From Gammaproteobacteria bacterium (GTDB lineage: Bacteria > Pseudomonadota > Gammaproteobacteria > Eutrophobiales > Eutrophobiaceae), in the NCBI GenBank assembly GCA_965261775.1, contig OZ253477.1:355311-419310 (forward strand): DNA of 64,000 nt. The letters run 5' to 3'. The notes beneath the pieces are model-generated. The model worked only from the letters and a program-made list of their open reading frames with translations, did not search any database and had not been told where the DNA came from. Position numbers and translations under genes: made by a program. Position 1 is the stretch's first letter, and every line of letters begins with the position of its first letter. Below are positions 1 to 64,000 of the stretch, in pieces.

Positions 1-107
1 TCAATTTTGCCCTGGCTGAAGGCTTCCGGAAAAATTTGCTTAAGCCGCTCGCGCTTCTCCTCCGCGATGTCCATTGACTCCAGATTCATTTTTTCCGGTT
101 CTGTCAT
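1..107 (-). CDS. 5' end (first ~35 codons) of a Mod-type adenine DNA methyltransferase gene; the gene continues beyond the window start
   Basis: Minus-strand translation is MTEPEKMNLESMDIAEEKRERLKQIFPEAFSQGKI. About 85 bp are ~90% identical to 8745..8851. The LK.IFPE.FS.GKIDF..LK motif is typical of type III/IIG Mod methylase N-termini. Confidence 0.4.
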   Translation of the reverse strand, partial: MTEPEKMNLESMDIAEEKRERLKQIFPEAFSQGKI

Positions 108-842
108 GTTTGCCCCCGGGTTATTTTATCTTGAAACGGATGTTGCATGTCATTCTGCCCGAAGGCTTTTTCACTAGCAAAGTATACGGTCATCAATCAG
201 CATTTCCGGCAGCCTTATTTCTCCACGTTCGATTTTGTATGATGGTTTTCCCATGACTTCTCCTATCAAGTGCGGGACACGGCTTTTTGCTTATGGGGTG
301 TATGCGCGGGACAAAATCCTCGCCCCCAAAAAGCCAGACCCTGTACACCAGTTTACCATAGCAATAAAATTCAGAATCCTGGAGGGTGAGAAAATGATCT
401 TCGCCCATTTTAATGCTTTTCAGCATCCCTTTGCGTATGGCAACGCCTGGCACTTGAGGAGTCGCGCCTTTGCCGGGCATTGCTTGTTTCCATGCCGTTT
501 GCGGTCTGGATTTTCTGTACATTGGCGAGCAGTTGACCATCGCCCAGGGTATTCTGCTTGCCGACGCCAAACCTGGTGAGAAGCATACCACTTCTGGCAG
601 TCGCGCTAATTTCAAAGCTGGATTGCGGATCGGCTGGCCCTCGAAGGCGTTTACCACGGCACTGATAGCGTCTTGCTGATATTCCAGTGATGGATCAAAT
701 TTAAGTTTCATACCGCGGCCCCGGTATTGGCTTTATATTCCTCGTGGCGCATAAATTCGTTGATCTTTGCGGTGATAAGCTCCCGCCACCGGGTCAGGAA
801 ATCGTCGTAGCGATCCTTGCTTCATAAAGCTGGTTTCACCGG

Positions 843-1420
843 GATACATTCAGATGGTCTGCCAGGTAGCAGCAATAGCCGACTGTAGCTCATCCTGAAC
901 GTCTTGAGGAATCACGTTACCTGCGCCACCGTTTATTACGTCATCGGTGGCAAAACCGGTCAGGGTTCATTGCCATCGGTGCCTTGCAGTACCATCGCTT
1001 TGACGGTATCCACATCCCAGCTTGTGCCATCGGCAAATTCAATGGCGTTCAGCGCATATCCACTGGCGCCATACCAAAGGAAGTGCCTTTCAACTGTTAT
1101 CATCTCGCCTGTACTTTGAATGGTCAGCAGCAGGTTCGTGTTAGAGCGGCTTGCCGTCACATCACCGGGGTCAATACCAGCAAGAAAGCGCAGCACATCT
1201 TGTCGATCTGCGCCGGTATCATAATTGCGGATCGTGATATTTCCGTCCCCTGTGGCAAACTCGCAGGTATCATTTCCAGCCTCGCCTGACAGGTAATCGT
1301 TCGCACCAGCGCCACCGCGCAAGGTGTCATCGCCATCTCCCCCAAAGAGGTAGTCTCGACCAACACTGCTCCGGGACGAACTTCAATATCAGGGGCATCG
1401 GTACGCGAAGAACCGAAGCG
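843..1420 (-). pseudogene. RTX/FrpC-like remnant: a secretion-tail-like 3' end fused to 1-2 repeat modules, without a start and with disrupted frames
   Basis: 843..905 resembles the 3' end of the 1779-aa gene (…gccgactgtagctcatcctgaacg…). A 120-aa frame (960..1322) reads …DVLRFLAGI…[29 protein letters not shown]…. There is no N-terminus, and the array at 1444 abuts it. Confidence 0.55.
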
Positions 1421-1443
1421 CCCGGTTGATAAGGTACTCTCCC

Positions 1444-2285
1444 TCCCGTCATTCCCGTGGAAGCGGGAATCCAGTATACCCCCCGCTTGGCGTCATTCCC
1501 GTGGAAGCGGGAATCCAGTATACCCCCCGTTGGCGTCATTCCCGTGGAAGCGGGAATCCAGTATACCCCCTGCTTGGCGTCATTCCCGTGGAAGCGGGAA
1601 TCCAGTATACCCCCCGCTTGGCGTCATTCCCGTGGAAGCGGGAATCCAGTATACCCCCCGTTGGCGTCATTCCCGTGGAAGCGGGAATCCAGTATACCCC
1701 CTGCTTGGCGTCATTCCCGTGGAAGCGGGAATCCAGTATACCCCCTGCTTGGCGTCATTCCCGTGGAAGCGGGAATCCAGTATACCCCCTGCTTGGCGTC
1801 ATTCCCGCGGAAGCGGGAATCCAGTATACCCCCCGCTTGGCGTCATTCCCGTGGAAGCGGGAATCCAGTATACCCCCTGCTTGGCGTCATTCCCGTGGAA
1901 GCGGGAATCCAGTATACCCCCCGCTTGGCGTCATTCCCGTGGAAGCGGGAATCCAGTATACCCCCCGCTTGGCGTCATTCCCGCGGAAGCGGGAATCCAG
2001 TATACCCCCCGCTTGGCGTCATTCCCGTGGAAGCGGGAATCCAGTATACCCCCCGCTTGGCGTCATTCCCGTGGAAGCGGGAATCCAGTATACCCCCTTG
2101 GCGCTTGGCGTCATTCCCGTGGAAGCGGGAATCCAGTATACCCCCCGCTTGGCGTCATTCCCGTGGAAGCGGGAATCCAGTATACCCCCCCGCTTGGCGT
2201 CATTCCCGCGGAAGCGGGAATCCAGTATACCCCCCGCTTGGCGTTATTCCCGTGGAAGCGGGAATCCAGTATACCCCCGCTTCCG
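1444..2285. repeat. 44-bp tandem direct repeat array with 19 copies (43-46 bp units). Each unit contains the hairpin ATTCCCG-TGGAAG-CGGGAAT. It is not a CRISPR array.
   Basis: Unit is gtcattcccgtggaagcgggaatccagtataccccccgcttggc. I counted 19 occurrences of ggaatccagtatacc with a ~44.2-bp period. Only minor variants occur (cgtgg/cgcgg, length of the C-run, gctt/gtt). There are no variable spacers. Confidence 0.9.
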
Positions 2286-2344
2286 CGAGGGGTGGCGGGG
2301 GCAGGCTCTCGGCGTAGCCGTCATTCCTGGTCGTCCCCCGCTTT

Positions 2345-2368
2345 CGCCTGTCTGGCGGCAGACAGGCG
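2345..2368 (+). other. Strong perfect hairpin: 10-bp stem cgcctgtctg / cagacaggcg with loop gcgg
   Basis: Read directly from the sequence. It lies in the non-coding stretch between the repeat array and the terminators. Confidence 0.6.
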
Positions 2369-2455
2369 GGGACAAGCATTTGGCCCGCGATACCTTGCGG
2401 CGTCTGCGGGTGAGACTGGAATTCCGGAATTAAGAAAATCTCCGTGTTTAGCGAT

Positions 2456-2483
2456 AGAAGAGGGCGCCAGCCTCTTTTTTTTC
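2456..2483 (+). terminator. Candidate rho-independent terminator on the plus strand (agagg-gcgccag-cctct followed by T8)
   Basis: Hairpin followed by tttttttt at 2476..2482. It implies a plus-strand transcript ending just downstream of the repeat array. Confidence 0.4.
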
Positions 2484-2611
2484 TCTTGTTCAAGTAGTCC
2501 GATCGCCGCTATATTTTTTCAAAATATGGAATTTGGCGATGGCAAGGTAACACAAACCAGATTGCCTGGCCTATCCGGATGTGGCCGCGCTACCCGGGAA
2601 ACCGCGCTGGA

Positions 2612-2640
2612 CCAAAAAAGGGACCGCCTGAAGCGGTCCC
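2612..2640 (-). terminator. Rho-independent terminator of the 1779-aa RTX gene
   Basis: On the minus strand this reads gggaccgc-ttcag-gcggtccc followed by tttttt. It starts 26 nt downstream of the stop at 2666. Confidence 0.7.
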
Positions 2641-2665
2641 TCTAAACAGCCTCTCAAAACAACTA

Positions 2666-5600
2666 TCAGCTGGTTTGCCAGGCGGCAGCAATCACCGACT
2701 GTAGCTCATCCTGAACGTTTTGCGGAATCACACTATCAGCACCACTGGGCACATTGTAGGTCGCCATGGCAGTAACCAGTTGCTCAACCTGGTTGTTCAG
2801 CAATACCGAGGAGGACCCGACTTCAATGCGGTCCAACTGGTAATCAGCACCGCTGTACCAGTCGTCAATAGTCACCTGATCATCGGTGCCAGCGACAGTG
2901 ATCTGCAGATGGTTGTCACTGCGGCTGAACCAGAGGTCTTCGACCGAGACATCCTCAAACCGGGCGGTATCAACGCTGGTGGCATTGGTATCGTGGTTAT
3001 ACACCGTATCTGCACCATCGCCTGCACCGAACAGGTAGGTGTCACTACCGGCATCGCCGTGCAGGGAGTCGTTGTCCGCCCCTCCGCGCAGGGTATCATC
3101 GCCATCCTCTCCCCGGATAGTATCGTTCCCATCGCCACCGTTTATCACGTCATCGCTGGCATAACCGGTCAGGGTGTCGTTGCCATCGGTGCCTTGCAGC
3201 GCCATCGCTTTGATAGTATCCACATCCCAGCTCGTGCCATCGGCAAACTCAATAGCGTTCAGCGCATAACCGCCAGCGCCATCGTCATCAAAGTAGTTCC
3301 ATACCGTAATCACGTCACCGGCACTGCCAACGGTCAGACGCAAGTAGGTACTGCTACGGCTGACCGTGACATCGCTGACGGCAATACCTTCCAAAAAGCG
3401 CAGCACATCGTTGCGCCCGGCACCGGTATCGTGGTTGGTGATGAGGGTGTTGCCGTCGCCCGAACCGAACAGGTAGGTATCATTACCGGCACCGCCGTCA
3501 AGGATATCCCAACTGCCTGCACCACCGCGCAGGGTGTCATTGCCATTTTCCCCGGAGAGGGTGTCTTGACCATCACCGCCATCCAGTGTGTCGTTACCAT
3601 CACCGCCATTCAAGGTATCGTTATCGTCATCGCCATTCAACGTATCGTTACCGTCACCGCCATTCAAGGTATCGTTATCGTCACCGCCGGATAGTGTGTC
3701 GTCTCCGGCATCGCCGTAGAGCTTATCGTTGCCGCCCAGACCATTGATAACATCATCAGCGGTAGTGCCTTGGAGACTATCGTTACCTTCTGTAGCGTCG
3801 TCAGGGCCCGGAATCAACCCTTTAATGGTATCCACATCCCAGCTCGTGCCATCGGCAAATTCAATGGCGTTCAGCACAGAAGCGCCACGGCTGTGGAAGT
3901 GGTCCCGTACCGTAATCACCTCACCGGCACTGCCAACGGTCAGCAGCAAGCTGTTATCGCAGCGGCTGACCGTGACATCGCTGACGGCAATACCTTCCAA
4001 AAAGCGCAGCACATCGTTGCGACCCGCACTGGTGTCGTGGTTTTTGATGATGGTGTCGCCATCGCCCGAACCGAACAGGTAGGTATCGTTACCGGCACCG
4101 CCGTTGAGGGTATCCCCACTGCCTGCACCACCGCGCAGGGTGTCGTTACCAGCTTCTCCGTAAAGCTCGTCGTCGTTACCGGCGCCACCGTTTATCACGT
4201 CATCGCCATCTCCCCCATAGAGGAAGTCTCGACCATCACCGCCATCCAGGGTGTCATCGTCATTACCACCATAAAGCCGATCACAGTCATCACCGCCATC
4301 CAGGGTGTCATCGCCATCTCCCCCATAGAGGACATCAGTACCATCACCGCCATCCAGGGTGTCATCGCCATCTTCCCCATAGAGGAGATTCCAACTACCA
4401 GCACCGCCATCCAGGCGGTCATCGCCATCTCCCCCATAGAGGACATCAATACCATCACCGCCGTTTATCACGTCATCGCTGGCAAAACCTCTCAGGGTGT
4501 CATCGCCATCGGTGCCTTGCAGTACCATCGCTTTGATGGTATCCACATCCCAGCTAGTGCCATCGGCAAACTCAATAGCGTTCAGCGCCCGCGTAAAACT
4601 ACTGCTGGCACTATAGAGGTCGAAGAAGTAGTTCTGTACCGTAATCACCTCACCGGTACTGCCAACGGTCAGAAGCAAGTCGTCATAGTCACGGCGGGCC
4701 GTGACATCGCTGGCGGCAATGCCCGCCAAAAAGCGCAGCACATCGTTGCTCCCGGTATCGCAGTTGTGGATAGTGGTGTTACCATCGCCCGCACCGAAAA
4801 GGTAGGTGTCGTTACCGGCACCGCCGTTGAGATAATCCCCATTACCAGCACCACCGCGCAGGGTGTCGTTATCAGCCCCTCCGTAAAGCGTGTCCTTACC
4901 CGCGCCACCGTTCAGCACATCGTCTCCGGCATAGCCGTAGAGGACATCGTCACCGCCGAGGCCATTGATGACATCATTAGTTGTAGAGCCGTAGAGAATA
5001 TCGTTACCTTTTGTAGCGAAAGCGTCCGGAACAAACCCTTTAATGGTATCCACATCCCAACTCGTGCCATCGGCAAACTCGATAGTGTTCAGCGCATAAC
5101 CGCCAGCGCCATCCTGAAGGAAGTAGTTATTCACGGTAATCACTTCACCGGTACTGCCAATGGTCAGAAGCAAGTGGTTACGGTGGCCACGGCTAGCCGT
5201 GACATCGCTGACGGCAATGCCTTCCAGAAAGCGCAGCACATCGTTGCTCCCGGCAGCGGTATCGTGGTTGTTGATAGTAGTGTTGCCATCGCCCGCACCG
5301 AACAGGTAGGTATCATTACCGGCACCGCCGTTGAGATAGTCATTGGCACCAGCACCACCGCGCAAGGTATCGTCGCCATCTCCCCCATAGAGCGAGTCTC
5401 GACCGTCACCGCCATTCAAGGTATCGTTGTCGTCACCGCCATACAGGGTATCGTTATCGTCACCACCGGATAATGTGTCGTCTCCGGCATCGCCGTAGAG
5501 GACATCGTCACCGCCGAGGCCATTGATGACATCATTAGTTGTAGAGCCGTAGAGAGTATCGTTACCTTCTGTAGCGTCGTCAGCACCCGGAAGAAACCTT

Positions 5601-8005
5601 CTAACGGTATCCACATCCCAGCTCGTGCCATCGGCAAATTCAATGGCGTTCAGCACAGAAGCGCTATTGCTGTGGAAGTGGTCCCATACGGTAATCACCT
5701 CACCGGCACTGCCAACGGTCAGAATCAAGTCGTTATTGCTACGGCTGACCGCGACATCGTTGACGGCAATGCCTTCCAGAAAGCGCAACACATCGTTGCT
5801 CCCGGCACCGGTATCGCTGTTGATGATGATGGTGTGGCCATCGCCCGAACCGAACAGGTAGGTATCGTTACCGGTACCGCCGTCAAGGATATCCCAACTG
5901 CCTGCACCACCGCGCAAGGTGTCGTCGCCATCTCCCCCATAGAGCGAGTCTCGGCCATCACCGCCATTCAAGGTATCGTCGTCGTCACCGCCATACAACC
6001 CATCGTTATCGTCACCGCCATACAACCAATCGTTGCCGTCACCGCCATTCAACCTATCGTTACCGTCACCGCCATTCAAGGTATCGTTACCCTCGCCACC
6101 GTTTATCACGTCATCGCTGGCATGACCGGTTATGGTGTCATTGCCATCGGTGCCCAGCAGTACCCTCGCTTTGACGGTATCCACATCCCAACTCGTGCCA
6201 TCGGAAAATTCAATGGCGTTCAGTTCATTATTGGCGCGGAAGTAGTTCCGTACCGTAATCACGTCACCGGCACTGCCAACGGTCAAACGCAAGTTGTCAT
6301 CGCTACGGCGGGCCGTGACATCGCTGACGGCAATACCCGCCAAAAAGCTCAGCACATCGTTGCGCCCGGTAGCGGTATCGCTGTTGTTGATGGTGGTGTT
6401 GCCGTCGCCCGAACCGAACTGGTAGGTATCGTTACCGGCATCGCCTTGGAGGATATCCCCGCTACCCGCACCACCGCGCAAGGTGTCGTCGCCATCTCCC
6501 CCATAGATGCGGTCTTGACCATCACCGCCATCCAGGGTGTCGTTACCATCATCGCCATACAACCTATCGTTACCGTGAGCACCACGCAGGGTGTCGTTGC
6601 CGGCACCCCCGCGCAAGATGTCGTTGCCATATCCCCCACGGAGGGTGTCTTGATCATCACCGCCATTCAACGTATCGTTACCGAAGTTGCCGTACAAGGT
6701 ATCGTTACCGTCACCACCGGATAATGTGTCGTCACCGGCGTCACCCGACAAGGTGTCGTTACCGCCCAGGCCATTGATAACATCATCAGTTGTCGTGCCG
6801 TGGAGACTATCGTCACCTTCTGTAGCGTCGTCAGCACCCGGAATCAACCCTCTAACGGTATCCTCATCCCAGCTCGTGCCATCGGCAAATTCAATCGCGT
6901 TCAGCACAGAAGCGCGATTGCCGTGGAAGTAGTTATGTACCGTAATCACATCACTGGCACTGCCAACGGTCAGACGCAAGTCGTTACTGCTACGGCTGAC
7001 CGTGACATCGCTGACGGCAATGCCTTCCAGAAAGCGCAACACATCGTTGCGCCCGGTAGCGGTATCGCTGTTGTGGATAGTGGTGTTGCCATCGCCCGCA
7101 CCGAACAGGTAGGTATCGTTACCGGCACCGCCGTTGAGATAATCCCCATTACCAGCACCACCGCGCAAGGTGTCGTCGCCATCTCCCCCATAGATGCGGT
7201 CTTGACCATCACCGCCATCCAGGGTGTCGTTACCATCATCGCCATACAACCTATCGTTACCGTGAGCACCACGCAGGGTGTCGTTGCCGGCACCCCCGCG
7301 CAAGATGTCGTTGCCATATCCCCCACGGAGGGTGTCTTGATCATCACCGCCATTCAACGTATCGTTACCGAAGTTGCCGTACAAGGTATCGTTACCGTCA
7401 CCACCGGATAATGTGTCGTCACCGGCGTCACCCGACAAGGTGTCGTTACCGCCCAGGCCATTGATAACATCATCAGTTGTCGTGCCGTGGAGACTATCGT
7501 CACCTTCTGTAGCGTCGTCAGCACCCGGAATCAACCCTCTAACGGTATCCTCATCCCAGCTCGTGCCATCGGCAAATTCAATCGCGTTCAGCACAGAAGC
7601 GCGATTGCCGTGGAAGTAGTTATGTACCGTAATCACATCACTGGCACTGCCAACGGTCAGACGCAAGTCGTTACTGCTACGGCTGACCGTGACATCGCTG
7701 ACGGCAATGCCTTCCAGAAAGCGCAACACATCGTTGCGCCCGGTAGCGGTATCGCTGTTGTGGATAGTGGTGTTGCCATCGCCCGCACCGAACAGGTAGG
7801 TATCGTTACCGGCACCGCCGTTGAGATAATCCCCATTACCAGCACCACCGCGCAAGGTGTCGTCGCCATCTCCCCCATAGATGCGGTCTTGACCATCACC
7901 GCCATCCAGGGTGTCGTCACCACCGAGGCCCTCCAGGGTATCGTTTTCGGCAGTGCCGTTGAGAGTATCGTTACCTTCAGTCCCTGTTTGTTTAGAAGAA
8001 CTCAT
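2666..8005 (-). CDS. Large RTX Ca2+-binding repeat protein (FrpA/FrpC-like, 1779 aa), a probable type I secretion substrate
   Basis: Dozens of GGXGXDXL/IXG nonapeptides alternate with ~100-aa modules of the form [20 protein letters not shown]…VITV.NYF…[17 protein letters not shown]. There is no signal peptide. The C-terminal acidic tail …[15 protein letters not shown] looks like a T1SS signal. An AGGAG RBS lies 9 nt upstream of the ATG. Confidence 0.85.
6470..7909. repeat. Perfect internal tandem duplication in the RTX gene: 687-bp (229-codon) unit x ~2.1
   Basis: 6470..7222 is identical to 7157..7909. The ORF-track peptides at 6687..6932 and 7374..7619 are identical, and so are those at 6800.. 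and 7487…. Confidence 0.85.
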
Positions 8006-8570
8006 AATGTGTCACTCCTGTACTTACATGTTGAATTGATGAAAAGATTACTCTTCTCCCGATATAAACCTTGTCAATGCTTCCCTATAAAAATGTTATG
8101 TTTTTTTGTTTAAAGTTAATCGTTGATTAACTGTTTTTCTATCATGACCATAACAAATTCACCATTATTTATTCCAGTTGGGTCAAATTTAGATGAATTG
8201 CTTCAGGTAAAAGGGTAATAGTGAACTCCCATAAAGTCAATCGCCGAAAGCCCGGCAAAATACCCCCACTGATTTTTTATCGCACAGGCTTCAGGAATGA
8301 TGTTGTCCTTATAGTCATTCCGAAAGTATTCCGAAGTCTCGGCATATTCGCTGTCAAGCAATTTGGTATGGGCCTTTTGCGTTATATTCATATTCCTCAT
8401 GTTTCCGCTTTCCGCGTATCGTTTCAGGCCCTTCTGAGATAAAAAACGCCGCGTCAACCCCGGAAAAATCTCCCTTAATATCCTTGATATTAATAATCGC
8501 TATTTCAGTATAGGATATAGTCAGGCAATTTTGTGAAAAAATGATAAAAAAGGACTAATTTTTTTAACCC

Positions 8571-8861
8571 TTATGGCCCATCTCTAAAAAACACGTCTTC
8601 GTCACGGGCCGGTTTTAGGGTGGCAACGCTTGGTTGCTGAATGATTTTCATACATTCAGCCTTGCCGGGCCAGTTCAGGCCAAGGCGTTCTTTGCCGGGG
8701 TCCACCCATTCACCCAGGGCGCGTTTAAGCTGGTCAAAGTCAATTTTTCCCTGGCTGAAGGCTTCCGGAAAAATTTGCTTAAGCTGCTCGCGTTTTTCCT
8801 CCGCGATATCCATTGATCCATGGAATTTTCGATTTGAGGTTTGAGATTTTTGATTGCTCAT
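8571..8861 (-). pseudogene. Truncated N-terminal fragment (96 aa) of a Mod-type adenine DNA methyltransferase
   Basis: …MDIAEEKREQLKQIFPEAFSQGKIDFDQLKRALGEWVDPGKERLGLNWPGKAEC…TLKPARDE… matches the conserved Mod N-terminus. It stops before any catalytic DPPY region. The downstream 8203..8457 fragment and the region to 9290 are degenerate. Confidence 0.5.
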
Positions 8862-9445
8862 GCCGCCCCCGCCTTTACATTTACGTGTTTTAGCGGAAGC
8901 AACAAAAATGCGGTCAGTTGCTTCCTGATATCATTCCGAAACCTGCTTTTCAGATACCATACCGGATTCTTTGCCGATTTCCAGCCCATAACGGCACTCG
9001 TCCGTTTCTTCCATGGCAATGCCGGGAGTAGCGATAAGTTCTACTGTAGAGCGGACACGGCACGCTGTGGAATCCAGACCCGATCATGCCGCCGATTTTT
9101 CCCTGTCCCCGGCGACATACACGCGCCGAACAAGGCTACCGGCGAGTTGCCTTCGGTGTCGTTGTAGCGGGCTTTCAGTCCGCGTTTTTCGTCGTCGTTT
9201 CCCTTCACACCGCCCGCCGATGAAGTCAGAAAACATAATTCGCCTACGCCCGATACGCCCGCTGCGATATTTTCGTATAAGGCGCTTAATCTATGGCTTG
9301 ATTAAGCCGTTATGGCGTTTCCAGAGACTTCGACCATGTTGCGTTGAAAGCAACGAAATTATCTTTTCAATGTTATTGAATCGACCTAGTAACAGACTGT
9401 GCTGATAGCTGGATACATGTTGCCTTTGACTGGAGTCAGTGCCAT

Positions 9446-9796
9446 TTAATACGGCACGGGCACGGGGGGGGCTATAATAAAACGTAAAAAACTTAAGAAT
9501 AGTGCGATAGCCACTTGAAATACAAGCGATAGCACGGCTATACATACACTTTTTATATAGCTGGCGTCTAGAATGAATGAAAAGCAGAGGGCTGCAATCG
9601 GTATGGAAAATACAACAGCCCATAATCTCGATGGGGTCAGGAAAACAGCTATTGCGCCGATAACCAGGAATGCTATGGCAGCAACAAGATAAGTCAAAAA
9701 GCCTGTTCTTTTTGCATTGAAAATCCTGGCTGCAACCATAATCGGTATGATGCTAATAAGTACAACCAGCGACCCAAAAAATACAATCCATCCCAT
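9446..9796 (-). CDS. Small polytopic membrane protein (116 aa), paralog 1 of a tandem pair
   Basis: 3-4 hydrophobic segments. Conserved upstream region with an agggagggc RBS. ~60% aa identity to 10019..10345. Confidence 0.5.
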   Translation of the reverse strand: MGWIVFFGSLVVLISIIPIMVAARIFNAKRTGFLTYLVAAIAFLVIGAIAVFLTPSRLWAVVFSIPIAALCFSFILDASYIKSVCIAVLSLVFQVAIALFLSFLRFIIAPPVPVPY

Positions 9797-10018
9797 TTTT
9801 TTGCCCTCCCTATAAATTTAATGCGCAAAAAAAATTGCTGTCACTATATTAATGGTAATGGTACCCGCGTTGGCAATCCGGGTCAAAAAACCTGATATAT
9901 TTTGGATATATTAATGTTATTGAATCGACCTGGTAACGGACTATGCTGATAGTCTGGATACAGCTTGTTGCCTTTGACTGGAGTCAGTGCCACTTACACC
10001 ATTCGCTTTACAGGGGGG

Positions 10019-10345
10019 TTATAAAACGAAACCAACGCCAGCACCCAATAATAGTGCGACAGCAATTTGAAATGCAAGTGCTAGCAGAGCTATGAATACA
10101 CTTTTTATATAGCTGGCGCCTAGAATGAATGAAAAGCAGAGGGCTATAATCAGTGTGGAAAATACAAAAGACAATAATTGCGACGGGATTAGGAAAATAG
10201 CTATTAAGCTGATAAACAAGGATGATATGGCAGCAATAAAACAAGCCAAAAAGCCTGTTTTTTCTGCCTTTAAAATCCTGGCTGCAACCATAATCGGTAT
10301 GATGGTAAATACAATCAGCAATACAAAAAATACAAGCAATCCCAT
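10019..10345 (-). CDS. Small polytopic membrane protein (108 aa), paralog 2 of the tandem pair
   Basis: Same architecture, with the same upstream and downstream conserved flanks as paralog 1. Confidence 0.5.
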   Translation of the reverse strand: MGLLVFFVLLIVFTIIPIMVAARILKAEKTGFLACFIAAISSLFISLIAIFLIPSQLLSFVFSTLIIALCFSFILGASYIKSVFIALLALAFQIAVALLLGAGVGFVL

Positions 10346-10690
10346 TTTTTTGCCCTCCCTATAGATTTAATGCTCAAAACAAATCGTTGTCACTGTATTG
10401 ATAATACCCGCATTGGCAATTCGTGTCAAAAAGCCTGATATATTTTTATAGTGATGTTTTTATCGGTTCCGGCACAATCTGCCGCCAAAACAGCAGGCCA
10501 TGCCCCCATATACACAGCTCATGTTAACTTGATTATCAACTCTGCTTTGTATAGAGCCAGAATAAAATCCCGCAATACAATCCGGAAGAGTTTGGAGAAT
10601 GAAAGAGGTGCCCTGTCGTCTCAACCCCGATGAGGCGGTCATCAATCCCCATGATTAATCCGGGTTAAGTTGCAGATAACATTGGAAATA

Positions 10691-11209
10691 TCATTGTCTT
10701 GTCTGCGAGGGGAGCAACAGGCTTGTCAATGTTGCGACCGCAATCAGTATAAAGCAAATCAGGCTCCATTCCGGGATGCTTAAATATAGAAATGTCCATT
10801 GCACTTCGGCGCATTCGCCCGAACCTCGCAGCACCCTGCCCAATGCTTCTTTGAGCGGAAAGACCGCGAGCAGATATTCCAGTCCGGGCCCGCATTCGGG
10901 GACCTGTTCAGCCGGAAGATGTTGCAGCCAGACTTGTCTGCCAGCGATGCTGGCGCCGAGCAGGGCGGTCACGGTTAATAACAGTTTGTAAATCGGGCGC
11001 ATAAAATTTTCGGGATTATGGAGGGCCGCAATAAAGGCGATGGCGATAATGCCGGCAAAGACGAAGCGTTGTAATAAACAGAGCGGACAGGATTCCAGCC
11101 CTTCCACGTGTTCAAGGTAAAATCCAAAACCAAGCAACGACAGGCAAACGAGACACAACAGGACATGGAACAGTCTTGAGGTGAACAAGGTATAAATTTC
11201 AGCTCGCAT
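10691..11209 (-). CDS. dsbB: Disulfide bond formation protein B
   Basis: 4-TM protein with CPLC in the first periplasmic loop and a second Cys pair (ECGPG…SGECAEVQWTFL…PEW), matching DsbB. Confidence 0.8.
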   Translation of the reverse strand: MRAEIYTLFTSRLFHVLLCLVCLSLLGFGFYLEHVEGLESCPLCLLQRFVFAGIIAIAFIAALHNPENFMRPIYKLLLTVTALLGASIAGRQVWLQHLPAEQVPECGPGLEYLLAVFPLKEALGRVLRGSGECAEVQWTFLYLSIPEWSLICFILIAVATLTSLLLPSQTRQ

Positions 11210-11223
11210 AGTTTCTCCCGATA

Positions 11224-11499
11224 TTATTTTAGAGGTTCAAATTGATAATATTTTTCATTGAGATACGCGGTCACATCGTCCACTTCTTCCTCAAGCCACA
11301 GTAGTTCAAGCATGCGTTCACAGAAACCGACGCGTTGATGGAGCGCGTCCCGGTCACTGATCTTCCTCTCATCGCCGGTATAGAGTGCTGGCGTATGGCA
11401 ACGCAAACAGTTTTCTTCGTGCAATTGCGCACCATTATCCACATCTGCCGCAAAGCCGGTTTGCGCGTATAAAAGACACAGCGCAATAGTTCTCCTCAA
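11224..11499 (-). CDS. Small secreted c-type cytochrome-like protein
   Basis: Signal peptide MRRTIALCLLYAQTGFA, and a single CLRCH (CXXCH) haem-binding motif. Confidence 0.45.
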   Translation of the reverse strand: MRRTIALCLLYAQTGFAADVDNGAQLHEENCLRCHTPALYTGDERKISDRDALHQRVGFCERMLELLWLEEEVDDVTAYLNEKYYQFEPLK

Positions 11500-12758
11500 T
11501 GCGTCCCCCGTGCCAGTTTCGTTTTCAGGTGCGCAATACGGATCGGCGCCGGTGGATGCGAATCGTGAAAGGCGGAATAAAGCGGGTCGGGGGTCAGGGT
11601 GTTCGCGTTTCTTCGATAAAGGTTGACCAGTGCCGTGATCAGATTTTCAGTGCGCGTCTGGTTTGTTGCGAAATCATCCGCCTCAAATTCATATTTACGG
11701 GTAATCATCTTGAATAGCGGCGCGACAAAGAAAGCAAAAACCGGCGCCACCAGCAGGAACAGGGTCAGTGCCATATAATCGGATGTTCCGGAAACCCCGA
11801 GCCCGTGATAAAACCAGTTCTGATCAATCAACCAGCCCAGTACGGCCAGACCGATCAGGTAGAGCACCGCCTGGAACAGGGGAAGTTTCTTGACATGGTG
11901 ACGTTTGAAATGACCCAGCTCATGCGCGAGTACTGCCTCTATCTCGTCGTAATTCAGTATCTCCATCAGTGTATCAAAGAACACGATGCGCTTGTTTTTG
12001 CCAAATCCGGTGAAGTAGGCGTTTCCGTGTGTCGAACGTAATGAGCCGTTCACAACAAATATCCCCCGACTTTCAAAGCCGTTTTTATCCAGCAGCGCCG
12101 TGATCCTTTTCTGTAATTCCGGATTATCCAGGGGTATGAATTTATTGAACCAGGACGCGATAAATGTCGGATAGGCCCAGATATAGACAAACATGAAGAG
12201 GACCAGCACTATCCAGGCATATATCCACCAGAGCGCGCCGGAGTTTGCCATGAACCATAATACAAGTACGATGATCGGCGTATTGATAATAAAATTCACA
12301 ACGGCGTTTTTCATCAGGTCCACGCAGAAGATTTTCGGCGTCATCTTGTTAAAACCGAAAGATTCTTCAATTTTGAAAATACCGTAGACTGACAAGGGCA
12401 GGGCGAGTATGGCCTGAATGAAAACTACGCTTAAAATAAAGCCGGTTCCAGTGATGATTTCAGGCAGATTGAATGTTTTCCAGATGTTGTCTAATAACTG
12501 TAGTCCGCCAGCCAGGAGCCAGATCAGTAAAAAGATCGAATCAATCACCAGACCGGCCAGACCGACCTTAACTTTGGCCGCCGTGTAATCGGCCGCCTTT
12601 TGATGTTCCTCAAGCGAGATTTTATCGCTGAAATCTATCGGCACCTGCTCTCGATTGGAGCGGATATGGCGGAGATGTCGATTGACCAGAATCCATTGCA
12701 CCATGATACCGGCGATCAGAAAAACCAGAAAAAGCAGGGTAAAGGCGTTCATGTCCAA
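11496..12758 (-). CDS. M48-family (Ste24/HtpX-like) membrane zinc metalloprotease
   Basis: Multi-TM N-terminal half, an HELGHFKRHH (HEXXH) motif, ~420 aa. Confidence 0.7.
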   Translation of the reverse strand: MDMNAFTLLFLVFLIAGIMVQWILVNRHLRHIRSNREQVPIDFSDKISLEEHQKAADYTAAKVKVGLAGLVIDSIFLLIWLLAGGLQLLDNIWKTFNLPEIITGTGFILSVVFIQAILALPLSVYGIFKIEESFGFNKMTPKIFCVDLMKNAVVNFIINTPIIVLVLWFMANSGALWWIYAWIVLVLFMFVYIWAYPTFIASWFNKFIPLDNPELQKRITALLDKNGFESRGIFVVNGSLRSTHGNAYFTGFGKNKRIVFFDTLMEILNYDEIEAVLAHELGHFKRHHVKKLPLFQAVLYLIGLAVLGWLIDQNWFYHGLGVSGTSDYMALTLFLLVAPVFAFFVAPLFKMITRKYEFEADDFATNQTRTENLITALVNLYRRNANTLTPDPLYSAFHDSHPPAPIRIAHLKTKLARGTH

Positions 12759-12870
12759 AAGTGTCCTGTGGAATTCGATTTGTCTGTTGATGATCGTTTA
12801 ATTATTGTCATGAGCAGTCCTCATGGGATAATCTTTAATTAAGTTTGTTTATTAAACAGCCGGAGACATC

Positions 12871-13413
12871 ATGCCACAATCGGAAAATAACCTCATCTGG
12901 ATCGATTTGGAAATGACCGGGCTGAATACCGACAATGATTTTATCATTGAAATCGCCAGCATTGTCACCGACTCTCAATTGAACGTTCTGGCAGAAGGAC
13001 CGGCGATCGCCATATATCAGCCGGATAAGGTGCTTGAAAAGATGGATGAATGGAATACGGAGCAACATAATCAATCGGGTCTGGTGGAAAGGGTCAGGAA
13101 CAGTCCTTACGATGTTGGTGAAGCGGAACGTTTGACATTGGACTTTATACAGAAGTTCGTCCCGGCTGGAAAATCACCCATGTGTGGCAACAGTATTTGT
13201 CAGGACAGGCGTTTTATGCACCGTCTGATGCCGGCGTTGGCGGCTTATTTTCACTATCGCAATCTGGATGTCAGCACGATAAAGGAGTTGATGCGACGTT
13301 GGGCCCCCGGGAAAAAAGCCTATACAAAAGATTCGCTGCATCTCGCCCTTGAGGATATTCGCGACTCCATTGATGAGTTGAAGTTTTATCGGGAGCATAT
13401 CTTTAAGATATAG
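12871..13413 (+). CDS. orn: Oligoribonuclease
   Basis: …[11 protein letters not shown]… DEDDh exonuclease motifs, 180 aa. Confidence 0.85.
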
Positions 13414-13423
13414 CCTGGATATT

Positions 13424-14965
13424 GTGCGCTTTATGTCATCAGTCAGTGGAATATTATTAAATCATTTATATTCGGCCAGTCAGTCCCGCGAGCTGGATCG
13501 TATCGCCATAGATGAGTTCGGCATCCCTGCCGGTGATTTAATGCAGGCCGCCGGCCGTTTCAGTTATACCACGCTGAAACGGCGCTGGCCGGAGGCCGAT
13601 GCTATTACCGTGATATGCGGGGGCGGCAATAACGCCGGAGACGGTTATGTGCTGGCGCGGCTGGCGCAAATGGAGAAAAAGCGGGTTTCGGTGATTAACC
13701 TGTTTGACCCTGAAAAGCTCAAAGGTGAAGCGCTCGTCGCGTATAAAGATATGCTTGCCACCGGTATTTCTCCGGAAAAAAAATGGTTCCCCGGATTTAT
13801 CCGGGAGGCGGATGTGGTGGTGGACGCGATATTTGGTACCGGGCTGAAGGGGAATGTGGAAGGCGTGCCGGGCGATGTGGTCGCCGCCGTCAACGCCGCC
13901 CCCGTACCGGTGATATCCATTGATATTCCTTCCGGTTTAAACGCCGATACCGGCAACATTATGCGGCAGGCGATCGATGCCGATGTGACAACGACATTCA
14001 TCGGCCTGAAAAAGGGCATGTTCACAGCCGATGGCCCTCAGTGTTGCGGCCAGATTGAGTTTGATCGGTTGAATGTCCCCGACGAGTGTTATCAGCGTCT
14101 CGGCGAACCGTCCGCGTGGCGACTGCAAACGGATGAATTGAACGCCGCGCTGACGCCCAGAAAACGTAACTCACACAAGGGGAGCTACGGTCATGTCCTG
14201 ATCGTTGGCGGTGATAACGGTTATCAGGGCGCCGTTCGAATGGCTGCCGAAGCTGCCGCCAGAGTCGGCGCGGGGCTTGTCAGTCTGGCGACACGTGCGA
14301 CACATGCCGCCCAAATCAGCGCTGCGCGACCGGAGATCATGTCTCATGGTATTGCGGGTCCGGATCAACTTGTACCCCTGATTGAACGGGCGAATGTCGT
14401 TGCGATCGGGCCGGGTCTGGGGCATTCCGAGTGGGCCAAATCATTACTGATGCATGTGCTTGAAACAACGTTACCCCTGGTGATTGACGCCGATGCGCTG
14501 ACCGTCCAGGTGCGGCGACCGGAGGCGTCGGGGCAATGGGTTATTACGCCACATCCGGGCGAGGCGGCGCGCCTGTTGAAACTCAGCGCACGGGATATTC
14601 AGGCGGATCGCTTCGGGGCGATAAAAATGTTGCGGGAGCGCTGGCCGGGGCCGATCATATTAAAAGGAAGCGGCACATTGGTCGCGGATAAGGTGGGACG
14701 GGTATTTATCTGTGATAAAGGTAATCCGGGAATGTCATCCGGCGGTATGGGCGATGTGCTGACGGGTGTTGTCGCCGGCCTGATCGCGCAAGGCATTGAA
14801 CCCGAACAGGCGGCCAGGCTCGGTGTTTGTCTGCATGCTGACGCGGCCGACCGGGCAGCGCACGCGGAGGGGGAACGCGGACTGATGGCGATGGACCTGA
14901 TGCCACACCTGCGTCATCTGGCGAACCCCTGGCCTGTGCAGTCCGCAGACCATCCTGAAAAATAG
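13424..14965 (+). CDS. nnr: Bifunctional NAD(P)H-hydrate repair enzyme (epimerase/dehydratase, YjeF)
   Basis: YjeF-N plus carbohydrate-kinase-like C-terminal domain. The conserved yjeF-yjeE neighbourhood is present. Confidence 0.8.
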   Translation: MRFMSSVSGILLNHLYSASQSRELDRIAIDEFGIPAGDLMQAAGRFSYTTLKRRWPEADAITVICGGGNNAGDGYVLARLAQMEKKRVSVINLFDPEKLKGEALVAYKDMLATGISPEKKWFPGFIREADVVVDAIFGTGLKGNVEGVPGDVVAAVNAAPVPVISIDIPSGLNADTGNIMRQAIDADVTTTFIGLKKGMFTADGPQCCGQIEFDRLNVPDECYQRLGEPSAWRLQTDELNAALTPRKRNSHKGSYGHVLIVGGDNGYQGAVRMAAEAAARVGAGLVSLATRATHAAQISAARPEIMSHGIAGPDQLVPLIERANVVAIGPGLGHSEWAKSLLMHVLETTLPLVIDADALTVQVRRPEASGQWVITPHPGEAARLLKLSARDIQADRFGAIKMLRERWPGPIILKGSGTLVADKVGRVFICDKGNPGMSSGGMGDVLTGVVAGLIAQGIEPEQAARLGVCLHADAADRAAHAEGERGLMAMDLMPHLRHLANPWPVQSADHPEK

Positions 14966-15034
14966 ATACGGATTGGCGCCTTTGTTGAAACGGGTACTGG
15001 TCAGTCGGTTTACAGTGCTTGTGCAACGTGCGGT

Positions 15035-15490
15035 TTGCGTACAATGAATCTGCTTATTGATGATTCCGCTATGATGGAATCTTTCGGGGCAAGGATAGCC
15101 GGTATGATCAAGGGCGGGGAAGTCATTTATCTCAGCGGAGAGCTGGGCACCGGAAAAACCACTTTCGCTCGTGGTTTTCTGGCGGCAGCGGGATATAAGG
15201 GAAAGGTTAAAAGTCCGACCTACGGTTTGATTGAAACCTACTCTCTGGACGGTTTTGATGTTCATCACTTTGACTTGTACCGTCTGCATGGTCCGGAAGA
15301 ATTGGAGCAGATGGGCATTCGGGACTATTGTACGTTTGAGGCCGTCTGTCTGTTTGAATGGCCGGAACGGGGCGGCGATATGTTACCGTCACCCGATATC
15401 CGTATCCATATCACCCATGATGACGAATGTCGCCGTGTCAGACTGGAAGCCGAATCGGATAATGGCCTATTGATACTCGGGCGACTTTGA
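15035..15490 (+). CDS. tsaE: tRNA t6A biosynthesis ATPase TsaE (YjeE)
   Basis: P-loop GELGTGKTTFARG, ~150 aa, located downstream of nnr. Confidence 0.8.
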   Translation: MRTMNLLIDDSAMMESFGARIAGMIKGGEVIYLSGELGTGKTTFARGFLAAAGYKGKVKSPTYGLIETYSLDGFDVHHFDLYRLHGPEELEQMGIRDYCTFEAVCLFEWPERGGDMLPSPDIRIHITHDDECRRVRLEAESDNGLLILGRL

Positions 15491-15590
15491 GTCGCCATTC
15501 CCGCCGGAATGTGTCGCTAAAATATCGCATTTTGATATAAGTTGTATTTGTTGCATAATCGGATTGATTGAAAATTATTAATAATTTGCC

Positions 15591-16109
15591 ATGTCTGGTG
15601 ACAACGTAAAATTTACTAAAAAAATTACTCAATCGGGTGGTCTGACCATAACGCTGTTGATATTGTGGCTGGTGTTGTCGGGTTACACGACGCCGTTGTT
15701 ATTATTTCTGGGGGCTGTGTCCGTGGCTCTGGTCGTTGTCATCAGTCAGCGTATGCAGTTGATAGAGTATCACAAGCCGAATGTATTGTTGCAGACGTTG
15801 CGGTCGGTTCCTTATGGTTTCTGGTTGCTGGCCAGGATATTGGAGTCCAATATTGACGTGTGCAAACGTATCCTTAATCCGAAATTACCTGTTAGTCCGG
15901 TGCTGATCAGACTTGCTTCAAGTCAGGAGGGTGATTTGGCCAGAACGGCCTATGCGAATTCGATTACTCTGACGCCGGGCACTGTCTCAATTGATGTGGA
16001 TGGCAAGGATATAGAGGTGCATGCCCTGACGCAGGCGGGTGCCAGGGAGCTGGCGGTCGGCGATATGGATCGCCGGATTACAGAGGTTGAGAAAAAGTCT
16101 TATGTTTGA
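15591..16109 (+). CDS. mnhE: Mrp/Mnh-type cation/proton antiporter subunit E
   Basis: Diagnostic ANSITLTPGT motif of MrpE/MnhE. Confidence 0.65.
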   Translation: MSGDNVKFTKKITQSGGLTITLLILWLVLSGYTTPLLLFLGAVSVALVVVISQRMQLIEYHKPNVLLQTLRSVPYGFWLLARILESNIDVCKRILNPKLPVSPVLIRLASSQEGDLARTAYANSITLTPGTVSIDVDGKDIEVHALTQAGARELAVGDMDRRITEVEKKSYV

Positions 16110-16383
16110 ATGGGCGACGGGTTTGATTTTATGCGCGATGTTTTTGGCGCTGTTGTCCGCCATTCTCGGCAAGACGGTATATGACAAAATATTGGCGGTC
16201 AATGTCTTCGGCACCATCACCGTATTATTTATCACGTTGTTTGGCTTTCTGACGGGACGCCCTGATTTTCTTGATATCGCGCTGGCTTATGCCTTGATCA
16301 GTTTTGTAGCCACCATCGCGATTTTGAAATTCTTTGAATGCGGCGATATAGGGCATCCCCATCCTGCTGAGGATACGGAGTAA
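16102..16383 (+). CDS. mnhF: Mrp/Mnh antiporter subunit F (start chosen at the ATG overlapping the mnhE stop)
   Basis: Small 3-TM protein in the MnhF position. Confidence 0.55.
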   Translation: MFEWATGLILCAMFLALLSAILGKTVYDKILAVNVFGTITVLFITLFGFLTGRPDFLDIALAYALISFVATIAILKFFECGDIGHPHPAEDTE

Positions 16384-16697
16384 TGAACCCGTTTTTAATG
16401 ACGATCGCGCATTTTTTTGTGATTGGCGGTGTTGTTGCCATCCTTATCGGTTTGCTTGGTATTTACCGTATGCCGGATTTTTTTACCCGGCTTCATGCCG
16501 CCAGTATTATCGATACGATGGGGACGATATTTATTATTTTGGGCCTTGTTCTGTACTCGGGCTTTAATCTGGTCAGCGCCAAGTTGATTTTGATAATGTT
16601 GTTTATTCTGATTACCACGCCAACGGCCGCTCATGCGCTGGCCAAATCGGCATTGCACGGAAAGCTGAAGCCTGTACTTGAGGAACGAAAAGAATGA
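16383..16697 (+). CDS. mnhG: Mrp/Mnh antiporter subunit G
   Basis: ~100-aa 3-TM protein in the conserved position after F, with start/stop overlap. Confidence 0.55.
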   Translation: MNPFLMTIAHFFVIGGVVAILIGLLGIYRMPDFFTRLHAASIIDTMGTIFIILGLVLYSGFNLVSAKLILIMLFILITTPTAAHALAKSALHGKLKPVLEERKE

Positions 16698-17251
16698 GTG
16701 TCATGCTGATTAATGTTGTTATTCTCTGCCTGCTGATGATAACGGCGATAGCGATTGATCGGCAACGCAATCTCTTTTCGACGATTATGCTGACCGCTAT
16801 TTACAGTCTGCTGTGCGCGGTCCTGTTTATTTGCCTTGACGCGGTGGATGTGGCCTTCACGGAGGCGGCGGTCGGTGGCGGGGTAGCAACAATCTTTTTT
16901 CTGGGAGCGTTGGCCGTGACCGGATTTAAGGAAAAATCCGATACCGGTTTGTCCATAACGGGTTTGCTTGTGGTGTCGGTGACGGCTTGTCTGCTGGTCT
17001 ATGGTCTGGCGGATATCCCGCCTTTCGGTCTGGCAGATAATCCGGTGCAGACTTATCTGGCCGCAAAATATGTTGATGAGTCCGCTGTTGAGATAGGCAT
17101 ACCTAATCTGGTGACCTCCATTCTTGCCAGTTATCGGGGTTACGATACTTTGGGCGAAACGATGGTCATTTTTACCGCCGGGGTTGGTATATTGATGTTG
17201 CTGGAACGCAACCGCGAAGAGCGCAAAAATTTATCCGGGGGGGACCACTGA
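16694..17251 (+). CDS. MnhB/MbhD-like membrane subunit (DUF4040-like)
   Basis: Polytopic, Gly-rich TM segments, translationally coupled to its neighbours. Confidence 0.45.
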   Translation: MSVMLINVVILCLLMITAIAIDRQRNLFSTIMLTAIYSLLCAVLFICLDAVDVAFTEAAVGGGVATIFFLGALAVTGFKEKSDTGLSITGLLVVSVTACLLVYGLADIPPFGLADNPVQTYLAAKYVDESAVEIGIPNLVTSILASYRGYDTLGETMVIFTAGVGILMLLERNREERKNLSGGDH

Positions 17252-17661
17252 TGGAGCATCATCTGGTACTCAGGATTGTCGCGAAATGTCTGATCCCGCT
17301 GATCATGCTGTTTGCGCTGTATGTGCAGTTTCACGGTGAATATGGCCCCGGGGGCGGATTTCAGGCCGGCGTTATCTTTGCCGTCGCTTTTATCCTGTAT
17401 GCGCTTATCCATGGTGTGGAACATCTGATGCGGGTGCTCCCGTCGCGTTTCATGAGCTGTCTGGCAGCGACAGGCGTGTTGCTTTATATCCTGGTGGGCC
17501 TGGTCGGCATTTTTAAGGGGGGCGAATTTTTGAATTACAGTGTGCTGGCAGGCAACCCGGTAACCGGTCAGCATATCGGCATCATTTTGATAGAACTGGG
17601 TGTTGGCATAACGGTGGCGTCAAGCATTATATTGATTTTTTATGCTTTCACTCGTGGCTGA
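17251..17661 (+). CDS. mnhB: Mrp/Mnh antiporter subunit B (MbhE-like)
   Basis: HGEYGPGGGFQAGV motif characteristic of MnhB. Confidence 0.6.
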   Translation: MEHHLVLRIVAKCLIPLIMLFALYVQFHGEYGPGGGFQAGVIFAVAFILYALIHGVEHLMRVLPSRFMSCLAATGVLLYILVGLVGIFKGGEFLNYSVLAGNPVTGQHIGIILIELGVGITVASSIILIFYAFTRG

Positions 17662-17940
17662 GGACGCTTCGGGGGGACTGGAATACAATATCGTCGGTGT
17701 CGACTTTGATCTGCCCGATTACACAATTGTCAGTGGGTTTGTGTCTTATGATGTAACAGACGCTATCACGGTGCGAGCGGATGTCGGTAACCTGTTTGAC
17801 GATACTTACCAGGGCCTGGCACTATCCGAAACTCTTTCGTGATGGGCCTTTTGACCGCTCGCTATTCAGAAATGCTCCTGACTGTTCCGTAGAAAAATAA
17901 ACCTGTGTTCCGGTGCCCAGGGTCAATTTCCTGCACGTCT

Positions 17941-20900
17941 TTATTCGGTTATTCTTTGGACATCGGGATTGTTCCAGTTTCCCTGAATACTGTATTGGTA
18001 ATCGAGCATTGTATTGATGTTTTTATTCAGTAGTTCGCCACCAAGATAAATCGCCGCGCCTATCCCAATGCCGATCGGACCAAATAGCGCGCCGGCCATG
18101 GGCAGGCTACTTGATATTTTGGGGGTGACGGTGGCGATTTGATCGTAGTCTTCCGCACTGAGACCCGTGCGGCCGCTTATGCTGATATCGGCCGACACCC
18201 CCTGCATTTGCAGGTCGTTTGTGTAGGCGTCTCCCCCTTGCAAATTGAAGTTACCATTGATGCTGTTGAAGGCAAACCCTTTTGTAAACAAGTCGGTAAA
18301 ATCCAGCGCCAGTCGTCTCGGCAGCATCTGCACACTCAACAAGCCAAAGAGGCGCCCGACGGATGGATCAATATCCAGAAATCGGCCCTTTCCGATATCC
18401 ATGTTCAGTTTTCCATTGGTGTTTTTCAGGGAAAAGTCCATCGGCGTTCCCTGCCAGTCTGCCTGTAGTTCGATCTTTGTTCTCCCGCCTTCAATATTAG
18501 TCCCGGCATAGTTGAATGTATTGAGCATTTCACTGATGGAATCCGCCTGCAGTGATGCGGAGGACTCCGTGTAATCAACGTTATTGGTTTGAGTCCATTT
18601 GCCGCTGGCGTTAATGACAAAACCGGGTTTGCTGAAGTTGAGTTGATTGATATTGATCCCGTCGTCCGTGTTTGTGGTCAACAGGATGGCTTGTCCCAGA
18701 TCGTTTTCTTTATAAATGGTTTTGTCGATTTTGATATCAAGTTCAGGGAAGTTCTTGATGGTGACAGGGGTGTCTTCGGCCTGCTTGTCGAAGTCGCTGA
18801 TAATAATGTGTGCCAGATTGACCCACAAGCGATCATGGCCACCGTCTTCCGCCCGGATAAATTTCGCAGTGCCTTTTATGTCGTCGCTATGGAATGCCAC
18901 CTCCCAGGCGTCATCAGGATGAGACAGGTCGATTTGTACATCCTTGAAGCGATTCCCCAGAATCTTCAATTCCTCAATGGAGAGATTGAATGAAAGGGAC
19001 GGGTTATTTTCATTTGAAGCTGCCGCGATATACGTTTTCTTCTGATTTAATACCGGCAACCACGCGGACAGATCAAGGTGTTTCAGCGCTGTTTGCAAGT
19101 CAACACGGGATTCATCAACGGTTCCTGTCAACACGATGTTATCATAGTTGATGTGGATTTCCCTCGTGGTCGGTTTCAACCCTATCCTGATCTGCAAGGG
19201 GCGGCTTTCCTGCTCCAGCTTCCCGATCGGTGCAGGTAAATCAATGGCAGTGCCCGTAAGGTCGGAACGGATATTGATCAATTCACTGTCCAAACCGGAT
19301 TCCTGTTGGGAAGTCCCGATAGTGATTTCCCACAAACTCTGCCCGGAAAAATAATCGCGAACACTTTTGCCAGGACCTGGTGAAGCGGGGAAAAACAGTT
19401 CCAACTGTTCAGCGATAAAAGACTCGTTCGCGAGCCCGGAGACAATTACGCTTTTGGTATCCGGTTTTTTTTCAGGCTGTCTGGGAATATTGACCTCAAC
19501 CGGATTACCGCGATAGGAAGCGATAATTTTATCCGTCCAGAAATCGTTATTATTAAAGTGCACATCGCCGTTAATTTTTTCCAGTCCGAGTTCGGATGGT
19601 TTCCATTTAAACGAGGCTTCTGAAAACCGTATTGTGCCGTTAAAGGTTGTCTCTTCTTCGCTCATAGGGATATTTAGATTGGTTTTGATATGGGCATTCC
19701 CGACAAGATTATGTTTGATCTCGCTGAGAAAGGAGCTGTCATTTAACGGACTCTGTTCAATGAAATGACGTATATCATCGGTATGTGCGGAGACATCGCT
19801 TTTGATGGAAAGCGTTTTATTTTCCTGCGTGATATCTTTTATGACGGCATCAATGTTATTAATTCTCGCCTTGAAAATATGGCCCGAGTTGAAGGAGAAG
19901 CGGACGGTTTCATTATTAAACAGCGTTTCAACATCGGCATTGTCCACTGGCGGCCAGCCGAGGTTGTATTCCAGGTTGACATCGGCGATATTCAGGACGG
20001 CCTGAAAACGACCTTCCTCCTGTTTAAAAGGGAAATCCGACAAATAGCCCCGATACAATAAATCGCTGGACACCGGACTGTTGTCGGACAAGGCGCGGGC
20101 CAGCCATTTTTTTAATTCCGGGTCTGTTTTGACGGGCAGTAAAGCGATTATTCTTCCGGTATCGCCCCGGTCCATTCGGGCAAGCAGATCAATAAAAGGC
20201 GAGGGCTCTTCGAAACGTATGTTGCCAGATGTTTTAATGGACAGACCGTTGGCGATGAAACGGGTTTGGTGCAACTTCAATTCGGGTACGGTTTGATGAT
20301 TAAATTCAATCACGCCCCCGATATCTTCAACAGTGAAGGGTTGTTCAAAGAAGGACAGGGTATTTACCTGCGCCTGTTCGGTATCCAGTTCAATTTTAAC
20401 GGATTTGTTATCCATATGGATGGAGCCGTCGAGTCCCTTGACCCAATCGTTGTTATTGTGGTTTACGCCGCCGAGATTGCGAAAGCGCGTGGAAAAGCGT
20501 AGCGAATTTGATGCCGGCGGCGTGTCGTTGATATCAATACGGGTTTGCGTGAGTTCACCACCCGTCAGAGACCAATCCAGCCCGGGACTGATTCCCAGAC
20601 TGTTTACGGTCGTGTCCAGAAAAGGCAGGATATCTTCAAGTTTCAGATAGGAAAGCCAGGCATGATAGTGGCGGGTATCGTCCGTACTTTTTTTGACCAA
20701 CAACTGATATTTCCCCGGTGCCCAGTCACCGTGCGCCGTTTCCAGCGCTTTTGTCTGTAAATTAAACAGCCAGTCATCCTCGTCCCGGCGTTCACCATCG
20801 AAATATAATCTGGCCAGGTTGACGGGTAATACAGCGTTGTTATAGTCAATTGAGAAATCTCTGTACTCCAGTGTGGCACTGAAATTTATCAGTCGAGCCT

Positions 20901-21705
20901 TTTTCCAGCTACTCCAGAACTGAAGGTCGGCGTTTCCAGCATGAGCGATGACGGGCAGACCGCGCATCAGATCTTTCGGCAACACGTTTTTGGCTTTAAT
21001 GTAAATATCACCGTCCCATTCGGCGCCCAGAGCGTTGCCTTTGAGAAGCATGTAGATATTTAACGCCTGTTCGTCGTTATTGTTCGGATTGACAAAAACA
21101 TTGAGCCGTGCCTGATGTTCATCGGTTTCCAATTCAAGCCGGACATTGGAGAAGGTAAGCGTCTCCTGGTTTGTTTTGTGATCGCGCCAGGACAAGGTCG
21201 TATTCTCAAGCACAATGTATTTTTGCGTCAGAAACCATTCCGATAAAGCTGTATTTTCCACATCATTCTCCATGGTGATACGGTTTTTGCTATCAATGCC
21301 GATTGAAATCGTGTCATCCGGATTTTGTGTGAGTTCAAGTTGCAGTCCGTTTACCGACAGGGAATACGGCACGATTTTACCCTGCAAAATACTGACAACC
21401 GGGGCAATACTGATATGGGCGGAATCAAGGCGGGTGATCATCTCATGACTGTCTGGCGTATAGAGATCGACCTGGTTTAGAAACAGATGGGGTGTCCAGC
21501 CTTCCCATTCGGCCCGGATATGATTGATCGTGACCGGGTAACGCATGTATTCACTCAGCCATATCTGTATCTCTTCCCGATAGTTTTCGACCTGGGGCAG
21601 GGCAAGGCGCAGCATTGTGACTAGTATTGCCGTACCGAGCGTGATGATTGCAAGGGCGTACCAGAGCAAACGATAGGCGATAATCAGGCTTCTTTTAAAC
21701 ATCAA
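17941..21705 (-). CDS. yhdP: YhdP-family (AsmA-like) large inner-membrane protein
   Basis: 1254 aa, N-terminal TM anchor, located immediately downstream of rng as in E. coli. Confidence 0.8.
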   Translation of the reverse strand: MMFKRSLIIAYRLLWYALAIITLGTAILVTMLRLALPQVENYREEIQIWLSEYMRYPVTINHIRAEWEGWTPHLFLNQVDLYTPDSHEMITRLDSAHISIAPVVSILQGKIVPYSLSVNGLQLELTQNPDDTISIGIDSKNRITMENDVENTALSEWFLTQKYIVLENTTLSWRDHKTNQETLTFSNVRLELETDEHQARLNVFVNPNNNDEQALNIYMLLKGNALGAEWDGDIYIKAKNVLPKDLMRGLPVIAHAGNADLQFWSSWKKARLINFSATLEYRDFSIDYNNAVLPVNLARLYFDGERRDEDDWLFNLQTKALETAHGDWAPGKYQLLVKKSTDDTRHYHAWLSYLKLEDILPFLDTTVNSLGISPGLDWSLTGGELTQTRIDINDTPPASNSLRFSTRFRNLGGVNHNNNDWVKGLDGSIHMDNKSVKIELDTEQAQVNTLSFFEQPFTVEDIGGVIEFNHQTVPELKLHQTRFIANGLSIKTSGNIRFEEPSPFIDLLARMDRGDTGRIIALLPVKTDPELKKWLARALSDNSPVSSDLLYRGYLSDFPFKQEEGRFQAVLNIADVNLEYNLGWPPVDNADVETLFNNETVRFSFNSGHIFKARINNIDAVIKDITQENKTLSIKSDVSAHTDDIRHFIEQSPLNDSSFLSEIKHNLVGNAHIKTNLNIPMSEEETTFNGTIRFSEASFKWKPSELGLEKINGDVHFNNNDFWTDKIIASYRGNPVEVNIPRQPEKKPDTKSVIVSGLANESFIAEQLELFFPASPGPGKSVRDYFSGQSLWEITIGTSQQESGLDSELINIRSDLTGTAIDLPAPIGKLEQESRPLQIRIGLKPTTREIHINYDNIVLTGTVDESRVDLQTALKHLDLSAWLPVLNQKKTYIAAASNENNPSLSFNLSIEELKILGNRFKDVQIDLSHPDDAWEVAFHSDDIKGTAKFIRAEDGGHDRLWVNLAHIIISDFDKQAEDTPVTIKNFPELDIKIDKTIYKENDLGQAILLTTNTDDGININQLNFSKPGFVINASGKWTQTNNVDYTESSASLQADSISEMLNTFNYAGTNIEGGRTKIELQADWQGTPMDFSLKNTNGKLNMDIGKGRFLDIDPSVGRLFGLLSVQMLPRRLALDFTDLFTKGFAFNSINGNFNLQGGDAYTNDLQMQGVSADISISGRTGLSAEDYDQIATVTPKISSSLPMAGALFGPIGIGIGAAIYLGGELLNKNINTMLDYQYSIQGNWNNPDVQRITE

Positions 21706-23249
21706 AGTAACACAATGTCATATTGCTCCTGCGTATAGAGAGTCTCCACTTGAAAAGAGATCGGTTTACCAATGGATTTTTCCAGTTCGGCAACTCTGTT
21801 GGCTTCATCGTCCAGAAGTAGATCGACCACGTTTTGTGAGGCGATGATTAACAGTTTGTCCGCCTCAAATTGCTGTATCTGCCGCAATATTTCCTGAAAA
21901 ATTTCATAACAGACCGTCTCGGGCGTTTTTATTGAAGCGCGGCCATCGCAAACAGGGCAGGTTTCACAGAGAATATGTTCCAGGCTTTTATAGACCCGTT
22001 TGCGTGTCAGTTGTACTAGTCCCAGAGAGGTTAGCTCACTCAGTGTCGTCTTGCATCGGTCTTTCTCGACATGTTTTTGCAGCATGTGTAACACGGTCTG
22101 ACCGTGCTTGCTGTCCTGCATATCAATGAAATCGATGATAATAATGCCGCCGAGATTGCGTACACGAAGCTGTCGTGCGATAGCGCCGGTGGCCTCCAGA
22201 TTGGTTTTGTAAATGGTTTCTTCCTGATTGCGGTGACCGATAAAGGCACCGGTATTGACGTCAATCGTTGTCATGGCTTCAGTCTGGTCAATGATCAGAT
22301 GCCCGCCGGATTTTAACGGTACTTTTCTTTTCAGTGAATGCTGTATTTCGTCCTCAATAGAATATAAATCCAGGATCGGACACGGGTCTGTGTAATATTC
22401 AATGCGACCAAGAAACTCCGGGATAAATTTGCGGGAAAATTCCATTAATTGTTGATAGGCTTCTCTGGAATCAATACGGATTTTTTTAATATTGGTATGT
22501 ACCAGATCGCGCATGGTGCGCATGACAAGCGGGATATCTTCATGGACGAGGCTGGGTATGGCGGCGTTTTCCGCGCGTGTGATGATGGATTCCCATATCT
22601 TGCGCAGGAACTCAATATCACGAAAAATATGTTCATCCGAAGCATGCTCGGCAGCTGTGCGAACGATAAAGCCGCATTTTTTAAGAATTTCCGATTCACG
22701 CACGGCGCTATGCAAAACAACGTTATCTTCATTCCCTATCGCGAGTCGTTCTATGCCGGATTGATAGTTCAGGATGATATCGTGCAGACGCTCGCGCTCT
22801 TTTTCGTTTCCAATACGCTGGGAAACGCCAATAAAAGGATGGTTTGGAATAAAAACCATATAACGTGAGGAGATGGACAGGCGTTTTGTCAGTCTTGCCC
22901 CTTTGTTGCCGATAGGATCTTTGATGATCTGAACGAGGATGTCCTCGCCTTCTTTAAGAATCGCTTCAATGGATTGCTGTTCGCCCGCAGACGGTTGCGA
23001 TTCAGTGTCTGGTACAGGAACATCGTAGAAAATATCCGAAAGGTGCAGAAAGCCGTTTCGCTCAAGCCCGATATCAATAAACGCCGCCTGCATACCCGGC
23101 AATATTTTCGCTACCCGGCCTTTGAATATGCTACCGACCGGCCCGCATTTCCGAGGGCGTTCTATATGGATTTCCTGCAAGATACCGTTTTCGACTATGG
23201 CGACGCGATTTTCTCTGGGAGTGACATTGATGAGGATCTCTTCAGTCAT
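21702..23249 (-). CDS. rng: Ribonuclease G
   Basis: S1 domain plus RNase E/G catalytic domain, 515 aa. Confidence 0.85.
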   Translation of the reverse strand: MTEEILINVTPRENRVAIVENGILQEIHIERPRKCGPVGSIFKGRVAKILPGMQAAFIDIGLERNGFLHLSDIFYDVPVPDTESQPSAGEQQSIEAILKEGEDILVQIIKDPIGNKGARLTKRLSISSRYMVFIPNHPFIGVSQRIGNEKERERLHDIILNYQSGIERLAIGNEDNVVLHSAVRESEILKKCGFIVRTAAEHASDEHIFRDIEFLRKIWESIITRAENAAIPSLVHEDIPLVMRTMRDLVHTNIKKIRIDSREAYQQLMEFSRKFIPEFLGRIEYYTDPCPILDLYSIEDEIQHSLKRKVPLKSGGHLIIDQTEAMTTIDVNTGAFIGHRNQEETIYKTNLEATGAIARQLRVRNLGGIIIIDFIDMQDSKHGQTVLHMLQKHVEKDRCKTTLSELTSLGLVQLTRKRVYKSLEHILCETCPVCDGRASIKTPETVCYEIFQEILRQIQQFEADKLLIIASQNVVDLLLDDEANRVAELEKSIGKPISFQVETLYTQEQYDIVLL

Positions 23250-23503
23250 AAAAATCCGGCATTATGCCATGCCTCCGCTTCGGGTGGCGTTTTCAACAAT
23301 GGTTATTCGCGCTGCCTGCCGACAGTGCGACAGTTCAGGCGGGACTGCAAACGGCGGGACACGCAGCATTTTCCATTCCGCCGTCGTTCAGGCTGGATTG
23401 GTTGATTTTCTGCCAATATGAATGATGCTCGTCGGGCAATCCCTGTCAGGAGACGTCTTTGACCGTTGCCACCGATCGTCTGACAGCGTATGACGACACT
23501 TAT

Positions 23504-24268
23504 TCAACGAGGGGGAATATCGCTATCGCTGTCTTCTTCATCCTGAAAAAGATCGTCGTAATTATCAAGCGGCGGATTACCGTCATAAATCAGGGATTCA
23601 CGTTTTTGCAGATATGCTTCGCGCGTGAACACATAAGTATCAATGGCCGCTTCATCGCGAATATCAGTTGCCTTCAGCAGGTTAGCTCGACGGTTAATGG
23701 CAGCAAATATATTCACCGGGAACAGGACTCCCCCGGAGACATAATAGAGTGGGTTCAACAATGTACTCGGCACATAGTCGGTTGAATTGCGTACCGTATT
23801 TGGTCCGAGTAGAGGCAGATATAAATAGGCACTTCTATCAACACCCCAGACGGCAAGTGTCTGGCCGAAATCTTCCTGATTCCTGTTCAGACCCATCGGG
23901 GTAGCGACGTCAAACAGACCTCCGATACCCAGCGTTGAGTTGAAAACAAGTCTGAGCGAGTCGTTGACGCCCTGTTCAAATTTGCCCTGCAGGACATCAT
24001 TAAAAATGACGTTAAGATAGGTCAGGTTGTTAAAAAAGTTTGTTACACCCTGTCTGACCGGTTCAGGAGTAATGTCTACATACTTCCTGGCGACCGGTTT
24101 TATAATATGGCCGTCAAGTGTTTCATTGATATCGAAAAACACGCGGTTGGTCGGTTCAACAGGATCGGCATCAGCGGTTTTTCTTGAAGTCGCACACGCT
24201 GTTGTCATCAGCAAAAGTCCCGTCAAAAACAAGCGTTTTAATATTTCAGAAAAATGTTTTTTGTCCAT
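23504..24268 (-). CDS. mlaA: MlaA/VacJ outer-membrane lipoprotein
   Basis: Lipobox (…LLLMTTACAT), VacJ family. Confidence 0.8.
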   Translation of the reverse strand: MDKKHFSEILKRLFLTGLLLMTTACATSRKTADADPVEPTNRVFFDINETLDGHIIKPVARKYVDITPEPVRQGVTNFFNNLTYLNVIFNDVLQGKFEQGVNDSLRLVFNSTLGIGGLFDVATPMGLNRNQEDFGQTLAVWGVDRSAYLYLPLLGPNTVRNSTDYVPSTLLNPLYYVSGGVLFPVNIFAAINRRANLLKATDIRDEAAIDTYVFTREAYLQKRESLIYDGNPPLDNYDDLFQDEEDSDSDIPPR

Positions 24269-24628
24269 TCTTATTTCTGCTTAACCAAGTGGTTGATACC
24301 TATCAAATAGGGCATTATATACGTATTTTACGTGACAAAATGATTGTAGTGCCGGATTTTTCGCTTTTAGGGATGGCGGCATTTAAGCCATTCATAAACA
24401 AAGAGTGGCTATTCCCTATGGGTATTTTATTCACCACTATCCCACACTACCTATGACAATAATTTTAGGTGTTCCAGGTGGATTTATCAATAGGCATGTC
24501 AAAATGGCTTTCATGCCGCTGATTTTCCATAAGGGCAGGGAATAAAAAAGCGCAATTTACTTATCTTGTGTAGTTACCTTCTATGAAAAGCAACAAACTT
24601 TCCGTATAAGGGAATAAACAATGCCAGA

Positions 24629-25243
24629 TTAATTTTGTTTTGCCCGTGCGGCGTCAATTTTTTCCTGCAGCGCCTCGATCAGACTGTCATACCCCCGTTC
24701 CTCAATAAGCTGCGTGTATTCGGCACGCTTTAACGACAGGTCATTGACCCCGTTGGCAATGATGCTGATGATTTTCCAGCCGTCCGCCGTGTCCTGTACG
24801 AGATAATCAAGACTGACGTCTTCGTTGTCTGGCAGGATTAATGTTGTTCTGATCACAAAGCGATTTGCTCTGATTTCTTCCGTGTTGTTCACGTTGAATG
24901 ATTGGCCGTTGAACGAATCAAACCAGTCGGCGTAATTGCTGATGACCAGACGATTGAACAGGTCTATGAATTCTTTTCGTTGCTCGTCGTCCAGCGTTTT
25001 CCAATGGCGTCCCAGGACCACTCTGGCGATCAAGGGCGTATGGAAATGTTTCAGAATGACGGGTTCCAGCTTTTCGTATCGGCGTTCATAGTTATCAGCC
25101 TGTTGCATGACGCTGATCAGTTTCTCATGCAGGGCTATTACCGGTTTTGTGACGTTCTCATCGGCGGCGACCGGGGTGGATAGGAACAGGATAAAAAAGC
25201 CAGGGAACAGTGTGGTTTTAAGTATCTGGTTTTTCTTGTACAT
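24629..25243 (-). CDS. MlaC/Ttg2D-family periplasmic lipid-binding protein (HpnM-like)
   Basis: Signal peptide, ~200 aa. It lies next to hpnI/hpnH. Confidence 0.55.
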   Translation of the reverse strand: MYKKNQILKTTLFPGFFILFLSTPVAADENVTKPVIALHEKLISVMQQADNYERRYEKLEPVILKHFHTPLIARVVLGRHWKTLDDEQRKEFIDLFNRLVISNYADWFDSFNGQSFNVNNTEEIRANRFVIRTTLILPDNEDVSLDYLVQDTADGWKIISIIANGVNDLSLKRAEYTQLIEERGYDSLIEALQEKIDAARAKQN

Positions 25244-25308
25244 TTTTATTACTCTCGTCTCGCGTTATAAATGTCTATTTCAGACTTTGATTTTATGAAA
25301 AGGTGCAA

Positions 25309-26436
25309 TTAGCCAGCACCGTAATACCGACCCTTCCAACTGACCCCTTTGCCAAAATGATAGTGTATCGCCGAACCCCAGGTCATAATGAGATAAAGCC
25401 CTCCGGCCAACGTCAGTCCCGGGGCATACAGCGGATTGATTGAATAATAGCGTAATATCGGCAGGTAACACAGGGTTTGCAGCCCAAGCGTGAGCAGCCC
25501 CGTGGTTAGCAGGTATAAATCGCCTTGTATCAAACCCTGTATCAGGGCTACAACCGGTAAGATAAACGCGGCTGTCATCAGCAGGGTACAAAGCAACAAC
25601 AATAACGGAGAACAGCCCAGTTGTATATAGGCTGTCCGCTGTATCATCAGCCAGATGGCATTCAAAGTGCTGTAATCGCGCCGGCTGGATGCCGAATGGG
25701 TCAGTCCGGTCCAGGTCTTGTGCCCCCGCTGTTTAATCTGTGCGGCCAGTGAGCAATCGTCAATCAGTGCCTGTTTGATACAGGCAAACCCACCGAGTGC
25801 GTCCAATACCTCTCTTTTCAGCAATATGCAGCCGCCAGCCGCCGCCGCGATGCGTGAATCGGGCTTATTGGACAGGGCAAACGGATAGAGAAGCTTGAAG
25901 AAAAAGACAAATGCCGGTATCAATAATTTTTCCCAGTTCGATTCCATCTTCAGTTCCGCCATTAACGACACCATCTGCAATTTTTCGTTACGGGCCTTTT
26001 CCAGAAGTGTGGTAATGATACCGGGTGCAAGTGCAATATCGGCGTCCAGCAGAAGTATAAATTCTGTTCCGATGTGTCGACGTCCCTGTTCCAGTGCCCA
26101 CAGTTTGCCACTCCAGCCCGGGGCCGGGGAGCTCCCCGCAATAATGGTGAGTCGTTCAGGTAGCGCGGAACGTGCGATTTCGGCGGTGTTATCTTCGGAT
26201 TGATCGTCAACCAGAATAACATTCAGGTTGTTCCCCTGTTTGAGCAAGGTCAGGGTTTCGGCAATGGTGTCCGCTTCGTTTCGAGCCGGGATAAGCACGG
26301 TGATATCGGACAAATCGGCCTGTCGGTCATTCTGGCTGTCAAGTTTTTCACGGGTGGAACACGGTCGCCAGGGCAACAACGAGATAGCGAGCCAGATCGA
26401 CAATCCCGGCAGAAACGCCGGGAGCGTCCATTCCAT
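25309..26436 (-). CDS. hpnI: Family-2 glycosyltransferase, hopanoid-associated (HpnI-like)
   Basis: GT2 motifs (VLIPARNE…, DDQSED…, DAD). Its start overlaps the hpnH stop (TGATG). Confidence 0.6.
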   Translation of the reverse strand: MEWTLPAFLPGLSIWLAISLLPWRPCSTREKLDSQNDRQADLSDITVLIPARNEADTIAETLTLLKQGNNLNVILVDDQSEDNTAEIARSALPERLTIIAGSSPAPGWSGKLWALEQGRRHIGTEFILLLDADIALAPGIITTLLEKARNEKLQMVSLMAELKMESNWEKLLIPAFVFFFKLLYPFALSNKPDSRIAAAAGGCILLKREVLDALGGFACIKQALIDDCSLAAQIKQRGHKTWTGLTHSASSRRDYSTLNAIWLMIQRTAYIQLGCSPLLLLLCTLLMTAAFILPVVALIQGLIQGDLYLLTTGLLTLGLQTLCYLPILRYYSINPLYAPGLTLAGGLYLIMTWGSAIHYHFGKGVSWKGRYYGAG

Positions 26437-27566
26437 CAGGCGACCCGTTTGTTCCCGCCACAGCTTCCCTTTGTCGTACTGGACACTACTTCCAGACGAC
26501 CAGGTGCCGTTTCATCCTCATAAAGCACAGGTAGTTCGGGTGCCATCTCACCCTCGGTGCCTGGCCCTTTGAGAAAGATACCCAGGGCCTTCAGGGGATG
26601 TGCCATGGTGTCATTGACTGCGGTTGCCTCATAGCCCGAATGCACCATACAGTTGGCGCATTTTGGATTTTTTCCAGTACCGTAACGCTCCCATTCAGTC
26701 TCTTCCAGCAAGGCGGTGAACGTCGGCGCGTAACCTTCGCCGACAAGTAGATAGCAGGGTTTCTGCCAGCCAAATACATTGCGGGTCGGGTTCCCCCAAG
26801 GGGTACAGGCGTAAGTCTGGTTCCCGGCGAGGAAATCCAGATAGAGCGGCGATTGATTGAAACGCCATTTTTTACCTCTGCCCAGCTTAAAGAGATCGCG
26901 AAAAAGCTGCTTGCTTTCCTTCTTTTTCAGGAACACATCCTGTTTGGGGGCGCGTTCATAACTGTAGCCGGGTGATATGGTCACACCTTCGACGCCCAGT
27001 TCCATGGCCATGTCCATGAATCCGGCGACTTCCCCGGCTGTTTCATTCTGAAACAAGGTGCAGTTGATCGTGACGCGAAAGCCTTTTTCCCGGGCAAGTT
27101 TGATCACCTTGATACATTTATCAAACACGCCGTCCAGACAAACCGAGGTGTCATGGCGTTCACGATTGCCGTCCAGGTGTATGGAAAAGGTCAGATAGGG
27201 AGACGGTGTATATTCATTAATATGTTTTTTTAACAGGAGGGCGTTGGTGCAGAGGTAGACGAATTTTTTACGCCTGATAAAGCCCTCGACAATCCGACTC
27301 ATTTCCTTATGGATAAGTGGCTCCCCGCCAGCTATGGAGACAATGGGCGTGCCGCATTCCTCAATCGCCTGCATGCATTCATCGTAGCTCATGCGTTTAT
27401 CCAGTATCTCTTTTGGATAATCAATTTTGCCGCAGCCGGCACAACTCAGGTTACAGCGAAATAAAGGCTCAAGCATCAGTACCAGCGGATATTTCTTCAC
27501 GCCGCCGATTTTCTTGCCAAGAATATATTTTCCAACTCTGTACTGCTGAATCAGTGGAACACCCAT
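26436..27566 (-). CDS. hpnH: Hopanoid biosynthesis radical SAM protein HpnH (adenosylhopane synthase)
   Basis: CNLSCAGCGKI radical-SAM motif. The conserved N-terminus MGVPLIQQYRVGKYI… means the start is probably at 27566 rather than 27686. Confidence 0.8.
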   Translation of the reverse strand: MGVPLIQQYRVGKYILGKKIGGVKKYPLVLMLEPLFRCNLSCAGCGKIDYPKEILDKRMSYDECMQAIEECGTPIVSIAGGEPLIHKEMSRIVEGFIRRKKFVYLCTNALLLKKHINEYTPSPYLTFSIHLDGNRERHDTSVCLDGVFDKCIKVIKLAREKGFRVTINCTLFQNETAGEVAGFMDMAMELGVEGVTISPGYSYERAPKQDVFLKKKESKQLFRDLFKLGRGKKWRFNQSPLYLDFLAGNQTYACTPWGNPTRNVFGWQKPCYLLVGEGYAPTFTALLEETEWERYGTGKNPKCANCMVHSGYEATAVNDTMAHPLKALGIFLKGPGTEGEMAPELPVLYEDETAPGRLEVVSSTTKGSCGGNKRVA

Positions 27567-28102
27567 TAAAAGACTCCGATAACGCAAAACGGAAATTGTA
27601 CAGTCATTTTTGTAAAAGACAATTTTTCCTGGCGCCGCTATCGCCGCAAAATCCAAAAAAACAGGGCGACACAGGGGCCATGGCAATACACATTTGTTGT
27701 GTACGTAATGGTAGCGATAATCAGCACCTTCGCCGCATCAATATAAACCCTGATGGTGCCGGGATGCAACACAGTCGCCTGCCGTTTGTGGACGGAAGGC
27801 CGGGGGATCGGGTTCATCCCCGGGGGGCATTGCACTTGTGCCGGATTGTTGCCTGCCAAAAGCAGTAGTGCGTCATTTGAGGTTGATGTTTGCGCGTAGA
27901 CGGGCAGGGCGACGCTTTTTGTCGGGGGGCCGCGGCTGGTGCGGATTTGTGATGAGGTCAACGTGGCCGGAGTGCGGTTGCCTGTTTTTTGATAAACTGT
28001 TACTCATTATCAGTTTCCAATGGTCCACTATTTTCATTCTTGCATGAAAGTGGCGCAGTATTCATAATAATAGCCCGATTGAGAGTTTCAACTGATGCAG
28101 TG

Positions 28103-30007
28103 ATGAGCGAAAAAATAAACACACCTTTGTTGGACCGGATTTATTCCCCTGTCGATATACGGCAACTGTCCGAATCCGAACTGGAAACGCTGGTTACAGA
28201 ACTCAGGGCGTTTCTGCTCAATTCCGTCAGCAGGAGTGGCGGCCATTTTGCGGCCAGCCTCGGCACCGTAGAATTAACGGTCGCTTTGCATTATCTATAC
28301 AACACGCCGGAAGACCGCCTGGTTTGGGATGTCGGCCATCAGGCCTATATTCACAAGATATTGACCGGCAGAAAGGATCGTCTGCATACCATCCGCCAAT
28401 GGGAGGGACTGGCCCCGTTTCCAAAGCGCAGTGAGAGTGAATATGATACTTTCGGTGTGGGGCATTCCAGTACATCTATCAGTGCGGCACTGGGGATGTC
28501 GATTGCCGCTGCCAGAACCGGTTCTAATCGAAAATGCGTGGCGATCATCGGTGATGGTGGTTTGACCGCTGGCATGGCCTTTGAGGCGTTGAATAACGCC
28601 GGTGATCTGCATAGCGACCTGCTGGTTATCCTGAATGACAATAATATGTCTATTTCACCCAATGTCGGTGCCTTGTCCAATCGTTTTGCGCAGTTACTGT
28701 CAGGCAGATTCTATTCCAGCGTTCGCAGAGGTAGCAAGAAATTTCTGTCCAATATCCCGAACGCGCTCGAGATTGCAAAACGCGCTGAGGAGCATGTCAA
28801 GGGTTTCATCGGGCCGGGCACCCTGTTTGAAGAATTCGGTTTTAATTATATCGGACCGATTGACGGCCATGATTTACCAGTGCTGCTCAGTACGCTTGGT
28901 AATATCCAGGAGCTTGAAGGCCCGCAGTTTCTGCATGTGATTACCCGCAAGGGCAAGGGTTATGGTCCGGCGGAAGATGATCCGGTCAAATATCACGGTG
29001 TCACCCCGTTTGACCCCGGAAAAGGTATTGTATCTTCCGGCAAAGCGGGCGGCAGTCCGACCTACAGCAAGGTTTTCGGCGACTGGGCCTGTGACATGGC
29101 CGCGCAGGACAAGCGGTTTGTCGCCATCACGCCAGCCATGCGCGAAGGTTCGGGACTGGTGCGGTTTGAGCAGGAACACCCGGATCAATACTTTGATGTT
29201 GCCATTGCCGAACAGCACAGTCTGACGGTGGCGGCCGGTATGGCCTGTGACGGACTAAAACCTGTTGTGGCGATTTATTCGACTTTTCTGCAGCGGGCCT
29301 ATGATCAGTTGATTCACGATATCGCCTTGCAGGCCCTTCCGGTTTTATTCGCAATAGACCGGGCCGGTTGCGTCGGCGCCGATGGCCCCACGCATAACGG
29401 CGCTTATGATATCAGTTTTATGCGATGTATTCCCAATATCGTCTTGATGGCCCCGGCGGACGAAAACGAATGTCGGCAGATGCTCTATACCGGATATCAG
29501 CTGGATCAGGCAGCGGCCGTTCGTTACCCGCGCGGTACTGGACCGGGTGTTGATATACAGGAAAAGATGACGGCTTTGCCGGTTGGTAAGGCCGAGATCA
29601 GGCGCAAGGGGAGGGGGCTTGCAATACTGGCTTTCGGGGCGATGGTGGCGCCTTGTGAACGCATCGCTGAAAGACTTGACGCGACGATGGTCAATATGCG
29701 TTTTGTCAAACCGCTTGATGAGGAATGTATTCTGGAGATGTGTGGTGAACATGATCTGATTGTGACCGTGGAGGAGAACGTGATTCAGGGGGGGGCTGGC
29801 GAGGCCGTCAATCAGGTGATGTCGACACATGGTATCAACCAACTGATTGCCAATCATGGTTTGCCGGACAGGCTCATCCAGCATGGGTCAAGGGACGACA
29901 TGTTAAAGGACGCCGGGCTGGACTATGACGGTATTCTTGATTTCATCAACAAACGCATGGCGACGTCCGTAAAAAGACAGAAACTCAAAAGCGCGTCTGG
30001 CGCTTGA
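28103..30007 (+). CDS. dxs: 1-deoxy-D-xylulose-5-phosphate synthase (start at [13 protein letters not shown])
   Basis: Canonical Dxs N-terminus, TPP-binding GDGG…NDN motif, ~635 aa. Confidence 0.9.
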
Positions 30008-30018
30008 TCTCCCGGTGG

Positions 30019-30540
30019 TTAATCAAACGTTCGCGTCAGCGGATCATCCGGTGTCGCTGTATAGTCGGCAATATAATTTTCAATTTCCGCTATTTCGACC
30101 ACGCCGGGCCAGCGTACAACGGGTTCGCCATTCGGATGATAAATGGCGATCAGTGGAATGGCCGGTAACCGCATGCCGATTAATTGCGAGGCCATGTCTA
30201 TATCTGCCAGAAACAAGGGATAGTTCAGTGGGGTGTGAGCGATAAAATCCCGCAATACATCAAGTTTGCCGTAGCCGAAGCTGGGAAAATCAAGAGTGAT
30301 GCCCAGCACCGGGATGTCCGGGTTTCGTGCGATAAATTCCTTTATGCGTGGCAGCTCGGTAACGCAGGCACTGCAATCAGGGCTCCAGACATTAATTATT
30401 ACCCATCGGCCTTTGCCGATATAGCGGTCAAGGGGTTCTTCAATGCCTGTTACGGCGTTCATCAGGTGCATATCAACGGCATCGGTGCGCACAGATACCG
30501 TCAACAGCAATAATACCGATAACATAATACTGCCTTTCAT
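30019..30540 (-). CDS. TlpA/ResA-like periplasmic thiol-disulfide oxidoreductase
   Basis: Signal peptide, WSPDCSAC (CXXC) thioredoxin fold. Confidence 0.6.
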   Translation of the reverse strand: MKGSIMLSVLLLLTVSVRTDAVDMHLMNAVTGIEEPLDRYIGKGRWVIINVWSPDCSACVTELPRIKEFIARNPDIPVLGITLDFPSFGYGKLDVLRDFIAHTPLNYPLFLADIDMASQLIGMRLPAIPLIAIYHPNGEPVVRWPGVVEIAEIENYIADYTATPDDPLTRTFD

Positions 30541-30606
30541 TTGCAGCAGATTATACATCTTTTTTTATCTGTACGGTGCGACCATTGCCGTATAAAATAA
30601 CCAGCC

Positions 30607-31704
30607 ATGTCAGGCAACACTTTTGGAAAAATTTTCAGCGTGACCAGTGCTGGCGAGAGCCATGGCCCGGGGTATCTCTGTATTGTTGACGGTTGTCCTC
30701 CCGGTCTGGCCATTACCGAAAATGACATGCAGGTTGACCTGGACCGGCGCAAGCCGGGAAAATCGTCGCACGTTACGCAACGCAAGGAGTCGGACAGGGT
30801 CAGTATCCTGTCGGGCGTGTTTGAAGGTGTCACGACAGGAACCCCCATCGGTTTATTGATTGAAAATGAAGATCAGAAATCGAAAGACTATGACAATATT
30901 AAAGACCGGTTTCGACCGGGTCATGCCGATTACACCTATCAACAGAAATACGGCAGGCGTGATTATCGTGGAGGTGGCCGCGCATCCGCGCGCGAGACAT
31001 GTATGCGCGTCGCTGCCGGTGCTATTGCAAAAAAATATCTGAGAGAAAAGCACGGCACGATTATCCGCGGTTACCTCGCCCAGTTAGGGCCGATCAAGAT
31101 CCAACATAAAAACTGGGCGGCGGTTGAAAACAACCCTTTTTTCTGCCCCGATGACGGATGTGTGAGCGAACTTGAGGATTATATGAACGCGCTCCGGAAG
31201 GAAGGTGAATCCGTCGGCGCACGCGTCAATATCGTCGCAGAAAGAGTGCCGCCAAGTCTAGGAGAACCTGTATTTGATCGGCTTGATGCCGATATCGCCA
31301 AAGCGGTGATGAGTATTAATGCTGTCAAGGGCGTTGAAATCGGTGCTGGTTTTGCCTCTATTGAGCATAAGGGTACCCAACATCGGGATGAAATGACGAC
31401 GGAAGGTTTTATCGGGAATAATGCCGGGGGGATCCTCGGGGGTATTTCATCTGGACAGGATATCCTGGTGAGTATCGCGTTGAAACCGACTTCCAGCATT
31501 CGTCTGAGCGGCAACACTATAGACAGGGAAGGTAATCCAGTCAAGATTGTGACCAAGGGTAGACATGATCCCTGTGTCGGGATCCGTGCTGCGCCGATAG
31601 CCGAAGCCATGCTGGCGCTGGTATTGATGGACCATGTCCTGCGTCATCGCGCCCAGAATGCCGATGTGGATTCGATTACCCCGATAATCCCGGCCGCCTG
31701 TTGA
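30607..31704 (+). CDS. aroC: Chorismate synthase
   Basis: [22 protein letters not shown]… canonical N-terminus. Confidence 0.9.
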
Positions 31705-31754
31705 ATTAAAATCAGCTTTATAGCCGGGATGGTGTTTCCCCAATAGCCTGGCAA

Positions 31755-33197
31755 TTATGTGCTGGTGCCGCCAACGGTCAGTTCGGAAATTTTAATTGTG
31801 GGTTGCCCCACGCCGACCGGCACCGATTGCCCGTCTTTTCCACAGACACCTATCCCCGGATCCAGCGCCATATCATTGCCGACCATACTGACGCGGGTCA
31901 ATACGTCAGGTCCGTTGCCGATAATGGTTGCCCCTTTAACCGGCGCCGCGAGCCGGCCTTTTTCAATTTTGTAAGCCTGGCTGGCACTGAAAACAAATTT
32001 GCCATTGGTGATATTCACCTGTCCGCCTCCGAACTGGGAGGCGTAGATGCCTTTATCCACTGAAGCGATGATCTCTTCGGGGTCGTGATCGCCGCCAAGC
32101 ATATATGTGTTGGTCATTCTTGGCATCGGCAAGTGCGCGTAGGATTCCCGGCGGCCGTTGCCAGTCAGGGAGGTTCCCATCAGGCGGGCATTGAGTTTAT
32201 CCTGCATATACGCTTTTAATATGCCGCGCTCAATCAGTGTGGTGGAGGCGGCAGGCGTGCCTTCATCATCAACATTCAGCGAACCGCGGCGATTTTCTAT
32301 CGCGCCGTTGTCCACCACGGTTACCTCCGGCGAAGCGATGCGCTCATTCATCCGGTTGGAAAAAGCGGAGGTTTTTTTACGGATAAAATCACCTTCCAGT
32401 CCATGACCGATGGCCTCGTGCAGAAGGATTCCGGGCCAACCCGGACCGAGCACAACCGGCATGGTGCCCGCTGGCGCGGACTCGGCGCGCAGGTTAATCA
32501 AGGCCTGCTCAACGGCCTCGTCGACATAGCGCATGCCCATGCCGCTATCCAGAAACCGGGTATAACCGAAACGTCCGCCGCCACCGCTACTCCCTTTTTC
32601 AATCCTGCCGTTTTCTTCAACGATAACATTGATATTGAGTCTTACCAGGGGTCTGATATCCGCGTTCAAACCACCTTCGCTATCGGCGATCAGGACGGTC
32701 GTGTGTGAACCACTCAGACCTATAATCACTTGTCTGACGCGCGGATCTTTTTCGCGTGCCGCCTTGTCCATTTGCCGCAATAGATCAATTTTGTCCGCCG
32801 TGTCAATGGAGTTCAGCGGGTTTCTGTTGGAATAGAGCACGGGGGTCTCGCGTTGTCGCCATGCCTGCAGTTGGCCGTTATTGCCGTGCGCCGCGATTGA
32901 ACTTGCCGCGCTAGCGGCCTGCTCCAGCGCTGGCAGCAGGATTTCATCAGAATAGGCAAAGCCGGTTTTTTCGCCACTGATGGCACGCACCCCCACGCCC
33001 TGATCAATGTTATAGGAACCTTCACGGACGATACCGTCTTCCAGAGCCCATGATTCAGAACAAGAGGATTGAAAGTAAAGGTCCGCCTGGTCTATGGACG
33101 ACAGTGAAACCCGGTCAAGCGTTTTCTGAATGTCGTCCAATTCCAGGCCACGTTCATTCAATAGTCTGTTCCGGGCGATGTCTAGCGCATTGTTCAT
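31755..33197 (-). CDS. tldD: Metalloprotease TldD
   Basis: 480 aa, PmbA/TldD family, with conserved HEAIGHGLE. Confidence 0.9.
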   Translation of the reverse strand: MNNALDIARNRLLNERGLELDDIQKTLDRVSLSSIDQADLYFQSSCSESWALEDGIVREGSYNIDQGVGVRAISGEKTGFAYSDEILLPALEQAASAASSIAAHGNNGQLQAWRQRETPVLYSNRNPLNSIDTADKIDLLRQMDKAAREKDPRVRQVIIGLSGSHTTVLIADSEGGLNADIRPLVRLNINVIVEENGRIEKGSSGGGGRFGYTRFLDSGMGMRYVDEAVEQALINLRAESAPAGTMPVVLGPGWPGILLHEAIGHGLEGDFIRKKTSAFSNRMNERIASPEVTVVDNGAIENRRGSLNVDDEGTPAASTTLIERGILKAYMQDKLNARLMGTSLTGNGRRESYAHLPMPRMTNTYMLGGDHDPEEIIASVDKGIYASQFGGGQVNITNGKFVFSASQAYKIEKGRLAAPVKGATIIGNGPDVLTRVSMVGNDMALDPGIGVCGKDGQSVPVGVGQPTIKISELTVGGTST

Positions 33198-34030
33198 ACA
33201 AGTCTATCTCCGTCTCCAGTTTTTTGGATATGCGACAAAGCGGGAAAAAATTCCCGCAGTTGTTTTTGTTTATCAAAGTCTATCGCCGCAACTGCCAGGC
33301 CGATACCTTTGTCCAGTTCTGCAAGTACCGTCCCCCAGGGATCAATAATCATACTGTGTCCCCATGTTTTACGCTGGTTAGCGTGTGTGCCTCCCTGATT
33401 GGACGCGACAACATAGCACAGGTTCTCAATTGCGCGGGCTCGTAGCAATATTTTCCAATGCGCTGCGCCCGTTTTTGCCGTAAATGCGGCGGGGACTGTG
33501 ATCAGGTTGACATCGTGCCGGAGCATCTGCCGATAAAGTTCCGGAAAACGCAGATCATAACAGACGGACAAACCAATATTTCCTACATCGGTGCGGGCAA
33601 TGACACAATCATGCCCCGGCTCAAAGCAGTTTGATTCTTGATAGGCTTCCTGCCGTGCCGCATCCACAAACACATCAAACAGATGGATTTTATTATAGTG
33701 CGCGATACATTTGCCTTCGGGGTCATACAACAGGCTTCCCGCGTACGCTTTGTTTGGGTCTTCCGACGCGAGCGGAACGGTGCCGCCCAGTAACCATATT
33801 CGATGGCGTCTGGCTTGTTCGGACAGAAACGCCTGTACTTTCCCATCGCCAATCGGCTCCATGATCGCCAGGTAGTCATCATTTTTCCGTCCCATAAACG
33901 GAAAGTTCTCTGGCAATGTGACCAGCTTTGCCTGTCGGCGGCTTGCCTCCGTAATGAGTTTTTCGGCGGTCTCAAGGTTTCGACAGAGTTCATCGGTCGA
34001 TACCATTTGAATAGCGGCGACATTAAACAT
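33194..34030 (-). CDS. Carbon-nitrogen hydrolase (nitrilase-superfamily) protein
   Basis: E-K-C triad context (…VCYDLRFPE…). It sits in the conserved position upstream of tldD. Confidence 0.8.
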   Translation of the reverse strand: MFNVAAIQMVSTDELCRNLETAEKLITEASRRQAKLVTLPENFPFMGRKNDDYLAIMEPIGDGKVQAFLSEQARRHRIWLLGGTVPLASEDPNKAYAGSLLYDPEGKCIAHYNKIHLFDVFVDAARQEAYQESNCFEPGHDCVIARTDVGNIGLSVCYDLRFPELYRQMLRHDVNLITVPAAFTAKTGAAHWKILLRARAIENLCYVVASNQGGTHANQRKTWGHSMIIDPWGTVLAELDKGIGLAVAAIDFDKQKQLREFFPALSHIQKTGDGDRLV

Positions 34031-34344
34031 GTTGTGGATTATATTCTACCTTGATTACGGGCGCTCGTTTTTATGACATATTCCGGTTCAAGGCAAGATG
34101 CATACCAAACGTCATGACCACTTCGGTCTTCGAACACTATCAGCCAGTTGACCCAACTTAGCCGATGTCGACCCATTAAACCCGTTCCTGAGTGCGATAA
34201 AATCGAGGATAGATTGATGCGCAGGGGCAGTGGTGCGAGAATCATTAGTCGCTTTTTACTGTTTATCATTTCATCGTCTTCTATCGGGATACGCGCCTTT
34301 GTATAACCCGGCGTATACCGTATAATCGCTACAATTTTGTAAGG

Positions 34345-35541
34345 ATGAGGTTCAAATTGAACGAAGAATTTGCACGCATCAAGCGATTACCTCCCTATGT
34401 TTTTAATATTGTAAATGAATTAAAAATGGCGGCGCGCCGTCGAGGGGAAGATATTGTTGATTTCGGCATGGGTAATCCCGATCAGCCCGCGCCGGCACAT
34501 ATCATCGCCAAGCTGGTGGAGGCGTCCCAGCGCGAGGATACGCATCGTTATTCAATTTCAAAAGGGATCCCCCGACTCCGTCGCGCCATCTGTAACTGGT
34601 ATAAGATGCGCTATGATGTGGATCTTGACCCCGATTCCGAGGCCATCGTTACTCTGGGTTCAAAAGAGGGACTGGCGCATCTGGCAATGGCCGTTGTTGA
34701 CCGCGGCGATGCGGTGCTGGTGCCCAATCCGGCTTATCCGATCCATCCCTTTGGTTTTGTGATCGCGGGCGCCGATGTCAGGCACGTCCCCATCGGTCCG
34801 GGGATTGATTTCTTTGATGAATTACAAAAAGCGATATGCGACACCTGGCCAAAACCGAGAATGTTGCTGATCAATTTTCCGAGCAATCCGACAACTCAAT
34901 GTGTTGAGTTGGATTTTTTTGAGAAGATTATTGACATTGCCCGGGAACACGATATCTGGGTGGTGCAGGATCTGGCCTATGCCGATATTGTCTTTGACGG
35001 TTATACCGCCCCTTCCATTCTGCAAGTATCGGGTGCCAGGGAAATTGCGGTTGAGTTCTTTACGCTGTCTAAAAGCTACAATATGCCGGGTTGGCGCGTG
35101 GGATTTATGGTGGGTAATCCGGTGTTAATCAACGCGCTTGCACGCCTGAAATCTTATCTGGATTACGGTACGTTCACCCCTATTCAGATCGCGGCGATTA
35201 CCGCGCTGGAGCAACATCAGCAGTGTGTCAGAGATATCTGCGAGGTTTATCGCCGCCGTCGCGATGTATTGTGCGACGGTCTGAATGCCGTCGGATGGGA
35301 GATCGAAAAACCGCGCGGCACGATGTTTGTCTGGGCGCCGGTGCCGGAACAGTACCGGGAAATGGGCTCACTTGAATTTTCAAAAAAATTGTTAAGCGAC
35401 GCGAAGGTGGCGGTGTCGCCCGGAATTGGTTTTGGCAGTTACGGCGATAATTTTGTGCGTTTCGCGTTGATTGAAAATGAGCATCGCACCCGTCAGGCGT
35501 TGAGGGGGGTCCGCGCGATGTTGAGAGAAGAAACCGCCTAG
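34345..35541 (+). CDS. Class I/II aminotransferase (AlaA/AlaC-like)
   Basis: IKRLPPYVF…DFGMGNPD N-terminus and a PLP lysine region ([10 protein letters not shown]). Confidence 0.8.
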
Positions 35542-35601
35542 AGGAACACCTTACGAATCTCGTTTCGGTTTTATCTATTCACAATAATAGAGATAGGTTT
35601 T

Positions 35602-36915
35602 ATGAATGTTGTAAAAACAGGATTACTCGGGCTGGGCACGGTGGGTTCAGGCACGGTTAATATATTGACTCGCAATGCGAGGGAAATCACACGCCGGCTG
35701 GGTTGCCGTATCCAGATAAGCCATGCGGCGGCAAAGGAATACAATCCGGATTTGATGCCGGATATTGAACAGATAGGCGTCATTTCGGACGATGCCTTTG
35801 CTGTTGTCGCTGATCCAGAGGTTGTGATTGTCATTGAGTTGATTGGCGGTATTTCACTCCCCCGTGAGTTGGTATTGCAGGCCATTGATAACGGCAAACA
35901 CGTTGTCACAGCAAATAAGGCGCTGATCGCTTCGCACGGTAATGAAATTTTTGCTGCCGCACGGAAAAAAGGCGTTATTGTTGCTTTTGAGGCTGCAGTG
36001 GCGGGGGGTATCCCCATCATCAAGGCGATCAGAGAGGGACTGGCGGCTAACCGGATAGAATGGGTCGCCGGTATTATCAATGGTACCGGTAACTATATTC
36101 TGACCGAGATGGGTGACCATGCGGGTGATTTTCAAACAGTTCTGAAAGAGGCGCAAAAGCTGGGTTACGCCGAGGCCGATCCGACCCTTGATATTGAAGG
36201 CATTGACGCCGCACACAAGCTGGCTATTCTCAGTTCAATCGCATTTGGGATGCCGCTCTGCCTTGACGATATCTATGTTGAGGGCATTACCGGGATAACG
36301 CAACAGGATATCGCCTTCGCTGATGAACTGGGTTATCGCGTCAAGCACATCGGCATTACGCGCAAAACTATAGCAGGGATTGAACTGCGCGTGCATCCGG
36401 CGCTGATCCCGAAACAGCGCTTAATCGCCAATGTCAACGGGATAATGAACGCGGTCCTGGTCAAAGGGGATGCTGTCGGGCCGACCCTGTACTACGGTGC
36501 GGGAGCGGGTTCGGAGCCGACTGCGTCTGCCGTTGTGGCGGATGTCGTGGATATTGTTCGTGCATTGACAAATTCCCCTGAGAACTGCGTGCCACATTTT
36601 GCATTTCAGCCCGATGCACTGTCCGATTTTGCCATATTACCCATTGAACAGGTTGAAACGGCCTATTATCTGCGTATGCAGGTGATCGACAGACCCGGTG
36701 TGCTGGCGGAGGTAACGCAGATATTGGGTGGCGCGGGGATCAGTATTGAAGCTATTCTGCAAAAGGAGTTTGAGACGAGCGCTGATCCTGTTCCGGTGAT
36801 CTTCCTGACCCAACGTGTTTTGGAAAGCAATATGAAGCGCGCTATTGAAGAGATTGAGCAGCTTGAGGCGATACAGGGCAGGGTTATGCGCATTCGCATG
36901 GAAATGCTGGAATAA
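35602..36915 (+). CDS. hom: Homoserine dehydrogenase
   Basis: NAD-binding GLGTVGSG, C-terminal ACT domain. Confidence 0.9.
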   Translation: MNVVKTGLLGLGTVGSGTVNILTRNAREITRRLGCRIQISHAAAKEYNPDLMPDIEQIGVISDDAFAVVADPEVVIVIELIGGISLPRELVLQAIDNGKHVVTANKALIASHGNEIFAAARKKGVIVAFEAAVAGGIPIIKAIREGLAANRIEWVAGIINGTGNYILTEMGDHAGDFQTVLKEAQKLGYAEADPTLDIEGIDAAHKLAILSSIAFGMPLCLDDIYVEGITGITQQDIAFADELGYRVKHIGITRKTIAGIELRVHPALIPKQRLIANVNGIMNAVLVKGDAVGPTLYYGAGAGSEPTASAVVADVVDIVRALTNSPENCVPHFAFQPDALSDFAILPIEQVETAYYLRMQVIDRPGVLAEVTQILGGAGISIEAILQKEFETSADPVPVIFLTQRVLESNMKRAIEEIEQLEAIQGRVMRIRMEMLE

Positions 36916-36919
36916 TCAT

Positions 36920-38053
36920 ATGGCTTTCCCCGCGTCTTATTCCGGTTTGATTGAACGTTATAGAGCATGGCTTCCGGTCAGTGACGATACCCGTATTATC
37001 AGTCTGGGCGAAGGCAATACCCCGCTGATCAGGCTGGATAATATTACCCGCGATGTTGGACGGGGTATTCAGCTTTATGTGAAATACGAGGGGTTGAACC
37101 CGACCGGCTCATTCAAGGATCGCGGTATGACGATGGCTGTTACCAGCGCGGTTGAAAAGGGGGTCCGGGCAATTATCTGCGCTTCGACTGGAAATACCTC
37201 CGCCTCGGCCGCTGCTTACGCTGCCCGTGCAGGGATCACCGCTTTTGTCATCATTCCTGACGGCAAGATATCTCAAGGGAAACTGGCACAGGCGATGATT
37301 GAAGGCGCGGTTGTTTTACAGATAAAGGGTAATTTTGATTACGGCATGCGTCTGGTAAAGGCCATGGCGGATGAAGCATCTGTTACGGTTGTCAATTCAA
37401 TTAATCCCTATCGCCTGCAAGGCCAGAAAACGGCCGCTTTTGAGATCATTGAGGCATTGGGACGGGCGCCTGACTTTCATTATTTGCCGGTCGGTAACGC
37501 GGGCAACATCACCGCCCACTGGATCGGCTATAGCGAATATGCCGGAGAGAGCCTGACCGCTGCCTGCACCTACTGCAAGGGCCATTGCCGTTTTACCCAC
37601 GAGGCGCTTGTCAATACGCGGCCAAAAATGGTGGGTTATCAGGCTAGTGGCGCGGCTCCGTTTCTGCGTGGCGAGATGGTAGATAATCCTGAGACCGTCG
37701 CTACGGCCATTCGTATCGGCCATCCGCAATCGTGGGACTACGCCTGGAAAGTACAGGCGGAATCCGGCGGCTGGTTTGACGAGTGCACAGATGAAGAAAT
37801 CCTGAAGACGCAGAAATTGCTGGCTGAAAAAGAGGGTATATTCTGTGAACCGGCTTCCGCTATTTCGGTGAGCGGCGCATTGCGCGATATAAGGTGCGCC
37901 AAAATCCCCGAGAACAGCCTTGTGGTCTGCACTCTGACCGGTCATGGTTTGAAAGACCCGGATATTGCCATAAAACAAAATACGCTTGAGCCGATAAAAA
38001 TAGATGTGGACCCGGAAAAAGTAAAAGCGGCGATTCTGGATAATATGCGCTAG
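36920..38053 (+). CDS. thrC: Threonine synthase (short type)
   Basis: Start at MAFPASYSGLIERYRAWLPV… just after the hom stop. PLP lysine motif (SFKDRG). Confidence 0.9.
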   Translation: MAFPASYSGLIERYRAWLPVSDDTRIISLGEGNTPLIRLDNITRDVGRGIQLYVKYEGLNPTGSFKDRGMTMAVTSAVEKGVRAIICASTGNTSASAAAYAARAGITAFVIIPDGKISQGKLAQAMIEGAVVLQIKGNFDYGMRLVKAMADEASVTVVNSINPYRLQGQKTAAFEIIEALGRAPDFHYLPVGNAGNITAHWIGYSEYAGESLTAACTYCKGHCRFTHEALVNTRPKMVGYQASGAAPFLRGEMVDNPETVATAIRIGHPQSWDYAWKVQAESGGWFDECTDEEILKTQKLLAEKEGIFCEPASAISVSGALRDIRCAKIPENSLVVCTLTGHGLKDPDIAIKQNTLEPIKIDVDPEKVKAAILDNMR

Positions 38054-38168
38054 CCTCGTATATTTCATGAGGAATTTTGACGTAATGCAGGAGTTGCTTT
38101 GTCGCACACGATGACTGGATTCCCTCTTGCGGGGAAGGGCGCCCCTCGGGTTCAAAGGGTGGAGCAGG

Positions 38169-39221
38169 ATGCGTAGATTAACGGTTTTTGCCCCGGGTCT
38201 GTTTGGTCCTGATCTGTCTGTCCATCCTGATGATTTACCCGATCTGCCAGCGCTGAACTGGTTATTGGGCAGGGGGACTCGGCGATTGACAACGGAACAC
38301 GCTTCGGCAAGTGATCTGTTGTGTGAATTATCCAATCTGCCAAAAGATATCAACGGCAATTATCCGATTGCGGCTATCACGCATTTGGCCGATCGTGGTC
38401 AGTCCGTGACGGGACGGTGGTTGCGCGCCGACCCTGTGCATATCGCGATTGACGTGGAGGGCCCAAGGTTGATTGATAGCAACCGTTTTGAATTGAGTCG
38501 GCGGGAGGCGCAGGCGATGGTCGCTGATATTAATCCTTTGTTGAAACCCTTTGGGCTGGCGCTGGAGGTGCCGGTGCCCAATCGCTGGTATTTACGCGGG
38601 CATGATGATCTGAAGTTAAAGACACTGCCGCTGGATGCCGTTTCTGGTCAGATTTTTTCTCCAGAGAGCCTGATGGATAACGATAACCCCAAGCTGGCTG
38701 GTTTGCTTAACGAGATACAGATGACTCTGCACGATTCCGCTGTGAACCGGAAACGTCTGGAACAACGATCGCTACCGATTAACAGCCTCTGGTTGTGGGG
38801 CGACGGCGAATTGCTGGTGCCCCCGGATACCGCCAACACGTTCTGGTCCTTTATTGCCGGTGACGGTATTTTGGAAAAAGGTCTGTCGATGATAGCGGCG
38901 ACTCCTTTTCAGGTGTTGCCCGAGCATTATGATGCCCTGGAACTCATGGCCGCAGGCCGACGCGATGATGACGTTCTCATTGTTATTAACGATTTCCGGA
39001 TATTGGCCTGTTACCATGATCTTGAAGGGTGGCTGGCGGCCTTGAAACGATATGAGGCGAACTGGTTCGTGCCGTTGCAGACAGCCTTGAAAACGAATCG
39101 GGTTGGATCCCTGCGTATCGTAACGGACAGGTATACGGTAACGCTGGGCAAAAACGCACGTTTTAAATTCTGGAAGACCGGTAACACGATACAATCATTA
39201 ACCGCGCATGGTGACAGGTGA
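38169..39221 (+). CDS. Conserved hypothetical protein, translationally coupled to recJ
   Basis: ~350-aa ORF with good coding appearance. Its stop overlaps the recJ start (ATGA). I recognise no family. Confidence 0.45.
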   Translation: MRRLTVFAPGLFGPDLSVHPDDLPDLPALNWLLGRGTRRLTTEHASASDLLCELSNLPKDINGNYPIAAITHLADRGQSVTGRWLRADPVHIAIDVEGPRLIDSNRFELSRREAQAMVADINPLLKPFGLALEVPVPNRWYLRGHDDLKLKTLPLDAVSGQIFSPESLMDNDNPKLAGLLNEIQMTLHDSAVNRKRLEQRSLPINSLWLWGDGELLVPPDTANTFWSFIAGDGILEKGLSMIAATPFQVLPEHYDALELMAAGRRDDDVLIVINDFRILACYHDLEGWLAALKRYEANWFVPLQTALKTNRVGSLRIVTDRYTVTLGKNARFKFWKTGNTIQSLTAHGDR

Positions 39222-40951
39222 TAAATAAAAAATTTATCCGGAGACAGGTTCCCGAAGAGATCAATCTGCCTGCTTCAATACACCCGGTATTAAGGCGCGT
39301 CCTCGCCACCAGAGATGTTAGCAGCGAAGCCGATATTGATTATTCGCTTGCTGCCTTGCTGCCGTTTAATACCCTTTCCGGCCTTGACAAAGCGGTGTCT
39401 TTGTTAAAAGCAGCTTTGGAAAACCAGCGTCGGATACTGGTCGTTGCGGATTTTGATACTGACGGCGCGACCGCCTGTGCGTTGGCAATACGCGGTTTAA
39501 CAATGATGGGGCTTGAAGACATCTGCTATATTGTGCCGAATCGTTTTGAATATGGTTATGGCCTCTCCCCGGAAATTGTTGATGTAGCGTTGGATTATGC
39601 CCCTGATCTGCTGATGACCGTGGATAACGGGATTTCCAGCATTGCCGGCGTGGCGCACGCTAAGTCTAACGGCCTGAAAGTGTTAATCACCGATCATCAT
39701 CTGCCGGGGAAGACATTGCCCGAAGCAGACGCCATCATCAATCCACAACTGTCCGGCGATCAATTTCCCGGTAAAAGTCTGGCTGGTGTTGGTGTTGTAT
39801 TTTATCTGTTGCTGGCCTTGCGCGCCGACTTGAAGGAGTCGCAATGGTTTGATAATAAAAATATCGATTACCCTAATCTGGCGCATTTGCTTGATCTCGT
39901 TGCACTTGGAACAGTCGCTGATCTTGTTCCGCTGGATAAAAACAACCGCATTATGGTTGCGCATGGACTGAAGCTCATCAGGCAGGAAAAGACTGTCCCG
40001 GGCATACTGGCACTTTTGCGTCAGGGGGGACGATCACTTTCGAATCTGTCCTCCGCTGATCTGGGTTTTGCTGTGGCGCCCAGACTCAACGCGGCTGGCC
40101 GTATAACGGATATGTCACTCGGCATTGAATGTTTAATCAGCGATGATATGCAGGCGGTAAAAAAAATGGCTGAGGAACTGGATACCTTGAATAGGGAACG
40201 GCGGCAGATACAGGACGAGATGGAAGCGCAGGCACTGTTTGTGCTGGAAAGTATCGCGATTGAAAACCTGTCTGAACTGTCGCATGGAATATGTTTATAT
40301 CGACCTGATTGGCACCAGGGTGTCATTGGCATATTAGCCGCGAAAATAAAAGAGCGGTTTAACCAGCCAGCCATTGCCTTTGCGGGTGATATGGCGGGTG
40401 TGATTAAAGGTTCGGCGCGTTCCATTACCGGCCTGCATATACGTGATCTGTTGGAAGAGATCGCACGCCTTCACCCGGAGCTTATCCTGAGCTTCGGCGG
40501 TCATGCGATGGCAGCCGGCCTTACGATAAAAGAAGCCAGTTTCAGGCAATTTGCAGATTGTTTTAGCGCCATCCTTAAAACGTGGATGCCAGCGGATGAC
40601 ATGCGGAATAACTGTATAACGGATGGTGAATTGTCAACGCCGGATATTTCGCTGGCGTTAGCCGAGGCAATACAGGTTGCCGGTCCTTGGGGACAGGCTT
40701 TTCCAGAGCCACTTTTTGAAGGTCGTTTCAGGATTCTGGACAAGTGGGTCGTCGGTCGGAATCATCTCAGATTTCGCCTCCGTGCCGATGACAAAGTCAT
40801 AAATGCCATTGCCTTTAACATGGATGATGGCGACGATTGTCCAGCAACGAAGCAATATTGCCATATGGTCTATCGACTCGGCATCAACGATTATTGTCAG
40901 GAAAGGCAACTGCAATTATTCATTGAACACATGCAGGCCGAGGACAAATAA
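39218..40951 (+). CDS. recJ: Single-stranded-DNA-specific exonuclease RecJ
   Basis: DHH motifs (VADFDTDGAT…, VLITDHHLPG), 577 aa. Confidence 0.9.
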   Translation: MINKKFIRRQVPEEINLPASIHPVLRRVLATRDVSSEADIDYSLAALLPFNTLSGLDKAVSLLKAALENQRRILVVADFDTDGATACALAIRGLTMMGLEDICYIVPNRFEYGYGLSPEIVDVALDYAPDLLMTVDNGISSIAGVAHAKSNGLKVLITDHHLPGKTLPEADAIINPQLSGDQFPGKSLAGVGVVFYLLLALRADLKESQWFDNKNIDYPNLAHLLDLVALGTVADLVPLDKNNRIMVAHGLKLIRQEKTVPGILALLRQGGRSLSNLSSADLGFAVAPRLNAAGRITDMSLGIECLISDDMQAVKKMAEELDTLNRERRQIQDEMEAQALFVLESIAIENLSELSHGICLYRPDWHQGVIGILAAKIKERFNQPAIAFAGDMAGVIKGSARSITGLHIRDLLEEIARLHPELILSFGGHAMAAGLTIKEASFRQFADCFSAILKTWMPADDMRNNCITDGELSTPDISLALAEAIQVAGPWGQAFPEPLFEGRFRILDKWVVGRNHLRFRLRADDKVINAIAFNMDDGDDCPATKQYCHMVYRLGINDYCQERQLQLFIEHMQAEDK

Positions 40952-41006
40952 CATTAATTTAACATAATATATATTATGCGTACTTCTTGATGGCCTCTGA
41001 TTTCTC

Positions 41007-41705
41007 CTAAAACCAGGCGTGGATGCCAAACACAATCCGGGTATCACTGACATCTTCGTCTTCTGCACGGAGAAAATCGGCGGTATTGCCGTAGGCTTTC
41101 TCCCAGTTGATCCCAATATAAGGCGCAAACTCACGTTTAATTTCGTAACGCAACCGCAAACCCGTTTCAATACTTGATAAACCTGAACCAACACCGGTAT
41201 CTTTGTCGTTATGACCATGGGCATTGATCTCAATTTCCGGTGATAAGATCCATTTTGGGGTCAATATCCATTCATACTCCGCCTCAAGGCGTAAGCCTGT
41301 ACGACCACTTTCACCAACAAACAAGGACGCGTCAACTGTAAAAAAATACGGTGCCAGACCTTGTACACCGAGTTCCAACCAGTTTCTTTCAGGATCAGGC
41401 TCAAAATCCATTCGCACACCGGCGACCAGATCCCAATAAGGCGCAATGGCTCGGCCATACAAAAGCCGGAGCTCGAAATTCTCCGTGTGCCTTCCTTCAC
41501 GTTCACCTTCGGTTTTGAGGTATAACTTTTGTAAATCTTTGCCTATCCAGGCCCTGGCATCCCAGCTAAATAGATCTTCTCCGTCGGTCTTTCGTACTTC
41601 CAACTGATCAATCATCACGCTCATGAGAACAGGATCATCCTCATCCATGGCAAACACCAACAGGGGGTTCAATATCATTACCGAGGCTAAAAAGATTTTC
41701 TTCAT
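41007..41705 (-). CDS. copB: Copper resistance outer-membrane protein CopB/PcoB
   Basis: Signal peptide, CopB-family beta-barrel. Its start abuts the copA stop. Confidence 0.75.
   Translation of the reverse strand: MKKIFLASVMILNPLLVFAMDEDDPVLMSVMIDQLEVRKTDGEDLFSWDARAWIGKDLQKLYLKTEGEREGRHTENFELRLLYGRAIAPYWDLVAGVRMDFEPDPERNWLELGVQGLAPYFFTVDASLFVGESGRTGLRLEAEYEWILTPKWILSPEIEINAHGHNDKDTGVGSGLSSIETGLRLRYEIKREFAPYIGINWEKAYGNTADFLRAEDEDVSDTRIVFGIHAWF

Positions 41706-64000: not shown

Follow-up and report, generated by a model that had tools for sequence, protein, structure and literature searches.

CGTC-1 REPs carry a CGTC or TGTC tag (CCTC is tolerated) and a CCA tail on either side of an 8-bp stem with a 4-nt loop; the stem begins with AT, its first and second positions forming complementary A-T and T-A pairs (PMC3733652). 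They have been described mainly from Alphaproteobacteria and occur as many interspersed genomic copies, chiefly as inverted dimers. Head-to-tail CGTC dimers are considered 'negligible', and grouped elements are rare outside Neisseria and Wolbachia (PMC3733652). No dedicated transposase is known for CGTC REPs. The dRS3 element of Neisseria is a CGTC-1 member (PMC3733652; Di Nocera, De Gregorio & Rocco 2013). The Neisseria NTS motif has the consensus CGTCATTCCCGCGMAVGCGGGAATCYRG (PMC11893778; Chenal et al. 2025), and the GIY-YIG nuclease SsnA binds and cuts only single-stranded DNA (ssDNA) of its CGTC strand, a few nucleotides 5' of the hairpin. Within this site, binding depends critically on the C that follows the palindrome and cutting on the three nucleotides that precede it; the loop is dispensable, and RNA is not bound (PMC11893778). 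In the NIME arrays of Neisseria, RS elements of 19-214 bp lie between successive dRS3 copies, and the arrays vary in copy number. These arrays adjoin genes for surface or secreted proteins, with silent C-terminal cassettes downstream of fhaB/mafB (PMC1797815). The hairpin discussed below has already been described under three names (dRS3, CGTC-1 REP, and NTS/SRM, the latter standing for 'Ssn-related motif'), and its partner enzyme was identified in 2025.

We analyzed a 64-kb stretch of DNA, referred to as the window, from an uncultured gammaproteobacterium-like organism. It contains a + strand array of 19 head-to-tail units of 43-48 bp (1447..2285), each carrying one CGTC-1-type REP hairpin. 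The units start at 1447, 1491, 1534, 1578, 1622, 1665, 1709, 1753, 1797, 1841, 1885, 1929, 1973, 2017, 2061, 2109, 2153, 2198, and 2242. Tandem Repeats Finder places the array at 1447..2282 with a period of 44, 19.0 copies, 96% matches, and 1% indels, which bears out the 19-copy, 44-bp array proposed in a first-pass annotation of this DNA. That annotation had also taken the homogeneity as a sign of recent expansion, and we likewise regard the array as young because it is 96% homogeneous. The palindrome ATTCCC-N8-GGGAAT, the dRS3 core, occurs 19 times in the window, always on the + strand and always within the array, against 0 occurrences expected from 100 shuffles. The first copy lies at 1451..1470 and has the stem ATTCCCGT/GCGGGAAT with a GGAA loop.

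Each unit consists of a 28-nt hairpin part, CGTC-ATTCCCG(T/C)-GGAA-GCGGGAAT-CCAG, and a spacer of 15-20 nt with TATACCCCCCGCTTGG as its modal sequence. The hairpin part is the same in 15/19 units; three units have GCG for GTG, and one starts with CGTT. The tag reads CGTC in 18/19 units and CGTT in unit 19, while the tail reads CCAG in all 19. The remainder of the unit (modal length 16 nt) comes in six variants and is its most variable portion. What had been described as a constant 24-bp segment in fact combines this variable part with CGTC and CCAG, both of them conserved tags of the family. The hairpin has a 4-nt GGAA loop closed by seven Watson-Crick pairs and a G.T pair in 16 units, or by eight pairs in the three units where GCG replaces GTG and so restores the 8th pair. 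When the + strand is folded as ssDNA, this hairpin is the minimum-energy structure (T variant, -6.9 kcal/mol; C variant, -9.0 kcal/mol). A 131-bp block is present twice, since units 4-6 (1578-1708) repeat units 1-3 (1447-1577) with 100% identity. The three GCG units are scattered along the array, and some differences between units fall in a C homopolymer. All three + frames are open across the array, only because the unit contains no stop codons. A coding role was rejected, given a period of 44, which is not a multiple of 3, and Pfam matches that are sub-threshold only.

On sequence grounds, the array hairpin belongs to the known CGTC-1 family, which is the same as Neisseria dRS3 and lies close to the NTS/SRM motif. 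The units show the CGTC 5' tag, the AT-started 8-bp stem, the 4-nt loop, and the CCA(G) tail of CGTC-1 REPs, and, like these, the array is extragenic and accompanied by an inverted partner. The dRS3-like inverted repeat of the first-pass annotation thus extends to the whole oriented CGTC-1 motif, with 1-2/28 differences from the Neisseria NTS consensus. The units match 26-27/28 NTS positions: the first loop base is G instead of A/C, outside the consensus, and 16 units additionally carry C12>T, which weakens the 8th pair. Consistent with these differences, the exact consensus has 0 matches in the window. The published degenerate SRM pattern HGTCWYN(0-2)YYVSBRHN(0-5)WNVSBRGN(0-2)RNCYNB also has 0 matches there, since it calls for A/C/T at the first loop position, which in the units is G. 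As the mismatch concerns a single position of a loop reported to be dispensable, we do not take it to exclude the units from this mode of action. A hand parse indicates that the GCGGAAGC variant, which is widespread and found beside GIY-YIG genes (L100, L094), fails the SRM pattern too. The nucleotides important for SsnA are present in 18/19 units, in which the palindrome is preceded by GTC and followed by C; unit 19 has GTT. The G.T at the 8th pair is found in 16/19 units but in only 2/140 hairpins elsewhere among the matches listed, and the copy that was amplified may be a slightly defective site.

The locus differs from typical CGTC-1 REPs in its 19-copy head-to-tail array, in the lack of further copies across 64 kb (no CGTC hairpins were found in the window outside 1447-2400), and in its gammaproteobacterium-like host. 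Since head-to-tail dimers are called 'negligible' in the literature, the arrangement is atypical for the family. Because the array belongs to a described family, we regard it as a known element that has been amplified locally to unusual length, rather than as a new kind of satellite.

The same hairpin is widespread in other genomes. The 24-mer TCATTCCCGYGGAAGCGGGAATCC was found in at least 120 stretches from approximately 14 phylum-level groups, as judged by genome label, whereas about 0.008 matches are expected by chance. Conservation continues outside the query: among the matches listed, position -1 is G in 133/139 and position -2 is C or T in 126/139, while position +1 is A in 135/139 and position +2 is G in 101/139. 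For structural analysis, tag, tail, and spacing were the sole criteria for choosing 40 distinct partners, to which the unit of the window was added. In the resulting set of 41 elements, 96% of the positions assigned to the stem are paired, compared to only 23-53% in slid controls. Changes on both sides occur at 6/8 pairs, and the covariation score was matched by 0/500 shuffles. The tag and tail are conserved across many phyla, and the stem changes are compensatory. Mismatches across the family comprise 10 of the G.T type and 16 of the A.C type; with no preference for G.T, a strand-specific RNA signal from these mismatches was rejected.

At two of the matching loci (L100 and L094), the hairpin of the 24-mer query lies beside a gene for a single-domain GIY-YIG protein of ~95 amino acids (Pfam PF01541, 2.2e-17), and at L100 hairpins flank this gene on both sides, as in the published NTS-ssnA-NTS layout. 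This gene-hairpin pairing, together with the shared hairpin family, suggests a possible link between the array and the SRM-Ssn pairs formed by GIY-YIG nucleases (cd10448) and their motifs. In contrast to those pairs, the units miss the degenerate SRM pattern and the window contains no ssn gene. No Ssn-like GIY-YIG gene was found in the 64-kb window by regular expression or by tblastn with three approximate GIY-YIG queries, and tblastn with the L100 and L094 proteins returned no gene (best E = 4.7).

Tandem CGTC-1 arrays are also present at L023 (189 bp x 6), L054, and L124 among the matches listed, and in other phyla (L014, L026, L079, and L097) REP dimers have 21-bp 'half-site' arrays next to them. 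Together, the head-to-tail full-site array described here and these half-site arrays hint at local multiplication of CGTC REPs. The complete 44-bp unit, by contrast, was found only at this locus among the window, metagenome contigs, and protein database. Its junction gave one match in metagenome contigs, within what by eye is an apparent coding region, and this match was judged to be due to chance. A search of the array translation against 5.8 billion proteins returned only the array's own spurious ORF on the source contig.

The array closes with a degenerate inverted partner REP on the - strand (2273..2297), which reads ACCCCCGC TTCC GCGAGGGGT GGCG on the + strand and corresponds to a CGTC REP in reverse orientation with a stem of the ACCCCCGC type. 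This element folds as a separate hairpin, and among the matches listed, other genomes commonly carry reverse partners with this stem. The spacer of every unit (ACCCCCCGCTT joined to GGCG) equals the closing element minus 11 nt (CCGCGAGGGGT). We infer that the 16-bp spacer is a truncated half of an inverted partner REP, of which a fuller copy terminates the array. Beyond it, a mosaic at 2319..2377 probably consists of further REP fragments: a truncated forward half-site, CGTCATTCC (2319-2327), is followed by a reverse-type element, GTCCCCCGC...GCGGGGAC, that is broken by the perfect 10-bp hairpin CGCCTGTCTG-GCGG-CAGACAGGCG. The latter, already reported in the first-pass annotation, is located at 2345..2368. 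As ssDNA, the segment 2242-2390 folds with z = -5.6. A plus-strand terminator had been proposed as well, and a hairpin (2456..2478) with a T run is indeed present at 2456..2486 on the + strand, where it could end transcripts crossing the array. However, such sites are no more frequent around the array than in shuffled sequences (2 found, 2.1 expected).

On the side of this debris, the array is adjoined by a large intact gene for an RTX/HCBP repeat protein of 1779 amino acids (2666..8005, - strand; HemolysinCabind, 1e-182; HCBP_related, 8e-97), which lies directly upstream of the array in its own direction of transcription. At 25 nt past its stop codon, an intrinsic-terminator-like hairpin, GGGACCGC-TTCAG-GCGGTCCC followed by T6, is found at 2615..2641 (- strand). 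This hairpin was missed by the terminator consensus scan and becomes apparent when the minus strand is read; as a predicted terminator, it would end the RTX transcript before the array. On the other side lies a decayed fragment of an RTX paralogue (850..1369, - strand) with 73-84% identity to paralogues by blastn. Here, the 3'-terminal 80 nt of the gene with its stop codon (850-929) are fused directly to one repeat module (915-1369), and the ~380 nt found between those parts in both intact paralogues are missing. A 120-amino-acid ORF (960-1322, - strand), which matches HCBP_related at 7.5e-12, is in a different frame from the terminal piece. The RTX remnant of the first-pass annotation is thereby substantiated. 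Between the RTX terminator and this RTX pseudogene fragment, the spacer is decayed, and the non-coding array lies within it. Three more RTX ORFs are present in the window (RTX genes at 44020-51020), none of them with such an array.

Our preferred reading, to which we assign a probability of roughly three in four, is that the array is a locally amplified, non-coding cluster of CGTC-1 hairpins, and probably a by-product of REP dynamics without a dedicated function. The identical 131-bp blocks point to slippage or unequal exchange, rather than transposition, as the likely origin of the array. The founder would have been a tail-to-tail REP dimer, composed of a forward ATTCCCG-type element and an inverted ACCCCCGC-type partner. 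This partner would then have lost its loop and 3' arm, leaving a 44-bp piece that multiplied via replication slippage or unequal exchange between adjacent copies, processes that hairpin-forming direct repeats would favor. If the genome encodes Ssn, the array would present it with 19 putative binding sites, all in the same orientation on the + strand, and cleavage would be expected within the GCTTGG spacer, at intervals of about 44 nt. As such a natural 19-site substrate, it should yield 44-nt pieces. Whenever this stretch is unwound or taken up, single-strand breaks and recombination would then be concentrated in it, and cutting would feed further change in copy number.

A second, unlikely reading grants the array a function, namely that of a working NIME-like module outside Neisseria, in which 19 one-strand Ssn sites between an RTX gene and the debris of its paralogue would increase recombination or variation at the neighboring exoprotein gene, the role suggested for dRS3 arrays in Neisseria. 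Such a module could either favor or restrict exchange, be it between RTX paralogues or with incoming DNA. Nicking of transient ssDNA by Ssn would drive expansion (nick, slip, and re-anneal in 44-nt steps) and would also control recombination or deletion among the RTX paralogues. Similar to dRS3, NTS, and NIME loci, every unit contains ATTCCC-N8-GGGAAT, and the cluster adjoins a gene for a secreted (RTX) protein, a type of clustering that was said to be specific to Neisseria. The palindromes are separated by 24 bp, and an RTX gene and a promoterless RTX C-terminal fragment lie on either side, reminiscent of the NIME layout; the window also contains the three further RTX ORFs. NTS clusters, moreover, adjoin membrane-protein genes and modulate the integration of transforming DNA via SsnA. 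Here, however, the cluster is homogeneous and lies in an unrelated organism: all copies share one orientation, and the spacers belong to a single 16-bp family, unlike the mosaic RS elements of NIMEs, which derive from >100 families. In addition, the RTX fragment is too decayed (frame change, 380-bp deletion, 73-75% identity) to serve as a usable cassette, the RTX genes at 44020-51020 manage without an array, and neither a recombinase nor an Ssn gene was found in the window. If this reading were true, the half-site arrays in other phyla would be footprints of nuclease-driven stuttering, and a first mechanism would be at hand for the multiplication of CGTC REPs, for which no transposase is known.

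Improbable, and more so than a recombination module, is a transcribed array of RNA hairpins, that is, a + strand REP-type RNA element or small-RNA precursor ending at 2456-2486. REPs are often transcribed and can serve as RNA elements (PMC3733652). Downstream of the array, the + strand has a terminator-like site, and no gene on this strand precedes the array; the dominant T variant yields a G.U wobble if the + strand is read and an A.C mismatch if the - strand is. Against transcription, no promoter-like site was found on the + strand, terminator-like sites occur there at chance frequency, and the array is located past the terminator of the RTX gene itself. Folding as RNA gives weak z-scores of -0.4 for one unit and -1.0 for three units, and the Rfam scan of the whole 64-kb window gave no family match; a tRNA/tmRNA scan of the window found none. 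Across the family, G.T-type mismatches are not favored over A.C (10 versus 16), and SsnA does not bind RNA (PMC11893778).

The first-pass annotation had also suggested that a mobile satellite inserted into an RTX gene and deleted part of it. This idea, in which a MITE-like element or transposing satellite truncated the gene, now appears very improbable. The array does adjoin the 5' end of the RTX remnant, the NTS-ssnA-NTS layout is insertion-sequence-like, and REP families are suspected of mobilization. Yet the array does not begin exactly where the remnant ends: the adjacency is real, but a gap of ~78 bp separates the end of RTX homology (1369) from the array. The truncation is probably older than the array, because the divergence of the remnant, at about 73-75% identity with a 380-bp deletion and a frame change, far exceeds the heterogeneity of the array. 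No second copy of the unit was found in the window, metagenome contigs, or protein database, the flanks contain neither terminal inverted repeats nor a target duplication, and no RAYT, IS110, or other transposase domains were detected among the large ORFs of the window.

Similarly remote is an assembly artefact, with the copy number or the entire array stemming from repeat mis-assembly: the source is a metagenome-type assembly (a single 2.21-Mb contig), the unit was found nowhere else among metagenome contigs and database proteins, and some unit differences fall in a C homopolymer, but the ordered transitions and indels (the 131-bp block present twice, the scattered GCG units) are unlike a collapsed or stuttered consensus, the 840-bp array is well below long-read length, and the flanks carry related yet distinct REP debris.

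Two further classes of repeats invite comparison. The RAYT-mobilized GTAG REPs, BIMEs, and REPINs are likewise short extragenic palindromes with an unpaired tag that form dimers and tandem clusters with flanking DNA; the tag in the array is CGTC, not GTAG, and the window lacks a RAYT. A CRISPR array, in which the period is about 60-70 bp, shares the regularly spaced palindromic repeat and the G+C-rich stem. It was rejected, in agreement with the first-pass annotation, given a period of 44 bp, essentially identical 16-nt spacers (six near-identical variants of 15-20 nt), and no cas domains in the 64-kb window. As a side observation on the source organism, its RNase G is only 76% identical to that of the closest relative.

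Tandem Repeats Finder resolved the array at 1447..2282 as a repeat of period 44 in 19.0 copies, with 96% matches and 1% indels. The 64-kb window contains 19 copies of the motif ATTCCC-N8-GGGAAT, always on the plus strand and always within the array (0 occurrences in 100 shuffles), and cutting the array at its CGTC tag yields 19 units of 43 to 48 bp each. The repeat search, pattern count and unit split thereby confirm the 19-copy, 44-bp repeat with an ATTCCC-N8-GGGAAT motif reported in the first-pass annotation. Each unit begins with a 28-nt segment, CGTCATTCCCGTGGAAGCGGGAATCCAG, which is invariant in 15 of the 19; in units 9, 13, and 18, GCG replaces GTG, restoring the eighth G-C pair of the stem, and unit 19, the last of the array, opens with CGTT. 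The segment is followed by a spacer of 15 to 20 nt (modal form, TATACCCCCCGCTTGG) that occurs in six variants, so the variability of the array sits in the spacer and not in the hairpin. As single-stranded DNA, the plus strand folds into the expected hairpin (-6.9 kcal/mol for the GTG or T variant, -9.0 for the GCG or C variant); in the minus-strand fold, the spacer pairs preferentially with a hairpin arm.

The unit shows all features of the CGTC-1 family of 'CGTC-tagged' REPs, as defined by Di Nocera et al. 2013 (PMC3733652), together with those of dRS3 membership. In Neisseria, roughly half of all dRS3 copies correspond to the NTS, a longer oriented motif (CGTCATTCCCGCGMAVGCGGGAATCYRG) (Chenal et al. 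2025, PMC11893778), and related motifs ('Ssn-related motifs', SRM) border small GIY-YIG genes (ssnA, cd10448) across many phyla. According to the same study (PMC11893778), SsnA binds the hairpin solely as single-stranded DNA of the tagged strand and cleaves a few nucleotides upstream, acting on neither double-stranded DNA nor RNA. In that study, binding depends critically on the C that follows the palindrome and cutting on the three bases that precede it, and even removal of the loop is tolerated. In the window unit, the palindrome is preceded by GTC and followed by C. The unit departs from the strict NTS and from the published degenerate SRM patterns at one loop position and in its T variant. 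In a Bryobacteraceae bin (L100, 1839-2225), an ORF of ~95 amino acids (Pfam GIY-YIG, 2.2e-17) has an identical hairpin on each side, which is the published NTS-ssnA-NTS arrangement, and in a betaproteobacterial bin (L094, 4874-5154), a small GIY-YIG ORF that looks frameshifted adjoins an identical hairpin. These two ORFs reproduce the published association for exactly the loop variant of the window. Judged by its sequence, the window hairpin belongs to the CGTC-1 REPs of dRS3/NTS/SRM type, and it would work like them.

A hairpin 24-mer, TCATTCCCGYGGAAGCGGGAATCC, was used to scan a collection of species-representative genomes and matched at least 120 stretches, with ~0.008 expected by chance. 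The matches listed are labeled Alpha-, Beta-, Gamma-, and 'Delta'-proteobacteria, Binatia, Planctomycetota, Chloroflexota, three candidate-phyla-radiation lineages, Gemmatimonadota, Acidobacteriota, Nitrospirota, Omnitrophota, Cloacimonadota, Bacteroidota, Actinomycetota, Kiritimatiellia, and others, labels that may be wrong in part because most records are metagenome bins. Conservation extends outside the queried bases: among the matches listed, 133 of 139 have G at position -1, 126 of 139 have C or T at -2, 135 of 139 have A at +1, and 101 of 139 have G at +2, so that the conserved element is CGTC-hairpin-CCAG. About half of the hairpins among the matches listed (67/140) have an inverted partner no more than 120 nt away. 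Partners were picked by tag, tail, and spacing alone, without pairing as a criterion. Pairing holds in 96% of cells across the resulting set of 41 elements (40 distinct partners and the window's own unit), compared to only 23 to 53% in slid controls. Two-sided changes affect six of the eight stem pairs, as in the ATTCCCGC, ACCCCCGC, ATCCCCGC, and GTCCCCGC stems with their matching 3' arms, and the covariation score was reached by none of 500 shuffles. These data show that the stem of the CGTC hairpin is under structural selection. The same 24-mer hairpin also occurs in eight IMG/VR contigs classed as viral (L122-L129), including a 51-bp head-to-tail pair in L124.

The right end of the array suggests how its unit was assembled. 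Positions 2270-2297, after the last hairpin, read TATACCCCCGCTTCCGCGAGGGGTGGCG, a slightly damaged CGTC REP in reverse orientation (ACCCCCGC-TTCC-GCG[A]GGGGT-GGCG), whose ACCCCCGC type is a common partner at other loci. The internal spacers (TATACCCCCCGCTT followed by GGCG) equal this closing REP minus 11 nt (CCGCGAGGGGT), and each 44-bp unit may thus be read as a forward REP plus the tail-side half of a truncated inverted partner. Further right lie a half-site, CGTCATTCC (2319-2327), and a GTCCCCCGC...GCGGGGAC element interrupted by a perfect 10-bp hairpin (2345-2368); 2242-2390 in its entirety folds with a z-score of -5.6. The closing reverse REP and these fragments point to 1447-2400 as a mosaic REP cluster, the left part of which has been amplified.

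The 96% homogeneity and an exact three-unit block duplication (131 bp, units 1-3 identical to units 4-6) are characteristic of slippage or unequal exchange, showing that the array arose locally. Its founder was presumably a tail-to-tail REP dimer whose partner became truncated, and the 44-bp unit would have expanded through slippage. The earlier proposal of a mobile unit gained no support, as metagenome junction and protein searches gave no dispersed copy. The unit junction, GGGAATCCAGTATACCCC, has a single match in the metagenome collection, within a region that by eye appears coding, and this is a chance match; among 5.8 billion proteins, the array translation matches only its own third-frame ORF, a mis-called gene of the source contig. 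All three plus-strand frames are open across 1426-2645, where a public annotation has a 337-aa 'protein' (P0121). Array-frame translations also gave subthreshold matches to Pfam Tgi2PP and Top1B_N_bact, and REP-derived peptides might contaminate these models or their seeds.

Head-to-tail CGTC dimers have been termed negligible (PMC3733652). Among the matches listed, a small sample, the 19 copies of the window form the largest array; others comprise 30 bp x 2 (L054), 51 bp x 2 (the viral contig L124), and 189 bp x 6 in Methylotetracoccus oryzae (L023, 5315-6438). Each unit of the L023 array consists of one CGTC-1 hairpin and a GTAG-tagged REP dimer, both REP superfamilies being coamplified in a single mosaic. 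In addition, 21-bp tandem arrays of half-sites flank REP dimers of the CGTC family in Binatia and other bins (L014, 4002-4263; L026, 1142-1380; L079, 1999-2203; L097, 5133-5250), on both sides and in mirror image at three of the four loci. Their repeat is GTCATTCCCGCG plus ~9 nt, in up to 6.5 copies, which means that they repeat the tag and 5' arm but lack the 3' arm. We found no description of such arrays beside REP dimers in the papers cited here for CGTC REPs and the SRM, and they may bear on the multiplication of CGTC REPs.

Should the genome encode an Ssn nuclease at another locus, the plus strand of the array would present 19 equally oriented sites to it, and while the DNA is single-stranded (replication, repair, uptake), cuts would be predicted in the GCTTGG spacer at intervals of ~44 nt. 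Such cutting would render the array fragile and recombinogenic and could feed its own copy-number changes. We saw no evidence of a dedicated function. A recombination role beside the RTX gene, like that of Neisseria NIME arrays, is attractive by analogy but is weakened in that the neighboring RTX fragment is decayed and the other RTX genes in the window lack such arrays. The window array recalls NIME arrays in position and periodicity, but its units are homogeneous and all in one orientation, and its host lies outside Neisseria. An assembly artefact is unlikely because the unit variants are ordered. It is improbable that the array acts as RNA: the plus strand has a terminator-like site, though at chance level, and the T variant is compatible with wobble, but folding z-scores are weak, no promoter-like site was found, and an Rfam scan gave no match. 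Insertion of a mobile element into an RTX gene, as the first-pass annotation had envisaged, is very improbable, since RTX homology ends 78 bp short of the array, without an exact junction, and neither a second copy nor terminal repeats were found.

The locally amplified REP array sits ~330 bp past an intrinsic-terminator-like hairpin (2641-2615, minus strand; 8-bp G+C-rich stem, 5-nt loop, T6), which starts 25 nt past the stop of the RTX ORF 2666..8005(-) (HemolysinCabind match, 1e-182) and is absent from the consensus terminator scan output (two runs). On the other side, the decayed RTX fragment at 850-1369 fuses the last 80 nt of an RTX gene to one repeat module; it is 73 to 84% identical to its paralogues, lacks ~380 nt that both intact paralogues retain, and contains a frame change. 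Positions 1-843 hold gene debris without a Pfam match. The minus-strand ORFs 193..711 (start, MKLKFDPSLEYQQDAISAVV) and 108..1 (start, MTEPEKMNLESMDIAEEK), the latter running off the window start, have N-termini that may resemble those of type III restriction-modification Res and Mod proteins. Across the 64-kb window, searches found no transposase, recombinase, cas, or GIY-YIG genes and no other CGTC hairpin. The remainder carries additional RTX genes (44020-51020) and ordinary chromosomal genes, including those for DsbB, an M48 protease, RNase T, YjeF, Mnh/Mbh subunits, YhdP, RNase G, MlaA/C, DXS, chorismate synthase, TldD, RecJ, CopA/B, PurA, HisS, and others. For the RNase G of the window, one database protein is 100% identical and the next relative 76% identical; the named matches are Gammaproteobacteria or 'Proteobacteria' bins.

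Two further repeats lie within RTX coding sequences. Within the ORF 2666..8005(-), a 687-bp (229-aa) block is perfectly duplicated in tandem at 6468-7917 (~2.1 copies; 763 consecutive positions identical at offset 687), reflecting either a very recent in-frame duplication or an assembly issue. Near the 5' end of the RTX-like ORF 47412..51020(-), an 18-bp repeat (50820-50962; 7.9 copies, 99% identity) encodes (SSGSTD)x8 near the N-terminus and is likely a length-variable coding repeat.
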